From the IMG/VR virus record IMGVR_UViG_3300027759_000048: DNA of 64,000 nucleotides; one strand, 5' to 3'. The notes beneath the pieces are model-generated. The model made no database searches. It was not told where the DNA came from and saw nothing but the letters and a program-made list of their open reading frames with translations. The translations under genes and the position numbers were made by a program. The stretch comes from a virus. Shown in pieces: positions 1 to 64,000 of the stretch (positions are counted from its first letter, which is position 1; every line of letters begins with the position of its first letter).

Positions 1-174
1 TAGGTCATTAATGACGGTTTCTTGTAATGCTAACTCTTTCTCTAAGGCTTCCACTCTGGCTTGTGCTAGTGTAGCCTCTTCTATGGAATTTTTCCAAATG
101 TATATTCCGCCGCCGGCAATGATAGCCATAACTATTCCTAAAATCAAATTGATTGTCCAACTATTAACGGGCAT
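1..174 (-). CDS. N-terminal part of a membrane-anchored coiled-coil protein, possibly i-spanin (runs off window edge)
   Basis: Not in ORF track. ATG at 174 with GGAGGA upstream; MPVNSWTINLILGIVMAIIAGGGIYIWKNSIEEATLAQARVEALEKELALQ = one TM helix followed by coiled coil. Confidence 0.55.
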   Translation of the reverse strand, partial: MPVNSWTINLILGIVMAIIAGGGIYIWKNSIEEATLAQARVEALEKELALQETVINDL

Positions 175-227
175 CTTGACTCCTCCACACATCCTGATAT
201 AATATATATGTATGTGGGGAAAGAACA

Positions 228-422
228 ATGATCTTATGTTCCTGTAATACTATATCTTCCAGTAATGTAAAACAAATCCTTGAACACCATTCTGGTGATG
301 TTCCATCCGTTCAAGAAATTATGGAAAAGCATGGATGCTCGGTAGTTTGTGCTACCTGTGTTCAGAGTATCAAAATTGAGATAAGGAAACATTATGAAAG
401 TCAAAATCCGACCGTATGTTAA
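228..422 (+). CDS. Bfd-like [2Fe-2S] ferredoxin
   Basis: CxC near N-terminus (LCSCN) and CxxC (CATC) about 35 aa later in a 64-aa protein. Confidence 0.75.
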   Translation: MILCSCNTISSSNVKQILEHHSGDVPSVQEIMEKHGCSVVCATCVQSIKIEIRKHYESQNPTVC

Positions 423-1020
423 GTGGTGGGGTCCATATCAACTCGCCGAACTAATTCCATTCGTCAGTGAAGATACGCAAGACAAGATTGGTTCTTGGCT
501 ATCTAGAACTTGGGTTGATGATGTTTGCGAATGGTTAAACAGCAAAACCAAACGCAAGATTGAAGTTCGTATTGACAAGTATGATACTTGGAATATGGAT
601 AACACACTCGCACATATCATTCTTCCTATGCTTAAACAACTCAAAGAAACTAAACACGGTTCACCATTAGTTGATGATGAGGACTTGCCATCACATATGC
701 GTCATACCTTTAGCAAAGGTCCTGATGACTATGAGACAGATGACCGTTGGATTCATTACAAGTGGGAATGGGTTCTTAATGAAATGATTTGGGCCTTTGA
801 GAAAGAACTTGATGATGACTGGGAAGACCAGTTTCGTCATGGTGAACCAGTCTATTCAGATACATTGTTTGATGATGATGGTAATGATTATCAGCAACCA
901 CAAATAACACAAACAAATCCTGATTATTGGGTTGACTATGATAAGATTAAAGAGTATAATAACAGAATAGATAATGGATTCAGATTGTTCGGTAAGTATT
1001 ATCGTAACCTATGGGACTAA
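394..1020 (+). CDS. conserved hypothetical phage protein
   Basis: 208-aa ORF, AAGGA RBS, Trp-rich (DTWNMDNTLAHII..., FGKYYRNLWD). Confidence 0.7.
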   Translation: MKVKIRPYVKWWGPYQLAELIPFVSEDTQDKIGSWLSRTWVDDVCEWLNSKTKRKIEVRIDKYDTWNMDNTLAHIILPMLKQLKETKHGSPLVDDEDLPSHMRHTFSKGPDDYETDDRWIHYKWEWVLNEMIWAFEKELDDDWEDQFRHGEPVYSDTLFDDDGNDYQQPQITQTNPDYWVDYDKIKEYNNRIDNGFRLFGKYYRNLWD

Positions 1021-1030
1021 GGAGACTGAT

Positions 1031-1234
1031 ATGAATTTCAGCGAAAAGACAATGAAGATTTACGAAGAAGATTTTAAGCAGCGTGCCTATGATGGCAAGT
1101 GGGAACGCATCGGCAAGGTTGCTGATGAGGACAATGCTTATACCTTTGTCAACGAACATGGTAGCCGTATGACTACTGTGCCTTTCAAGTGGATCACACT
1201 TGGAGTTTATGACTACCTAATGGAGATTGTATAA
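1031..1234 (+). CDS. hypothetical protein
   Basis: GGAGA RBS before ATG 1031. Confidence 0.6.
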   Translation: MNFSEKTMKIYEEDFKQRAYDGKWERIGKVADEDNAYTFVNEHGSRMTTVPFKWITLGVYDYLMEIV

Positions 1235-1235
1235 T

Positions 1236-1547
1236 ATGGCAGCAAATCTAACACTAATCAAGTTCCTCGGCGGTGAAGAAATCATTGCTGAGGTTGTATC
1301 GGAGAACGTCGGACTAGTAATCAATGTGAAGAATCCTGTTCGCATTGTTGTTATTCCAGATCAACTAAATCCAAAGACGCCGCAGGTTGGACTTGCGCCG
1401 TATCTACAGTTTAGTGACGACAAGGAGTTTTCAATCAATAGAAGTCTAGTTGTTACTACAGCAAAGCCGCTACCAGAGTTTGTTAATCAGTATAACAGCC
1501 TCTTCGGTGGCATTCAGATTCCAACATCTAGCATCATCACACCTTAA
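1236..1547 (+). CDS. Sm-like fold protein
   Basis: LIKFLGGEEIIAEV...VKNP...LAPY pattern typical of T4-like Sm-fold proteins found near gp43. Confidence 0.55.
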   Translation: MAANLTLIKFLGGEEIIAEVVSENVGLVINVKNPVRIVVIPDQLNPKTPQVGLAPYLQFSDDKEFSINRSLVVTTAKPLPEFVNQYNSLFGGIQIPTSSIITP

Positions 1548-4087
1548 TGAGATATTACACAAACGTTGAAATATGGGGCGGTAGAATACTCTATCGTGGT
1601 ATCGAAGATGGTCGGGCAGTCAAAGCAAAAGTTGACTACAGCCCGACTCTCTTCGTGTATTCTAAGAAGCCAACCAAATACACGACCATTCACGGCGAGT
1701 ATGTCGGTCCAGTTAAACCTGGATCGATTCGTGAATGTCGTGACTTTGTTGATCAATACGAAGATGTAGAAAGTTTCAGAATATATGGTAACACTCGTTA
1801 TCAGTATTGTTTCATTGCTGATGAGTTTCCAAATGTTATTGACTGGAACATAAACGACATCAAGATTGCTAACATCGATATTGAGGTTGGATCAGAGAAT
1901 GGCTTTCCAGAGCCAGATCAAGCTAAAGAGCCATTGACTGCCATCACAGTTAAGATGAATGGTCATTTCAATACGTTTGGTGTTGGTGATTATAGAAACA
2001 GCCGCAAGGATGTTACTTATCATAAATGTGCTAGTGAATATGAACTTATCACTAAGTTTCTTGGTTGGTGGCAGCAAGATCATCCAGATATCATTACTGG
2101 CTGGAACGTTGAACAGTTTGATATACCATATCTTGTAAATCGTATCACAAAACTATATGGTAACGAAGCAAAGAAGCTATCGCCTTGGAATGTTATCAAC
2201 ACCAAAGTGTTAGACTTAGGTATGGGTCGTCGTGGTCAAGGCTATACCATTCTCGGTATTGCTACACTCGATCTATTGTCACTATACAAAAAGTATTCAC
2301 CAACTGGACAGTCACAAGAGTCCTATCGTCTAGACAATATTGCTCATGTTGAACTTGGTGAGCGTAAACTGTCATACGATGAATATGGTTCACTTCATAA
2401 TCTATATAAGGATGACTTCCAAAAGTTCATCGACTATAACATCAAAGACGTTGACCTCGTTGACAAGATTGATGATAAAGGAAAGTTCATTGAACTTGCT
2501 TTGACACTATCCTATGATAACAAGTGTAATTATGAAGATGTGTTCGCACAGGTTCGTATGTGGGATGTGATTTGCTTCAATCATCTAAAGTCAAAGAACG
2601 TTGTTGTTCCGCCTATAGAGAAGCATAAAAAGGATACAGCATATGTTGGTGCTTACGTTAAAGATCCTCTTATCGGTTTTCACGATTGGGTGGCTTCTTT
2701 CGATGTTAATAGCGAGTATCCGTCTGTTATTATGGGAAGCAACATCTCTCCCGAAACCATTGTTGAGGTTGACGATTATACTGATGGTATGCGTCGTATT
2801 ATCGCCGATGGGGTATCCGTTGATACACTTCTTGCTAAGGGCGTCGATACATCTAGCCTTAACGATGACAATGTTTGTTTAACTGCTAACGGTCAGTTCT
2901 ATCGTCGTGACAAGCAAGGCTTCATGCCTGAAATGGTCGAGAAGATGTTCAATGACCGTAAAGTATATAAGAAGGCGATGTTAGATGCAGAGACACAATA
3001 CGAGAATGAGACGAACAAAGCAAAGAAGGCAGAACTTAAAAAGGAAATTGCTAAGTTTAAGAACCTGCAACTCAGCAAGAAAGTCTCACTTAATTCACTA
3101 TACGGCGCAATGGGCTCGAAATATTTTAGGTTCTTCGATCTACGCAATGCGATTGCGATCACGACTACTGGTCAACTATCCATACGCTGGATCGAAAGAT
3201 CACTTAACGACTATCTCAGGAAGGTACTAAAGTCCAATGATGACTTCGTTATTGCGGTTGACACTGATTCGGTTTATCTCAACCTTGGAGAACTGGTATC
3301 TAAGACGTTGCGTGACGATGTTAAAGATATTGAGAAAGCCATCAATTTCTTGGACAGAGTTTGTGAAAGTAAATTGCAACCTGTTATTGATAAGACTTGT
3401 GGAGAACTTGGTGATTACACTAACGTCTTTCAACAAAAGATTATCATGAAGCGTGAAGCATTGGCAGACAAAGCAATCTGGACTGCCAAGAAGCGTTATA
3501 TCCTAAATGTCTATAACAACGAAGGTGTGCAGTATGCTCAACCTAAGAAAAAAGTTATGGGCTTAGAAATGGTAAAGAGTTCAACACCAACAGCATGTAG
3601 AGAGAAACTTAGAGAGGCAATTGATGTTATCTTTGGCGCAGATGAGGAAGCTGTCATATCTTTCATTGAAACTTTCCGTGACGAATTTAAAACTCTTCCT
3701 TTGGCGGACATTGCTTTTCCTCGGGGTCTCAATGCATTGGTCAAGTGGCATGATAAGAAAACTTTGTTCGCATCAGGCACACCTATTCATGTTCGTGGTG
3801 CTATCTTATATAATCACCTTCTATCTAAGCATGGCATTGATACTAAGTATCAAATGATACAAACAGGTGAGAAGCTAAAGTATATCTACTTACAGGAACC
3901 AAACAACATTCAATCTAACATCATAAGTTTTCCTGCTGGAGGTATACCGGAAGAGTTTGACTTACACCAATATATAGACTATAATACACAATTCGACAAA
4001 TCGTTTCTGGAACCACTGAAGATCATTCTTGATGCTATCGGATGGAAATCAGAACGTGTATCAAGTCTAGAGGATTTCTTCTCATGA
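1547..4087 (+). CDS. 43: family B DNA polymerase (T4 gp43)
   Basis: DIEV ExoI, SFDVNSEYPS, KVSLNSLYG, VDTDS, KKRY, C-terminal clamp motif SLEDFF. Confidence 0.98.
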   Translation: MRYYTNVEIWGGRILYRGIEDGRAVKAKVDYSPTLFVYSKKPTKYTTIHGEYVGPVKPGSIRECRDFVDQYEDVESFRIYGNTRYQYCFIADEFPNVIDWNINDIKIANIDIEVGSENGFPEPDQAKEPLTAITVKMNGHFNTFGVGDYRNSRKDVTYHKCASEYELITKFLGWWQQDHPDIITGWNVEQFDIPYLVNRITKLYGNEAKKLSPWNVINTKVLDLGMGRRGQGYTILGIATLDLLSLYKKYSPTGQSQESYRLDNIAHVELGERKLSYDEYGSLHNLYKDDFQKFIDYNIKDVDLVDKIDDKGKFIELALTLSYDNKCNYEDVFAQVRMWDVICFNHLKSKNVVVPPIEKHKKDTAYVGAYVKDPLIGFHDWVASFDVNSEYPSVIMGSNISPETIVEVDDYTDGMRRIIADGVSVDTLLAKGVDTSSLNDDNVCLTANGQFYRRDKQGFMPEMVEKMFNDRKVYKKAMLDAETQYENETNKAKKAELKKEIAKFKNLQLSKKVSLNSLYGAMGSKYFRFFDLRNAIAITTTGQLSIRWIERSLNDYLRKVLKSNDDFVIAVDTDSVYLNLGELVSKTLRDDVKDIEKAINFLDRVCESKLQPVIDKTCGELGDYTNVFQQKIIMKREALADKAIWTAKKRYILNVYNNEGVQYAQPKKKVMGLEMVKSSTPTACREKLREAIDVIFGADEEAVISFIETFRDEFKTLPLADIAFPRGLNALVKWHDKKTLFASGTPIHVRGAILYNHLLSKHGIDTKYQMIQTGEKLKYIYLQEPNNIQSNIISFPAGGIPEEFDLHQYIDYNTQFDKSFLEPLKIILDAIGWKSERVSSLEDFFS

Positions 4088-5667
4088 GTAAACCAATCAA
4101 TAAGATTGTTATTGTCGGTGGTGGATCTGCTGGCTGGATGACTGCCGCAACTCTTATACAAAGATTGGACAATAGAGAGATCATTCTTATCGAAGATCCA
4201 AACACACCTACAGTCGGTGTTGGTGAATCCACGTTAGGCTTTATCAATGATTGGTTGCGTCTGCTCCAGATTAAAGACACAGACTTTATGAAAGCATGTG
4301 ACGCCACTTATAAGATGTCAATTAGTTTCACAGACTTTTATAAGATTGGTTCAGGCACGTTTCACTATCCGTTTGGTGAAATTGATACTGTAGGAAACAA
4401 GTATGCGAAGAACGATTGGTATCTAAAGAAGTTTCTATATCCAGAGACACCGCTATCTGATTATGCTGATAACATGTATCCCATTATGTCATTGGTTAAT
4501 GCTAATCGTATAACCACGGAAGATGGTGTGTTACCAGGATATAAGTTCAATAGAGATGCTGCTTATCACTTTGATGCTATCAAGTTTGCCATTTGGTTGC
4601 GTGACAAGTTTGTGAAACCAAGAGGTGTCAAACACATACAAGCATTGGTCAAAGATACTATCGTCAATGAAGATGGTATTGAGAAACTAGTTCTTGATGA
4701 TGGACGAGAGATTACGGCTGATCTATTCATTGACTGCACAGGCTTTGCTTCCATTCTTCTTGGTAAAGCAATGAATGAACCTTTTATCTCATTCAATGAT
4801 ATTCTACCAAACAACTCAGCATGGGCAGCACAGATTCCTTTTGATGATAAACGCAAAGAGATTGTTCCTTACACCGACTGTCATGCTCTTGGCAATGGTT
4901 GGGTATGGAACACACCATTGTGGAGTCGTTTGGGAACTGGCTATGTTTACTCTGATAAGTATATCTCTGATGAAGGCGCCTTAGATGAATTTAAGGCACA
5001 TCTAAAGTCTAAAGGTAAGTTGCGAGAAGAACAAAAGTTTCGCAAGATCAAATTCAGAGCAGGCGTATCAGAAAGAGTATGGGTTAAGAATGTTACGGCT
5101 ATTGGTCTATCTGCTGGTTTCATTGAACCACTAGAAAGCAACGGACTGTATAGTGTTCACATGTTCCTTGTTCGTTTGCTTCGTGCTCTTGATAGAGACA
5201 AGGAAGAACATCTTGTAACACAGTTTGATAAGGATGGTTACAACTGGTCATGCCGTGTAATGTTTGATAACTTTTCACAGTTCGTTGCCATGCACTATTC
5301 TCTATCACTTAGAAATGATACAGAGTATTGGAGAGATGTTGGCAACCGTAGTTATTGTGATGTTGAGAAATCTCTGAAGAGAGGTGTCTCTAGAAATGAA
5401 TCCTTCATAGGAGCTTATGAGTCAAAGTATGTTACAACAAGATTTAATAACGATGGTATCAATGCTGTGGCAACAGGACTAAACTACTTTCCTACTGACA
5501 TGCATTATATTCATTGGATGAATGATAGTGGCTTTAATCTAGCACAGGAGTTCGAACAGATAACAAAACATCTAAACGAAAAGAAAGATATTTGGGACTA
5601 CAAAGCATCTAAATGTCCAACTGTATATGACTTCACAAAGGAAAGGATCTATCATGGCGAAGAGTAA
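4084..5667 (+). CDS. flavin-dependent tryptophan-halogenase family protein
   Basis: GGGSAG, GVGEST, catalytic Lys region ATYK, FHYPFG, FIDCTGF, GWVWNTP, GFIEPLES. Confidence 0.9.
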   Translation: MSKPINKIVIVGGGSAGWMTAATLIQRLDNREIILIEDPNTPTVGVGESTLGFINDWLRLLQIKDTDFMKACDATYKMSISFTDFYKIGSGTFHYPFGEIDTVGNKYAKNDWYLKKFLYPETPLSDYADNMYPIMSLVNANRITTEDGVLPGYKFNRDAAYHFDAIKFAIWLRDKFVKPRGVKHIQALVKDTIVNEDGIEKLVLDDGREITADLFIDCTGFASILLGKAMNEPFISFNDILPNNSAWAAQIPFDDKRKEIVPYTDCHALGNGWVWNTPLWSRLGTGYVYSDKYISDEGALDEFKAHLKSKGKLREEQKFRKIKFRAGVSERVWVKNVTAIGLSAGFIEPLESNGLYSVHMFLVRLLRALDRDKEEHLVTQFDKDGYNWSCRVMFDNFSQFVAMHYSLSLRNDTEYWRDVGNRSYCDVEKSLKRGVSRNESFIGAYESKYVTTRFNNDGINAVATGLNYFPTDMHYIHWMNDSGFNLAQEFEQITKHLNEKKDIWDYKASKCPTVYDFTKERIYHGEE

Positions 5668-5842
5668 GAAAGACGAGCATCATAAAAATTCACCTGCTCG
5701 TTTATATGAGTTTGCGCCAGGACAAAATATAACTCCAAACAACATTGTTGAACTAGCAAATATTGTTCGTGTAGGTGTGAGTGGCGACCTATTAAAGAAA
5801 CTGTCACCAGAACTACAAAAACATTTCAAGGAAGTTGCGTAA
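5654..5842 (+). CDS. hypothetical protein
   Basis: AAGGA RBS before ATG 5654. Confidence 0.55.
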   Translation: MAKSKKDEHHKNSPARLYEFAPGQNITPNNIVELANIVRVGVSGDLLKKLSPELQKHFKEVA

Positions 5843-5881
5843 CGAGATTGTTAGCAACTAATTGACAAGAAGGAGAAACTT

Positions 5882-6934
5882 ATGTCAGATATATTCAAAC
5901 AACTAATATCAGAAATTGATAATGAATACGCAGGCATCGTTGATGACGGTGTTGCTGCTGGTGATGTGTCAGGTTTCATTGGCACAGGCAGCTATGTAAT
6001 GAATGCATTACTATCAGGAACAATCTATGGTGGACTACCACAGAATAAGGTTACAGCATTTGCTGGTGAACCTTCTGTTGGTAAGACGTTCTATGCATTG
6101 AATGTGGTAAAGCAGTTTCTAGAGGACAACGCAAGTGGATTTGTATTTTACTTTGAGTCAGAGTCCGCTATCTCCAAGCAGTTCATTACTGATCGTGGCA
6201 TTGACGCAAAGCGTGTTGGCATTATTCCTGTGGCTACTGTTCAAGAGTTTAGAACACAGGCAGTAAAGATCCTTGACAAGTATCTTGAAGGCAAAGAGAA
6301 GCCACCAATGATCTTTGTTCTTGATAGTCTTGGCAATCTATCAACCGACAAAGAGATGCAAGATATCGCTGATGGTAAAGACACAAGAGACATGACAAGA
6401 GCCCAATTGGTTCGTGGTGCTTTTCGTGTTCTTACATTGAAACTTGGCAAGGCTCAGGTTCCGTTGATTGTTACTAACCATGTCTATGATGTTGTTGGTT
6501 CGTATGTGCCAATGAAAAAGATGGGCGGCGGCTCTGGTCTAGAGTATGCTGCTTCTACTATTGTGTTTCTTTCAAAGAAGAAAGATAAGACACTAGATGA
6601 TGACAATGGTAGAACTGGTGCTGTGATTACCGCACATCTCAAAAAGTCTCGTATGACTGTAGAAGATAAGAAAGTTGAAACTTGGCTAAACTATTCTTCA
6701 GGTCTTGACAAGTATTATGGTTTGCTTGATCTTGCTGAAAAGTATGGTATTATAAAGAAAGTTTCTACTCGTTTTGAGTTCCCAAATGGTGCCAAAGCAT
6801 TTGAAAAGGAAATCAAAAAGAATCCTGAAAAGTTCTTTACAAAGGAAATCTTGGATGCTATCAATGAAGGATGCCAGGCAGACTTTCTTTATGGCAAATA
6901 CAATGAAGAGGTAGAAGATGGAACTGGGAACTGA
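5882..6934 (+). CDS. uvsX: RecA-like recombinase UvsX
   Basis: Walker [23 protein letters not shown]; synteny with gp41. Confidence 0.95.
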
Positions 6935-7271
6935 TTATAAGTTTAGAGATGATTTATTTAACGCAAAAGAAGCAGGATCTACGGTTCCTATTGAATTAAC
7001 CCTTGACCCTTTTGCTGGAGTAGTGTATCGTTATACAACTGTTACATTCAAGATGGGTGAGGATAACATTCCTCGCCTACTCTATGATTATGAGATCATC
7101 AAGACAAATGATTTGTCAATGACGACCTTGAGAAAGAATGAAAAGTTCAATGCGGCATTAGGATTAATTCTTAATACTGTATTGTTGGAATCGTCAGAAG
7201 TGGAGGGTGTGAGTGAGACTAGAACAAACGATACTGAAGAATCTGATCAAGGATCAGAATTACACTCGTAA
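6918..7271 (+). CDS. gp40-like head vertex assembly chaperone
   Basis: Size and position between uvsX and gp41, as in T4. Confidence 0.5.
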
Positions 7272-8586
7272 GGTTCTACCATTTCTGAAAGAAGAATACT
7301 TTGGTAATATGGAAGATCGGCTGCTTTTCAAAGAAGTGGCCGACTTCTTATTGAAGTATGGTGAGCAACCTACGTTTGATGCTCTTGATATTGAGATTAA
7401 CAACATTCGTGGCACAACGGATGATACTGTTAAGTCAATGCGGGAGACACTAAAAACTCTTAATGGTGACACAGAAAAGACAAACCCAGATTGGCTTTTA
7501 GACAATACTGAAAAGTTTTGCCAGGAAAAGGCAATCTATAATGCTATCACATCTTCATTGGAGATTATGAATGGCAAGGGCAAACTTACCAAAGGCGCTA
7601 TTCCTTCTCTTTTGTCTGATGCTCTTGCTATCTCTTTTGATCCTAATGTCGGCCATGATTATATAGAACAAGCAAATGATCGTTATGATTACTATCATCG
7701 TGTAGAAGAAAGAATACCTTTTGACCTAGATTACTTTAACAAGATTACGAAGAATGGCATTCCAAAGAAAACTCTTAATATCGTTATGGCTGGCGTCGGC
7801 GTTGGTAAGTCACTTACTCTATGTCACTTTGCTTCTGGTTATATAAACCAGGGCAAGAATGTTTTATATATCTCTATGGAACTTGCTGAAGAGGAAGTTG
7901 CTAAACGTATTGATGCTAATGTTCTAAATGTATCAATGGATGATCTTATGGTTCTACCAAGAGATATCTATGACAAGAAGATTGAAACACTGAAACAAAA
8001 GACTAACGGTAAGTTGATTGTTAAAGAGTATCCAACTGCTTCAGCCTCAACTGTTCATTTTAGATCATTGTTGAATGAACTTAACTTGAAGAAAGGATTT
8101 GTGCCAGACGTTATCATGATTGACTATCTCAACATTTGTGCCTCGGCTCGTATTAAACCAGGCAATGGTGTAAATTCTTACACATACATTAAAGCCATTG
8201 CTGAAGAGTTGCGAGGTCTTGCGGTAGAGTATAATGTTCCGATCTGGTCTGCCACACAGTTGACAAGAGGTGGGTATGGTTCAACTGATCCTGACCTTAC
8301 TGATACTTCCGAATCATTTGGTCTTCCAGCTACTGCGGATTTCTTCGTTGCTTTGATTGTAACGGAACAGTTGGAACAGTTAAATCAAATCATGGTAAAG
8401 CAATTGAAAAATAGGTATGCTGATCCATCCAGGTATAAAAGAGATGTAATAGGAGTTGACAAGACACGTATGAAGTTGTATGATGTTGAACAGTCTGCCA
8501 AAGATATAGTGGATACTGGGGAAGATATTCCTCAACCTAAACCAAAGTTTGAGAACAAGAACAAGTTCAAAGGATTAAAAGTATGA
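7213..8586 (+). CDS. 41: replicative helicase (T4 gp41, DnaB-like)
   Basis: AGVGVGKS, SMEL, IDYLNI, ATQLTR, SESFGLP, KQLKNRY. Confidence 0.96.
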   Translation: MRLEQTILKNLIKDQNYTRKVLPFLKEEYFGNMEDRLLFKEVADFLLKYGEQPTFDALDIEINNIRGTTDDTVKSMRETLKTLNGDTEKTNPDWLLDNTEKFCQEKAIYNAITSSLEIMNGKGKLTKGAIPSLLSDALAISFDPNVGHDYIEQANDRYDYYHRVEERIPFDLDYFNKITKNGIPKKTLNIVMAGVGVGKSLTLCHFASGYINQGKNVLYISMELAEEEVAKRIDANVLNVSMDDLMVLPRDIYDKKIETLKQKTNGKLIVKEYPTASASTVHFRSLLNELNLKKGFVPDVIMIDYLNICASARIKPGNGVNSYTYIKAIAEELRGLAVEYNVPIWSATQLTRGGYGSTDPDLTDTSESFGLPATADFFVALIVTEQLEQLNQIMVKQLKNRYADPSRYKRDVIGVDKTRMKLYDVEQSAKDIVDTGEDIPQPKPKFENKNKFKGLKV

Positions 8587-8816
8587 CCAAATACAAATAC
8601 TATCCTGAGTTCAATGATGACGATGAATTGCTTTGGCTTGTTCATGAGGAAGCGAGTGACCAGATTGTTGCTCAGTTTTTCTTTGAGGAAGACGCACAGG
8701 CTCTTTGTGACTTTCTGGGTAAAGGTGGTGGCTTCGCTGGCTTCACACCATCTTTCATTCTTCAAAGAGTTCCTGTTCAAGATATCAATCAAACCTTTCA
8801 GGCTGAGTTTGCTTAA
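8583..8816 (+). CDS. hypothetical protein
   Basis: Coupled to the gp41 stop; GGGFAGFTP motif. Confidence 0.6.
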   Translation: MTKYKYYPEFNDDDELLWLVHEEASDQIVAQFFFEEDAQALCDFLGKGGGFAGFTPSFILQRVPVQDINQTFQAEFA

Positions 8817-8817
8817 T

Positions 8818-8894
8818 GGTCCCATAGCTCAACAGGATAGAGTAACTGCCTTCTAAGCAGTAGGTTGGATGTTCGAGTCATCCTGGGATCGCCA
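8818..8894 (+). tRNA. tRNA-Arg(TCT)
   Basis: Acceptor GGTCCCA/TGGGATC, anticodon arm ACTGC-CTTCTAA-GCAGT, TTCGAGT T-loop, encoded CCA. Confidence 0.95.
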
Positions 8895-8913
8895 TTACAT
8901 TATGGAGATGAAA

Positions 8914-9093
8914 ATGCGTGAAGATACAAAGCATACATACTATTGGGTAGTTGAAGCAACAGACAATGGTAAAGTGATCTTTCGTAAAGAGTATCACGAT
9001 AAAGAAGGTAAAGCGTTTCGTGCTTACAATTCTTTGAAGTCAAGTGGAACTGTTTCAATTCAACGCAAATGGCATCAAAGGAATGTAGCATGA
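8914..9093 (+). CDS. hypothetical protein
   Basis: GGAG RBS, short ORF. Confidence 0.5.
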   Translation: MREDTKHTYYWVVEATDNGKVIFRKEYHDKEGKAFRAYNSLKSSGTVSIQRKWHQRNVA

Positions 9094-9212
9094 ATAAAGA
9101 TGAACTAAAGAGACAAGCCATCTTTAGAATGATCATGTTCTTTGCTATTACAATTGTTATTGGCTTTATTGCCAGCGACATTAACATACTATCAAGTCAA
9201 TAGGAGATAACC

Positions 9213-9353
9213 ATGTTCAACTTATCAGATGAAACAAGAACAGCCATTATCGCCATTCTTAGAGATAAGTTTGGTGTTACACAGACAGACGATGAAATCA
9301 ATACGGTCATTGATGAAATCGTTGACACAGTAAAACGTCAGTTTGGAATGTAA
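9213..9353 (+). CDS. small hypothetical protein (46 aa)
   Basis: AGGAG RBS; MFNLSDETRTAIIAILRDKFG... Confidence 0.55.
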   Translation: MFNLSDETRTAIIAILRDKFGVTQTDDEINTVIDEIVDTVKRQFGM

Positions 9354-9365
9354 GGAGAAAAAACA

Positions 9366-9536
9366 ATGGCAACAAATCCTCCACAAGAAATTCCACAAGA
9401 AGTTCTGGATCAACTTTTTAACACAATGAGATCAAAGCTGCCTGCTGAGGTTTCTGACGATGTTATTCGAGATATTATGACAATCAATTTGCAGATTGTT
9501 AGGCAGTTTCTACAAAGCACAGCACCTCCGTTTTAA
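9366..9536 (+). CDS. small hypothetical protein (56 aa)
   Basis: AAGGAG RBS; stop overlaps next ATG. Confidence 0.55.
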   Translation: MATNPPQEIPQEVLDQLFNTMRSKLPAEVSDDVIRDIMTINLQIVRQFLQSTAPPF

Positions 9537-10147
9537 TGTATATTGAAAAGTATTCTGGTGATCTAGAAAAGTTACAGAAACATCTTTATCCTATCATCTA
9601 TGATATGGTTAAAGTTGCTAAAGATGAACTTGCTGGTAAACCAGATACTCCTAATCTTAATGTGTTGAAAGGAACATCTACAGCATTCATTGCTGATGGT
9701 AGTGGTAATAATATACACAAAAATCCTGAGTTCAAAGAGATCACAGATTTTGTTATTGAGGCAGCTAACAGATACTTTGATGTAGAAGGATTGCCTAAAG
9801 ACAAATTGCAGATTGCCATGGCTTGGGTTAATGTGTATCCTAAAGGATCATATATCAAACCACATTATCATACTTTTCTTCCTGAAGTCCGTAGTGCAGT
9901 ATTCTATCTAAAGAGTTATGACAACTCTGGCAAACTATTCTTGAAAGATCATCCGAAACCTTATCTGTTAAACGAAGGTGAAGTATGTTTCTTTCCCTCT
10001 GAAATAGAACACTGGACAAGTCCTAACGAAAACGATGAAGATAGAATCATGATCGGATATGATATCTATTACGGAACATTTACTGAAAGGCAACTAAAAT
10101 CCCTCTTAAAAAGAGTGTTTGAGCATTGGTATACAATATGGACTTGA
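9536..10147 (+). CDS. 2OG-Fe(II) oxygenase-like protein
   Basis: WVN...HYH...VFYL...FPS..EH.T...R.MI pattern (HxH...H...R). Confidence 0.8.
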   Translation: MYIEKYSGDLEKLQKHLYPIIYDMVKVAKDELAGKPDTPNLNVLKGTSTAFIADGSGNNIHKNPEFKEITDFVIEAANRYFDVEGLPKDKLQIAMAWVNVYPKGSYIKPHYHTFLPEVRSAVFYLKSYDNSGKLFLKDHPKPYLLNEGEVCFFPSEIEHWTSPNENDEDRIMIGYDIYYGTFTERQLKSLLKRVFEHWYTIWT

Positions 10148-10172
10148 CATTCCGGGCTTTTTATGCTATTAT
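10144..10172 (+). promoter_or_regulatory. sigma70-type early promoter
   Basis: TTGACA-17bp-TATTAT with extended TG; near-identical copy at 12914. Confidence 0.75.
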
Positions 10173-10201
10173 AAAGCATAATGAGAAAGGAAATGGAATA
10201 G

Positions 10202-10663
10202 ATGAATAAAGTATGGGTATTTGATATTGACGGAACGCTGGCCGATAATGAACATCGGATGCACCATCTTGATGGTAAAAAAGAATGGGACGCATTCTTT
10301 GCCAAGCAACATTTGGATGAACCATATCAGCCAGTGATTGATGTTCTACATGCGCTGGCTAATGATCGTCCTGGTGATGCTGTCATTATCGTTACAGCCC
10401 GAGATGAGCGTTTCCGTGAAGATACCTTAGAGTGGCTTAATCGTCATATACCTTGGATCTCACATGATCACATGTATATGCGCCCTCGAGGTTTTCGTGG
10501 TGATGATGATAAGATGAAAGTTGATATCATCAAGACTTGGTTACAGCGTCATCCTAACTATACGGTTGGCGCAATCTTTGATGATCGTCACCGTATCATT
10601 GATGCCTTCCGCAATGAAGGTTGGTACACTTTCGAGTGTAATCAAACACGCAAGGAGTTTTAA
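10202..10663 (+). CDS. HAD phosphatase (PseT 3'-phosphatase-like)
   Basis: FDIDGTLA, VTAR, MR...D...K, FDDR. Confidence 0.85.
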   Translation: MNKVWVFDIDGTLADNEHRMHHLDGKKEWDAFFAKQHLDEPYQPVIDVLHALANDRPGDAVIIVTARDERFREDTLEWLNRHIPWISHDHMYMRPRGFRGDDDKMKVDIIKTWLQRHPNYTVGAIFDDRHRIIDAFRNEGWYTFECNQTRKEF

Positions 10664-10665
10664 TC

Positions 10666-11148
10666 TTGAATAAGTTTCTATCGGCTGCGGCCATTTTCAT
10701 TACACTGACAACTTCGGCCGCTGCCGATCCGTTATCTGATTTTTTCGATGGTGCCTTTGGCGGGCAACAACCACAGCAACAGCAGAAAGTGACAAGAGGT
10801 AAACATGGCCGCAGCATTCAAAGCGACGATACTAATGATTGGACTGCTAGTTGGGGTAATCATGGTAATGCAGGGAGCCATATGGTTGCTTCATTCTACG
10901 GGCATGGTGAACGTTTATCAAGACACACGGCATCAGGAGCGGTTTTCAACCCGCACGGATATTCAGCCGCACATAGAACAATGCCGTTTGGTACACATCT
11001 ACGAGTATGTCACCACGGCTGCGTCACGGTAGTTGTCAATGATCGAGGTCCCTTTGTTAGAGGTCGGCATCTTGATCTTAGTTACGGTGCTGCTCATGCT
11101 ATTGGAATGAATAGCACATCTTCCGTCAGTGTAGAAAGATTGAATTGA
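10666..11148 (+). CDS. secreted RlpA-family lytic transglycosylase
   Basis: Signal peptide; ASFYG, TASG, AAHRTMPFGT, VNDRGPF, LDLS. Confidence 0.9.
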   Translation: MNKFLSAAAIFITLTTSAAADPLSDFFDGAFGGQQPQQQQKVTRGKHGRSIQSDDTNDWTASWGNHGNAGSHMVASFYGHGERLSRHTASGAVFNPHGYSAAHRTMPFGTHLRVCHHGCVTVVVNDRGPFVRGRHLDLSYGAAHAIGMNSTSSVSVERLN

Positions 11149-11561
11149 TAATACTTATAACTGGACTATCTGGCTCAGGCAAAACAACATTTGCCTGTAG
11201 CCTCATAGACGGATTGATGGAAAGTAAAAAATCTTTCATATGGTTCAATGGTGATAACATAAGAAAGATGTATGATGACTGGGACTTTTCTGATGCTGGT
11301 CGATTGAGACAAGCAAAGAGAATGTCAGAAAAAGCCAAGACATGTAATGAGTTAGGATTAGTTGTTGTATGTGATTTCATATGTCCGACACAACAATTGA
11401 GAAAAGTTTTCAATGCTGATAAGATTGTGTGGATGGACACAATCAAAGAAAGTCAGTATAAAGATACTGATAGATTATTTGAACCACCAGATTATACTAT
11501 TCGAATAACGGACTTTAGTGAGTTTGATGAAAACATTTCACTTCTTTGTGGGACTGCCTAG
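11145..11561 (+). CDS. adenylylsulfate (APS) kinase-like protein
   Basis: ITGLSGSGKTT, NGDNIR, DFICP, FEPP. Confidence 0.8.
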   Translation: MIILITGLSGSGKTTFACSLIDGLMESKKSFIWFNGDNIRKMYDDWDFSDAGRLRQAKRMSEKAKTCNELGLVVVCDFICPTQQLRKVFNADKIVWMDTIKESQYKDTDRLFEPPDYTIRITDFSEFDENISLLCGTA

Positions 11562-12303
11562 ATCAGGCGGCACAGTATTATCCAGCATACTAAATCAAAA
11601 TCCAGATGTTCATGTGGCATCAACCACAGCAATGTTTGAGGTTCTAAAAGCAGTTGATGAGACGTGGCACAAGACGCCAACGATGATCGCACATCCCATA
11701 CCAGAACAACTAAAGAATATAACTAAAGCAGTTGTAGATAGTATGTGGAAACATAGAAGCGAACCAATCATCATTGATAGAAATAGAGCATGGGGATCTA
11801 ATATGTCTTTTGCTCAAAAGGTCTTTGAAAAAGATATAAAGGTGTTCATCACAACAAGAGACTTACCTAGTGCTATGACTAGTTGGGCAACTCTATACAA
11901 GAAAGAGAATCCCAACGCCAATCAATCAGATGTTGAAAGATATGTAAAGGAGATGTGGAAGAACTTTGTTGAACCATCTACTAAGTCCATAATCGATCTA
12001 GTAAAGCACTCCGACGTTTTGTTGATTAACTATGATGACTTTATCAATCACACAATTGAACAACTTAGTAGAATAGAAACGTTTCTTGACTTACCTAAAC
12101 ATACATACGATCTAGAGAATATCAAAGGCGACTTTCAAGAAAAGAACATCGTGCCATTTGGTCCAAAGAATATGCACTATATAAGATCAAAGATTGAAAA
12201 AATATCTGTGCCTGCAGAAGAAGAACTTGGCCCAACTCTGTTTGAGCATTTCAAAAATCTTGATGAAAAATATAAAAGCGAGTTACATCATGGAAATCAT
12301 TAA
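11527..12303 (+). CDS. sulfotransferase family protein
   Basis: GLPRSGGT 5'-PSB loop, RD...SW, INYDDF. Confidence 0.85.
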   Translation: MKTFHFFVGLPRSGGTVLSSILNQNPDVHVASTTAMFEVLKAVDETWHKTPTMIAHPIPEQLKNITKAVVDSMWKHRSEPIIIDRNRAWGSNMSFAQKVFEKDIKVFITTRDLPSAMTSWATLYKKENPNANQSDVERYVKEMWKNFVEPSTKSIIDLVKHSDVLLINYDDFINHTIEQLSRIETFLDLPKHTYDLENIKGDFQEKNIVPFGPKNMHYIRSKIEKISVPAEEELGPTLFEHFKNLDEKYKSELHHGNH

Positions 12304-12898
12304 AGACCTTCTATCAAGAGAGAAACAAAACGAAATCGAGAGAGAGTTGCTTAATGGCAACTTTCCTTGGTACTATACAGCCGAAGCAACCTATGACCAA
12401 TTCAAAGATTACCGAACACTAAACACATCTTTCTTTGGTCACATCTTCTATGTGAATGGCAAGATAATGTCGGAACATTATTATCCTTTGGTCATTCAAC
12501 CAATCGTTGAGGCGCTTGAACGATACAAAGGTAAGAGATACCAAAATCGTATCTGGCGTGTCAAAGCTAACCTATATACAAAAGACGGTTCTTATCCAGA
12601 AGACTTTCATCATCCACCACATGTAGATAACTCCGACGATAACTTTCGTGGCGAAACTTTTCTATACTTTGTGAATGATGCTGATGGTGACACATTTTTC
12701 TTTAATGAGCATTATGATTATGTTCATAAAAGATACGGCCCGGAAAACTTTGACGGAAGATTTACAAATCAGCTAAGAGTTCCACCAGAGAAAGGTAAAT
12801 CTGTTCTAATTCCACTAACTCAGTGCCACACATCATCTATTCCGAGAAGTGGTGGTCCTCGTGTCACATTGAATTTTGTTTTTGGTGAGGTTTTCTAG
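12290..12898 (+). CDS. 2OG-Fe(II) oxygenase-like protein
   Basis: PHVD, YFVNDADGDT, HTSS, RVTLN. Confidence 0.75.
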   Translation: MEIIKDLLSREKQNEIERELLNGNFPWYYTAEATYDQFKDYRTLNTSFFGHIFYVNGKIMSEHYYPLVIQPIVEALERYKGKRYQNRIWRVKANLYTKDGSYPEDFHHPPHVDNSDDNFRGETFLYFVNDADGDTFFFNEHYDYVHKRYGPENFDGRFTNQLRVPPEKGKSVLIPLTQCHTSSIPRSGGPRVTLNFVFGEVF

Positions 12899-12913
12899 TA
12901 TAAATAACACTAC

Positions 12914-12942
12914 TTGACATTCCGCTCTTAGGATGCTATTAT
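12914..12942 (+). promoter_or_regulatory. sigma70-type early promoter (preceded by late-type TATAAATA at 12899-12906)
   Basis: TTGACA-17bp-TATTAT, same TTGACATTCCG...ATGCTATTATAA core as 10144. Confidence 0.75.
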
Positions 12943-12977
12943 AAGCATACTGATAGCACACTTGAAGGAAGACTTAG

Positions 12978-13316
12978 ATGAGAAACAAGGTTATCGCTCT
13001 TATTGCCGCAATTGGTATTTCCTTTGCGGTTGCTACACCTGCTAATGCTCAGTTTTGGGGCGGCTACGGTGGATACTATCCTGGCTTTGGTTATGGTGGT
13101 TGGGGTTACGGTGGATATGGTTACGGTGCTGCCGCTCTTGGTGCTGGTCTAGCTGTTGGTGCTATCGCTGGTGCTATTGCTGCTAGTAATCAGCCTTACT
13201 ATGGCGGATACTATTATGATGGTTATGCTGCTCCACGTGTAGTCCAGAAGAAACAGATTATCATCCGTAACAGTCCGGGTGCAAGAGTTATTGAACAGGA
13301 CATCTTTGATTGGTGA
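12978..13316 (+). CDS. secreted Gly/Tyr-rich protein (BA14K-like architecture)
   Basis: Signal peptide ending ANA, GY repeats, hydrophobic GAGLAVGAIAGAIAA segment. Confidence 0.65.
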   Translation: MRNKVIALIAAIGISFAVATPANAQFWGGYGGYYPGFGYGGWGYGGYGYGAAALGAGLAVGAIAGAIAASNQPYYGGYYYDGYAAPRVVQKKQIIIRNSPGARVIEQDIFDW

Positions 13317-13323
13317 TTGAATA

Positions 13324-13614
13324 ATGTGCTATTACACTGTCACACTGGATCACATGGTTCCAACTGAGGGTCATAAACGTGCGATTATGATCCTCGATGC
13401 TAAAGATGAGACCGAAGCCTCTGCTAAGTTTCTTAACACCTTCGGTCCACAATATCATAATGATATAGACTTAGTGAAAGGCATACATATACCACAAGGC
13501 TTTGATCGTCTATTGACAGATCAGGCAAGAAAGTATATTATGAAAGTAAAGACAAAGGCAGAGGATGCTCCTCCGCTTATGTCATATCAGAATATGCTAC
13601 ATTTGACATATTGA
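13324..13614 (+). CDS. hypothetical protein
   Basis: ORF track; same-strand packing. Confidence 0.55.
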   Translation: MCYYTVTLDHMVPTEGHKRAIMILDAKDETEASAKFLNTFGPQYHNDIDLVKGIHIPQGFDRLLTDQARKYIMKVKTKAEDAPPLMSYQNMLHLTY

Positions 13615-13809
13615 CAGAATATGCTACAATCAACATAATGAGGTGAATATGGAATATGTTTTTGTGAATGACTGGTTCATCTACTGGTTCGCTACTGTAG
13701 CAATGATTATCTGGACCTCAATGGCATGGCTAATGTTGGTCGCTACCGTGTTTATAACAACGGTTGTATATGATATCTTTAAACAAGTTACTTTGAAGTG
13801 GAAAAAGAA

Positions 13810-14157
13810 ATGAAATATGTAATCATCTTGTTAGCAGGTTTGTTTCTAACATCGGCATATGCTAAAGAACGGATGGACGGCAAAGCGGCGGAAGAAAAGT
13901 TAGTTTGTGTTAGTAATGCTGAATTAGATAAGACAATGAAAGAAAAGGGATATGGTATCCTTTTGAATATGACAAACGATAATGGTGTTGTTGAAACTGT
14001 ATGGATTGGTGGTCAGTCTATTATGATTACTGCCGCTGTTGAGAAGCAGGACACAAGCTGCCTTTTAGCCGCAATGAAAAATGTGACTTACAATCCAAAT
14101 GCAATAGAACAGATTTACGAAATTTATAAGAAACAAACTAAGCAGAAGGATATCTGA
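13810..14157 (+). CDS. secreted hypothetical protein
   Basis: Signal peptide MKYVIILLAGLFLTSAYA; two Cys. Confidence 0.6.
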   Translation: MKYVIILLAGLFLTSAYAKERMDGKAAEEKLVCVSNAELDKTMKEKGYGILLNMTNDNGVVETVWIGGQSIMITAAVEKQDTSCLLAAMKNVTYNPNAIEQIYEIYKKQTKQKDI

Positions 14158-14158
14158 T

Positions 14159-14506
14159 ATGGCATGGGGTTATCACCTAAGTCTTGATTGTTATGGTGGA
14201 GTTAAAGAGTTCATTACAAACAAAAACAATATCGCTTCGTTTGCTAAAGAGTTAGTGAAGCGTATTGACATGAAAGCATATGGTGAGCCCCAGGTCATTC
14301 ACTTTGGTGAAGGCAATAAGCAAGGTTATACACTTGTCCAGCTTATTGAAACATCAAACATCTGTGGTCATTTCTGTGACGATACAGGCAACTTTTATCT
14401 TGATGTTTTCTCATGTAAGCCATATGATACACAACAGGTACACAGAGCGGTAGAAGAGTTTTTCTCTCCTGATCGTATAGTAGAGCATTACATAGAAAGA
14501 GAATAG
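14159..14506 (+). CDS. S-adenosylmethionine decarboxylase-like pyruvoyl proenzyme
   Basis: G.HL.LD.YG, G.T..QLIETSNICGHF, LDVFSCK. Confidence 0.8.
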   Translation: MAWGYHLSLDCYGGVKEFITNKNNIASFAKELVKRIDMKAYGEPQVIHFGEGNKQGYTLVQLIETSNICGHFCDDTGNFYLDVFSCKPYDTQQVHRAVEEFFSPDRIVEHYIERE

Positions 14507-14507
14507 T

Positions 14508-15131
14508 ATGCCCGAAACATTTGGATTGTTTTCAACTCCTGTTGTTTCGTTTGAGATGAATAGAGATTTTACCGAAGAAGAACTGGACTCGATATTATCA
14601 CATTCTGAAAACGCACGACCAGGACTTATGGGTAATAGAACAACTGTAGGTAGAAATGTTCTAGACGATCCAGAGCTTTCTGACATTAGAAAATTTGTAG
14701 ATGAAAGTCTTGAATGGTATGTTGGCAATATACAGAAACCAAAAGATAAGTTTGAAGTATACCTAACTCAATCTTTTGTTAATCTGATTAGTAATGGTCA
14801 GGGTCATCATGTTCATACACACCCTAACAGTTACTTGTCAGGCGTTCTCTATGTTCAAGCCAATCAAGATAATGACAGTGTCACATTTATAGGCGAGGCA
14901 GCAGCATGTCCAAAGTTTTTCAGTCTACCAACTGAGGATTTCAATGTGTTCAATAGCAATAGATGGTCAATGCCAGTCTGGACGGGAAGACTTTTGATCT
15001 TTCCTTCTAATGTGCCGCATCAAGTGAATCTTGTGAATAATTCATATGAAAGGATCAGTATAGCGTTCAATACGTTTATAAGAGGTCAAATCGGTATGGA
15101 AGAAGAATACACATTATTGGACTTAAAGTGA
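14508..15131 (+). CDS. 2OG-Fe(II) oxygenase-like protein
   Basis: LFSTPV, HTHPNSYLSGVLY, IFPS..PH.V, RISIAFN. Confidence 0.85.
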   Translation: MPETFGLFSTPVVSFEMNRDFTEEELDSILSHSENARPGLMGNRTTVGRNVLDDPELSDIRKFVDESLEWYVGNIQKPKDKFEVYLTQSFVNLISNGQGHHVHTHPNSYLSGVLYVQANQDNDSVTFIGEAAACPKFFSLPTEDFNVFNSNRWSMPVWTGRLLIFPSNVPHQVNLVNNSYERISIAFNTFIRGQIGMEEEYTLLDLK

Positions 15132-15329
15132 TTTCTTGAATATCAGAAACCACTAAATAGATTACAGGCTTGCGACTTTGCGGTCTGTAAATAGCCAACG
15201 ACTGCGAATGTACCAGCGTTGGCACCCATCCCCTTCTCGGCAGGCAATGCCTAAAACAATCCCACATTTCATTAATCTTTCGTTTACTGTGGAGTATTGT
15301 CCGTGGAGGCATAACAGAAAGGTACTACT

Positions 15330-15827
15330 ATGAAGAAGGTCTTATTTGCTTTCATTGCGGTACTTGCTCTATGCGGTTCCGTAGAAGCAAGAAGCCGTTA
15401 TTCAGGCAATCACGTTGCTGAGGAATCCGATCCTATCTCCTCTCTATTGGGTGGTGATGATTGGGCAGTCTCACCTCAGCCACGTTTTAAGAATAAGAGA
15501 CAGGCTAGAAACTATCAGGATACACAGGAAGAGAATTGGGGTTTTGGTTCCGCTTCTACTTCCCTGGTAGCCTACGGCCACCAATTGCAGCGTCAGGGGT
15601 TTCGTGTTTCGGAACATCCGTCATTTGGTGGAGTCCATCATGTTCATCACGGATGGGCCCACTACGCTGGCCGAGCCATTGATGTGAATGTCGGGCGAGG
15701 CGTGGTAGAAGCACGTTCTGGATATGCTAATAAGTTTGACCAGCTGGCTGCCGACGCAAGAGCAGCAGGGTACACCGTCCTCTGGCGAGTGCCGGGTCAC
15801 TATAATCACATACATATTCAGCATTAA
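15330..15827 (+). CDS. secreted M15-like Zn peptidase (putative peptidoglycan hydrolase)
   Basis: Signal peptide; HY.GRAIDV and GHYNHIHI (H-x6-D...HxH). Confidence 0.6.
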   Translation: MKKVLFAFIAVLALCGSVEARSRYSGNHVAEESDPISSLLGGDDWAVSPQPRFKNKRQARNYQDTQEENWGFGSASTSLVAYGHQLQRQGFRVSEHPSFGGVHHVHHGWAHYAGRAIDVNVGRGVVEARSGYANKFDQLAADARAAGYTVLWRVPGHYNHIHIQH

Positions 15828-15830
15828 CAG

Positions 15831-15861
15831 AAGGGCGGCAGAAATGTCGCCCTTTTTCTTT
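15831..15861 (+). terminator. intrinsic terminator
   Basis: AAGGGCGGCA-GAAA-TGTCGCCCTT followed by T-run. Confidence 0.85.
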
Positions 15862-15874
15862 ACTAAATACTCGT

Positions 15875-16096
15875 ATGCTAAAAATTGAAACTGTATTTGC
15901 TAAACGTAGAGAAAAGGCAAAAGAGCGTCTAGAGATATGTGAGAAATGTGATAGCTATAATCACACAACCACTCAATGTCTCGAATGCTTTTGTTTTATG
16001 AGTGTTAAGACATTATGGCCATTTGCCGATTGTCCGCTAAACAAATGGCAATCATATAAGGAAGAAAAGAATGGACGAGGTAGTAGAGAAAGCTAA
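15875..16096 (+). CDS. small Cys-rich Zn-binding protein
   Basis: R..IC..C...C..C.C...K.....CP..KW; late promoter ACTAAATA at 15862. Confidence 0.65.
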   Translation: MLKIETVFAKRREKAKERLEICEKCDSYNHTTTQCLECFCFMSVKTLWPFADCPLNKWQSYKEEKNGRGSRES

Positions 16097-16511
16097 AGTT
16101 CTATTAGGCAATATGTTTGTGCTCTATATGAAAGCCCACGCATATCACTGGAACTACATTGGTGACAACTTTCCACAGTATCATGCTTTCTTTGGTGAGT
16201 TCTATGAGAGTGTTCACGGCGAGATTGATGTCGTAGCCGAGCACATTAGAGCAATGGATAATTTTGCTCCAGCTTCTCTCGCTCGTATAATTGAGCTATC
16301 CGAGATTAAAGAAGACGCACAGATTGTTAAACCAGAAAAGATGATACAGAACCTATATGATGCTAATGAACAAGTTCTTACTTGTCTAAACGAATGCTAT
16401 GAACTTTCAGGCAAAGAGAAAGCATTTGGTTGGCAGAACTATGTTCAGGATCTGATCACCGCACATCGTAAACAGCGTTGGATGTTGAGGGCAACTCTAG
16501 GAGAAAAGTAA
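16071..16511 (+). CDS. dps: Dps-family ferritin-like DNA protection protein
   Basis: HAYHWN..G.NF..YH..F.EFY, D.VAEHIR, H.K..WML. Confidence 0.9.
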   Translation: MDEVVEKAKVLLGNMFVLYMKAHAYHWNYIGDNFPQYHAFFGEFYESVHGEIDVVAEHIRAMDNFAPASLARIIELSEIKEDAQIVKPEKMIQNLYDANEQVLTCLNECYELSGKEKAFGWQNYVQDLITAHRKQRWMLRATLGEK

Positions 16512-17143
16512 TGGCTTTTATCTTCCGTAATTACTGGCCACAGCCACTAGCAGGTTATATTTCAATACATAACTTTAATAACGGCGTAGATGGTAAACCA
16601 TACTCATTCATGGTATGGAACTCGGGAGATAACAGAAATTTCTATCAAGAAGATTATCACGATAACAAGTGGCAAGCAACATGGGTTATGGACTATCTTG
16701 GTGACAAAGGCGTAACAGAAACAGCCGACATCTATCCAAGAAGATCATACCAATTCTGGACACAGTATAGAACAACTGCTTTTACAAAAGGTAAAGAAAT
16801 TCTTTGGGGTGGTGTTCAGAATATCGGTGATGAGTTCAATGCGCCAATTCAGATTGATCCAATTGCTTCTACAAAGTTTGAAGCACCAACTCCTGGCAAT
16901 CAAAGAGTAAAGTATGTTAATCAGTATAACTATTTCAACGGATACACTGACGTTATTGAATTAGAATACGATCAATCATTTGGTTCTAAGAAAGCAACTG
17001 GCTGGAGAGCATGGCACGCCCGTGAAGTTGGTATCATCCAGATACAGTGGCGTTATGACGGAAAAGACGTTGGTGGTGTTGTACCAGGAACTGTTTCCGT
17101 TGTCAAAGGAAAGATTGTCAATAAGTATCCTGTATTGACCTAA
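16511..17143 (+). CDS. hypothetical aromatic-rich protein
   Basis: AGGAG RBS, 210 aa. Confidence 0.65.
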   Translation: MAFIFRNYWPQPLAGYISIHNFNNGVDGKPYSFMVWNSGDNRNFYQEDYHDNKWQATWVMDYLGDKGVTETADIYPRRSYQFWTQYRTTAFTKGKEILWGGVQNIGDEFNAPIQIDPIASTKFEAPTPGNQRVKYVNQYNYFNGYTDVIELEYDQSFGSKKATGWRAWHAREVGIIQIQWRYDGKDVGGVVPGTVSVVKGKIVNKYPVLT

Positions 17144-17168
17144 TACTGATCTTGTGATATAATACATT

Positions 17169-17582
17169 ATGAAAAAAGTGAATGTAGGAATACTCAATAC
17201 TCTCGCTAAGATTGCTGAGGCAAACGATGATAGCAATATCCGTTTTGCCGCAGCGGTCGTGTATCGTAACAAGATTGTTTCTGTCGGATACAATCGTAAG
17301 AAATCCCATCCATTCCAAGCAAAGTTTTCCAAGAATCCCGAGGCTATCTTTTTACATGCGGAAGTTCATGCTATCAAGAATGCCTTGCGTGAACTATCTG
17401 TGGAAGAACTGAAAGACACAGAGTTATACATTACCAGAGTAAAGAAACCTAAAGCAGGCGACAAGCATTTTGTTTGGGGTCTGGCTAAACCGTGTTGTGG
17501 TTGCGAAAGAGCAATCGCAGAGTTTGGTATCAAGCGTACCGTTTATACAACTGATGAAACTGGAAAATATGAGGTGTTATAA
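17169..17582 (+). CDS. cytidine/dCMP deaminase family protein
   Basis: HAE...KPCCGC Zn motif; promoter TTGACC-17-TATAAT at 17135-17163. Confidence 0.85.
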   Translation: MKKVNVGILNTLAKIAEANDDSNIRFAAAVVYRNKIVSVGYNRKKSHPFQAKFSKNPEAIFLHAEVHAIKNALRELSVEELKDTELYITRVKKPKAGDKHFVWGLAKPCCGCERAIAEFGIKRTVYTTDETGKYEVL

Positions 17583-17875
17583 TGAGTGAGAAGAAGATCA
17601 TTAAATTTGAACTTGAAAATTTAGCAGACAAAACTGGATATGCTTCTTTTTCAAGAGTAGATATACCCAAAGGTGGCAAGATCATTGATGTGTCGTATTC
17701 TGCTTATACCACATATCTACACGTTATCTGCAATCCTCTTCATAGAAAGAAAGAGCGATGGTTTGCTACCTTTGAAGAAGATATGCCGATGGAAGATTAT
17801 GAAAAGAAAACGTTTGAGTATATCGGCAGGGTCGGTGTCGTTCCTGAACTATACGTTTTCGAGGTTCATGACTAA
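17582..17875 (+). CDS. hypothetical protein
   Basis: GAGG RBS, coupled ORF. Confidence 0.6.
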   Translation: MSEKKIIKFELENLADKTGYASFSRVDIPKGGKIIDVSYSAYTTYLHVICNPLHRKKERWFATFEEDMPMEDYEKKTFEYIGRVGVVPELYVFEVHD

Positions 17876-17880
17876 AGGTT

Positions 17881-17888
17881 CATAAATA
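17881..17888 (+). promoter_or_regulatory. T4-type late promoter (window consensus nmTAAATA, m=A/C)
   Basis: CATAAATA; same core at 15152, 15862, 20014, 22052, 46876, 48026, 54362, 61406 and on minus strand 60940-60947, mostly just upstream of gene starts including virion genes. Confidence 0.7.
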
Positions 17889-17917
17889 CTCTTAGGAATA
17901 GTCCTTAGGAGGATACT

Positions 17918-18688
17918 TTGTCTAAAGCATCAGACGACCACGAGCTTGCGGTTAGAGATAAAATCAATCAAATGAAGATATCTGGTCTTAAGGCTGAAAG
18001 ACCTAAGGCTGATGTTAAGTATTCTGATATCAAAGTTACTTTAACAAAAAAAGGCAAAGCGCAAAAGACAGCCTGGGTGGAAGTTAAAATGAACCACTCG
18101 GACAACTTGGGAAATATCAGAGTAGCTTGGGATGGAAACCGCTGGTCTGCTTCTGAAAAAGGTGGTATCACTCCTCTTAAAGCATTTATGGCACAACTAT
18201 TGAATAGTGGTAGAGGCAAAACACAAGCAGATAAATTTCTCAATGATCTTGCCAAGTTTGTCGGTGCTAAAAACAAAAATCAAATAAAAGTGCCAACAAC
18301 TGAAGGCGGCCTTAAAGATCCCAAAGCTGTGACACATAAGCAAATGGCTGCCTTTCTAAAAACCCGATCATCTCAATACTTTGTTGATGTTGATAATGTT
18401 GATCTAGGTAAACTAGTAACAAAGCATTACAACGAAGGTAAAGCTGAGCCAGTGGCTTATATGCAAGCTGGTAATGATTTCTTTTTGGTTGGTAGTCTAG
18501 ATGATCTCAGTATCAAAAGTAAACATTCTGACATTCCTTTCATTAAAGGAAAAGGAATGTTTAGAATGAGAATAGGTTTCAGAACAAAATACTATGAAGT
18601 TCAACCAGAGATAAAAATCAAAACGATGGGCGATAGTCGCTACTCACTAATAGATTCAAAAAAGAAAAACCCTTTTGATGGATTGTAA
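17918..18688 (+). CDS. putative PD-(D/E)xK nuclease
   Basis: E(N-term)...SDI...VEVK; TTG start with AGGAGG RBS. Confidence 0.55.
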   Translation: MSKASDDHELAVRDKINQMKISGLKAERPKADVKYSDIKVTLTKKGKAQKTAWVEVKMNHSDNLGNIRVAWDGNRWSASEKGGITPLKAFMAQLLNSGRGKTQADKFLNDLAKFVGAKNKNQIKVPTTEGGLKDPKAVTHKQMAAFLKTRSSQYFVDVDNVDLGKLVTKHYNEGKAEPVAYMQAGNDFFLVGSLDDLSIKSKHSDIPFIKGKGMFRMRIGFRTKYYEVQPEIKIKTMGDSRYSLIDSKKKNPFDGL

Positions 18689-19930
18689 ATGATCAGATTA
18701 TCAGACTTTCTCACTGAAGCCGCGGCAGAAAAAGATCGGCACTTGACACACATTGAAGATGCTGTATTAGAAGGCGGTGTCGTCGGTACTCGTAACGCTA
18801 TTCAGTTTCTTATCTCATTGAGAGATATGTTTGCTGATGATGGACAGACATTATCAGAGGCACGTGGCTCTCTTATTCTAAGAACTAAGTTTGATGGAGC
18901 ACCAGCTTTGTATGCTGGTATCAATCCAGAGAACGGTCGTTTCTTCGTTGGGTCTAAATCTATCTTTGCTAAGAATGCTAAACTCAATTATACTGAAGCA
19001 GACATTAGAGCAAATCACTCTGGTGGTCTAGCAGCTAAACTTTCACTTGCTTTGAAATATCTACCTGAATTGGGGATTACTGGTATCATCCATGGCGATT
19101 TTATGTATTCGAGAGATGAGCTAAAATCGGAAACTATCGATGGTAAAAAGTATATTACGTTTCGTCCGAACACGATCACGTATGCTGTTCCGCAAGGTAC
19201 GACGCTCTCTAAGCAGGTACTTTCTTCTCGAATGGGAATTGTTTTTCACACTTCTTATAGTGGTCCCACTATGTCTTCTCTCCAAACTAATTTCGATGTT
19301 GACATCGGGCGTCTAAGAGCATCAAAGAATGTATGGTATCGTAGCAATAGATTTATGGACGTTACTGGCAGAGCCACACTTACTAAGTCAGAGAATGCTA
19401 AACTAACAAGCATACTCTCACAATGCGGCACAGTCTTTAGAACTATTCCAGCTTCATTACTAAATCAGATTGCCACTAGCGACACGTATAAGATACACAT
19501 TATGACTTTCTACAATCAGAAGGTTCGTGCCGGTGAGCATATGACCGCTGGACATACAGCCCAGCTAATCAAGTGGGTTGGAGATAAATATCAAAAGAAC
19601 ATTGATGATGCCAAGATGCCTGCTACTAAAGCAAAGCGTAAGGCAGAGAGGGATATGGTTCTTAGATGGTATCGCCAGAATGCTGCCGATCTAAAGAAGA
19701 TATTTCAGCTACAGAATTTATTGATTGACGCTAAGATGTTATTGATTGCTAAGTTCAATCAGGTCAACGATCTTGGTACATTCTTACACACCGCTGATGG
19801 TGGCTACAAAGTAACAACCCCAGAAGGTTATGTTGCTGCCTGGTCAACTGGCGGAGATGCTGTCAAGCTAGTAGATCGCCTGGAGTTTAGTAGAGCAAAC
19901 TTTTTGGCCGTCAAGAATTGGGGCAAGTAA
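18689..19930 (+). CDS. ligase-like covalent nucleotidyltransferase fold protein (probable head protein)
   Basis: KFDG (motif I), HGDF (III), PEGYV (IV), VKLV (V); N-terminus IRLSDFLTE. Confidence 0.6.
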   Translation: MIRLSDFLTEAAAEKDRHLTHIEDAVLEGGVVGTRNAIQFLISLRDMFADDGQTLSEARGSLILRTKFDGAPALYAGINPENGRFFVGSKSIFAKNAKLNYTEADIRANHSGGLAAKLSLALKYLPELGITGIIHGDFMYSRDELKSETIDGKKYITFRPNTITYAVPQGTTLSKQVLSSRMGIVFHTSYSGPTMSSLQTNFDVDIGRLRASKNVWYRSNRFMDVTGRATLTKSENAKLTSILSQCGTVFRTIPASLLNQIATSDTYKIHIMTFYNQKVRAGEHMTAGHTAQLIKWVGDKYQKNIDDAKMPATKAKRKAERDMVLRWYRQNAADLKKIFQLQNLLIDAKMLLIAKFNQVNDLGTFLHTADGGYKVTTPEGYVAAWSTGGDAVKLVDRLEFSRANFLAVKNWGK

Positions 19931-20048
19931 TGACCGATAAGCCAGAGACAAAGCCTGTTCCTGTCATCAAGACTATCAAAAAGATCGTCAAACAGGCTCA
20001 AGATAAGAAAAAGACTAAATAAACAATATAAACCCGCAGAGGGAGAGA

Positions 20049-22070
20049 ATGAAGAAAATCGTATTCACATTTGGCCGTTATAATCCACCTACAACAGGTC
20101 ACGCAGAACTAATCACATATGCCGTCAGACTAGCACAAAAGAACGGCGCTGATCATCGTATCTATACTTCCCAGTCACATGATCCATCTAAGAATCCCCT
20201 AGCACCAAGACAGAAGATGATGTTTCTGCGCCAGATATTTCCTGGCGTTAATTTCGTTGATGATCCAGCAATGAAGACCGCCTTTGCTATTTGCCGCAAG
20301 CTGGCTGACGAAGGTTACGAAGATGTAACATTTGTGGTTGGTGATGACCGTCTATCAGATTTCAAAACATCATTTAGCAGATATGTCAAGCCAAAGACTG
20401 CTAAAGATTATAATCCCAAGATCCATTATCCATTCAAAAAATTTCAGGTTGTATCATCAGGTGCTAGAAAGCAAGGCATCTCTGGTACAGACTTACGTGC
20501 GGCAGTTCGCAAGGGTGACTTTGCTACATTCGCTAAAGCCTCAGCGGCTAGAGATAAGACACTAGCTCGCAAGATATTTACTGCGACTAGAGCCCAATTG
20601 AAAGAACAAATGTTATACGAAGAAATGAGCCGCAAGGACTTTAGTAATCATCTCAATTCATTCCTTGATTTTTGCTGTGATAAACTAAACATATCCGACA
20701 AGCCAAAACTAAAGTTCAAAGAACCTGCGGACCAGGGTGAGCAACCATCATTTGCTGCTTATGCTCCTGGTGCCCGTGAGGTTTATGTTATGAGCAAGAA
20801 TAGACATCCAATGGATATCTTTAGATCAGTTGCCCATGAGTTAGTTCATCATAAACAGAATGAAGAAGGACGCATTGGCAAAGACATAGCCAAAGAAGGT
20901 GCTACTGGATCTGATATTGAGAACGAAGCTAATTCAAGAGCCGGCGAACTTATGCGCTGGTATGGCAAAGCTAATCCATCAGCCTTCAGTATGAGTTATG
21001 TTACAGAGAATAAAGCTATAGTCTTAGCTGGCGTACCTGGTAGTGGAAAAGATAAGATACTCAAAGAGACCATTCTACCATTTGGCTTCACAGAGATATC
21101 CTCAGAGACATATACAACGCCGTCAGACCGGTTGATTGTCGTCAATGGTACATCCAACTATGAGCGTATCCGTTTCATCAAAGAAGACCTAGAAAAAGCT
21201 GGTTATGAGACAATCATGGTATTCGTCAATACCAGCAACGATGTTTCAAGACAACGCAATGAAGCAAGAGCCGACAAGGGCGGAAGAGTAATCAATGAGG
21301 CTGTAAGATATACAAAGTGGAAGAATGCTCAGGATACTCTAGACCGCTATGACGATCTATTTGAAAGAGTATTTGTTGTCCAGAATGATTTAGACCTTAA
21401 TCAGTCACAAGAGGTTATTCAAGAGACACATCATAAGCTAATTGAAATGGTATCAGAGGATATTCGTCAGTTTGCTCTAGCACCAGCCGATAAGAAGTTT
21501 GAGAATATGTTAGAGGGCTATACAGATTTCTCTGTCAATAACAGAAAGAATCCAACTGGTGGTGCTGGCAATTGGGGCACATCAAAACTCGCTGACAGAT
21601 ATAAGTCAGATACACCAGGTCAGATTCCTGGTAAGAATTTAGAGATGGGTTACTATCAACCAAAAGTCAAAGTCTTTGGCAATCTACCAAAGCAGGCTGA
21701 TAGAGTTGGACAGACATTCACCTCAGCTAAGAATCCATCATTCGTCGGTGATATCACAAGCGACCAGAATGCTTTCTCAATCGGTGAGCCTTTGACAAAC
21801 TGGTCTGCTATTGATCGTTGGGCTATGAGAGAAGAGACCAGAAATCGCTTCAAGGCAAAGTATGGTTATTTGGCTGAACAGAAGATTAAAGAGATCGCAG
21901 ATAAATTACGCCGTGAGGCTAATTTTGATATCTCATCATCATCTGGCTTTATTGGTGCTACACCTAATGCTGGTAATGCTGGTGACGATGGCACAAGACC
22001 TGATATCAACGCAGAGTTTGAGAAAATGGCTATAATGAAGCCTAGAAGAAAACTAAATAAGAAGAAATGA
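20049..22070 (+). CDS. multidomain cytidylyltransferase-like / HExxH peptidase / P-loop kinase protein
   Basis: FTFGRYNPPTTGH...ISGT; SVAHELVH; LAGVPGSGKD...RQRNEAR. Confidence 0.8.
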   Translation: MKKIVFTFGRYNPPTTGHAELITYAVRLAQKNGADHRIYTSQSHDPSKNPLAPRQKMMFLRQIFPGVNFVDDPAMKTAFAICRKLADEGYEDVTFVVGDDRLSDFKTSFSRYVKPKTAKDYNPKIHYPFKKFQVVSSGARKQGISGTDLRAAVRKGDFATFAKASAARDKTLARKIFTATRAQLKEQMLYEEMSRKDFSNHLNSFLDFCCDKLNISDKPKLKFKEPADQGEQPSFAAYAPGAREVYVMSKNRHPMDIFRSVAHELVHHKQNEEGRIGKDIAKEGATGSDIENEANSRAGELMRWYGKANPSAFSMSYVTENKAIVLAGVPGSGKDKILKETILPFGFTEISSETYTTPSDRLIVVNGTSNYERIRFIKEDLEKAGYETIMVFVNTSNDVSRQRNEARADKGGRVINEAVRYTKWKNAQDTLDRYDDLFERVFVVQNDLDLNQSQEVIQETHHKLIEMVSEDIRQFALAPADKKFENMLEGYTDFSVNNRKNPTGGAGNWGTSKLADRYKSDTPGQIPGKNLEMGYYQPKVKVFGNLPKQADRVGQTFTSAKNPSFVGDITSDQNAFSIGEPLTNWSAIDRWAMREETRNRFKAKYGYLAEQKIKEIADKLRREANFDISSSSGFIGATPNAGNAGDDGTRPDINAEFEKMAIMKPRRKLNKKK

Positions 22071-22100
22071 TTTTAGAAATCAATCAAAAAGGAACCAACA

Positions 22101-23567
22101 ATGTTTAATAACAGATTTAATAGTTCTAAGAACGATCCTCTTGTAGAGGCCGTAAAACAAGCTCAGGCTGAAGGCGATCTTCGTCGTCAGGCTGTTGCTG
22201 CCGTCAATGAGCAATTTGGCGTTTTCTCACGTAACGCAGTTGTTCGTGAGGATCTAGCTGCTTATGACGCTGCTATCGAGGAAGCCTATAAATGTATGAA
22301 GGAAGAAGAAAAACAGAAGAAAAGTGAAAAAGAAATAAATGCTGAAAAGACAAAAAAGACTTTTCCGAACGTAAAGCATGTAACATCAAAGGGTCATCCT
22401 GATTGGGAAAAGCATGGCATTAAAGATATTCCAACAGTCAAAGAAGGCAAGAAACTTGCCGACAAAGACTATGACAAGGACGGCAAGATTGAGTCCCCAA
22501 AAGATGAAGTATGGGGTTCACGTTTCCGTGCTGCTAAAGCTGCTGGTAAGATGGAAGAAGGCTCAGCCGTATCTGGTGAAGATCCAGGTATGGAAGTTGC
22601 TAAGAAAGCTGGCGCTGCTCAACAGTCACAGACACCATCATCAACACCTGCTCCTACAAAGAGTAAAGACCTTAGCTCAACATTCTCTAGCGCCCGTGGT
22701 GCTGCTGGTATGAATGAAGCACAGATTGATGAAATCTCAAAAGAACTAGCTGGTCGTTACGTTAAGCAGGCTGACTATAAGCGTTCCGAATCTTCTTTCC
22801 GTTCTGGTAAAGTTTACGGTAAAGAACTTGCCACAAAGAGAAGAACAAAGCAAGACGTTGAAGATTCACGTAAACACAATCGTGATTCCTTCAAGCGTGA
22901 AAAAGGCATCAACATGGCGGTTAATAAACTAACAGGTCGTGCTAAAGTTTCTGCTAATGAAGAAGTTATGAAGGAATCCATCAAGGCTAAACTTCTTGCT
23001 AAACACATGAAAGAAGATAGACAGATAGATGAGATCGTTGTTCAACCTTCACAAATAAAGTCAGGTGAAACACTAGGTCAGGCAATGAATAGACTTCAAG
23101 GCAAGACAGCTATCAAAGGTGGTAAAAACGATATATCTACACCAAAACCATCTTCATCTTCTGGTCCGCAGAACAATCCTGGTCTAGCATCCGCTAAAGG
23201 ATTTCCTAAAACTGCTGATAAACCAATCGGTGACGCTGGTTACAAGTCAGGTCAAACAGTTTCATTGAAACCAATTGGTGATACAGGTTCAGCTATGGCA
23301 GCGGACAACAAGCCAGAGCCAGCACGTCCTGCTCCAACACCAGGTTGGAAATCACCTGCTCCTGTTGATCAAGCAAAAACAATTGGTGCATCTGGTGGCG
23401 AAGCTCCTATGGCAGCACCTAAGGTTGCTCCAACACCACCTTCACGTCCTGCTAATTTGGGCGGTTCATCTGCTCCTGCTAAACCAATGCAGAATCCAGA
23501 TCAGAACATTACAAAAGTAATGAAAGAGTCAGTTCAAGTTGGTGTCAATAAATACAGGATTGTATAA
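22101..23567 (+). CDS. modular internal head protein
   Basis: Late promoter; repeated (M/V/I/L)xE sites, QIDE modules, low-complexity Pro/Ala/Lys. Confidence 0.6.
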   Translation: MFNNRFNSSKNDPLVEAVKQAQAEGDLRRQAVAAVNEQFGVFSRNAVVREDLAAYDAAIEEAYKCMKEEEKQKKSEKEINAEKTKKTFPNVKHVTSKGHPDWEKHGIKDIPTVKEGKKLADKDYDKDGKIESPKDEVWGSRFRAAKAAGKMEEGSAVSGEDPGMEVAKKAGAAQQSQTPSSTPAPTKSKDLSSTFSSARGAAGMNEAQIDEISKELAGRYVKQADYKRSESSFRSGKVYGKELATKRRTKQDVEDSRKHNRDSFKREKGINMAVNKLTGRAKVSANEEVMKESIKAKLLAKHMKEDRQIDEIVVQPSQIKSGETLGQAMNRLQGKTAIKGGKNDISTPKPSSSSGPQNNPGLASAKGFPKTADKPIGDAGYKSGQTVSLKPIGDTGSAMAADNKPEPARPAPTPGWKSPAPVDQAKTIGASGGEAPMAAPKVAPTPPSRPANLGGSSAPAKPMQNPDQNITKVMKESVQVGVNKYRIV

Positions 23568-23824
23568 TGGTGCATTCACCAAAAAGAAGTTCGGTATTTG
23601 GAAGTAGAAAAACTGGTGATCTAACTGACAGAGAGGCACCTCGTAAGGCAGTTGGTAACCAGAATCTAACTCCAGGTAGATATGATGTTAATGAAGAAGC
23701 AAAGAAAGGATCACAGAAGGTCCTTTCTAAGATTAAAGCTGGCAAGGCTGAAACTGGTGGCACAGAGACACCAGTTATTATCAATCCTGATAAGCCCGAC
23801 GCCATCGGCAAAACTTATAACTAA
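23567..23824 (+). CDS. hypothetical basic protein
   Basis: Coupled ORF in late operon. Confidence 0.55.
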   Translation: MVHSPKRSSVFGSRKTGDLTDREAPRKAVGNQNLTPGRYDVNEEAKKGSQKVLSKIKAGKAETGGTETPVIINPDKPDAIGKTYN

Positions 23825-23838
23825 AAAGGAAAACTAAA

Positions 23839-24492
23839 ATGCCATTATGGGGTAATTTCGATAACGCTGCTAATTCAGACATTGCAGCACTAATGCAGGT
23901 CAATCAAAGTCCTGCTAACACAACAGCAAGAACTTTGCTATTCAATAACACAACTGCTAACACAGTTGTAAAGAGTGCTAAGGGCGCTGGCAACGTAGTA
24001 GTTGGTCAGTTCTTTGCTAACACCGCTGAAATGAGAGCCGCACAGGCTTCACCTGGTGGTTCACATCCACAACATGCTGGCTGGGTTCTTCGTCACGAAG
24101 GACGTGGTCTCAAAGCTGGTCGTGTATGGTACGAAACACTTGTTGCTATGGGTTCATCAAGAAGCGATGCTTCCGATGACACATACTTCCCAGATTATGC
24201 ATTGCTTATTGGCACACAGCCATCAAGCAATTCATCTGCTACAGCCGGTAACTTGACATTCACCGTTGCTGCTTCATCTGTTCCAACTGGTGCTACACTC
24301 AGCTATCAGTGGCAGGTTAATAACGGCGGTTGGGTTAATCTTTCATATGCTGCTGGCCAGTATTTTAATCCAACAACTCTTACACTTACAGCAAACAACA
24401 TTACAGCAAACGGCAATGTGTTCCGTGTAGCAGTTTCTACAACAGGCGCAAATACAGTCTATTCAAGCAACGCTACAATCGCAAAAGTTTAA
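23839..24492 (+). CDS. virion decoration protein with C-terminal Ig-like domain
   Basis: MPLWG start, HAGWV...ETLVAM, TQP...FTV.A...LSYQWQ...FRV.VS. Confidence 0.7.
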   Translation: MPLWGNFDNAANSDIAALMQVNQSPANTTARTLLFNNTTANTVVKSAKGAGNVVVGQFFANTAEMRAAQASPGGSHPQHAGWVLRHEGRGLKAGRVWYETLVAMGSSRSDASDDTYFPDYALLIGTQPSSNSSATAGNLTFTVAASSVPTGATLSYQWQVNNGGWVNLSYAAGQYFNPTTLTLTANNITANGNVFRVAVSTTGANTVYSSNATIAKV

Positions 24493-24504
24493 GGAGTGAT
24501 ATAA

Positions 24505-26238
24505 ATGAAATCATTCCTTGATCATCTAAAAGAAGAGGTTCTGCCAACAGTCCAAGTGGCTGATGGCGGCCTCGATATCAGTAAGCCAGCCGTTCGTGCT
24601 GCTATCAATGCTGCTATCGCTGGTGTTGTATCACAGCCAGCGGTAACACCTTACGTTGTATTCAATAGACTATCAAAGCTACTCGCACAGTATCACATCG
24701 TTCTTCCTAAGCGTTTCTTAGAAGGCGATAAAGGTGTAGAGGTATTTGAGCTACGTCAATTTGGACACAAGATGGGCATGACCGACTCTGGTGAGTTTGT
24801 CAATGAAGTTCCATCAACTCATTACCTATTCTTGCAGTATGGTATTCTATCACCATTTGGTATCACATATGCTAAACCAGTAGTTGGTGGTATGTTCAAG
24901 GTTATGGCTAGAATTGTTGATAAGGAAGAACTAGACAAACTTATTGACATGGCTGAAATTACTATGGCTGAGGAAGCCGAAGTCAATCAGGCTATTGCTA
25001 AAGCTAATGCTCCTAGAGATCCTATGCATGATATCACTTCTGATGAAAAGAAGAAGGGTAACAAAGAAGCAGTAGGAGCATCTGAAAAAAAAAGTTTAGA
25101 TGAAGGTGAAGTCAAACGCTTTGTTCCTACTCCTCCAAAACGTAAAGTAAAAGTTGTTGGAGGAAATAAAGAAGAAATAGAACAACAGCGTAAAAAACTT
25201 GACGCCTATCACAAGGCACGCCATAACAAGGATATAAATGAAGATACTCTTGATGAGGTTTCTCTAGGCAAACTTGTTCGTTATAAAAACAAAGCGGGCG
25301 AAGGTCGTGAAAAAGGTCTTACTCTTGCTGACAAGAAGATGAAAGGCAAAGCAAAAGTAAATGCTTCTGCGCCTAAGAATGCCTACATGGAAGAAGATAA
25401 AGATCCATGTTGGAAGGGCTATGAGATGATTGGCATGAAGAAGAAAGGCGGCAAGCCTGTTCCTAATTGTGTGCCAGTTAAAGAAGAACAGATTGATGAA
25501 GTATCAAAAAGACTTCTCGGTCGTTACATCAAGAAAGCTCATGTTAGTGGACTTGGTGCGGCCGCCGAAGGTGAGCAAGCATATTCTAGCAAGGACAAAG
25601 AAGGTCTTCATAGAGCCAACAAGACTGGTGAAAAGAGAGAACAAGGCATTGAACGTGCCGTAAATAAAATGACAGGCAGTGCCCGTGTTTCTGCTAATGA
25701 AGCATATGAAAAACAGGAAGCTGGTGTAAAAACTAAAGATGGTAAAACACATACATTACACAGACGCAATCCTGGTCATTCCACTGAATACCATACTGTT
25801 ACCACAAAAGACGCAGAAGGTAAAACAACTGTAAAAGCTGGTAAACCAAAGTATATCAAAAAGCATTGGGATAAGTTAGAAGAAACACAGATTGATGAGA
25901 TTTCTACTAAACTAGCTAGATCCTATGTTGCAAAGGCAAAGGAAGACGGTAAAGGTGGTAGAGCACAAGGTGTTTTTAGAGCAATTGGTAAAATGACAGG
26001 TCAATCCTATGAGAAGGTTGATAAGAACCATGGTAATGTTACAGTTGGTCATCTCAAACCAAAAGTTCTAACAAAAGAAGAAAGTCTTGATGAGAAAGCT
26101 CCTCCAGGCGCTAAGTTTGAGCGTATGGTAAAGCATATCAAAAAAGGTTATGCTAAAGACGGCGAACTAACCAAGAAGGAAAAGGGCATTGCCTTTGCTA
26201 CTGCTTGGAAAGCCAAGAACCGTGAAAAGGGTGAGTGA
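24505..26238 (+). CDS. modular internal head protein (polyprotein-like)
   Basis: N-terminus MKSFLDHLKEE; several (L/I)DE-delimited basic modules; CWKGY...PNCV and IAFATAWK motifs. Confidence 0.65.
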   Translation: MKSFLDHLKEEVLPTVQVADGGLDISKPAVRAAINAAIAGVVSQPAVTPYVVFNRLSKLLAQYHIVLPKRFLEGDKGVEVFELRQFGHKMGMTDSGEFVNEVPSTHYLFLQYGILSPFGITYAKPVVGGMFKVMARIVDKEELDKLIDMAEITMAEEAEVNQAIAKANAPRDPMHDITSDEKKKGNKEAVGASEKKSLDEGEVKRFVPTPPKRKVKVVGGNKEEIEQQRKKLDAYHKARHNKDINEDTLDEVSLGKLVRYKNKAGEGREKGLTLADKKMKGKAKVNASAPKNAYMEEDKDPCWKGYEMIGMKKKGGKPVPNCVPVKEEQIDEVSKRLLGRYIKKAHVSGLGAAAEGEQAYSSKDKEGLHRANKTGEKREQGIERAVNKMTGSARVSANEAYEKQEAGVKTKDGKTHTLHRRNPGHSTEYHTVTTKDAEGKTTVKAGKPKYIKKHWDKLEETQIDEISTKLARSYVAKAKEDGKGGRAQGVFRAIGKMTGQSYEKVDKNHGNVTVGHLKPKVLTKEESLDEKAPPGAKFERMVKHIKKGYAKDGELTKKEKGIAFATAWKAKNREKGE

Positions 26239-26473
26239 TCACCTAAAGAAGAGTAGAACAACATACATGGCCCACTTATTGTGGGCTGTGTATGCTGGCT
26301 TCTTTCTAATTCTCATTGGTATTGCTTCTATCATACATGGATTCTTTCCGTTCTTATTTGAAGGCACAACTTCTAATACAATCATCAATATGTTCTACAG
26401 ACGATTGTATAATCATCCAAATCCTGACTATCAATATAAGATTATGAAGGAAATGAAAAAAGCTAAGAACTAA
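26231..26473 (+). CDS. small membrane protein
   Basis: HL......Y..H, TM helix, IHGFFPFLF. Confidence 0.6.
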   Translation: MSDHLKKSRTTYMAHLLWAVYAGFFLILIGIASIIHGFFPFLFEGTTSNTIINMFYRRLYNHPNPDYQYKIMKEMKKAKN

Positions 26474-26859
26474 TGTTTGACTTGAATGATGGTAACTTTT
26501 TGATCTATGCTGCTAAATGTTACGACCGTCCACACATTCTACAATCAGAATTTGAGGATGATCTCAAGCGTCTAAAGTATGTCAAGAGGTTACTACGCAA
26601 GTATAAACAAACTGGTGAGTTCAAGGAACGATTAGTTCTTAATCACGTTATCATTCTAGCTAATGTGTTTGGTGTAGAAGCGACAACCAACATGCTATTC
26701 TTCAAAGTCGATCAAGAAGATTATCCCCTACTTAAAACAATCTTAATATATCTTAATTATATGCCTTCCCGTTTGAATGCTACGTTTGATAAATACTACG
26801 TCAGACAGGAAGAGATTCCCGTGGATCTGAAGATAGCAAATATATTGAGGACGATATGA
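26473..26859 (+). CDS. conserved T4-like hypothetical protein
   Basis: NFLIYAAKCY...EF.DDLKR.KYVKRL...ERLVLNH. Confidence 0.7.
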   Translation: MFDLNDGNFLIYAAKCYDRPHILQSEFEDDLKRLKYVKRLLRKYKQTGEFKERLVLNHVIILANVFGVEATTNMLFFKVDQEDYPLLKTILIYLNYMPSRLNATFDKYYVRQEEIPVDLKIANILRTI

Positions 26860-27254
26860 TAAAAGAAGAAGTCGGTGTTGGTGGTGGTGGAGTTGCTGGC
26901 ATTGGTATAGACGCACCTGGCAAACCTGGTTCTGGTGAGCCTGGCGTTTCACCTAAACATCAAGCTAAGAACAAGTCACCAATTCTGTTTCCTAAGATGA
27001 TGAAAAGATCAGAACCAAACAATATCGTAACATCAAGACGCAATGGACAGTTTGCTGGTGCTGCGGTGTTCGAGGTCAACTCAAAGATATTTCATAATCT
27101 AACTATGCAAAAGCGCAAGGGCAAACACTGGCGCACATACTTAGAAGAAGATGACTGCTACGCTGAGATTAGAGAGTGGGCAGCAAAGAATCCAAAAGGT
27201 AAAATCGTTGTAAGAAACGAGTCTACCGGCGAGATGAGATATATAAAATACTGA
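26856..27254 (+). CDS. hypothetical protein
   Basis: MIKEE start, GEPGV motif. Confidence 0.6.
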   Translation: MIKEEVGVGGGGVAGIGIDAPGKPGSGEPGVSPKHQAKNKSPILFPKMMKRSEPNNIVTSRRNGQFAGAAVFEVNSKIFHNLTMQKRKGKHWRTYLEEDDCYAEIREWAAKNPKGKIVVRNESTGEMRYIKY

Positions 27255-27264
27255 GGAGCAAATT

Positions 27265-27780
27265 ATGTCAGAGGTATGTAAGAAACTATTTCCTCACGAA
27301 GACACGGTGAACTTAAACAAGTTCTTTGGTGATCCTCGTGGCAGTAACGGTCAAGTAAGCCGTAAGTGGTATGCAGCAAACATTGTTAAGTGGACGCCGC
27401 CTTATCCAATCTTCTATTCAGATGGTAAGCGAACACCACTAAGAACATTACAGCTACACAAGAAAGTTGTAGATGTTTATACCGCAGCTTACACAGAGGT
27501 TAAAGAACACTTTACACCACAAGAGATCAAAGAGCTACATCTCGACATCTCTGGTGGTACATTCAATTATCGTTTGATGCGTGGTGGTTCAAGATTGTCA
27601 GTTCACGCATACGGTATAGCTATTGATATGGATCCTGCTAGAAATCCATTTCCTAAGAAGTGGGCAGAAGGTATGATCAACCGAGAGTTTTGTAATATCC
27701 TAATGAAACATGGTATTTGGTGGAGAGGTATCAATGGTGATACCGATGCCATGCACTTTCAAGCTGCATGGAGATATTGA
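27265..27780 (+). CDS. M15-family endolysin (Zn peptidase)
   Basis: FNYR.MRG...SVHAYGIAID...DAMHFQ. Confidence 0.85.
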   Translation: MSEVCKKLFPHEDTVNLNKFFGDPRGSNGQVSRKWYAANIVKWTPPYPIFYSDGKRTPLRTLQLHKKVVDVYTAAYTEVKEHFTPQEIKELHLDISGGTFNYRLMRGGSRLSVHAYGIAIDMDPARNPFPKKWAEGMINREFCNILMKHGIWWRGINGDTDAMHFQAAWRY

Positions 27781-27960
27781 GAATAAGACATGTCTATTTT
27801 GCTTTCAGGGCAGGAAAACATAAGAACGAGATTGTTCAGGCAAGTAGATGTGTTCAATCAGATATTGACGCCCCTTTGGATTGAGGGCGTCAATGTCCAA
27901 GGGTTAAAACCTCCCAATAACCCTGTATCAGAGGGAGGCTAGAAAGGATTGGAACTAACA

Positions 27961-28293
27961 ATGTCCGATAACGACACCAACGATTTCGAAAATGCTGTTG
28001 GTGCTGCTGTTACAAGAGTACCACCTATCATCACCGCTATTCTTGCGGTCGGTGGGCTGGTGGCTGCTTACTTTATGACAATCGGTGAGTTCAAAGTAAA
28101 AGACATGGAATTACAGCAAAAGGTAATGTACCTTGAGCAAAAGGTGGATCACATAGAAGAAACTATGGATACTATCAAAAACAAACTTGAGACACGTATT
28201 CCTGTCGTCGATGGCGACCGACAGGATCTTCGTAAGGAGATTGATAGCCTCAAGCAAGTCATTCAGGAAATGAAACCTTTATTAAAGAAATAA
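27961..28293 (+). CDS. single-TM coiled-coil protein, holin/spanin candidate
   Basis: TM IITAILAVGGLVAAYFM then coiled coil; directly after endolysin; alternative TTG start at 27949. Confidence 0.5.
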   Translation: MSDNDTNDFENAVGAAVTRVPPIITAILAVGGLVAAYFMTIGEFKVKDMELQQKVMYLEQKVDHIEETMDTIKNKLETRIPVVDGDRQDLRKEIDSLKQVIQEMKPLLKK

Positions 28294-28349
28294 CTTGACA
28301 TAGCGTTAAGTTTTGTTTATGATACTATTTCATTATGCTCAGGTGATGT

Positions 28350-29351
28350 ATGTCGGTATATATTGATAAGAAGTTTATTTCTCTCCTCGCTCCTAAACTT
28401 TCACAGTTCAAGCAGCGGGGAGAGTTTTTATGGAACTTCCGTTGTCCTGTATGCGGAGATTCACAGAAAGACAAGACAAAGACACGTGGCTACATCTATA
28501 AGCGAAAGGAACACTTTGGCTTTATGTGCCACAACTGCCACTCTACAATGGGTCTTGGAAAGTTCATTCGCTATGTTGACCCTTCTCTATATAATGAGTA
28601 TCAACTGGAATCGTTTGTTCAATCTAACACAACGGTTAAGGTTGATATCAATCAGTTTATAACAAAGCCGGTATTTAAACATCAGGTCATTGAGAGCAAT
28701 CTTCCTGAACTAGCATCTTTAAGTAAAGAACATCCTGCTAGAAAGTATATGGATGAAAGAAAAGTTCCACTCGATGGTCTTTACTATGCGGAAGATTTTG
28801 CTGATTATATAACCACAGTATTTCCAGACAATACGAAGCAACTATATAAAGAGCAACGAATAGTAATACCATTCAAAGACAAAGAAGGAAAACTATTAGG
28901 TGTTCAAGGACGAGCCATCGGGCAATCCAAAATCAAGTATATCACGATTAAGGCTAACGAAGATACTCCTAAGATTTTCGGCTGGCATGGATTGGATACA
29001 TCTAAAACTGTGTATGTTGTTGAGGGACCCATCGATTCTCTTTTCCTTGTCAATAGCGTGGCTACTATGGATGCAGCATTATATACTGCTGCTAATACAA
29101 TAGGACTTGACTATGATTATGTTTTCGTCTATGATAATGAACCTAGAAACAAACAGATAGTTTCCAATATGCGGAAGACGATTGAGATGGGAAAGAAGAT
29201 TTGTGTGTGGCCTGATACTATTCAACAAAAAGATATCAATGATATGGTGATAGCAGGAATGCATCCAAGTGAAATCCAACACATCATAGATAGTAATACA
29301 TTTGAAGGATTAATCGCTACGATGAAAATGAACCAGTGGAGTAAAGTATGA
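28350..29351 (+). CDS. 61: DNA primase (T4 gp61)
   Basis: RCPVCGDS...CHNC Zn finger, VVEGPIDS, DNEPRN, KDIND; promoter TTGACA-17-TATGAT at 28295. Confidence 0.96.
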   Translation: MSVYIDKKFISLLAPKLSQFKQRGEFLWNFRCPVCGDSQKDKTKTRGYIYKRKEHFGFMCHNCHSTMGLGKFIRYVDPSLYNEYQLESFVQSNTTVKVDINQFITKPVFKHQVIESNLPELASLSKEHPARKYMDERKVPLDGLYYAEDFADYITTVFPDNTKQLYKEQRIVIPFKDKEGKLLGVQGRAIGQSKIKYITIKANEDTPKIFGWHGLDTSKTVYVVEGPIDSLFLVNSVATMDAALYTAANTIGLDYDYVFVYDNEPRNKQIVSNMRKTIEMGKKICVWPDTIQQKDINDMVIAGMHPSEIQHIIDSNTFEGLIATMKMNQWSKV

Positions 29352-30034
29352 GCATTGTAAAGGAAATTCAAACACAACTAAAGAACAGAGGATACGATCC
29401 GGGTCCGATTGATGGTGACCTAGGTCCTAAGACACTAACAGCAATCAAGTCTTATATTTCAGCAAGTGTTATTCCTGTAGTTGAAAAGTCAAAAGATGTG
29501 GCAAAAGCAGTAGTTGAGAAAGTTGCTCCGCCAATGCCAGTTTCACAAATTGATTCTAATACACTCAAAGGTCGTGATCGTCCTTTGTATGTCAAGACAG
29601 TTCTACAAGACTTAGGCTGGAAAGATTATCAAGCCGCTGCTATGGTTGGACAGTTTATGCAGGAGTCATATCCTGATCTTCGCACAAATGTATGGGGTGA
29701 TAACAAGACGGCGCTTGGTCTAGCACAGTGGCGTGATAACTATAACAAAGCAACTGGTGAGCATTCACCAGGTCGTCTAACTGATCTTGCTAACTTTGCT
29801 ACTAAACTTGGTAAGTCAATTACTGATCTTGATACACAGGCACGATTTGTTCATTGGGAACTTACTGAAGGATCTGAAAAGGGTCTTGGTAAGAAACTAA
29901 AAGCAACAAAAGATATCGATGAAGCATTGCTGATTGCTATTGGCTATGAACGTCCTCGTGGATACACACCTGCCACACCACAGACTGGTGATGGCTTTGC
30001 TAACCGTTGTAAATATGCAAAGAGCCTACTATGA
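29348..30034 (+). CDS. peptidoglycan-binding domain + phage tail lysozyme domain protein
   Basis: Q..L...GYDPGPIDG.LGP.T; AAAMVGQFMQES...GLAQW...Q..F..WEL...YERP. Confidence 0.85.
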   Translation: MSIVKEIQTQLKNRGYDPGPIDGDLGPKTLTAIKSYISASVIPVVEKSKDVAKAVVEKVAPPMPVSQIDSNTLKGRDRPLYVKTVLQDLGWKDYQAAAMVGQFMQESYPDLRTNVWGDNKTALGLAQWRDNYNKATGEHSPGRLTDLANFATKLGKSITDLDTQARFVHWELTEGSEKGLGKKLKATKDIDEALLIAIGYERPRGYTPATPQTGDGFANRCKYAKSLL

Positions 30035-30213
30035 ACGACGCAGAGATTGAACGGCTCCGTAAATATGAAAAGTTAGTTCAGTTCATTGCTAATGATTATC
30101 ATGAACTTTCATACGAAAAAGCACAATGGCAACGTGATGATTGGAAGAAGCGTTGTAAGAAACTGATAGAGGAAGATCATGATGAACGACGCCAAGATCA
30201 TTGCTTTAACTAA
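30031..30213 (+). CDS. hypothetical protein
   Basis: Coupled short ORF. Confidence 0.5.
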   Translation: MNDAEIERLRKYEKLVQFIANDYHELSYEKAQWQRDDWKKRCKKLIEEDHDERRQDHCFN

Positions 30214-30862
30214 TCCTATTCTTTCTGCTTGGGAAACTAACACAGAAAGTCCGATTGGCGCAGAGGCATTCATTGCTTACACCGCCAGAGTATCAAATCC
30301 ATCTAACCAACATAATACACTAACAGCACCTAAACTTCTATCATATCTAATCAAGAACAAACACTGGTCGCCGTTTGAAATGGTTTCTATCACAATGGAA
30401 ATCAATACAACCCGTGACATTGCACACCAGATTATCCGTCATCGGTCATTTTCATTCCAAGAGTTTAGTCAACGTTATGCTGATCCAACCAAGGACATGG
30501 AGTTTGTAACAAGAGAAGCAAGACTACAGGATGCAAAGAATAGACAGAATAGTATTGAGACAGATGACAAAGACTTGGCTGATACATGGTATTATGCACA
30601 AAAATATGTTTCGGATCTTACTAAAGAATACTATGAAAGTGCGATAAAAAATGGCATCGCCAAAGAACAAGCAAGAGCAGTTCTGCCAGAAGGTCTAACT
30701 ACAACCCGTCTATATATGTCGGGGACGTTGAGAAGTTGGATTCATTATATTGATGTTCGTGCGGAAGCAGGCACACAGAAAGAACATCGTCAAGTTGCTC
30801 TAGCAGCACAGAAAGAAATACTACAACATTTCCCATCACTTAGGGACTATTGGCAAGAATAA
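30179..30862 (+). CDS. thyX: flavin-dependent thymidylate synthase
   Basis: HWSPFE, RHRSFSFQEFSQRY, EQARAVLP. Confidence 0.95.
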   Translation: MMNDAKIIALTNPILSAWETNTESPIGAEAFIAYTARVSNPSNQHNTLTAPKLLSYLIKNKHWSPFEMVSITMEINTTRDIAHQIIRHRSFSFQEFSQRYADPTKDMEFVTREARLQDAKNRQNSIETDDKDLADTWYYAQKYVSDLTKEYYESAIKNGIAKEQARAVLPEGLTTTRLYMSGTLRSWIHYIDVRAEAGTQKEHRQVALAAQKEILQHFPSLRDYWQE

Positions 30863-30872
30863 GAGGAAAAAC

Positions 30873-32765
30873 ATGGACAGTTTATATCAAGAGTTTATTT
30901 ACAAATCAAGATATTCAAGATATCTACCAGAACAAAATCGTAGAGAGAATTGGGAGGAAACAGTTGAACGTTATCTTACCTTTATGCATAATCATCTCGC
31001 CAGTAATTATAGCTATGATATGGCTCCTATTCGTGAGAAGATAAAGAAGTCAATCATTGATCTAAAAGTTATGCCATCTATGCGTGCCTTGATGACATCT
31101 GGCAAAGCATTAGAGCGTGATAACACATGCGGATACAATTGTTCATTCTTGCCTATTGATGATCCAAAGGCATTTGACGAAGCAATGTTTATTCTTCTTT
31201 GTGGCACTGGTGTTGGCTTTTCTGTTGAACGTCAGTTCATCAATCAGCTACCAGAAATCCCAGAGAAGATGTTTGATTCCGAAACTATCATATCTGTCCG
31301 TGATAGTAAGGAAGGATGGGCTAAAGCATTGCGTATGCTTATCGCTTTGCTTTACACTGGTGAAATACCAAAGTGGGACCTGACGAAAGTAAGACCTGCC
31401 GGCGCACCCTTGAAGACGTTTGGTGGGCGATCATCAGGTCCCGGTCCTCTTTCCGAGTTGTTTAAGTTTGTTGTTAAGTTGTTCCGTAATGCTCATGGTC
31501 GTCGTCTAACATCATTAGAATGCCATGACATTATGTGTAAGATTGGTGAAGTGGTTGTAGTTGGCGGCGTTCGTCGTTCTGCTATGATTTCACTTTCTAA
31601 TCTTTCTGATGATCGTATGCGTCATGCTAAGGCTGGTGCATGGTGGGAAGCAAATCCACAACGAGCATTATCAAATAACTCTGCCGTATATAACGAGAAG
31701 CCAGAGATCGGTACATTTATGGCAGAATGGATTTCATTGTATGAAAGTAAATCAGGTGAGAGAGGATTATTCAGTCGTGAAGCATGTCAAACAATCGCAA
31801 AACGAAATGGCCGCAGAAATGCTGATCAATTATTTGGCACCAACCCTTGCAGCGAAATCATCCTTAGACCTTATGGTTTCTGCAATCTCACGGAAGTTGT
31901 TATTAGAGCCGATGACACCATGGAAACTGTTCGTGAGAAAATTGAGGTTGCGACTATTCTTGGTACTTTTCAATCTACTCTTACGGATTTTCCCTACCTA
32001 AGAAAGATTTGGGTTAAGAACGCAGAAGAAGAAAGACTACTTGGTGTTTCTCTTACAGGCATCTATGACTCCAAGTTGTTTAACAATCCTGATGACAAAG
32101 GTATCAAGGAGCGTCTTGCTTCTCTTCGTGACTTTGCTGTAAAGGTGAATGATGAATTGGCCAATACTCTTGGGATTAATCCTGCCGCAGCTATTACTTG
32201 CGTTAAGCCTTCTGGTACTGTTTCGCAACTCTGTGATAGTGCGTCTGGTATCCATCCTCGTCATAGTGAATATTATATTCGCCGTGTCCGTGGTGACAAC
32301 AAAGATCCTTTGACAAAGTTCATGAAGGACAAAGGTGTGCCATGGGAAGCAGACGTTATGAAGCCTGACTCCACAACCGTATTTTCTTTCCCAATGAAAG
32401 CACCTAAAGGCGCAGTTGTAAGAGATGACATTGACGCAATCAAACATCTTGAACTATGGGCTGTGTATCAGGACGCATGGTGTGAACATAAGCCATCTGT
32501 TACAATCAACGTCAAAGAAGATGAATGGATGAAAGTTGGTGCATGGGTGTATGATCACTTTGATGAAATGTCTGGTGTATCATTCTTACCACATGATGGT
32601 GGTTCATATCGTCAGGCGCCTTATGAGGAAATCTCTAAGGACTTGTATGAAGCAATGCTACCAACAATTCCAACAAGTCTTGATTGGGATAGTTTAGTAG
32701 AAATCGAAGATAATGTAGAAGGTACACAAACACTCGCATGTACCGCTGGAGGCTGTGAAATATGA
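30873..32765 (+). CDS. nrdJ: class II (adenosylcobalamin-dependent) ribonucleotide reductase
   Basis: PSMR, YNC, GGVRRSA, TNPCSEI, CNLTE, KPSGT, C-terminal CTAGGC; no nrdB adjacent. Confidence 0.9.
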   Translation: MDSLYQEFIYKSRYSRYLPEQNRRENWEETVERYLTFMHNHLASNYSYDMAPIREKIKKSIIDLKVMPSMRALMTSGKALERDNTCGYNCSFLPIDDPKAFDEAMFILLCGTGVGFSVERQFINQLPEIPEKMFDSETIISVRDSKEGWAKALRMLIALLYTGEIPKWDLTKVRPAGAPLKTFGGRSSGPGPLSELFKFVVKLFRNAHGRRLTSLECHDIMCKIGEVVVVGGVRRSAMISLSNLSDDRMRHAKAGAWWEANPQRALSNNSAVYNEKPEIGTFMAEWISLYESKSGERGLFSREACQTIAKRNGRRNADQLFGTNPCSEIILRPYGFCNLTEVVIRADDTMETVREKIEVATILGTFQSTLTDFPYLRKIWVKNAEEERLLGVSLTGIYDSKLFNNPDDKGIKERLASLRDFAVKVNDELANTLGINPAAAITCVKPSGTVSQLCDSASGIHPRHSEYYIRRVRGDNKDPLTKFMKDKGVPWEADVMKPDSTTVFSFPMKAPKGAVVRDDIDAIKHLELWAVYQDAWCEHKPSVTINVKEDEWMKVGAWVYDHFDEMSGVSFLPHDGGSYRQAPYEEISKDLYEAMLPTIPTSLDWDSLVEIEDNVEGTQTLACTAGGCEI

Positions 32766-33163
32766 GAAAACTACTTATTGCTATGATGCTACTTGCTACA
32801 CCAGCAATGGCACAAACTGATATTACAATTTCAAAGTCAAGACAGCGCATGATTGTTCATAGTTCGGAGGGCAGCTACTCATGGCCAGTGAGCACCGCCC
32901 GTAGGGGTTACTATACTCCTACGGGCAGCTTTCACCCTTACTCATTACAACCAATGCACTACTCAAGGAAATATGATAATGCGCCGATGCCTCACTCCAT
33001 CTTTTTTAGTGGCGGTTATGCTATCCATGCTACTCCACATACTGGCAATTTGGGGCGTCCTGCATCTCATGGTTGTGTTCGGCTTAGTCCCGGTAATGCA
33101 GCAACTCTTTACGGGATTGTAAGGAATGATATGGAAGAAACTACCATTCGGATCACAAACTGA
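32762..33163 (+). CDS. secreted L,D-transpeptidase (YkuD)
   Basis: Signal peptide; WPVST, TP.G, AIH...LG..ASHGCVRL. Confidence 0.92.
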   Translation: MRKLLIAMMLLATPAMAQTDITISKSRQRMIVHSSEGSYSWPVSTARRGYYTPTGSFHPYSLQPMHYSRKYDNAPMPHSIFFSGGYAIHATPHTGNLGRPASHGCVRLSPGNAATLYGIVRNDMEETTIRITN

Positions 33164-33503
33164 TGAACTTGATCTTATTCTACTTGAACAACTACACCAA
33201 TCAAGAAGAAATAAGAAAACAATCAAGAGAGTGAGAAAGCTCTTGAAGAATGATCCTGCCATTGATAAAGGTGAAGAGTATATTGATGGTAGGATCGCCT
33301 TCTTTGAGACAATGATACAAAACAAATCCTTACTAAGTAAGAAACAGAAGAAGAAAAAGAGGAACAGAGACCCAGACATATTAGCAAGGAATCCTGCCTA
33401 TGAAATGTATAGACAAGTTCTATACGTTACCGTTTTTGGTTATAAGATGTTTACGGATTCAGTATCACATTATATGTCTTATTTCAAGAAAGGTAAAGAC
33501 TAA
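33126..33503 (+). CDS. hypothetical basic protein
   Basis: ORF track. Confidence 0.55.
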   Translation: MIWKKLPFGSQTDELDLILLEQLHQSRRNKKTIKRVRKLLKNDPAIDKGEEYIDGRIAFFETMIQNKSLLSKKQKKKKRNRDPDILARNPAYEMYRQVLYVTVFGYKMFTDSVSHYMSYFKKGKD

Positions 33504-33721
33504 TGGCTGGAGAAAGAGCAGCTATATTTGGAAGGTTTATTGAAGGACTATCAGAAAGTGAGCTAGGCGTTTCTGAAAGAGAAGAGACCTATAGAATACT
33601 TTTAGAAGTTCTTGAAGAATTTGACATTAAAGGTATGGAAGGATATCTAGACATTGATCCTGCTTTTGATGAAGTATGGAATGAAAAGTATCCACCAGAG
33701 ATTGAAGATTTTGAGGAATGA
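33503..33721 (+). CDS. hypothetical acidic protein
   Basis: Coupled ORF. Confidence 0.55.
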   Translation: MAGERAAIFGRFIEGLSESELGVSEREETYRILLEVLEEFDIKGMEGYLDIDPAFDEVWNEKYPPEIEDFEE

Positions 33722-34390
33722 ATGATAACCGAGATTGTGAATTTTGAGAACGGTAGACTACAAACACCTACCGCTCCTTCATACAAATGTTCTATCTTCG
33801 GCAGTTACATATACACTTTAGACTTAGAAGCATTATCAAATTTAATACTAGAAAAGGAAGCAGAGATAACATCTCTCGATCTTCCTGAGAACTTGATTAG
33901 TCACGGTTATACAGGATTAGGTCCTAAGGCACTTACATCTAGATTTAAAGTGTTCAATGCTCTATCATGGGATCATTCTGAGATACACAAACTAAGACAA
34001 GAGATAAGATACATCTACAATATGTCATGTGACCATTTCAAGATTGACAAGAATGAGAAGGTGTATGTCCAGTGTTGGGCTAATGTGCTAAGGAAAGGTG
34101 AGAAGATGAATACTCACCGACACAGCGATAACACAGACGGAAGTTTTCTATCAGGACACTTTACGATTAGGTGTCAAGGCACAAAAACGGTATATGAGAA
34201 TCCATTCAGTGACGTTATCAACTGGCCTGAGTATTACTCTTTCACTAATAGTCCTGGTCGTATCAGTATCTTCAACTCTTACATCTATCATTATACAACC
34301 GAGCACGATGATGATAGCGAAAGAATAACTATGGCGTTTGATCTATTCTACAGAGAGCCGCCAAAGCAAGGTAAGATCATAGAACTATAA
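33722..34390 (+). CDS. 2OG-Fe(II) oxygenase-like protein
   Basis: WAN...HRH...LSG...HYT...RITMAFD. Confidence 0.75.
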   Translation: MITEIVNFENGRLQTPTAPSYKCSIFGSYIYTLDLEALSNLILEKEAEITSLDLPENLISHGYTGLGPKALTSRFKVFNALSWDHSEIHKLRQEIRYIYNMSCDHFKIDKNEKVYVQCWANVLRKGEKMNTHRHSDNTDGSFLSGHFTIRCQGTKTVYENPFSDVINWPEYYSFTNSPGRISIFNSYIYHYTTEHDDDSERITMAFDLFYREPPKQGKIIEL

Positions 34391-34407
34391 GTCTCATATA
34401 TATTCAT

Positions 34408-34803
34408 ATGACATGGATATATGAAAAAGAACCCCTCACAGAAATCCCCGAAGGCATTATTGGCTTTGTCTACCAGATAACCAATCAAGCAAATGGTATG
34501 AAGTATATCGGTAAGAAGAACTTTTACTTTTCTAAAACCAAGCAAGTCAAAGGTAAGAAGAAAAGAATAAAGGTTGAGTCCGATTGGCGTGAATACTATG
34601 GATCAAACAAATCTCTCGTTGAACACGTTTCGCTATTTGGTGAAGACAAGTTTGTCCGAGAGATCGTTCATCTTTGTAAGACTAAAGGTGAGATGACCTA
34701 TTATGAAACCAAACACATCTTTGCCGTTGATGCTGTGTTATCAGAAAAGTATTACAATGACTGGGTGATGTGTCGTGTGAGAAAGAACCATATAAAGAAG
34801 TGA
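34408..34803 (+). CDS. GIY-YIG family nuclease
   Basis: GFVYQITN..NGMKYIGKK, YYGS, E...YYN. Confidence 0.75.
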   Translation: MTWIYEKEPLTEIPEGIIGFVYQITNQANGMKYIGKKNFYFSKTKQVKGKKKRIKVESDWREYYGSNKSLVEHVSLFGEDKFVREIVHLCKTKGEMTYYETKHIFAVDAVLSEKYYNDWVMCRVRKNHIKK

Positions 34804-34811
34804 GGTGTAAT

Positions 34812-35039
34812 ATGCAGGTAGTAGTCTATTCTAAAGATCAATGTGTTTATTGTGACAAGGCAAGAAACTTGCTCAAGACAAAAGCAGTGGAACACGTTGA
34901 GTATAAACTCGGTAAAGATTTCGAGCGAGATACACTCCTGGAAATGTTTCCACAAGCTCGATCCTTTCCGGTAATAACGGTTGACAAAGAGTTCATTGGC
35001 GGTTATAATGAGCTATACGATTTACTTCTAACTTACTGA
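34812..35039 (+). CDS. glutaredoxin
   Basis: CVYC, SFP.I, IGGY. Confidence 0.9.
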   Translation: MQVVVYSKDQCVYCDKARNLLKTKAVEHVEYKLGKDFERDTLLEMFPQARSFPVITVDKEFIGGYNELYDLLLTY

Positions 35040-35048
35040 GGAATAGGA

Positions 35049-35309
35049 ATGATTGATAAGTATGCCCTCAAGGAACAGTTACAGAATGGTGTAGTTACTG
35101 TGGTATTTGAGAAGAAAGATGGAACGGAACGCTCAATGCGGGCTACTCTTTCCGATCTATATGTTCCGCAAGTCTTATCGGAATACGATGGCCAGGAAGC
35201 GAAGCCAGCTAAACAGTTGAATGATAGTGTTCAAGCGGTCTGGGATATTGATTCCGGCGGGTGGCGCTCTTTTAGACTTGACAGTGTGAAGAAACTTATA
35301 GTAGAATGA
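35049..35309 (+). CDS. WYL-like/SH3 beta-barrel protein
   Basis: V.FEKKDGTER.M.ATL...VWD....GWRSFR; promoter TTGACA-17-TATAAT at 34981-35009. Confidence 0.7.
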   Translation: MIDKYALKEQLQNGVVTVVFEKKDGTERSMRATLSDLYVPQVLSEYDGQEAKPAKQLNDSVQAVWDIDSGGWRSFRLDSVKKLIVE

Positions 35310-35320
35310 AGGAGTGAATT

Positions 35321-35419
35321 ATGCCACATCCGCATAAGAACCGACCTCGCAAGGGTCGGCGAAAGATTGGTTCAGGTAAACGCAAAGCCCGTCGTTTAAA
35401 AGGAAAGAAGAGGAAGTAA
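35321..35419 (+). CDS. very basic 32-aa peptide
   Basis: AAGGAG RBS; MPHPHKNRPRKGRRKIGSGKRKARRLKGKKRK; stop overlaps next ATG. Confidence 0.7.
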   Translation: MPHPHKNRPRKGRRKIGSGKRKARRLKGKKRK

Positions 35420-35673
35420 TGCCTACTGAATTGCCGACAGCAACAAAGGAACAAGCTATGCAGAATGTTAGAGTTATCAATGTAGGTGCTTCACAAACAC
35501 CTATTAACTTTATGGACGGACTGGCTCTTTTGTTCATCGGTCTAAAGCTAACAGATCATCTAGAAAGCTGGTCGTGGGTAGAGGTTCTAGCACCTCTATG
35601 GGCGCCTTTCATGTTTCACTGGTTCGTAAAGCTAGTGGTTCAGACTTTCTTTACTGGCGAGGATGAAGAGTAA
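35419..35673 (+). CDS. small membrane protein
   Basis: LFIGLKLT....WSW..VLAPLW. Confidence 0.65.
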   Translation: MPTELPTATKEQAMQNVRVINVGASQTPINFMDGLALLFIGLKLTDHLESWSWVEVLAPLWAPFMFHWFVKLVVQTFFTGEDEE

Positions 35674-35966
35674 TGTCGATGGATAACGGTATTTACGTTC
35701 TATTAACTGAGACAGAAAAAGGCCCAGAGTATCGGGTATCATACTCGTCCGCTATAGATAACATCTACGGCGTCTGGAATGCTGAAAGAGCTAAATATGA
35801 GGGAGACCTATCTGCGATAGCGTCTACCTTTTCCGAGTCAGAGGTCTATCATACTCTAAATGAGGCTCTTGACAAAGCAGAGGAAATAGAGAATGATATT
35901 GGATATACCGAAGACGGAATATGTGTGATCAGCGATTTCAAGGATTATAGTCACATCTTCAGTTGA
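35673..35966 (+). CDS. hypothetical protein
   Basis: MS.DNGIY.L...TE.GI. Confidence 0.6.
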   Translation: MSMDNGIYVLLTETEKGPEYRVSYSSAIDNIYGVWNAERAKYEGDLSAIASTFSESEVYHTLNEALDKAEEIENDIGYTEDGICVISDFKDYSHIFS

Positions 35967-35973
35967 GGAGAAC

Positions 35974-36438
35974 ATGGCGCAGATTAAAATATACGGAACC
36001 GCAAAGAAGATGGAAAAGCGTGAGATAAAAGAGGCTGCTTCATTTTTTTGTGATCATCTTATGAAGCGCCTCAGCAAGACCATTCTTGTTAAAGTCCGAT
36101 TGAGAAAGAACTTTTTCAAGAATACCAAATGTTTCGGTATGGCCACGTGGACGGATATCGATGTCAAGAACCATAATCACAGAGAATTTGAGATAGATAT
36201 AGAGGCTGATTTAGGCCATGTATATCTACTGAGAACACTAGCACACGAACTGGTTCACGTTAAGCAATATGCCCGTAAGGAACTGGTTGATATGTGTTCG
36301 GGTAACTATCAGATGTGGAACCGAGTAATGTATAACGAGAACATCGTAGGATATAGAAACCTACCATGGGAGAAAGAAGCCTCTGAAAGAGAGAAAGTGT
36401 TATACCATCTTTGGCGAGAACATCAAGCTAAATCATGA
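35974..36438 (+). CDS. HExxH metallopeptidase-like protein
   Basis: TLAHELVHVKQY...PWEKEA. Confidence 0.75.
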   Translation: MAQIKIYGTAKKMEKREIKEAASFFCDHLMKRLSKTILVKVRLRKNFFKNTKCFGMATWTDIDVKNHNHREFEIDIEADLGHVYLLRTLAHELVHVKQYARKELVDMCSGNYQMWNRVMYNENIVGYRNLPWEKEASEREKVLYHLWREHQAKS

Positions 36439-37562
36439 CAGAGGAGAAGAAAGTGAAAAAGTCGGCTGTGGTTAGACGACCTAAATTTGCTGATGAAAAG
36501 TATCTTGGACCAGAACCCGAGATCACAGATAATTCCACACAATCAGAGTTGGCCAGGGCATACAACTGGTTCAACTATTTCTATACAAGTGACGATGCCA
36601 AGGCATTCACTATATCCTACCTAAAGAGTATCAAATATGACAAACATGTTATCTCAAAGCTGGGAGCAGTCAAGTCCGTCGATCTACACAATATCGGATG
36701 GAACTGCCGACTACTACACACCGGAAATACCTTGCCAGACGGTGAGTGGGATCGTATTGAAGAAAAACTTATACTCTTATCCTCAAAGGTGTTGGATGTT
36801 TCGGAGAGTGAAGAAGAACAACCTACACAAAAAGTTGTATCAATACAGGATCGTATCAATGCGAAAGCATCGGATCTAATTGGTGAACTTGAAGAAGAAA
36901 CCGATGTGTTCTTTCAAGAAGGAGTAATTCAGTTTGACATTAAGAAGTGGTCCATTGAGAAGGGAATTAAACCGCAAATTGCGAAGAGGATTGCAGAACA
37001 CTTCCGTCCTCAATACGAAGAGATCGTTGAAGCCCAAGAAGGCAAAGACGCCGACCTTGTTGAAGCGTATAAAGGATGGCGTAAGCCAGTTCTTAAAATC
37101 ATGGGTCTCTTTCTAAAGAAGATCATTGATCACATGACAGAGGTTGATGCTGCTGGTCAGGCTATTCGTAAGCCTCGTGCCAAGAAGATCAAGCCTGCCA
37201 GTGTTCTTGTATCCAAGCTACAGTTTCTACCTGAGTTCAAAGAACTAAATATCACCAGTGTCGATCCGAAAGGAATTATCAATGCTTCGCAACTTTGGGT
37301 TTTCAATCCTAAAACTCGCAATCTTTCTGTTTATCATGCCGTGGGTCGTTCGGGCCTTTCTGTCAGAGGGACTACGATTACAGGATATGATACGGATGCT
37401 TCCCTCACTAAGAAAGTCCGTAAGCCAGAGCAAGTCATACCTCAAGTAATGAATGCTGGTAAGGTTGATTTACGCAATATAATGAAGAACCTATCTACAA
37501 CTGAAAGCAAAGCCAACGGTCGTATCAACAAAGATACGATACTTTTGAGAGTGATCAAATAA
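36435..37562 (+). CDS. conserved T4-like hypothetical protein
   Basis: 375-aa ORF; YNWFNYFY, NGRINKDTILLR. Confidence 0.7.
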   Translation: MTEEKKVKKSAVVRRPKFADEKYLGPEPEITDNSTQSELARAYNWFNYFYTSDDAKAFTISYLKSIKYDKHVISKLGAVKSVDLHNIGWNCRLLHTGNTLPDGEWDRIEEKLILLSSKVLDVSESEEEQPTQKVVSIQDRINAKASDLIGELEEETDVFFQEGVIQFDIKKWSIEKGIKPQIAKRIAEHFRPQYEEIVEAQEGKDADLVEAYKGWRKPVLKIMGLFLKKIIDHMTEVDAAGQAIRKPRAKKIKPASVLVSKLQFLPEFKELNITSVDPKGIINASQLWVFNPKTRNLSVYHAVGRSGLSVRGTTITGYDTDASLTKKVRKPEQVIPQVMNAGKVDLRNIMKNLSTTESKANGRINKDTILLRVIK

Positions 37563-37687
37563 TGTGGAAGACAACTGAGATTGATGTAATCTGGACTTTT
37601 ATCTACACAGGAATGTTTGTTGGTGTCTTTACAATTGGACTTTTGCTGTGGGCTATGTATCACGATTTAAAAAATAAGGAATAACAA

Positions 37688-38083
37688 ATGACCGACAAGG
37701 TAATCGAGTTCCCAAAGCACAAAGTTGTTCGTGATATACCCGGTAATGTCTTAGAAGAAAGAGCAAGACGGGCTGATCAAAAGATGGCTGATGCTATTGT
37801 ATCCGATCTCACAGCTATTATATTAACAGAGTTAGATAACTACGATGTTAATATTGAGGAGGAATCTTTTGCCAAAGATGTTGTTCTGATGGTTGATACT
37901 CTAAGAGCCACAGTGTATCGCCAGTTTGGGTTTGAACATCACCTACATCCTTACATCGAAAAGAACATCAAAATCATTTCCAAGAAGGATGCGGAAGCAA
38001 TGGAAGACATGACCGAGGAGCAGATAAAGAAGGTCATTGAAGATATGATGAAATCTAAACTTGACAATGATGACGAAGAATGA
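37688..38083 (+). CDS. hypothetical protein
   Basis: AAGGA RBS; NVIEFP-like start (KVIEFPK). Confidence 0.6.
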   Translation: MTDKVIEFPKHKVVRDIPGNVLEERARRADQKMADAIVSDLTAIILTELDNYDVNIEEESFAKDVVLMVDTLRATVYRQFGFEHHLHPYIEKNIKIISKKDAEAMEDMTEEQIKKVIEDMMKSKLDNDDEE

Positions 38084-38113
38084 TATCATAGGATATCAAT
38101 AAAGGAATATATT

Positions 38114-38974
38114 ATGTCTTATATGTTGGTTGATCTAAACCAGGTGCTTATCTCTAATCTTATGCAGCACCTAAAGCATGTGGCTAAAGCAAATGAAATC
38201 AGTGAAGACCTGGTTCGTCATATGTCTATCAATACAATCCGATCAAATGTAAAGCAGTTCAAGTCAAAGTATCCTAATGTTATCCTTTGTTGCGATAACA
38301 AGAAATACTGGCGTCGGGACGTCTTTCCATTCTACAAGTCACAGCGCAAGCATGACCGTGAAGCATCAGGTCTTGATTGGGGAATGATCTTTGATACACT
38401 CAATCGTATTCGTGACGATCTAAAAGAGTTCTTTCCATATAAGGTAATTGATGTCGCCGGCGCTGAAGCCGATGACGTTATTGCCGTGCTAACTGCTCGG
38501 TTGGCTCCACATGGCGGAGTGCTCATTCTATCGTCAGACAAAGACTTTGGGCAGTTACAGAAGTATCCTAATGTTACGCAGTATTCACCTATTCTAAAGC
38601 GTTTCATTAAGATTGATAATCCAAAGTTGTTTATCAAAGAACACATCATTCGTGGTGACCGTGGTGATGGCATTCCTAACTTTCTATCAGCCGACAATAC
38701 CTTTGCTGCTGGCGAAAGACAGAAGGTTATAAATAGTAAACGACTACAGGAGTGGCTATCTCTAGATGCGGAGACTTTCTGCACAAACGATACTATGCTT
38801 CGTGGTTTTAAGCGCAATCAAACTTTGGTTGATTTTGATTATATACCTAATGAGGTTCAGCAAAAGATTGTAACGGCCTTTGATGAAACAAAGCCTGCTA
38901 CAAAACAGAAGATGTTGGACTACTTTATCCAAAAAAACCTTAAGGCAATGATTGAGTCGATCTCCGACTTTTGA
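38114..38974 (+). CDS. rnh: RNase H / 5'-3' flap exonuclease (T4 rnh)
   Basis: YWRR..FP.YK, EADDVI, SSDKDF.QL, GD.GDGIPN. Confidence 0.93.
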   Translation: MSYMLVDLNQVLISNLMQHLKHVAKANEISEDLVRHMSINTIRSNVKQFKSKYPNVILCCDNKKYWRRDVFPFYKSQRKHDREASGLDWGMIFDTLNRIRDDLKEFFPYKVIDVAGAEADDVIAVLTARLAPHGGVLILSSDKDFGQLQKYPNVTQYSPILKRFIKIDNPKLFIKEHIIRGDRGDGIPNFLSADNTFAAGERQKVINSKRLQEWLSLDAETFCTNDTMLRGFKRNQTLVDFDYIPNEVQQKIVTAFDETKPATKQKMLDYFIQKNLKAMIESISDF

Positions 38975-38982
38975 GGAACACA

Positions 38983-39417
38983 ATGAGTAGTAAGAAGAAT
39001 ATATACGAAGTCTTTAATGAGTTTAAGATGGCTCCTTCCCGTGATACACGTATCAGCGTATTACAGAGCAACGATAGCTGGGCATTGAGAAATGTTCTAA
39101 TGGGTGCTATGCATCCTGATATCAAGTTTGCTATCAAGAAGGCGCCCAACTATAAGAAAGAAGCAGTCCCAGAAGGACTGGGATATAATCATATGACTGA
39201 TGCTTTGAGTAAAATCTATTTGTTCATGGAAAACAATCCACGAACACCTCCAGCACTCACGGACAAACGAAGGGAAGAATTGCTTCTTCAGTTGTTGGAG
39301 TCTCTTGAACCTCGAGAGGCTGATATCTATATTGCTATGATGTTGAAGGACTTGAAAGTTCCCTATCTAACATCAAAGCTAGTGAATGAAGCCTTTAAAG
39401 GACTGTTACCAGAATAG
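38983..39417 (+). CDS. conserved T4-like hypothetical protein
   Basis: RE.L..QLLESL...EA; follows rnh. Confidence 0.65.
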   Translation: MSSKKNIYEVFNEFKMAPSRDTRISVLQSNDSWALRNVLMGAMHPDIKFAIKKAPNYKKEAVPEGLGYNHMTDALSKIYLFMENNPRTPPALTDKRREELLLQLLESLEPREADIYIAMMLKDLKVPYLTSKLVNEAFKGLLPE

Positions 39418-39428
39418 GTGATAATGAA

Positions 39429-39629
39429 ATGAAACAGCGTAAAGTATCAACTCAGAAAATTGATCCAATGTATGCCGACCTGTATGAAGAGGAAAAGAGA
39501 TACGGCGGCAAGCGTCTCGAACGTATTCCTTCCGAGATGCATAACAAGCGCCCTCTGAAGAACCTCAAGAAGGCATGGATGGAACATCTTGAGGACTTTG
39601 ACGAAGTGGATGATTTCTTTGAACATTGA
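39429..39629 (+). CDS. hypothetical protein
   Basis: AGGTG RBS. Confidence 0.5.
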   Translation: MKQRKVSTQKIDPMYADLYEEEKRYGGKRLERIPSEMHNKRPLKNLKKAWMEHLEDFDEVDDFFEH

Positions 39630-39711
39630 TTGTCAACAAATCTAGCCCTTGACATCTTCATCAAAAACATTATAATGATACATACTGAAACGTTGATGAT
39701 AGGAATACATC

Positions 39712-40248
39712 ATGTTGACCGCCAAAGATTATCTTTCAACCAAAGTTTGTAAGCAAGTTAACAAACAACTCGCTAATGATCGATATAAAGATTCCGCTTT
39801 TTTCTCTTTGAAAAATCTTTCTTCAAAGGTAAAAGGTGCTCAGTTTGAGCGTCTTTATCAAGAATACATGGAGTCCAAAGGCTGCGTCGTAGAAAAACCT
39901 TCTAATAAAAACCTTTCTCAACACAAATCTGATCATGATCGTATTGTTGATGGTCGTAAAAAAGAAATCAAAGGTTCTTTTCTATGGAATAGTGGAAGTG
40001 AAAAGCTGCAATTTCGTTGGCAACAAATCCGTCCTGGCCAAGATTATGATGATGTAGTTTTTCTTGCTTTCTTTCCTGATCGTCTAGAAATATATGAAGC
40101 GGACAAAGAAACTGTTCGTAGTGTTGTCGAGGTTCAAGATGAAAAAGGTAATTGGATACACAATCAACATGGTGGTAAACGTGTCAATTCAGGCACATTC
40201 TTTTTAGATGGCGTTCCTTCAGATTTTCCATGGATGAAACCAGTATGA
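39712..40248 (+). CDS. putative restriction endonuclease (PD-(D/E)xK)
   Basis: KG..FE...DHD...EIKGS; overlaps MTase start; own promoter TTGACA-16-TATAAT at 39649-39676. Confidence 0.6.
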   Translation: MLTAKDYLSTKVCKQVNKQLANDRYKDSAFFSLKNLSSKVKGAQFERLYQEYMESKGCVVEKPSNKNLSQHKSDHDRIVDGRKKEIKGSFLWNSGSEKLQFRWQQIRPGQDYDDVVFLAFFPDRLEIYEADKETVRSVVEVQDEKGNWIHNQHGGKRVNSGTFFLDGVPSDFPWMKPV

Positions 40249-40994
40249 TAACAAACATTGACTGTATTGAATATTTGAAAACGATTGATGATAATAGTGT
40301 GGATTTAGTTCTTACTGATCCTCCCTATTTCATTGGTTTTGATGGTGGTAAAGGTTGGGACTCTCAATGGGAGAATGAGAAGGAGTATCTTGATTGGTGT
40401 AACGTATGGTCTAGAGAGTGTGCTAGAATACTCAAACCAAACAGAATGATGATTGTGTTTGGAACTCTAAAGACAGATACGTTTATAAAGTATAAGCTAA
40501 ATGTCTTGAATGAGATAAAAGAACTGTCAGGTCAAAATGAGATCATATGGTCTTACAATTGGGGTGGCAGAACGAAAGAAAACTTTGCACGAAAGCACGA
40601 ATACGCCTGGTGCTATTCTAAAGGTCGTGACTTTTTGTTCAATGGTGATGATGTTAGAATTGAACGCAAACAAAAGGTCAACATAAGAACTGGTAAACCT
40701 TTTGAGAAAGGAACAATCCCAACTTGTGTTTGGGAAAAGAACAATCACACTACTAGCAAGGAGTATGTGAATTGGCATCCAACTCAAAAGCCTATAGAAA
40801 TACTAGAAAGACTTATAAAAGCCTACACTAATCCTGGTGATATAGTTTTAGATATCTTCAGTGGATCAGGATCAACAATGATTGCTACCAAAAAAAGTGA
40901 TAGGATTTTTATTGGTAGTGAAATTGATAAGGAGTATTATAACAAATCCTTGGAAAGATACAAAGATTTCTTTGAGAATACACTACCTATCTGA
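40245..40994 (+). CDS. beta-class N6A/N4C DNA methyltransferase
   Basis: DPPY ... HPTQKP ... DIFSGSGST order. Confidence 0.92.
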   Translation: MITNIDCIEYLKTIDDNSVDLVLTDPPYFIGFDGGKGWDSQWENEKEYLDWCNVWSRECARILKPNRMMIVFGTLKTDTFIKYKLNVLNEIKELSGQNEIIWSYNWGGRTKENFARKHEYAWCYSKGRDFLFNGDDVRIERKQKVNIRTGKPFEKGTIPTCVWEKNNHTTSKEYVNWHPTQKPIEILERLIKAYTNPGDIVLDIFSGSGSTMIATKKSDRIFIGSEIDKEYYNKSLERYKDFFENTLPI

Positions 40995-41078
40995 TAGACT
41001 AAGAGTTGTGCCAAAATAATACACCTCGACCACCAAAATAGTCCTTGACTTATTCCAGAAACCTGGTATAATAAAGGT

Positions 41079-41402
41079 ATGATCAAAATTAAACGCAAAT
41101 CCCGCTCTGACCGTAAACATCTGATTTACTCGTTGTCTGTAAACAACAAAGAGTATATCGGAGTGACGTTTGTAGACAAAGGCCGCATTAATGCGTCCTT
41201 AACTCGCCGCTGGAATAAGCATGTCAACCGTGCCTTGAATGAAGACAAAGGCTGGAAGCTATGCACCGCTATCCGTAAACACGGTGCCGACTCGTTTACA
41301 GTTAGTGTCTTAGAGGTCGTCCGTGGCAAGTCTGCGGCCCATATAAGAGAGAGGGAACTAATCCGTGACCGTAAGCCCAAACTCAACACCGACGTCCGCT
41401 AA
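41079..41402 (+). CDS. small GIY-YIG nuclease
   Basis: LIY...YIG...RW..H...E.ELI...LN. Confidence 0.7.
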   Translation: MIKIKRKSRSDRKHLIYSLSVNNKEYIGVTFVDKGRINASLTRRWNKHVNRALNEDKGWKLCTAIRKHGADSFTVSVLEVVRGKSAAHIRERELIRDRKPKLNTDVR

Positions 41403-41404
41403 GG

Positions 41405-41470
41405 TGCGTCAACTTGTCGCAGATGTTGCCAAACGATTGTCCTTGACTATTCCTCAAAACGTGGTATAAT
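41405..41470 (+). promoter_or_regulatory. early promoter cassette 1: palindrome + TTGACT-16-TATAAT
   Basis: TGCGTCAACTTGTCGCA (41405-41421), 21 bp, -35 at 41443, TG-extended -10 at 41465. Confidence 0.8.
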
Positions 41471-41495
41471 GATTATATAAACGATGGAGATAGAC

Positions 41496-41753
41496 ATGAA
41501 AAACTTCGCTCAAAGCACCTTCAACCCAACGACCGACCACAATGCTCGGTTCACTAAAAAGAACCTAGTTCTTAACACTAACACGGTTGATGCGCTATTG
41601 ACCTACATTGAGAATGGTGGTACAATTACGGTATGTAAGCCTGGTCGTAGGAATACTGCTAACACCTCGTTTCCTCTAGTCAAGGGCACTGTCGCTAACC
41701 GTGGTGCTAAACAAGTCAACCTTACCTCTGCTGGCATCAAAGCGAAAGGCTAA
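41496..41753 (+). CDS. hypothetical protein
   Basis: GGAG RBS; GGTITVC motif. Confidence 0.6.
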   Translation: MKNFAQSTFNPTTDHNARFTKKNLVLNTNTVDALLTYIENGGTITVCKPGRRNTANTSFPLVKGTVANRGAKQVNLTSAGIKAKG

Positions 41754-41841
41754 AACATGTTTGAACTTATCGTCCTTACTGTCTCGCTGGCTATTCCAGT
41801 TTCGTTCGCCCTTGTTGCTCTCTTATCTAACGAGGAATAAC

Positions 41842-42027
41842 ATGTCGGAAGTTTATGCTGTGATATGGTCTGTGCCATATGAGGGTGAAAACCTTATGGG
41901 TGTGTTTTCGGACTACGTGAAAGCTCGCCGATACGTGCTGGATCAAAAAGACGAAAACTTAGAAATCCGTAAGCTAGAGTTGAACAAGGTATATGAAGAC
42001 ATGTTTATTGTTGGGGAGACTGTGTAA
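41842..42027 (+). CDS. hypothetical protein (paralog of 42132)
   Basis: VYA.....YEG..L.GV. Confidence 0.6.
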   Translation: MSEVYAVIWSVPYEGENLMGVFSDYVKARRYVLDQKDENLEIRKLELNKVYEDMFIVGETV

Positions 42028-42131
42028 TGTTCAAAGATGATGAACAAATGGTCCAGTGCTTTGCGCTGTTCGCAATCCTTGTCGGCCTCGCTTTTGGCGT
42101 TGGGCTTATCGCATACTTTGGAGAATGATAA

Positions 42132-42347
42132 ATGGAAATGTCTGTATATGCTCTCTTTCATTGTATGCCTTATGAGGGTTCTTATCTTTTGGGCGCTTAC
42201 AAATATCTCTCTCAGGCTCAGGAAGCCGAATACGCCTATGGACTGGAAAATGCTGAGGTGGTGGATGGTCCTGAATGGACTGAGATCCGTGAGATCCTAT
42301 TAGGCGCTGCTCCTTCTTTTGATGCTGGCAAGATTGTGGAGGATTAG
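42132..42347 (+). CDS. hypothetical protein (paralog of 41842)
   Basis: VYA.....YEG..LLG. Confidence 0.6.
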   Translation: MEMSVYALFHCMPYEGSYLLGAYKYLSQAQEAEYAYGLENAEVVDGPEWTEIREILLGAAPSFDAGKIVED

Positions 42348-42348
42348 T

Positions 42349-42555
42349 ATGAATAATGCCATTCACTTTGTAGGGTTCAAAGATAACCGTTATAACACAG
42401 CCGTCAAGGTGTTTGGAACTCCTGACTTTATTCATAGGTTATGGGATCTTCGTGCCGTTAATGAGGTTATGGAAAACGATATAGTTATATTTGCTGATAA
42501 AGATGAAACACAGGCAATTGAAACATTTGCCTATGATGACTCGGCAAACTTTTAA
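42349..42555 (+). CDS. hypothetical protein
   Basis: GGAGG RBS; HFVGF...A..VFG.PDFIH..WD.RA. Confidence 0.6.
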   Translation: MNNAIHFVGFKDNRYNTAVKVFGTPDFIHRLWDLRAVNEVMENDIVIFADKDETQAIETFAYDDSANF

Positions 42556-42566
42556 GGAGATATAAA

Positions 42567-42737
42567 ATGGCTAAGGTAAAGACTTTTAATCTAACTATCT
42601 GGGCCGATGATGATGAGGAGTCTGATGCACACACTATTACATTTTATGGTATCTCAAGAATAGCGGCTTGTCGTTATATTGATTACTATCTAAAGGATCC
42701 AAATTATCTTACATGGTCAACTGTAGAAAACTATTGA
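42567..42737 (+). CDS. hypothetical protein
   Basis: AAGGAG RBS; 56 aa. Confidence 0.5.
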   Translation: MAKVKTFNLTIWADDDEESDAHTITFYGISRIAACRYIDYYLKDPNYLTWSTVENY

Positions 42738-42738
42738 T

Positions 42739-42813
42739 GTTCCGTGGGTCGGATGCTAAGGCGCAGGACTGCAAATCCTTGAGAACTCGGTTGAACTCCG
42801 GGACGGAACTCCA
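42739..42813 (+). tRNA. tRNA-Cys(GCA), atypical core
   Basis: Acceptor GTTCCGT/ACGGAAC, U73, CCA, anticodon loop CTGCAAA. Confidence 0.88.
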
Positions 42814-42814
42814 T

Positions 42815-42891
42815 GGTCTGGTAGTTTAGTTGGTGAAAACATCGCCCTGTCACGGCGAAGACCACGGGTTCGAGTCCCGTCCAGATCGCCA
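42815..42891 (+). tRNA. tRNA-Asp(GTC)
   Basis: TCGCC-CTGTCAC-GGCGA, TTCGAGT, G73, CCA. Confidence 0.95.
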
Positions 42892-42895
42892 ATTT

Positions 42896-42970
42896 GGTCC
42901 CATCGTCTAATGGTTAGGACAACGGCCTTTCACGCCGTCAATGCCGGTTCGAGTCCGACTGGGATCACCA
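42896..42970 (+). tRNA. tRNA-Glu(TTC)
   Basis: ACGGC-CTTTCAC-GCCGT, TTCGAGT, CCA. Confidence 0.93.
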
Positions 42971-42974
42971 ATAT

Positions 42975-43048
42975 GCGGAGGAAGTGTTACGGTAGCACGA
43001 TAGGCTTCCACCCTGTAAGCGTGGGTTCGACTCCCATCCTCCGCTCCA
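42975..43048 (+). tRNA. tRNA-Gly(TCC)
   Basis: Acceptor GCGGAGG/CCTCCGC, U73, anticodon loop CTTCCAC, CCA. Confidence 0.92.
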
Positions 43049-43065
43049 AGTTTACATACAGAGGG

Positions 43066-43131
43066 TGCGACAACTTGTCGCATCGTTGACAATTAGGTTT
43101 ACATTGACTTTTCCTATAGATGTGGTATAAT
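43066..43131 (+). promoter_or_regulatory. early promoter cassette 2
   Basis: Perfect palindrome TGCGACAACTTGTCGCA (43066-43082), 21 bp, TTGACT-16-TATAAT. Confidence 0.82.
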
Positions 43132-43160
43132 GATTATATAATCAGAAAGGAAATCTTAAT

Positions 43161-43394
43161 ATGAAACTTATCCCTCTTGGTTCAAACCAAAATCTCGTCC
43201 AACTCAATAGTGGAATCCAAGTTTTATTCTCTTACAAAACACCTGTCGCCGCTCATGTTCCTGGCGAAGGCTTCTTTAGAACCAATCACAATTGGTCTAG
43301 AACAACTAGTAAGCATATCAATAAGTGGCTTCGTGGTGCAATTGGTGTCGCTTCCGTTGATCAGTCTGTAATCGATAATATAGCGGGGTTGTAA
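43161..43394 (+). CDS. conserved small early phage protein
   Basis: GSNQ...LFSY.TPVAA...WS.TTSKHINKWL. Confidence 0.7.
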   Translation: MKLIPLGSNQNLVQLNSGIQVLFSYKTPVAAHVPGEGFFRTNHNWSRTTSKHINKWLRGAIGVASVDQSVIDNIAGL

Positions 43395-43395
43395 G

Positions 43396-43572
43396 ATGTC
43401 CCTTGTTTATAAAGAAATTGAGAAACTGGTTATTGAGATTGTGTCCTCGCCAGGCATCCATTTTGATAAACAGGTTCATGAATATGTCAATAAGCGTTCT
43501 TCTGTTCCGGTTAATAAGGAGACAATTGAGTTTATAGTTGATAAGTGGTTTTCTCTTGGCAATCATCATTGA
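43396..43572 (+). CDS. hypothetical protein (paralog of 43582)
   Basis: MSLVYKEIEKLV...SPGI..D..V..YVN.R.SV.V..ETIE. Confidence 0.6.
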   Translation: MSLVYKEIEKLVIEIVSSPGIHFDKQVHEYVNKRSSVPVNKETIEFIVDKWFSLGNHH

Positions 43573-43581
43573 GGTAATAAA

Positions 43582-43785
43582 ATGTCTAGAATGTCTGACT
43601 TGTATCTTGAGGTTCAGGAGTTGGTTGTTGATGCCGTGAGCACTCCCGGCATTGTGATGGATACCGACGTTTTGAATTATGTGAATGATCGGTGTTCGGT
43701 TGAGGTCGATCTTGAAACTATCGAGGCAATCTTGGATAGTTTCTTCGGTGAGGATTTCTGGCCAGAGGGCGTTGTCATTCAATGA
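43582..43785 (+). CDS. hypothetical acidic protein
   Basis: GAGGT RBS; MSRMSDL start. Confidence 0.65.
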   Translation: MSRMSDLYLEVQELVVDAVSTPGIVMDTDVLNYVNDRCSVEVDLETIEAILDSFFGEDFWPEGVVIQ

Positions 43786-43809
43786 CTGTAAACAGTTTAC
43801 ATCCAGGGA

Positions 43810-43875
43810 TGCGACAACATGTCGCACCTGTTGACAAACGATTTTCCTTGACATATTCCACAGACCTGCTATAAT
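43810..43875 (+). promoter_or_regulatory. early promoter cassette 3
   Basis: TGCGACAACATGTCGCA (43810-43826), 21 bp, TTGACA-16-TATAAT. Confidence 0.82.
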
Positions 43876-43909
43876 ACGTTTATTGAATGGAAAAGAAAGG
43901 TGACTAATC

Positions 43910-44440
43910 ATGGGTATCAATGCTACAAAATATCGTGACCGTTATATCAAGCGTGCCGCTCGGGTTCTTCCTGCTATTCAGCCAGGTGTCCCGTTTACTC
44001 CCGAAGCTATCGACCAGATCGTCGGTGGTGAGTATAGTTCCAAGTTTGTGTTCTATCTCCGTGAGCTAGGGTTTGAGTTTAGTAATAACAAAGATGGTCG
44101 CAAGATTGTCTCCTACACTCTTATCAAAGAGCCTGCCGATGCTGCGGCTATTCGTGGTGCTACTGCTTCCGCTTCTCGTGGTGCTGCTAAGGCTCCTAAG
44201 GTTAAGGCTGCTAAGGTGGCTAAGCCTGCTAAGTCAACCAAGTCAATTGCTGAAATCAAGGCAGCTAATCTTGCCAAGCTAAAGGCTGTTGGTGCTAAAC
44301 AGACCAAGGTTGCAAAGCGTGTCCGTGAATACGATGATGTGACCGAGCAATTTGGTAACACTGGTGAGGTTGGTACCTCATTCAATGTTGACCGTGACTG
44401 GGATAGCATTGAAGGTCTTGATCTTCAGAAACTTCTCTAA
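43910..44440 (+). CDS. putative DNA-binding protein with Ala/Lys/Pro-rich linker
   Basis: Compact N-domain, AAKAPKVKAAKVAKPAK stretch, acidic tail. Confidence 0.6.
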   Translation: MGINATKYRDRYIKRAARVLPAIQPGVPFTPEAIDQIVGGEYSSKFVFYLRELGFEFSNNKDGRKIVSYTLIKEPADAAAIRGATASASRGAAKAPKVKAAKVAKPAKSTKSIAEIKAANLAKLKAVGAKQTKVAKRVREYDDVTEQFGNTGEVGTSFNVDRDWDSIEGLDLQKLL

Positions 44441-44457
44441 TCTACAGGAGTGCTTCT

Positions 44458-44718
44458 ATGACTTATGCAACTATCCAAATCAATCTAACTGATATTGATG
44501 ACGATACTTTGATCGAGGAACTTGAACTACGTGACTATCAAGTTATGTTACCTGGTCAAACTGATGAAGATGTAGAGGCACTCCATCGCACATTAGATGA
44601 GATCCATAATCTCTATCAGGCTTTCATTTGCTGGAAAGACTTTTCTATGAAAGACTCCACATTTGAAAGTGACTTGAAAAAGTTTTTTGAGTCAACTATA
44701 GATATGAAGGTTCTCTAA
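44458..44718 (+). CDS. hypothetical acidic protein
   Basis: L.DIDDD.LIEELE.R motif. Confidence 0.6.
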   Translation: MTYATIQINLTDIDDDTLIEELELRDYQVMLPGQTDEDVEALHRTLDEIHNLYQAFICWKDFSMKDSTFESDLKKFFESTIDMKVL

Positions 44719-45092
44719 TGCGTCTTAAAGTGAAATATAAGAACTCGGCCTACAAGCCGGGTTCTCACTACGTTCCACAGCCTATGTATAACTATTACGA
44801 AGGTCGTGTGGTTGTTCCTAAGCCCAAATGGTTATCCGAATATGAGTTTATGTTAACCACTGGTGATTTAGATGCACCAGCCCGCATTCTTGATAAACGT
44901 GATATAGTGGAGGCATGGACAGGAAATGAAAACTTTGACGATGGTGTTACTCTCGTTCCTGGTGATAAGCGTTCCTACATTGTCACCAGAGGCAATTTTA
45001 ACCGCTATTCTTGCGATTGCACTGCCTTTAACTTCCGCAAACGTTGCAGCCACATTGATGAGGTGAAACATGACAAACGAGCAAGAAATTGA
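44718..45092 (+). CDS. SWIM zinc-finger protein
   Basis: Y.V......CDC..F..R..CSHI. Confidence 0.75.
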   Translation: MRLKVKYKNSAYKPGSHYVPQPMYNYYEGRVVVPKPKWLSEYEFMLTTGDLDAPARILDKRDIVEAWTGNENFDDGVTLVPGDKRSYIVTRGNFNRYSCDCTAFNFRKRCSHIDEVKHDKRARN

Positions 45093-45181
45093 AAGCAAGA
45101 TTGCTGCTATGGAATTACTCTTACAGCAAGGCTATATCTCTCTCGCCAAGTATATTGAGTTCCTAAGAAACGTGAGGAAAA

Positions 45182-45376
45182 ATGTCAAAGGTTGAATACA
45201 TTGATCCGCCTGCTGGTTGGAAGTATGGCTTTCCCAAAGTTCTACCTGAGAATGTTACAGATACTATTCAATGGCTATTAGACAATGGTTATCCGCAATA
45301 TGAGATTGATCTGTGTGGTGATCATTTTTATTGTCGTCACTGGTACGAGGAAGTAGAAGATGACCGAACCTGCTAA
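45182..45376 (+). CDS. hypothetical protein
   Basis: IDPP.GWKYGFPK...WL..NGYP. Confidence 0.65.
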   Translation: MSKVEYIDPPAGWKYGFPKVLPENVTDTIQWLLDNGYPQYEIDLCGDHFYCRHWYEEVEDDRTC

Positions 45377-45543
45377 GAAAGAAAAACGTAGTGTGGTAAA
45401 CATTAAAGAAAAACTTTATGATCGTCTTGACGTTCTCCGAGCTTGCGTCATCGATGCGCCTGTTGATCGTTTAGACCATCACTTCCGAAACGAGATTGAG
45501 TTTCTGGAAGACATACTTGACTGGATCGAAAGGAACTGATATA

Positions 45544-45849
45544 ATGAGCAAGATTGTCCTAGTCGAAACTGTATCCACGTTTCGTCATGTGTATGCTGTT
45601 GAGTTGCCTGACAATGTTCCTAATGAATGGGCGCTTGACGATATTACAATGAATATTGGTAGTGATGAACCTGAGTTTGAGGAGTTCGGTCAGGAACATA
45701 TAGGTGAAACTATCTTGTCCCATCGTGTCATTGATGAGAAAGAATACCTGCGAGTATTCAATGAGGTTAGCAGTTATCTTTCTGAATGGACTGATGAAGA
45801 GAAAAAACGATTTATCTTCAAGAGCGAGGCACTTCCAAATGAGTCCTAA
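45544..45849 (+). CDS. hypothetical protein
   Basis: VLVETVS.FR..Y.VE...QEHIGE.I. Confidence 0.6.
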   Translation: MSKIVLVETVSTFRHVYAVELPDNVPNEWALDDITMNIGSDEPEFEEFGQEHIGETILSHRVIDEKEYLRVFNEVSSYLSEWTDEEKKRFIFKSEALPNES

Positions 45850-46165
45850 TCACGCCGCAAGATTGTTGATTATGTCAGCATACTTGTATTATCGTTGTGA
45901 TACAAACGTTATAGATGATGGTGAATATGATAAACTATCTTTGGCAGTTGCTAAAAACTGGGATAAACTGGATCCTCAATTACAATGGCAGTTGGTGGAC
46001 CCCGATGCTATTCGTGCTACTGGTAGTGGTATACTTATTACACAGATGGGCGTGAGTGCTGCCCTTGCCTGGTATAAAAACAAAGTAAGACGCAATCTAA
46101 ATGGTTGTGACATGGACTGGATTGGTCCACATCCAAAATACAAATGCTTATATGCGGTGATCTAA
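45839..46165 (+). CDS. protein resembling the NAD-ligase N-terminal (Ia) domain
   Basis: YLYY......IDDGEYDKL. Confidence 0.55.
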   Translation: MSPNHAARLLIMSAYLYYRCDTNVIDDGEYDKLSLAVAKNWDKLDPQLQWQLVDPDAIRATGSGILITQMGVSAALAWYKNKVRRNLNGCDMDWIGPHPKYKCLYAVI

Positions 46166-46719
46166 TGAATATCTTTTACATTGACAAAGATCCTAAACTA
46201 TGTGCCGAGTGGGCGGTTGATAGCCACTGTATCAAGATGATCCTTGAGGCTGCTCAATTGCTTTCTACTGCCCATCGTGTTCTTGATGGTATCGAATACA
46301 TTGACAAGACTGCTTCTGGTCGCAATGTAAAGCGTTGGCGATTACCAGACCAGCGTGATGGTCTTCTATACTCTGCTACACATATCAATCATCCGTCGGC
46401 CGTATGGGTTCGTCAGTCTAACAATAACTATAACTGGCTATGGTGCTATTTGGAAGAACACTGTGTAGAATACACATATCGTTATGGCAAGGTTCATAAA
46501 GTAGAATCCTCTGGTTTACATGATAGTCTTATCTCTGCTCCACACAATATACCAATTGGTCCCTTCACACAACCAACGCCAGCAATGGACTCTAAATACA
46601 TCATCTCAGAGGATGCGGTAATCAACTATCGCAACTACTACAAACATGGTAAGTCACATCTTCACAAGTGGAAGAAACGTGAGATGCCTTACTGGCTAGA
46701 AGATTATATGGGAGATTGA
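46165..46719 (+). CDS. pyrimidine-dimer glycosylase/DenV-like family protein
   Basis: MNIF.ID.DP..CA....H..KMILE.AQLLSTAH...H.NHP. Confidence 0.75.
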   Translation: MNIFYIDKDPKLCAEWAVDSHCIKMILEAAQLLSTAHRVLDGIEYIDKTASGRNVKRWRLPDQRDGLLYSATHINHPSAVWVRQSNNNYNWLWCYLEEHCVEYTYRYGKVHKVESSGLHDSLISAPHNIPIGPFTQPTPAMDSKYIISEDAVINYRNYYKHGKSHLHKWKKREMPYWLEDYMGD

Positions 46720-46720
46720 T

Positions 46721-46921
46721 ATGCCTACATATTCGTTTCGCAACAAAGAGACGGGTGAAGAGTTTGACGCTTTTATGTCAATATCAGAGTTAGATAAGTA
46801 CCTAGAAGATCATCCACATTACGAAAAGTTATTGTCGGCACCGCATTTTATGGGCGCTCAAATGAACGGTGGTTTACTAAATAACAGAACATATGATCCC
46901 AAAGGAAAACGTGATGCCTAA
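46721..46921 (+). CDS. FmdB-like small protein (copy 1)
   Basis: MPTY.F.NKETGE. Confidence 0.65.
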   Translation: MPTYSFRNKETGEEFDAFMSISELDKYLEDHPHYEKLLSAPHFMGAQMNGGLLNNRTYDPKGKRDA

Positions 46922-47177
46922 TTATACATGGAAGAATAAAGAGACTGGTGAGGAACACACCAACTCAATGACTATGGCCGAACACGATGAATACACAAAG
47001 AACAATCCACATCTAGAGCAAGTTCTACGCAATTTCACGATGGTAGATCCAGTGAACATTGGCGTAACCAAACCCCCAAGTGATTTTCAAAAATATGTAT
47101 TAGGTAGGGTGAAAGAGAAAATGCCCGGCGCTACCGCAGTTGCTAACAAGCGTTGGGACATCCCAAAGGAGATTTAA
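46914..47177 (+). CDS. FmdB-like small protein (copy 2)
   Basis: MPNY.W.NKETGE...KP.SDF...L. Confidence 0.65.
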   Translation: MPNYTWKNKETGEEHTNSMTMAEHDEYTKNNPHLEQVLRNFTMVDPVNIGVTKPPSDFQKYVLGRVKEKMPGATAVANKRWDIPKEI

Positions 47178-47210
47178 CCCCTGTCCAACAACCCTTTCAA
47201 TCCCAAGTTT

Positions 47211-47250
47211 AGAAGCCGCTCCCGTAAAAAGGATGCGGCTTCTTCTGTTT
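47211..47250 (+). terminator. probable terminator hairpin
   Basis: AGAAGCCGC...GCGGCTTCT followed by TCTGTTT. Confidence 0.55.
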
Positions 47251-47291
47251 GTAATGACGAAGCGAACAACAATAAAAATAAAGGTAAGTAT

Positions 47292-48011
47292 ATGTCAAGA
47301 AAGCAGAGAAGAGCCAATAACCCACAGAAGCCTCAACATGACAACTTTGCACAGCATCACCACTTTGAATTGCGTCATATCCAGCCACTAACAGTAAACC
47401 AAGAAAGAGTGTGGGACGCATATCATTCTGGCGCTAATCTAATGCTTCACGGTTATGCCGGTACCGGTAAAACTTTTCTATCCTCATATCTAGCACTAAA
47501 CGAGGTAATATTAGAAGAGACATATAAAAAGGTTGTTATCATCCGCTCCGTTGTCCCTTCAAGAGACATGGGCTTCTTGCCTGGTTCACCAGCACAGAAA
47601 GCGGAAGTATATGAACAGCCATATCAAGAAATCTGTGACGATCTATTTGGTCGTGGTGATGGATGGCGTATATTGAAACTAAAGGGACTTGTAGAGTTTA
47701 CCACTACATCGTTTCTACGTGGCACTACATTTAATGATAGTATTATCATTGTTGATGAGTGTAATAATATGAACTTTCAAGAGATTGATACTGTTATGAC
47801 ACGTATTGGCAATAACTCTCGTATCATATTCTGCGGGGACTATCGCCAGGCCGATCTAACAAGACCCCACGATAAGAGTGGTATTCGTGAATTGATGGCT
47901 ATCACTAATCGTATGCCTTCATTTGACCATGTAGAATTTGGCATCGAAGACATCGTTCGCTCCGGTGTGGTCAAAGAGTATATCATTCAAAAGACAGAGA
48001 TGGGATTATGA
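47292..48011 (+). CDS. phoH: PhoH-like ATPase
   Basis: GYAGTGKT, GFLPG, RG.TF, VDE, TRIG, GD..Q, DIVRS. Confidence 0.93.
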   Translation: MSRKQRRANNPQKPQHDNFAQHHHFELRHIQPLTVNQERVWDAYHSGANLMLHGYAGTGKTFLSSYLALNEVILEETYKKVVIIRSVVPSRDMGFLPGSPAQKAEVYEQPYQEICDDLFGRGDGWRILKLKGLVEFTTTSFLRGTTFNDSIIIVDECNNMNFQEIDTVMTRIGNNSRIIFCGDYRQADLTRPHDKSGIRELMAITNRMPSFDHVEFGIEDIVRSGVVKEYIIQKTEMGL

Positions 48012-48060
48012 TAGATTACATATTACATAAATAGAAGTAATCTCATAGGAGTGGATAGTA

Positions 48061-49743
48061 ATGGCGCAGTTTAGAAAAGATACCCAACAGTTTCTCAACC
48101 AAGAGAAAACTATATTTGAAGTCAATATGCTATCCACTCCTGATGGTCAAGTTGTCAGCAATACTAATCCTCTACCCGTTACATTAGGTAATACCACGAT
48201 ACAGATTACATCTAATAATGTCAATGTGACTGTTCCTAATACTATCTCTGTAAATTCTTCAACCAGTGATCCTCTACACGTTCATATTACTGAGATCGGG
48301 ACAAGTGGTAATCTACAGTTTTCTTACATGCCTATTGGTGGTAACGTAGGTGTAACCGGTACAGTAAACATTGGTAATCCACTTACAGCTAATGTTACCG
48401 GTAATGTTAGAATCTTCCAAAGCACAGGTGCTGCTATCAATACAGCAAATCCTCTACCAGTCACCGCTGCTATTACAGGCACAGTAACCTCAACTCCAGT
48501 TGCCGGTGCTGTTGATGCTTTTGGTAGAATGAGAGTATCAGAAGGGTTTACGCTTGGTGACTATAAGCACACATACGGTCTTGATCCAAACTTTATTGAT
48601 GAATTAGGTCCCGGTGCTAATGTCATCCACCTATCTAATCAAGCAGCAGCCAGATTATCAACAAACAATAGTCCAACAAGTTATGCTATTCACCAGACAA
48701 AACAATATCACAACTATATGCCTGGTAAAAGTCAGCTAATCAAATCAACAATCAATTTCTATAATGCTACTGCTAACGTAACAAAGAGAACCGGTTACTT
48801 TGATGCTAACAATGGTATCTACTTTGAGCAAGCAGGCAATAGCACATTAAGTATGGTTATTAGATCGGACACAAGTGGTACAATAGTCGAGCGCAGAGTA
48901 CCACAAGCACAATGGAATATGGATACTTGTAATACATCTATCACTGGTACTGTAACAGGTAACGTTGGTAGTTTTAATATGGATATCAGCAATACACAAA
49001 TCTTCTGGACCGACTTTCAATGGCTTGGTGTTGGTCGTGTAAGAACAGGTTTCGTATATAATGGTAATCTAATTGTAGCACATGAGTTCTATAACAGCAA
49101 TTTCTTACCAACCGTTTATATGAGTAATCCTAATCTACCAGTTCGCTGTGAGATTAGAAACACTGGTGCCACCACTGGTGCTTACTTTGACCAAATTTGT
49201 TCTACTGTTATTTCAGAAGGTGGATATATTGAGAGTGGTATTGACTGGGCTATTACAACAGGTAGTGCGGCACGATCAGTAACAACAGCAAGCGGTAACT
49301 ATCCTCTTATAGCAATTCGTCTAAAGAATAACTTTAGAACATATCCAAACAGAGTTACCGTTCGTATGGGCAATATAAATGTGTATGCTGAAAACTATCC
49401 AGCATATTGGAAACTTATTAAGTTAGCCAATACTGCTGGACTAACGCTTGCTAACACAACATGGATTAGTGCTGATACCAACTCAGCAGTTGAGTATAAT
49501 CTAACAGGAACTGCTATGGTGGGTGGTGATGAGATGGAGAATGGTATTGTTGGCACAAGCAGTCCTGGTGGTTCTGGCAAAGGAACTGGCACATCACCTA
49601 TCAATAATCCAAGTAATGCGAAGAAAAACTTTATTACTCAAAACATCGCATCATCCAACTCCGAAATATATGTAGTTGCTATTCAAGCGATTGGCGGAAC
49701 ATCCGATGTATGGGCAGGCATTCAATGGAGAGAGATTTACTAA
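48061..49743 (+). CDS. virion structural protein (Thr/Asn-rich)
   Basis: Late promoter 48026; NPLPV repeats, DAFGR.RVS, Y.PGKS, WLGVG.V..G, C-terminal WRE. Confidence 0.7.
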   Translation: MAQFRKDTQQFLNQEKTIFEVNMLSTPDGQVVSNTNPLPVTLGNTTIQITSNNVNVTVPNTISVNSSTSDPLHVHITEIGTSGNLQFSYMPIGGNVGVTGTVNIGNPLTANVTGNVRIFQSTGAAINTANPLPVTAAITGTVTSTPVAGAVDAFGRMRVSEGFTLGDYKHTYGLDPNFIDELGPGANVIHLSNQAAARLSTNNSPTSYAIHQTKQYHNYMPGKSQLIKSTINFYNATANVTKRTGYFDANNGIYFEQAGNSTLSMVIRSDTSGTIVERRVPQAQWNMDTCNTSITGTVTGNVGSFNMDISNTQIFWTDFQWLGVGRVRTGFVYNGNLIVAHEFYNSNFLPTVYMSNPNLPVRCEIRNTGATTGAYFDQICSTVISEGGYIESGIDWAITTGSAARSVTTASGNYPLIAIRLKNNFRTYPNRVTVRMGNINVYAENYPAYWKLIKLANTAGLTLANTTWISADTNSAVEYNLTGTAMVGGDEMENGIVGTSSPGGSGKGTGTSPINNPSNAKKNFITQNIASSNSEIYVVAIQAIGGTSDVWAGIQWREIY

Positions 49744-49744
49744 C

Positions 49745-50287
49745 ATGCTATCATTTTTTCAATATCTTCAAGAAAAAGAACTAGAAGAAGGTAATCCTTT
49801 GGCTAGGGTTCATAAGCACGAAAAAGAAGGTCGTGCTTCCGCCGGAATTACAGCTTGGCGCTCACATTTGTCTGATACGGAAAACAAACAAAGAATGAAA
49901 TCTTTTGATTCCGATCTACGTTCCAAAGGATATGGATTCCGCAAAACTGAAGGAAAGTGGTTAGATAAAGGCGAACAGTCTCGCTATGTGGCCGCTAAAG
50001 GAACAAATAAGAAAGATACAAAAGCATTCCGCAGAGATATGGAAGAGTTAGGTAAGAAATACGATCAAGATTCCGTAGCCCTTCGCTCAAAGAGGAAAAC
50101 TATCATCAAAGGAACAAATCAATCCAATGATCCTGGTATGGGTAGGGTTGCCAACGTCGGTAAAACCAGATATAATAATCCAGAATCGCCTGCTCAAACG
50201 GAATTCAATCCAAGGAAACCTGTGAGTATGCGGCCGTCATTTACGACAGGTAAAGGTATAGATCATCAGAATCCTAATCGCAAATAA
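49745..50287 (+). CDS. probable head-packaged protein, SAM-lyase/DUF3293-like motif set
   Basis: MLSFFQYLQE start; ITA.R...EN..R...L...G...G.W...E.S..V...LG.KY.QDSV. Confidence 0.5.
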   Translation: MLSFFQYLQEKELEEGNPLARVHKHEKEGRASAGITAWRSHLSDTENKQRMKSFDSDLRSKGYGFRKTEGKWLDKGEQSRYVAAKGTNKKDTKAFRRDMEELGKKYDQDSVALRSKRKTIIKGTNQSNDPGMGRVANVGKTRYNNPESPAQTEFNPRKPVSMRPSFTTGKGIDHQNPNRK

Positions 50288-50301
50288 AATGGAGTATCAT
50301 T

Positions 50302-50565
50302 ATGAATTGGGGTGTGAAAACAAAGCATTACTATGCCGAGCGGCTAAGTCGGACTCCGGCATTTCAAGAGTTTCTATCCAGTAACATCTTGGAAGTTACT
50401 AATGAAGAGTATCATTCACTATCAAGACAGTGTATTGAATATCTTCAAGGTGAGATAAATGAAAGTGTTCCGAGTAGTCACAATAGTTATGTTGCTTGGC
50501 TATCTACTTGGGACAGATGTTTTGATCACGCAGCTAAAACTGCTGGTATAATTATAAAGGAATAA
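50302..50565 (+). CDS. hypothetical protein
   Basis: GGAG RBS. Confidence 0.55.
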   Translation: MNWGVKTKHYYAERLSRTPAFQEFLSSNILEVTNEEYHSLSRQCIEYLQGEINESVPSSHNSYVAWLSTWDRCFDHAAKTAGIIIKE

Positions 50566-50568
50566 AGT

Positions 50569-50865
50569 ATGTCAGGACCTGTGGAAAATAGTATAAACGT
50601 TCTAATCAAAGAGTTGAAAGACAACCGCAAAGTGGATAAGGATGAAGCCCTTGAATACGTCGGTTATGTCTTTCGGCTAATCACTCAAAACAACATACCG
50701 CTTGATCAGCGTCATGGTGCCTCTCTCACCGTTGATGACTGTCTCAAGAAAGTTCGTGGTGGTAATTTTCGTCGTGCTGAAGGTTTCTTCGGCAACTGGG
50801 CTAATCAGTTAGACAAGAAAGGTGAAGGTATCGAAGATTTCGATGACCACTATAATGGCTGTTGA
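50569..50865 (+). CDS. hypothetical protein
   Basis: AAGGA RBS. Confidence 0.55.
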   Translation: MSGPVENSINVLIKELKDNRKVDKDEALEYVGYVFRLITQNNIPLDQRHGASLTVDDCLKKVRGGNFRRAEGFFGNWANQLDKKGEGIEDFDDHYNGC

Positions 50866-51542
50866 AAACCTTTAATCATCTAAACCAAGACCACTATCTG
50901 ATAAATCTAAAGAGAGAAGAATATAATGGCAAGCGATACTACATCTCACCAAACGGAAAAAAGTTACCGTCCGTCACAACTTTTTTATCCCACTTCAAAG
51001 GCGACTCCATTGCCAAATGGAGGGCTAAAGTGGGGGAAGAAGAAGCGAATAAGATATCAGGACGAGCAAGTAGAAGAGGTACAAAATTTCATTCGCTTAT
51101 GGAATCTTATCTCTCAAATCAGGAGCGGAGCAGTTTTTTAGACGAAAATGTGATGCCAGATATGCATCATGCGTTTCGCCAATTTGTACCCATCGTTGAT
51201 AGGATTGACAATGTTCACTATTTGGAAACTATGCTCTATAGCGAAACTCTCGGTCTCGCAGGTCAAGTTGATTGTATTGCCGAGTTTGACGGTGTACCTT
51301 CTGTTATTGACTTTAAGACATCTTTGAGAACCAAGAGAGAAGAGTGGATCCTAAACTACTTTGAACAATGTACCTGTTACTCTTTGATGTATGAAGAGAT
51401 GACAGGTATCAAGGCAAAGCAGATTGTGGTACTGATATCAGTTGATAACGAAGATCCTCAGGTCTTTGTGAAACAACGTAGTGAGTATATACCTGAGTTA
51501 GTCAATAAGATTAAACAATTTAGATTGGAGCATCCGTTATGA
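50862..51542 (+). CDS. PD-(D/E)xK exonuclease
   Basis: PSVTT, RGT.FH, LAGQVDC, IDFKTS, Y..Q...Y. Confidence 0.85.
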   Translation: MKTFNHLNQDHYLINLKREEYNGKRYYISPNGKKLPSVTTFLSHFKGDSIAKWRAKVGEEEANKISGRASRRGTKFHSLMESYLSNQERSSFLDENVMPDMHHAFRQFVPIVDRIDNVHYLETMLYSETLGLAGQVDCIAEFDGVPSVIDFKTSLRTKREEWILNYFEQCTCYSLMYEEMTGIKAKQIVVLISVDNEDPQVFVKQRSEYIPELVNKIKQFRLEHPL

Positions 51543-51658
51543 GAAAAGTATATCTCGCTATTGCCATGGTGTTTCTTTGTCTGGGTTTGTCTGGATGTGT
51601 GGTGGCGACCGTCGGTGAGTGCATTATACGGGACACGACTAGTAGGCCATGCAACTAA
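51539..51658 (+). CDS. small lipoprotein (39 aa)
   Basis: GGAG RBS; MRKVYLAIAMVFLCLGLSG-C lipobox. Confidence 0.65.
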   Translation: MRKVYLAIAMVFLCLGLSGCVVATVGECIIRDTTSRPCN

Positions 51659-51721
51659 TAACTCCAAAGACCATCGTGGTGTTGGCGCACCATTACTAGA
51701 GGAGTTTGAGAACCAGATACC

Positions 51722-53230
51722 ATGACAAAGATAATCACAAGAGATTGGATCCGAGATGACATTGTGATCCATGCTGATGTCAGAAAAGCAGATGTTTTGG
51801 TTAACACATATACTAAACAAGACCTCTGCGAGTTTATCAATTACTGGAAACTCAAACTTCTATCGCATGGTGCTAAACGTGGTGATAAGATTGGCACATG
51901 TATCATGCCATCTGACATTCATTCAACTGCTATCAAGTTTGCTGCCTTTGAACTTGGTATGAGTATGGTCGTTCTACACAGACCAAACAACGAGAAAGAA
52001 TGCCAGAGTCCTAAGAGCAATTGTCATTTGCCTCTAGACTTTATGATCTTCTTTACATCTTATCTGGCTAGTCCTATTCTTTCTACTGCTATGAAACATT
52101 ACCAAAAGAACTCCAAGGTTGTTTTGGGTTATGGTCCAATTGAATGGGAGACACAGAGAAAGAAGTTTAGATCAACTGAAGAAACACCAATACTAGCACA
52201 GCCAGGTGATATTGCTCTATTGTGTAATAGTAGCGGCACAACTGGCACTCCGAAACTAATAGCACACTCGCACGAATACCTGTATAATCTCTCTAGTAAT
52301 AACGGGCAAGAACTGGGCTATGAACCAGATGACCATTATCTTCATTTGTCCTCACTTAATCACGGAGCGACATTATCACTTGTTCTACCGTCTTTTAGAA
52401 TATGTAAGAACCACTATTTCTATAACAGCATTTCTGGTAAAGGTAAGTTGCCTGGTGACCAGCAATATGATGAGTATGAAAGATTTGTCAATGATTGTGT
52501 CAAGCATGGTATAACAAGAATATTCTGTACCCATGGCGGTGTGCTAGATGAAATCATTAATCATATGGCTAATCGTGATATCAAACTGCCTAACACAAGT
52601 GTAATGATACTTTCATTCATCAGTCCTGAATGGTGTAAGGCAATCAAAGAAGGCAGTCTGAAAAGTATCTATAGTCCATTTGGTTGTAGTGAGGTATGTG
52701 GTCCAGTGTTTATGATGTGGCTCAACTCTGATAATGTGGATAACTTTAATCCAAAGTATCTCGGCAAGCCAACTGTTGATAGTTTCTATAAGACTAGAAT
52801 AGCTGATGGACGTATCTACACAGCCACGCCATACACAGATGAGATTTGTTTTGATGATATTGTTGATGAGAAGCCAGATGGCTATTACTTTGTCGGTAAG
52901 AATAGATTACAAAAGATAAACGATATTGATATCAATCCACTGGACATCATTGAGATAGTGGAGAAGTATACCACAAGATATCAGTTTGAGATATACATTG
53001 ATGAGGTATATAATCAGTTGTATGTTCTTACCTCTGATGTTGTAGCATATGAACAAAGAAGCCATATCAAGGAAGAGATAGACACATTCTATCATGGAAA
53101 TGTTACTCTTGCCGATGTTATACTTGAGCCAGAACTATATGATGCCACTATCAGCAACAAAGCAGATAAGGACAAGTTAGCTGGTATGGTTGAACGATTC
53201 CGCTTGACAAACAAAAATAATGCTGTATAA
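51722..53230 (+). CDS. ANL-superfamily AMP-binding (adenylate-forming) enzyme
   Basis: SSGTTGTPK (A3), FGCSE (A5), DIV (A7), INP..I (A8), NKADK (A10-like). Confidence 0.8.
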   Translation: MTKIITRDWIRDDIVIHADVRKADVLVNTYTKQDLCEFINYWKLKLLSHGAKRGDKIGTCIMPSDIHSTAIKFAAFELGMSMVVLHRPNNEKECQSPKSNCHLPLDFMIFFTSYLASPILSTAMKHYQKNSKVVLGYGPIEWETQRKKFRSTEETPILAQPGDIALLCNSSGTTGTPKLIAHSHEYLYNLSSNNGQELGYEPDDHYLHLSSLNHGATLSLVLPSFRICKNHYFYNSISGKGKLPGDQQYDEYERFVNDCVKHGITRIFCTHGGVLDEIINHMANRDIKLPNTSVMILSFISPEWCKAIKEGSLKSIYSPFGCSEVCGPVFMMWLNSDNVDNFNPKYLGKPTVDSFYKTRIADGRIYTATPYTDEICFDDIVDEKPDGYYFVGKNRLQKINDIDINPLDIIEIVEKYTTRYQFEIYIDEVYNQLYVLTSDVVAYEQRSHIKEEIDTFYHGNVTLADVILEPELYDATISNKADKDKLAGMVERFRLTNKNNAV

Positions 53231-53236
53231 TAAATA

Positions 53237-53530
53237 CTATGCTGAGGTCGTTGAGAGGAACGGCATAGACGTTACGGACGGCGGTTCGATTCCGCCCGCC
53301 TCCACCATAGTAACATCGGACACGGTTCAATTCCGTAATAAGTCCTATAATAGTCTTTAGGCACCCGATGTTACTATGATGGGGGCGACCAGGGTTTCGA
53401 CGGGCGTAGTAAGGGTTCAAGGAGACCGAAAGCAAACGTTAGGTGCTAACGATAACTTTGCATCATTTGATCTTGCTCTAGCAGCATAATCATTGGGTGG
53501 GCCACCAGCCTAGAAACAGAAGTGGTGGCA
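53237..53530 (+). ncRNA. ssrA: two-piece (circularly permuted) tmRNA, tag ANDNFASFDLALAA
   Basis: Acceptor piece with T-arm ends CGCCTCCACCA (53307); coding piece starts GGGGGCGA (53381), giving a G3:U70 pair; tag ORF 53445-53489; promoter TTGACA...TATAAT at 53204-53231; outer ends approximate. Confidence 0.92.
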
Positions 53531-53552
53531 ATTTTACATTATGAGGAACAAA

Positions 53553-53777
53553 ATGAACGCCGACGATATGCAAAAGTTTAGTCTAGCCATTGAGGAGCTA
53601 GTCTATATGAAAGACATTCCATACATTGACGCTGTTATTATGTATTGTGAGGAGACTGGCTTTGAGCTAGAGACGGCTGCCAAGCTAATCTCTGGTGTTC
53701 TCAAATCAAAGATCAAGCTAGAAGCTGAAGACCTACACTATCTAAAGAGATCAAACACCGCACAACTACCTTTCTAA
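53553..53777 (+). CDS. 33: late transcription coactivator (T4 gp33)
   Basis: FS..IE......YIDAV..YCE.....E...KLI...LK.KI..EA. Confidence 0.85.
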   Translation: MNADDMQKFSLAIEELVYMKDIPYIDAVIMYCEETGFELETAAKLISGVLKSKIKLEAEDLHYLKRSNTAQLPF

Positions 53778-54370
53778 TGAAACACTTTTCAGGTTATGGT
53801 GCTTACTTGCTATTCTTAGCATTGAAGACCCATTTCACTAAGTCAGGCTATGACTTCTTCCAAATGCATGGTAAACTCCGTGCAACTAAGGAGTCCTATC
53901 AAAAAAGGAATGATAAGTTCTTCTTTGAGAAGCTGGCTAAAGAGTATAACGCTACCGAGTTGCGTGATTTCTATATTGCTAATCTACTTGAAGAGAAACA
54001 ATACATAACGGATCTAATAGATGAAACAGCAAAGCGAACATACACTGATTATCTGCGACGGCGACAGAGTTTGTCGTATAACTATACCAATGACTTGGCT
54101 AGAACTTTTAGAAAGGGCTTTCGAGAGCCGTTCATTGTCAGTGATAATGCCTACCCTAGTATTGTATTGCTTTTCTTGCGTCGGGAAATCAGTCTAGAAA
54201 CGATGGTCATTGTTGATGACTTTCTGGGCTACACTGGCAAGTTTGATAAGTATTATGGCGAAGATATCATTTGGTGTAAGGTGTCTAAAAAGATAAGTAA
54301 GTATAGACCGTTTCTACAGTATGATAAGGCGAAGATGAAAAGCATACTTAAAAACGAGATGACTAAATAG
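53777..54370 (+). CDS. 59: helicase loader (T4 gp59)
   Basis: LALKTHF..YDFF, KRNDK.FFEKL, ISLET, KY.PF; synteny 33-59-32. Confidence 0.88.
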   Translation: MKHFSGYGAYLLFLALKTHFTKSGYDFFQMHGKLRATKESYQKRNDKFFFEKLAKEYNATELRDFYIANLLEEKQYITDLIDETAKRTYTDYLRRRQSLSYNYTNDLARTFRKGFREPFIVSDNAYPSIVLLFLRREISLETMVIVDDFLGYTGKFDKYYGEDIIWCKVSKKISKYRPFLQYDKAKMKSILKNEMTK

Positions 54371-54400
54371 GTCATCATATATCTTTTACAGGAGAAAGGT

Positions 54401-54577
54401 ATGACAAGAGAAGACTTAATCGATTCAATGGAAATCATTATCAAAGAACATAACGTGGAAAAAGCGGCAGAGTATATCTACCGTCTATGGATGGATCACA
54501 ATAACTATGAACTTAAAAAGGGTAAAGTTACACATATTACCCTCGGTCTTGATATCTCAGAAAAGGTACCAAGATAG
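54401..54577 (+). CDS. hypothetical protein
   Basis: GGAGAAAGG RBS; late promoter at 54362. Confidence 0.5.
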   Translation: MTREDLIDSMEIIIKEHNVEKAAEYIYRLWMDHNNYELKKGKVTHITLGLDISEKVPR

Positions 54578-54670
54578 ACTTGACAGAGGCTTCGGTCTCT
54601 GTTATAATACTACTTTATATGATGATACTGTGGATACTACGAAAATACATCGAACATACGGAGAAATAAT

Positions 54671-55600
54671 ATGAACTTTGCTAACCTCAAGAAACAATCT
54701 AAAGACTTCAGTGGCCTTCTCAAGAAGGTTGATGAACTCAACAAACCCACCTATGATAGAGACGCATCTACAGATAACTATTGGAAGCCAACGCCTGATA
54801 AGGCTGGTAATGCTCTAGCAGTTATTCGTTTCCTTCCTGGCTCTGCCGTTGATGGTGACGATGCTCTACCATGGATTCAGTATTGGGATCATGGGTTCCA
54901 GAACAAGTTGAGCGGTAAGTGGTATATTGAAAAGTCACTCACCACTATTGGTCAGAAAGATCCTGTTTCTGAATATAACTCTACACTATGGAATGCTTCG
55001 GCTGATGATAACTCACCAGAACGCAAGCAGGCCCGTGATCAAAAGCGCCGCCTTCATTATGTGTCAAACATTCAGGTTATTAGTGATCCTAAGAACCCAT
55101 CAAATGAAGGTAAAATCTTTCTATTCAAGTATGGTAAGAAAATCTTTGATAAGCTAACAAAGATGATGAACCCAGACCTTGAGTCGGAGAAGGCAGTTAA
55201 TCCTTTCGATCTTTGGCAGGGTGCTAACTTTAAGTTGAAGATGACCCGTCAGTCTGGTTTTCCAAACTATGATGAGTCAACATTCCTTGCACCAGGTCCG
55301 CTATCAGAAGATGAGGCAGAACTTGAAAAGATTTGGAAGGCTGAGTATTCTCTCAAAGAGATTATCGATCCAAAGAACTTTAAGTCTTATGATCAGCTAA
55401 AGGCTCGTCTCAATGATGTTCTTGGCTTTGGTGATAGTGCTCCACGTGCTACAGCTAAACCAGTAGTAACAGAAGATGATGATGTTCCTTTTACCGAGTC
55501 AAAGCCTGTTGCTAAGAAGGCAGCACCTAAGGCTCCAGTTGTAGAAGATGATGATGAAGACTTGGCTATGTTCCGAGAACTAGCCGATCTTGATGACTAA
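54671..55600 (+). CDS. 32: ssDNA-binding protein (T4 gp32)
   Basis: AVIRFLP, HGFQ..G.WYIE.SLTT.G..DPV, GKKIFDK, acidic tail. Confidence 0.95.
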   Translation: MNFANLKKQSKDFSGLLKKVDELNKPTYDRDASTDNYWKPTPDKAGNALAVIRFLPGSAVDGDDALPWIQYWDHGFQNKLSGKWYIEKSLTTIGQKDPVSEYNSTLWNASADDNSPERKQARDQKRRLHYVSNIQVISDPKNPSNEGKIFLFKYGKKIFDKLTKMMNPDLESEKAVNPFDLWQGANFKLKMTRQSGFPNYDESTFLAPGPLSEDEAELEKIWKAEYSLKEIIDPKNFKSYDQLKARLNDVLGFGDSAPRATAKPVVTEDDDVPFTESKPVAKKAAPKAPVVEDDDEDLAMFRELADLDD

Positions 55601-55608
55601 GAAAATTG

Positions 55609-55637
55609 GAGGGAGAGCAATCTCCCTCTTTTTTTTT
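55609..55637 (+). terminator. intrinsic terminator between convergent genes
   Basis: GAGGGAGA-GCAA-TCTCCCTC plus T9. Confidence 0.88.
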
Positions 55638-58566
55638 ATTGACCTAATGATGTAGTGCTATGATGATGACCGTCAGCACCAGTTCCAGTTTCAAATCCTC
55701 TCGCCTTACCCATTGCTCTTTCTAATGATGCTGTTGGGAACTCTCTCACTTGTCTATTCAATGAAGGATCGATAACTGTTTCCTTCTGTGGTCTATCTGG
55801 CGGCACTTGCTGCATGTTCATGGCATTTTTATTATCAGGTGTAACAGGCTGCATTGTCTCTCTAGTAACATCTGGCGGAGCAGTAGAAACACCAGTTGAT
55901 ACCTCTGGCTGTGGTCTTTGAACAGGTTCAGCCTTAAAGTTTCTCATACGATCAAATGCTTGTTTAGCTGATGATCCTGTATCCACAGCCGCAGCCGCTG
56001 GTCTAGCATATGGATCAACTGATCTAGCTGATGCTACTTGTTCTTTCTGTGCCTGTGGTGCTTGATGTTGTGCGATAAATGTTGCTTTCTTACTCTTTTG
56101 ATCCATAGCATATTGTTCATACTTACTCATATCAAGAACATTAGACTTTCCAAATCCGCCACCAGGTGTCTGTCCGAGAATAGCTTGTGCTTCTGGCATA
56201 TATCTGTTTTTGATATGCGGCCCTCTTTCTTGTTTAGCCTTAGCAATAGCCATGACTTGATCTTCTACAGACTGTCCAACAGAATGGCTAGCCTTGTTTA
56301 ATACTTTTCTCATGTTGTTTCTGAATTGAACACCGCCACCCCATACAGCTTCCTGGATTCTTGGATCTTCTACTTTATATCCAAGTCTGGCAGCAGTCTT
56401 TAGAAATGGTGTGTAATGTGTTCTAGCTATGAAATCATGCTGCGCTTTGTCAAATGCCTGAGGATTCTCTCTGACAACTTTCTGATATGCGGCATTGAAC
56501 TTTGGTGTTCCTGGTTTCATATCACCAAAGTGTGATCGGAATGCTTCAGCTTCTTTTGATTTAAGAAACTCAGCCATTGTTCCTTTCTTACTTGATAGCT
56601 GATGACGACCATATGATACACCACCAGGATCTTTTTTACCTGTTGAAATAGACTCTACACCTTGGGCAGCCCGAGCACCATGTCTACCAGACTCCCACTG
56701 TCCTGTAATGCCACCGATGTCTTCTCTAAGATCAGGTAGAAAGCCATTGTAGGTTTCAACGAATGGAGCTTTTCTAACTTTGTGAACCTTAGCTGTTCCT
56801 GCGCCGCCAGCTTCACTCTTTGATAAGAAGGCGTTTCTATCAATGTTATTGTCCTGCATATCTTTATAGATTTGCTGAACCTTTTCGTGTTTAGGATCGA
56901 GAATGTGTATCTCGTTTGTTTTCTTATTCCACTTGATAGCACCAGCAGCCTGAGCATCTTCAAAGCCTTTATATGTCTCCTGCATAACTTTATCTTTGCC
57001 GTAGAACATACTATCGGCCATTGGCTGTTTTGTTTTGACTTCGTTCCAATACTTGTCAGGATCAAACTTATATAACTCTTGAGCCTTCATTGACTTATCA
57101 GCCTTTTCAACTGTAGCAGTTTGCTTGTTAGCTGGTTGCTGTGGCTGTTGATCGGCTGGATACTGTGATTGCTGTTCAGTTGATATAGATGTAGGACTAG
57201 CTGTAGGTACTTTCTGAACTGACTTAACCTGAAGAGTTGCTTGCGCTGGTGCTTCGCCTGTGCCACCGATCAATGCTAACTGATCTGGATTAGCTAGGCC
57301 TTTGGCAATCTCAACTGCTTTCATTGTACCAGCACTTGGCTCGCCGCCTTCGACGACGCCCATTCTTTCGCCAGAGCCACGATAGTTATGAATATTGACC
57401 ATAGCAACTCGGGCAGGCTGCCCATTGAACTGTTCTAGAATAAGAACGTCACCATTTGAGTTTGGTGCGGATAGAGCAATGCCTGTATGATAGTGTGACT
57501 TACCATCTGCCGTTTTATTATGTTCAATGCCACCAGGATGTTCACCCTTACCATAGTTCATAGTAGCAATAACAGTACCGGCTGTGATATTACCTTCTTT
57601 TACATTCCATTTACTAGCAGGACCTAAACCAGAAAAGTGTTTTGACAAAGAAACACATTGTTCGCCGTTCGGACCTTCGCCGTAATAGCCGCCTGACTTA
57701 GTTGATACTCTTGATATGTCACCCATAGATGATTGTGGATCAGAGGTTGTTATTGCGCTTGAAATAGATTTTAGATACTGTTGTCTTAGAACAGCATCTC
57801 TTTCGGGGTTAGCAGGTCTTTCAAAATCAGCTATAAAACTTTTAACGGCATCTCTCTCGTCAGTAATCTTCCGACTTAGATATTTCTTCATATCAGGTTC
57901 GGTCAACGCATAATCAATCTGACCTTTCCAGTTTTTCTGCCATACACCTTCACCACCAGCAGCTTTAACCATGTTGGTAAAACGATATTCACCTCTGCTC
58001 GGATTATCATGATGCTGAAACAATCCACCAGATGGTCCGCCTTCACGACGCATTACATCGGCAGGAGGTTGAATGCCTGGTCTAAATGCGGACTCGCCCT
58101 GCATGTTTGCTAGAATGCCCATAGCATGGACATGATCTACGCCTTTTGATTTGAGATAATTATATACCTCTTTTGCCATTACTTTATTTGAAATTGATTT
58201 CTCACCACCAGTTGAACCAAGAGTTGATGTAGTGGTGCCAGGTTGTTCTTTGTTAAATCTTCTGCGCCACTGTCCATACTGTTCGGCTTGATCAACTGTC
58301 TTAGCGCCTTGTGACAAACCAAAGTTAATATCATCTTGTTTCTGTGTAGATCGATTAGTAATTGCCTCACGAAAGCCGGAAACATCTGGCAAACCTTTTT
58401 GATAATACTTTGGGAATAACTCGGCAAACTCTGCTGGTGTAAGCAGAGTGAGAATGGTAGCAGGGCCTTGAGCAGACTTATTGACATAATCAACTCTCTG
58501 CCTAGGTGTCAATTTCTTTAGATGTCTAAAAGTATCTTTTGAACTTTTACCTACGTTGAAAGCCAT
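55636..58566 (-). CDS. tail/baseplate hub protein with three putative muralytic domains
   Basis: GILANM.GES...GLFQ...FERP (lysozyme); QCV...HTGI...EQF (amidase); WESG...GGVSYG..QL (lysozyme-like). Confidence 0.75.
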   Translation of the reverse strand: MAFNVGKSSKDTFRHLKKLTPRQRVDYVNKSAQGPATILTLLTPAEFAELFPKYYQKGLPDVSGFREAITNRSTQKQDDINFGLSQGAKTVDQAEQYGQWRRRFNKEQPGTTTSTLGSTGGEKSISNKVMAKEVYNYLKSKGVDHVHAMGILANMQGESAFRPGIQPPADVMRREGGPSGGLFQHHDNPSRGEYRFTNMVKAAGGEGVWQKNWKGQIDYALTEPDMKKYLSRKITDERDAVKSFIADFERPANPERDAVLRQQYLKSISSAITTSDPQSSMGDISRVSTKSGGYYGEGPNGEQCVSLSKHFSGLGPASKWNVKEGNITAGTVIATMNYGKGEHPGGIEHNKTADGKSHYHTGIALSAPNSNGDVLILEQFNGQPARVAMVNIHNYRGSGERMGVVEGGEPSAGTMKAVEIAKGLANPDQLALIGGTGEAPAQATLQVKSVQKVPTASPTSISTEQQSQYPADQQPQQPANKQTATVEKADKSMKAQELYKFDPDKYWNEVKTKQPMADSMFYGKDKVMQETYKGFEDAQAAGAIKWNKKTNEIHILDPKHEKVQQIYKDMQDNNIDRNAFLSKSEAGGAGTAKVHKVRKAPFVETYNGFLPDLREDIGGITGQWESGRHGARAAQGVESISTGKKDPGGVSYGRHQLSSKKGTMAEFLKSKEAEAFRSHFGDMKPGTPKFNAAYQKVVRENPQAFDKAQHDFIARTHYTPFLKTAARLGYKVEDPRIQEAVWGGGVQFRNNMRKVLNKASHSVGQSVEDQVMAIAKAKQERGPHIKNRYMPEAQAILGQTPGGGFGKSNVLDMSKYEQYAMDQKSKKATFIAQHQAPQAQKEQVASARSVDPYARPAAAAVDTGSSAKQAFDRMRNFKAEPVQRPQPEVSTGVSTAPPDVTRETMQPVTPDNKNAMNMQQVPPDRPQKETVIDPSLNRQVREFPTASLERAMGKARGFETGTGADGHHHSTTSLGQ

Positions 58567-58784
58567 TACATTCTTCTTCTGTTGAGTTGGTTCATCATGT
58601 TCTTGTGTTCATTTTCTTTTTGTCTGGCCAGGTCTTCTTGTTCTTTGATATACGCATTCAATAGTTCCACGTATATGTGTTTCTCCCATGGCATCATTCC
58701 ATCTATCTCACTCAAGCTCCACTTATGATGATGTATCAAGTTAAAGTTTGACTTAATGTGATTAGATAAAGTGTCATGACCCAT
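58566..58784 (-). CDS. 51: baseplate hub assembly protein (T4 gp51-like)
   Basis: NF.L..HHKWSLSEI..MMPWE..IY..LL. Confidence 0.85.
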   Translation of the reverse strand: MGHDTLSNHIKSNFNLIHHHKWSLSEIDGMMPWEKHIYVELLNAYIKEQEDLARQKENEHKNMMNQLNRRRM

Positions 58785-58786
58785 TA

Positions 58787-59512
58787 TCAGATAAAAAAAT
58801 CATAGAACTCTGTATACCTCACATCATGATGAAATCCACACTTCGGACAGTTTGCTTCAATCTTGCCTGCTATTGAAGGAAACAAATCCACATATCTTTC
58901 CAGCTTCTTATAGTTTTCTTCTGTCAGTCCTTCAACGAAATCTTTTAGTTCATCCGTTGTATAATCTTTATACGAATGCATTCCAGTTTTATCATAGACA
59001 TAATCAATAGAGCTAACGATGATATGCGTTTTCTTATCGATCTCTGGTAACTCTTCTAGCTTTCTCATAATGCCATAGTTTGGATATCTCATGCGAACAC
59101 CAGAAGCCGGACCGAGTTTGATATCGTCAGTAACATCGTCATATCGGACTAGTTCAACATCGGAAACGTCAGCTTCAGCCTCAAAGTTATGACCGCATAC
59201 TTCTCCATTCTCTAATACATTATTACAGGTTAGATTGATTGCTACCTCATCACCGACAGACTTTGCTCTCAAGAAAATAAAGAGATAGTCAATATCAAAG
59301 AACGGCAGCTTATCAACATCAATGCTATCATCTTGGACGCAGTTATTGATAACTTGTTTAACTGTGGCTATAATATCAGAAGCCACTTTTGACTCGATAG
59401 CCATTAACAGTAGTTTCTCTTCTTTTACTGTAAATGGTCTAACTCTGATTACCTTGCCACTAGATGGAATAGTAAAATCATAAACTGGCAAATCAATCTT
59501 AGGTAACGGCAT
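58787..59512 (-). CDS. 26: baseplate hub assembly protein (T4 gp26-like)
   Basis: MPLPK...P.Y, RPF.VKEEK.LL.A, FDIDYLF..LRAKSVG, C..C, C-terminal DFF. Confidence 0.9.
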   Translation of the reverse strand: MPLPKIDLPVYDFTIPSSGKVIRVRPFTVKEEKLLLMAIESKVASDIIATVKQVINNCVQDDSIDVDKLPFFDIDYLFIFLRAKSVGDEVAINLTCNNVLENGEVCGHNFEAEADVSDVELVRYDDVTDDIKLGPASGVRMRYPNYGIMRKLEELPEIDKKTHIIVSSIDYVYDKTGMHSYKDYTTDELKDFVEGLTEENYKKLERYVDLFPSIAGKIEANCPKCGFHHDVRYTEFYDFFI

Positions 59513-59527
59513 AATATAACTCCATTA

Positions 59528-60118
59528 TTATTGTAGGTTCGGTCTATCCCAATACTTATACGCAAAGGTAACTTGTAATCTTAGATATTCATTTTCTGCC
59601 CAGTTGACTGCCTGATCATTGATTAGTGTTGGCCAGGCTTTGTATAGTTTCCAGTGATATGATATGTTAGCCATAGGTCTCGCAGTTCTTTGTCCGCCAG
59701 CGCCATACTCTGTGTATTGATAGATTTCAACTTCACTATAGTATTCGTTTGGATAAGCAAAGTTAAAGCTATCAACTGGATTGATAAAGTTCAACCAGTC
59801 ATCAAAGAAGCGGCGTTCTTGGCTATCAGAACGACAAATGAATGTCAGTGCCAGTGGCTGATACTCTGTGTTATTTGGGAATACTTGTGATGGTCCATAG
59901 TATCTTGCCTGTGATACAGCAAAGCCACGACCTGGAAAGTCTGCCGCTTCACAAAGATAATGAAGATCCTGTGGAAACGTTTTCAATGATGTTGGTGGTT
60001 TGATAGCAACAAGATAACGACAGTTCTTTGCTAAACTGCCGCCACGATCTAATACGCTTCTAAACCTGTTGAGGTCTAAATCTTTGATGCCTGTTTGTCT
60101 AACCTGGTTGACTGCCAT
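59528..60118 (-). CDS. tail-tube-like baseplate protein (gp54-like)
   Basis: CEA..FPG, FF.DW, L.KAWP, LQVTF.Y..W. Confidence 0.75.
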   Translation of the reverse strand: MAVNQVRQTGIKDLDLNRFRSVLDRGGSLAKNCRYLVAIKPPTSLKTFPQDLHYLCEAADFPGRGFAVSQARYYGPSQVFPNNTEYQPLALTFICRSDSQERRFFDDWLNFINPVDSFNFAYPNEYYSEVEIYQYTEYGAGGQRTARPMANISYHWKLYKAWPTLINDQAVNWAENEYLRLQVTFAYKYWDRPNLQ

Positions 60119-60119
60119 C

Positions 60120-60917
60120 TTAGTATCCGTCCTCTACGTCTTTCTGGCTGATAATACGCATTTCTCTGAACACCAGAGTTAGCTGTAGATTTGTTGGTGA
60201 GCCGTCATTGAATGTGCTAAAGTCACCCTGGACAGTGTAGTCAACGTCAACTCTTGTTAGCACACATCTACCAATTCTAGGAAGATATGGATTGACTGGT
60301 GCGTTTAGTCCAGTATTCTCATTATTGATAATAGAATGAAATGTAATTAGAAATTCTGCTGGAGGTATGAACCAGAAGCCAGAATCCAATAATGATCCTT
60401 GTCCTGATGCTCCGCCAAATGTGCCTTGTCGTCCTGTCAGTGTATTGATTGCTGATCCGATTGCTGATGCTGCTCCTTGAGCAAATGCTGGTGTGCCAAT
60501 CTCTGGTGCTGAAAACTTTCTTAGCAGCTTGATAATCTGTTTTAGATCCTGAGCTTCTTTCTGTGACTGTGGAGCCATGAAGAAACTAAACTGAAAGGTA
60601 CGCAACTCAGAGTTACCATAGAGAACGTCAACCTTAGGATTAATTGTTCCCTGTCCAGCAATTCGAGCAGCACCAACTGCGGCTCTTGTAATAGCACCAA
60701 CAGCACCCATGCCGAGCTTTGTTAGTTTAACGTCATCATACTCATGAACCATCTGCCACTGTAGCGGACCATTCTGCTGGCCGCCAGGTATAAAAAGCAT
60801 AACGGTGCTAGTCTCAGCAGGAGCGGTGCCGACTTTACTAGGTTCAATCTGAATTTTCATAAAGTGTCCCTGCTGCTTTGATCCCAAGTCAGAAGGGAAA
60901 ACATATGATTGTGGCAT
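60120..60917 (-). CDS. 48: baseplate tail-tube cap (T4 gp48-like)
   Basis: NP.......LRTF.FSF...P.S..EA, PP.F.I, CVL....VDY, L.L.FRE. Confidence 0.8.
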   Translation of the reverse strand: MPQSYVFPSDLGSKQQGHFMKIQIEPSKVGTAPAETSTVMLFIPGGQQNGPLQWQMVHEYDDVKLTKLGMGAVGAITRAAVGAARIAGQGTINPKVDVLYGNSELRTFQFSFFMAPQSQKEAQDLKQIIKLLRKFSAPEIGTPAFAQGAASAIGSAINTLTGRQGTFGGASGQGSLLDSGFWFIPPAEFLITFHSIINNENTGLNAPVNPYLPRIGRCVLTRVDVDYTVQGDFSTFNDGSPTNLQLTLVFREMRIISQKDVEDGY

Positions 60918-60958
60918 TTAATCCTCCGATGCTACATAGTATTTAGTAGAGGTACAGT

Positions 60959-61414
60959 ATGGCATATGATTATAAGCAGGGATTTTTCAAGCCGAGATTC
61001 CCTAAGAAGTATATTGGCGATCCAACTAATATAGTATATCGTTCTGGTTGGGAAAAACGTGTGATGCAGTCTCTAGATGAAAACACTACGATTGTCCGCT
61101 GGGCCAGCGAAGAAATAATCATACCTTACTATTCTCCGATAGACTGTAAATATCATAGGTATTACCCAGATTTCTATGTAGAAGCAAGAGCACCTGACGG
61201 CTCGGTTAAGAAGATGCTATTAGAAGTAAAGCCAGCCGCACAGACGCAGCCACCAAAGTCACCGAAGAGAAAGACTAAGCGGTATATTACTGAGGTTATG
61301 ACTTACGGCGTCAATGAAGCAAAGTGGAAAGCAGCGAGAGAGTTTTGTATCGATAAGGGCTGGGAGTTTCATATTATAACGGAAGCAGACTTATTTAAAA
61401 AACCAACTAAATAA
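60959..61414 (+). CDS. 4: head completion nuclease (T4 gp4)
   Basis: KY.GDP..I.YRS.WE, WASEE, HRYYPDF, EVKP, N.AKW.AA. Confidence 0.92.
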   Translation: MAYDYKQGFFKPRFPKKYIGDPTNIVYRSGWEKRVMQSLDENTTIVRWASEEIIIPYYSPIDCKYHRYYPDFYVEARAPDGSVKKMLLEVKPAAQTQPPKSPKRKTKRYITEVMTYGVNEAKWKAAREFCIDKGWEFHIITEADLFKKPTK

Positions 61415-61418
61415 TAAG

Positions 61419-61949
61419 ATGGCAAAAGAATATACAAAAGACGAATTAGCTAAGTGGTTTGAAGAAAAAGCCCTTAGTGTAAAGTCAGGTGGAGCGGCTA
61501 GAAATAAAATACTAGACGCATCAGAAAGATATGCTGATGTTAGTAATCAGTTTGTCGGCGGTATGTATTTCTTTCGTTATGATCCAAAGCATAAGATGAC
61601 GCTGCCAATGTATGATAAGTATCCTTTGGCTATTGTCATTGACAGATATACCGATGGCTTTCTTGGACTTAACACGCATTATCTCACAAGAGGACAGCGT
61701 GGCAGAATGGTTGGCTTGTTCAACGATTTCTATGTCAAGAAAAAGCTATTCAATGGTATCATGTCAGGATCAGCAAAGTCTAACTGGGATATAGTTCAAT
61801 CATCTACCAGTGGGCTAGAGAGTTTTTCAAAAGAATGTGTTAAACGGTATCTTTATAATCATGTCCGTAGTCAGTTTATCAAAATCAATAAAGACGAATA
61901 CGACAAAGCAGTTCAGCTACCTATTGACGAATGGGTATATAGAAGGTAA
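61419..61949 (+). CDS. 2: DNA end protector (T4 gp2)
   Basis: MYFF.YDPK.K..LP.YD.YPL, GLN.HYL, VKRYL..HV.S. Confidence 0.88.
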   Translation: MAKEYTKDELAKWFEEKALSVKSGGAARNKILDASERYADVSNQFVGGMYFFRYDPKHKMTLPMYDKYPLAIVIDRYTDGFLGLNTHYLTRGQRGRMVGLFNDFYVKKKLFNGIMSGSAKSNWDIVQSSTSGLESFSKECVKRYLYNHVRSQFIKINKDEYDKAVQLPIDEWVYRR

Positions 61950-61954
61950 GAATA

Positions 61955-62740
61955 ATGGCAGACGTATCACCATATCTAGATAGTTTTCCGAGAATAGATT
62001 ACTCTATTAGTGAAGATAAAAACGTTACTGAAAACGTAACCAATATCTTCAAGCGATATGCCATGCTCAGAGATGTTCTAAGCAACTCTGGTTCATATGT
62101 TCTATACGAGATAGAGGATAATGATACGCCGGAAATTCTAGCAGAGAAAGTCTATAAAGACGCTGGTGCTGGCTGGATGATATTATATGCCAATAAGATT
62201 ATGGACCCGCAGTTTGATTGGCCGCTCTCCGATATCAATTTCAAGAAATACATTATTGAGAAGTATGGCTCCGTTGCTGCCGCTCAGACATCCTATCATC
62301 ATTATGAGAAGATCGTAGAGACAAGAGTAGGCGACCAGACATATACTCGCACATATCTTGTCAATAAAGAACGCTTGACAGAGAATGCTCTTGATGTTCC
62401 TTATACCTATTATGAGCCATACTCAAACAATTACTTTCTAACAGCGGACACAAATTTAATAACTGCCGATAATGTCTATTTCACAGCGGATCATTCCAAT
62501 CACTTTTCATATGACGATACATCATTGCCTGAGTATTATTCATATGAAGCTCATGATGTAAATGACACTACGGTCTTTATGAATACCTATGGTAAAGCTG
62601 TGACTAACTATGATTATGAACTAGAGCTAAATGATAATAAGAAGTTTATCAAAGTCGTCAAGGCACAATACTATAAACAAATTTTGTCAGAGTTTAAGCG
62701 ATTGACCCAAGGTCAACCTGATTACATAAGGACTCTATAA
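61955..62740 (+). CDS. 53: baseplate wedge protein (T4 gp53)
   Basis: FP.I.Y, DTPE..A.K.Y, W.IL..N.I.DP..DWP, YDYE...N..K. Confidence 0.88.
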   Translation: MADVSPYLDSFPRIDYSISEDKNVTENVTNIFKRYAMLRDVLSNSGSYVLYEIEDNDTPEILAEKVYKDAGAGWMILYANKIMDPQFDWPLSDINFKKYIIEKYGSVAAAQTSYHHYEKIVETRVGDQTYTRTYLVNKERLTENALDVPYTYYEPYSNNYFLTADTNLITADNVYFTADHSNHFSYDDTSLPEYYSYEAHDVNDTTVFMNTYGKAVTNYDYELELNDNKKFIKVVKAQYYKQILSEFKRLTQGQPDYIRTL

Positions 62741-62743
62741 TAG

Positions 62744-63985
62744 ATGGCTCAGCCAAATAGAATAGATTATACCGCTCAGAGTAATGATCCATCCGCACAG
62801 GTATCTGCCTCTGTTGATTTGGGTGTTCAATTATTAGATGTGACCGTCAAAGAGGTTATCATTGGCGAAAGTCTTTTGAATCCATCCGCTCATGCTGTGG
62901 TCACTCTACAGACTGCCATGTATTATCGTCCGATTGATTGGAATTATTTTAGATGTAAGCCGATCACTATCAATATCAGAGACAATAGACAAAACAGCAA
63001 TAGATTAATGACGGTCAATCAGCAAATCTACCGCTGTGACAATCGGCACTTTGCGACAACTAACTCTGGTCAGGTCGAGGAACTAACATTACATAGCGTG
63101 GATGAATCCATTTTAAAAGACGCTGAGACGATCATGGAGCAATCCTGGAAATGCTCTACGCCAGCGACCGTCGTCAAAGCAGCTATGGCAAAGCTCAATG
63201 TTCAATCACTTAGAATGAATAATAGCACAGGCCCCGGTCGTCCATATGTCGCCGAGTCTATTCATCCGCTTCAGGTTATTCAGCAACAAGCCAACGTAGC
63301 ATTGTATAATGGCAATGATCCATCGTTTCTTCATTATATGACTATTGATGAAAGAACTGGTATCAATGTTCATAACTTTCAGCCGTTGACGGAACTGATG
63401 AATTCCACAAAAGAACCTTATCAGCTATATGCCTCTGATCTGGGCGTCACTGGTAAAAAGTCATTCTCCGATCAAGCTCAATATGATATTGCTTCAAGAA
63501 CCGCTGTGACATTTAATTTCCCATGTGACTATGATGTTCTATCCGATATTCTCAATGGTGTCAATTGTGATGGTAAGAATATGAATGATGTCCGCACATT
63601 TAATCTAGCATCTGGTGACATATCATCAGCTATGGGCGCTATCTCTCAAGCGGCTAATATCTTCAAGTCACTGACAAATCTTGGCACCGCACAGCAACAA
63701 AATAATTGTGAAACAAATGTAGAGAAATATCTACACACTCGCCAAGCTAGAATGGGTATGCTTGAAAAAGACAAGATTGCTCTTAGAATTACTATACCAT
63801 GGACCCCAAGTTTACACGTTGGCCAGCAGATTTATTTCAATTGGTCTAACCGTTATGATGAGACATTCCCTCAGTATGGTTCTGGTAAGTATCTTATTCT
63901 TCATATGACACACAATATTCAATACGGTGGCTATGCGACAACCACACTAGACTGTATTGCTAATACATTTGGTAAAGGAAGTTAA
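62744..63985 (+). CDS. baseplate hub protein (gp27-like)
   Basis: Position after gp53; L.VGQ.I...SGKYLI....H. Confidence 0.6.
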   Translation: MAQPNRIDYTAQSNDPSAQVSASVDLGVQLLDVTVKEVIIGESLLNPSAHAVVTLQTAMYYRPIDWNYFRCKPITINIRDNRQNSNRLMTVNQQIYRCDNRHFATTNSGQVEELTLHSVDESILKDAETIMEQSWKCSTPATVVKAAMAKLNVQSLRMNNSTGPGRPYVAESIHPLQVIQQQANVALYNGNDPSFLHYMTIDERTGINVHNFQPLTELMNSTKEPYQLYASDLGVTGKKSFSDQAQYDIASRTAVTFNFPCDYDVLSDILNGVNCDGKNMNDVRTFNLASGDISSAMGAISQAANIFKSLTNLGTAQQQNNCETNVEKYLHTRQARMGMLEKDKIALRITIPWTPSLHVGQQIYFNWSNRYDETFPQYGSGKYLILHMTHNIQYGGYATTTLDCIANTFGKGS

Positions 63986-64000
63986 TTATGGCAGGTAAGT

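Follow-up and report, generated by a model that had tools for sequence, protein, structure and literature searches.

We found that three 17-bp palindromes in a novel, uncultured T4-like phage evolve like a protein-binding DNA site and have a core identical to the optimal site of a global redox regulator, although they sit where the stem-loop of a PeSL cassette would be expected. They appear to be the upstream element of a PeSL-type family of early-promoter cassettes common to an uncultured T4-like clade. We hold with moderate confidence that the palindrome is a site for a regulator of the RegA/PrrA/ActR/SpdR family, which would modulate a subset of the early promoters in these cassettes. More tentatively, and with slightly more doubt than belief, we propose that a lytic clade of alphaproteobacterial T4-like phages has built the RegB/RegA (SpdS/SpdR) optimum into a mobile cassette, tuning its takeover genes and tRNAs to respiration.

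Results

The window (the whole stretch of DNA that was analysed, 64 kb) contains exact matches to the 17-mer pattern TGCG(A/T)CAAC(T/A)TGTCGCA only at 41405-41421, 43066-43082 and 43810-43826, and no further site appeared when up to 3 mismatches were allowed. The chance expectation was 0.46 matches and the observed count was reached in 0 of 100 shuffles. An earlier note on this DNA had described an exact geometry shared by three promoters (palindrome, 21 bp, TTGAC(T/A), 16 bp, TG-n-TATAAT), which we confirmed for all three; the copies form a 66-nt direct-repeat family with 70-76% identity. The features of the region are as follows.

39649-39676, + strand: consensus promoter without a box; left bound of the segment replaced in L038
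41007-41023, + strand: decayed palindrome, 10/17 consensus positions, again 21 bp ahead of a promoter (that of the GIY-YIG gene)
41045-41072, + strand: early promoter of the GIY-YIG gene
41079-41402, + strand: stand-alone GIY-YIG nuclease gene (107 aa), cassette-flanked in every relative examined
41405-41421, + strand: palindrome copy 1; T at position 5 of the promoter-distal arm is an uncompensated mismatch
41443-41470, + strand: early promoter 1, sigma-70-type (TTGACT, 16 bp, TG-extended TATAAT)
41484-42737, + strand: closely packed small ORFans after promoter 1
42739-43048, + strand: tRNA cluster (Asp, Glu, Gly and one weaker tRNA-like match)
43066-43082, + strand: palindrome copy 2 (perfect, 7+3+7), 17 nt past the last tRNA
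43104-43131, + strand: early promoter 2
43161-43785, + strand: three small ORFs following promoter 2 (77, 58 and 67 aa)
43810-43826, + strand: palindrome copy 3
43848-43875, + strand: early promoter 3, 12/12 consensus match with TG extension
43910-44440, + strand: gene of a 176-aa Lys/Ala-repeat protein, behind promoter 3

The cassettes lie in a hyperplastic region between small ORFans and end in an SD sequence and a start codon. In the window, the gap between the palindrome and the upstream gene end is not constant (2, 17 and 24 nt). Each repeat unit contains a strong sigma-70-like promoter, which is TG-extended and matches the consensus at 11-12 of 12 positions. It should be noted that with near-consensus promoters and an extended -10 box an activator may be unnecessary in the window. 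The tRNA cluster is plausibly co-transcribed from promoter 1, given the close packing of the genes and the absence of any strong predicted terminator. Orthologues of the Lys/Ala-repeat protein in the clade have a cassette just upstream in most cases examined. The description of the 41007 site as decayed was also borne out, as the orthologous sites before the same gene in relatives are intact palindromes (L038:4552, L003:6758, L022:7000 and G001:23444), and our pattern scan agreed that the box is absent from the promoters at 10144, 12914, 17135, 28295 and 34981, which have 17-bp spacers.

We compared 51 non-redundant cassettes taken from the window and related IMG/VR phages. The arms, TGCGAC and GTCGCA, were the best-conserved part (1.77 and 1.95 bits per position), above the -35 hexamer (1.41), whereas the central 3 nt (0.83) and the spacer (0.72) were free to vary. 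Among approximately 26 arm variants there were 0 compensatory changes: pair 3/15 had changed seven times, never with compensation, and pair 5/13 was A-T in 32 cassettes, T-T in 17, G-T in one and A-A in one. The T-variant arms are all promoter-distal, which may reflect shared descent. Adjoining the palindrome, GG at -2/-1 carried 1.74 bits and its would-be pairing partner 0.5 bits. Recombination may also be homogenising the cassette copies.

In 49 of the 51 cassettes the palindrome and the -35 box were 21 bp (n = 39), 20 bp (n = 1), 10 bp (n = 4) or 0 bp (n = 5) apart. These classes of 0, 10 and 20-21 bp are helical-turn steps, despite very different spacer sequences, and a position upstream of the -35 box on the same helical face would allow contact with RNA polymerase. 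The -35 boxes of relatives are frequently weak, with TTG alone invariant, a feature also of activator-dependent promoters.

The conservation of the arms holds in dozens of copies from phages whose neighbouring proteins are just 36-60% identical, and the complete relative has 5 sites versus 0 for a reversed control pattern. We find it hardly credible that the repeat is due to chance or to a purely historical duplication without a function of its own. The window does contain just three copies and the cassettes are related by descent, but the shuffled sequences, the persistence of the arms beside such diverged proteins and the reversed control all argue against this.

PeSL cassettes have been described in the T4-type phages RB49/phi1, PST/T4 and nt-1/KVP40 (Arbiol et al. 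2010, PMC2839356; Comeau et al. 2014, PMC4122927). The earlier note had listed PeSL-like recombination cassettes as an alternative, and for architecture and recombination behaviour this is what we found: a gene replacement in L038 is bounded on the left by the promoter at 39649 and on the right by the cassette at 41038, with the right-hand breakpoint 7 nt upstream of the 41045 promoter; L038 also has a chimeric cassette, and indels adjoin cassettes in L069 and L087. The RegA-type and PeSL readings overlap here and are not competitors.

The cassettes could nevertheless be PeSLs and nothing else. An RNA or single-strand hairpin would then terminate or attenuate upstream transcription, or stabilise the 3' end of the mRNA or tRNA, and would supply recombination homology; the constant sequence would stem from common descent and gene conversion, and the RegA match would be coincidental. 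The order of elements is that of published PeSLs (stem-loop after the stop codon, T-rich stretch, promoter, SD, ATG; PMC2839356, PMC4122927), whose stems likewise have a group-specific consensus, and the replacement breakpoints and the chimeric cassette fit as well. A hairpin is possible in isolation for 51 of 51 palindromes, with copies 2 and 3 folding at approximately -14 kcal/mol (z -2.8 to -3.5). A terminator-grade T run follows in 7 of the 51 cassettes, including all four with 10-bp spacing and none in the window, and those copies in relatives that have such a run resemble true terminators, with folding energies of -15 to -23 kcal/mol.

However, the T tract is missing in 44 of the 51 cassettes, and a terminator scan called 0 of the 3 window copies, whose tails contain no more than 3 T in 8. 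Copy 41405 barely folds (-5 kcal/mol isolated, with the hairpin gone in a 46-nt context), and its orthologues in L053 and L069 retain the same T with the half-sites kept. The lack of compensatory changes also does not fit a selected stem, and the spacing is fixed to the downstream -35 box, not to the upstream gene. The centre and the spacer have diverged and the arms have not, a pattern that gene conversion alone would not yield. We consider a role as PeSLs and nothing more unlikely, though it deserves serious attention. As to the class of the window copies, their identity as intrinsic (canonical) terminators is not supported, as they have no U tract and none was called by the scan.

Because of the arm conservation, the uncompensated changes, the quantised spacing and the rarity of T tracts, the comparison of cassettes points to the palindrome being a sequence-specific DNA site tied to the promoter and not a generic hairpin.

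We compared this site with the known boxes of RegA-type regulators. The earlier note had claimed that all three copies match the RegR/RegA-type consensus, and the match proved closer than it had stated: the core TGCGAC-N5-GTCGCA is identical to the "best recognition sequence" of SpdR in C. crescentus, an optimal site derived by EMSA (PMC4830024), and it also equals the strong, best-scoring class of RegA ChIP sites in R. capsulatus, among them GCGAC-N5-GTCGC at ccoN (PMC5359404). SpdS-SpdR are RegB-RegA homologues (PMC6530869). Several of the R. capsulatus ChIP sites have an inner A...T (PMC5359404), which is conserved in the phage palindrome too. Against published consensuses (PMC5506826) the phage site is a full match for RegA, has 1 mismatch to PrrA and agrees with 9 of the 11 specified positions of the RegR box. 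The helix-turn-helix (HTH) is 100% identical in RegA, PrrA and RegR, and regulators of this type usually bind upstream of the -35 box (PMC5506826). In the flank, the phage palindrome has a conserved G at -1 where the SpdR consensus has C. ChIP-seq of PrrA gave no strong in vivo motif (PMC4263372), which makes a match to the motif, taken by itself, weak proof.

The window and the complete relative G001 both matched the alpha_tmRNA model above its cut-off (55.6 and 51.4 bits); among 14 control genomes only Caulobacter gave a match. An alpha-type tmRNA in both phages is a sign of an alphaproteobacterial host. Host searches with the tmRNA, by exact 28-mer matching across bacterial genomes and by BLAST against 401 Pseudomonadota genomes, hit nothing beyond the T-arm and the acceptor end, which are universally conserved. 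A nucleotide search of the region against cultured phages gave zero matches, and one cassette gave only six sub-significant partial matches (E 0.3), to Prochlorococcus and Bacillus phages. Among cultured alphaproteobacterial T4-like phages, the box was absent in Cr30 and vB_OspM_OC, and counts in phiM12 and RHph_I1_18 were near those of the reversed-pattern control; T4-like phages of Alphaproteobacteria thus do not carry the box as a rule.

This restriction to one clade is also what would be expected if the palindrome were a DNA operator for another protein, either an early or virion-delivered phage regulator that the clade has conserved or another host factor recognising similar half-sites (for example a further regulator with a Fis-type HTH). 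Such an operator would account equally for the sequence-level conservation and phasing, the conserved GG flank lies outside the SpdR consensus, and many ORFans of the region have no known function. However, a search of the complete relative found no Fis-type HTH_8 protein, no DNA-binding domain was recognised among the ten neighbouring proteins scanned, and an activator made by the phage would have to be packaged to serve immediate-early promoters. Nor would there be an explanation for the exact identity with the RegA-family optimum, and we regard another protein as an improbable owner of the site.

Discussion

Our preferred reading is that the palindrome most likely works as double-stranded DNA, as a candidate high-affinity site for a host response regulator of the RegA/PrrA/ActR/SpdR family (with a Fis-type HTH), kept on one helix face relative to the -35 box at approximately -44, -54 or -64; the value of approximately -64 for the palindrome centre rests on an assumed start 7 nt past the -10 hexamer. 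The regulator would adjust some of the early promoters, probably upwards while the host RegB/RegA is active, as would be the case in stationary phase, at low O2 or with a reduced quinone pool. Its targets would be the small takeover ORFs, the GIY-YIG nuclease, the Lys/Ala-rich protein and probably the tRNA cluster. In some relatives the palindrome with its T run probably doubles as an intrinsic terminator. Three points are inferences: an alphaproteobacterial host with RegBA, binding of the regulator and the direction of its effect.

The earlier note had placed the early genes under the respiratory redox sensor of the host, and this stands in part: the motif match, the sequence-level selection, the helical spacing and the alpha tmRNA are in its favour, and the near-consensus promoters of the window count against it. 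A literature search found no phage promoters with RegA/PrrA sites.

The 17-mer also occurs in unrelated GC-rich viral contigs. Among the matches listed, we checked 25 distinct plus-strand sites, of which 11 had a GG/CC flank, and TTGAC stood at 0, 20 or 21 bp in five contigs (L026, L045, L055, L005 and L027). This is suggestive of a host-factor site. We have not counted it as evidence, since the terminase-based relatives of these contigs have mixed hosts (Pseudanabaena, Bradyrhizobium, Acetobacter and Sinorhizobium) and only the matches listed are covered.

If the proposal is true, then strictly lytic phages would sense the energy state of the host at the first step of infection. Host-state sensing would ride on a mobile promoter module, and a newly acquired gene would inherit the same control whenever the cassette recombined into place before it. 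The DNA-binding helix of the regulator is identical across model Alphaproteobacteria, which makes this reading simple and cheap to test. If it is false, the case would still show that selection on PeSL stems can be sequence-specific, something for which the published PeSL model does not account.

Compared with the boxes of RegA, PrrA, RegR, ActR and SpdR, the phage sites have the same core half-sites, 5-bp spacing, inner A...T and position upstream of the -35 box. They differ in being in the genome of a lytic phage and not in a host regulon, in having G where the SpdR consensus has C in the outer flank, and in being perfect or near-perfect palindromes, whereas host RegA-family sites are degenerate. 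As in Rho-independent terminators, a GC-rich inverted repeat directly follows the end of a gene, with a T run in the minority noted above; unlike such terminators, the window copies have no T tract and the stem is invariant and not covarying.

PeSLs are known as promoter-plus-terminator units which shuffle T4-like genes. Our cassettes resemble them in the stem-loop-capable sequence, T/A-rich stretch, sigma-70-like early promoter, SD and ATG, in lying between small ORFans in hyperplastic regions, in marking points of insertion, deletion and replacement and in having chimeric copies. In contrast to PeSLs, the stem here is one fixed sequence, without covariation and conserved above the promoter, at a helical-turn-quantised distance from the -35 box and mostly without a T tract. 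It is also identical in its core to published response-regulator sites of Alphaproteobacteria, and the box is found on only a minority of early promoters.

Sites for host regulators are known from cyanophages, where they concern phosphate and nitrogen: cyanomyoviruses reportedly have PhoB "pho boxes" upstream of phage pstS/phoA, as well as NtcA sites. As in those phages, a T4-like phage here would have placed a host regulator site (a candidate in our case) before its own genes, and expression would follow the physiological state of the host as it does there. The cyanomyovirus sites control auxiliary metabolic genes, whereas the candidate box belongs to a repeated, mobile early-promoter cassette before ORFans and tRNAs, and its regulator would be a redox/energy sensor, unlike the phosphate and nitrogen control of the cyanophages.

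The phage and its hyperplastic region

The window (GC ~40%) encodes a T4-type DNA polymerase with 49% identity to cyanomyovirus polymerases, together with a ribonucleotide reductase and T4-like structural proteins; a nucleotide search found no close cultured phage. A typical hyperplastic region occupies 39.4-46.1 kb. Below are its features, including cassettes made up of a palindrome, a spacer and a -35/-10 early promoter; the tmRNA outside it is listed last:

39.4-46.1 kb: numerous ORFans, a tRNA cluster and genes for a DNA methylase and a GIY-YIG nuclease of 107 aa
41079-41402: the GIY-YIG nuclease, stand-alone and with no DNA-binding domain recognised; kept in all relatives examined, with cassettes on both sides
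41405-41421, 43066-43082 and 43810-43826: palindrome copies 1, 2 and 3
42739-42810: fourth tRNA-like gene, heading the tRNA cluster (Rfam 35 bits, barely over the cut-off; no ARAGORN call)
43910-44440: protein of 176 aa containing AAKAPK-type repeats rich in Lys and Ala, kept across the clade, with no Pfam or PHROG family match
53200-53532: permuted (two-piece) tmRNA

By its size and early position, the nuclease is more like T4 endonuclease II than a homing enzyme. The 176-aa protein may bind DNA early in infection in the manner of a histone, and most of its orthologues examined have a cassette directly upstream.

Palindrome-promoter units

The earlier note had described three exact palindromes in a fixed promoter geometry, a decayed fourth site and five promoters lacking the box, and all of this was borne out by a pattern search and the layout of the copies. 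The 17-mer TGCG(A/T)CAAC(T/A)TGTCGCA was found within the 64 kb at 41405, 43066 and 43810 only, with 0.46 matches expected by chance and the observed count reached in 0 of 100 shuffles; tolerating up to three mismatches added no site. All three copies follow the order palindrome, 21 bp, TTGAC(T/A), 16 bp, TG-extended TATAAT, and they form a 66-nt repeat family (70-76% identity). The promoter at 41045 is preceded at the identical offset by a palindrome remnant (41007; 10/17 positions), and no box stands before the promoters at 10144, 12914, 17135, 28295 and 34981, whose spacers are 17 bp long. Two of these (10144-10172 and 12914-12942) have in common a longer word, C-TTGACA-TTCCG ... TG-CTATTAT-A..GCATA, which turns up again in the cassettes of relatives; repetition of promoter bodies is therefore not tied to the palindrome.

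IMG/VR was scanned twice, by the 17-mer and with the 43910-44440 protein as anchor, the latter scan being free of palindrome bias. Among the matches listed by the two scans together were ~30 contigs of the same clade, spanning 93% nucleotide identity down to ~36-50% protein identity and including a complete genome of 174.5 kb (G001), and from the clade contigs we drew 51 non-redundant cassettes. Two cassettes of G001 (141231 and 155225; L085 and L086) stand well away from the hyperplastic region; in one, a textbook terminator-like hairpin with its T run precedes a consensus promoter by 10 bp. In most relatives the palindrome is directly preceded by a conserved ATAGACTA-type word (40993-41002 in the window; for example L001:3695-3710 and L086:1485-1500 in related contigs); the word gives stop codons in two frames, so that the cassette brings its own translational stops. 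The 17-mer also occurs in at least five unrelated viral contigs of high GC content (L026:1561, L045:3137, L055:10240, L005:2412 and L027:4725) with TTGAC 0, 20 or 21 bp downstream, and judging from these matches the box may be used more widely, beyond the clade.

Constraint on the palindrome

Across the 39 cassettes with 21-bp spacing, the palindrome arms carried 1.77 and 1.95 bits per position, the -35 hexamer 1.41, the three central palindrome bases 0.83 and the spacer 0.72. Of the 51 copies, 33 had A at position 5, 17 had T and one had G, with T at partner position 13 in 50; pair 3/15 changed seven times, never with compensation, and the GG immediately upstream was near-invariant while its would-be pairing bases were not. 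The conserved arms, uncompensated changes and one-sided GG argue for a site read by sequence rather than a helix kept for pairing.

The distance from palindrome to -35 was 21 bp in 39 of the 51 cassettes, 20 bp in one, 10 bp in four and 0 bp in five, as scored by script, with correction by eye for two outliers and a single copy among the 39. The palindrome centre lies at ~-64, ~-54 and ~-44 in the respective spacing classes, one helical turn apart, and spacer length is kept although spacer sequences diverge widely across cassette subfamilies. The palindrome stands at varying distances from the upstream gene end (in the window 2, 17 and 24 nt), whereas its distance to the -35 is fixed, so in function it is part of the downstream promoter. 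The feature is genuine and under evolutionary constraint.

Recombination and hairpin formation

The earlier note's alternative, that these are recombination cassettes like the promoter-early stem-loops (PeSLs) of T4-type phages, holds for their build and behaviour. In L038, a 93% identical contig, 3.2 kb of unrelated DNA replaces window 39716-41037. The left break directly follows the 39649 promoter, and the sequences become homologous again 7 nt before the -35 at 41045. The exchange (window 39712-40994 vs L038:1395-4582) removes an ORF of unknown function and an N6/N4 DNA methylase, and the inserted DNA holds two further cassettes. The L038 cassette before the GIY-YIG gene is a chimera of the promoter body of the window 41405 cassette and the GIY-YIG leader, and further indels adjoin cassettes in two other related contigs (L069 and L087).

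A PeSL role for the palindrome as a hairpin only is nevertheless less likely than a role as a DNA site. Copies 2 and 3 fold at ~-14 kcal/mol, but copy 1 reaches -5 kcal/mol alone and forms no hairpin in its 46-nt context, and a terminator scan called none of the three window copies. At least five T in the eight bases after the stem were present in only 7 of 51 clade copies, including all four with 10-bp spacing, in which the spacer is taken up by the T run. The element probably doubles as a terminator in some relatives; with so few T tracts, this cannot be the palindrome's common constraint.

Host signal

The tmRNA passed the Alphaproteobacteria model of Rfam at 55.6 bits, other clan members scoring lower, and its counterpart in G001 (37146-37895) scored 51.4 bits; among 14 control genomes this model was positive only in Caulobacter. 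The window tmRNA has its own consensus promoter at 53204 and the tag ANDNFASFDLALAA. The clade -35/-10 pattern (C-TTGAC, 16-17 bp, C-TAT-type) resembles what we take to be the rhizobial consensus. Host searches for the window phage named no host. G001 encodes no Fis-type HTH protein, which makes a phage copy of the regulator unlikely.

Comparison with RegA-family sites and known systems

The best recognition sequence of Caulobacter crescentus SpdR was concluded by EMSA to be the perfect palindrome C-TGCGAC-N5-GTCGCA-G (PMC4830024), and SpdS-SpdR are RegB-RegA homologues (PMC6530869). In Rhodobacter capsulatus RegA ChIP-seq, the ccoN peak site is GCGAC-N5-GTCGC and, in several sites, the left arm is followed by A and the right arm preceded by T (PMC5359404), an inner A...T also present in 47 of 51 phage copies. 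The phage palindrome agrees throughout with the degenerate RegA consensus, departs from that of PrrA at a single position and matches 9 of the 11 specified positions of the RegR box, and the recognition helix is identical in the three proteins (PMC5506826). However, its outer flank is G where the SpdR consensus has C, and PrrA ChIP-seq gave no strong motif in vivo (PMC4263372). Reading by a different DNA-binding protein would also entail selection on sequence, but since the core equals the RegA-family optimum exactly, we consider it improbable.

The earlier note had proposed host redox control through RegA-type regulators, and this proposal is partly supported. A DNA site for a RegA-type host regulator is favoured by selection at the sequence level, by the palindrome's helical phasing relative to the promoter, by retention of a barely folding copy, by the exact optimum match and by the alphaproteobacterial signal, and on these sequence comparisons we give this role of the palindrome an even chance. 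Against control itself, the window promoters may be strong enough to fire without an activator, and among cultured T4-like phages of Alphaproteobacteria the box was absent from Cr30 and vB_OspM_OC and near control level in phiM12 and RHph_I1_18. The RegA-type reading can be tested with standard proteins.

The replacement breaks, chimera and indels at these cassettes are as the published PeSL model describes, and we are confident that in both build and behaviour the cassette resembles PeSLs. PeSL cassettes and sites for host regulators are each already known from phage genomes; the feature would combine the two in a new variant.
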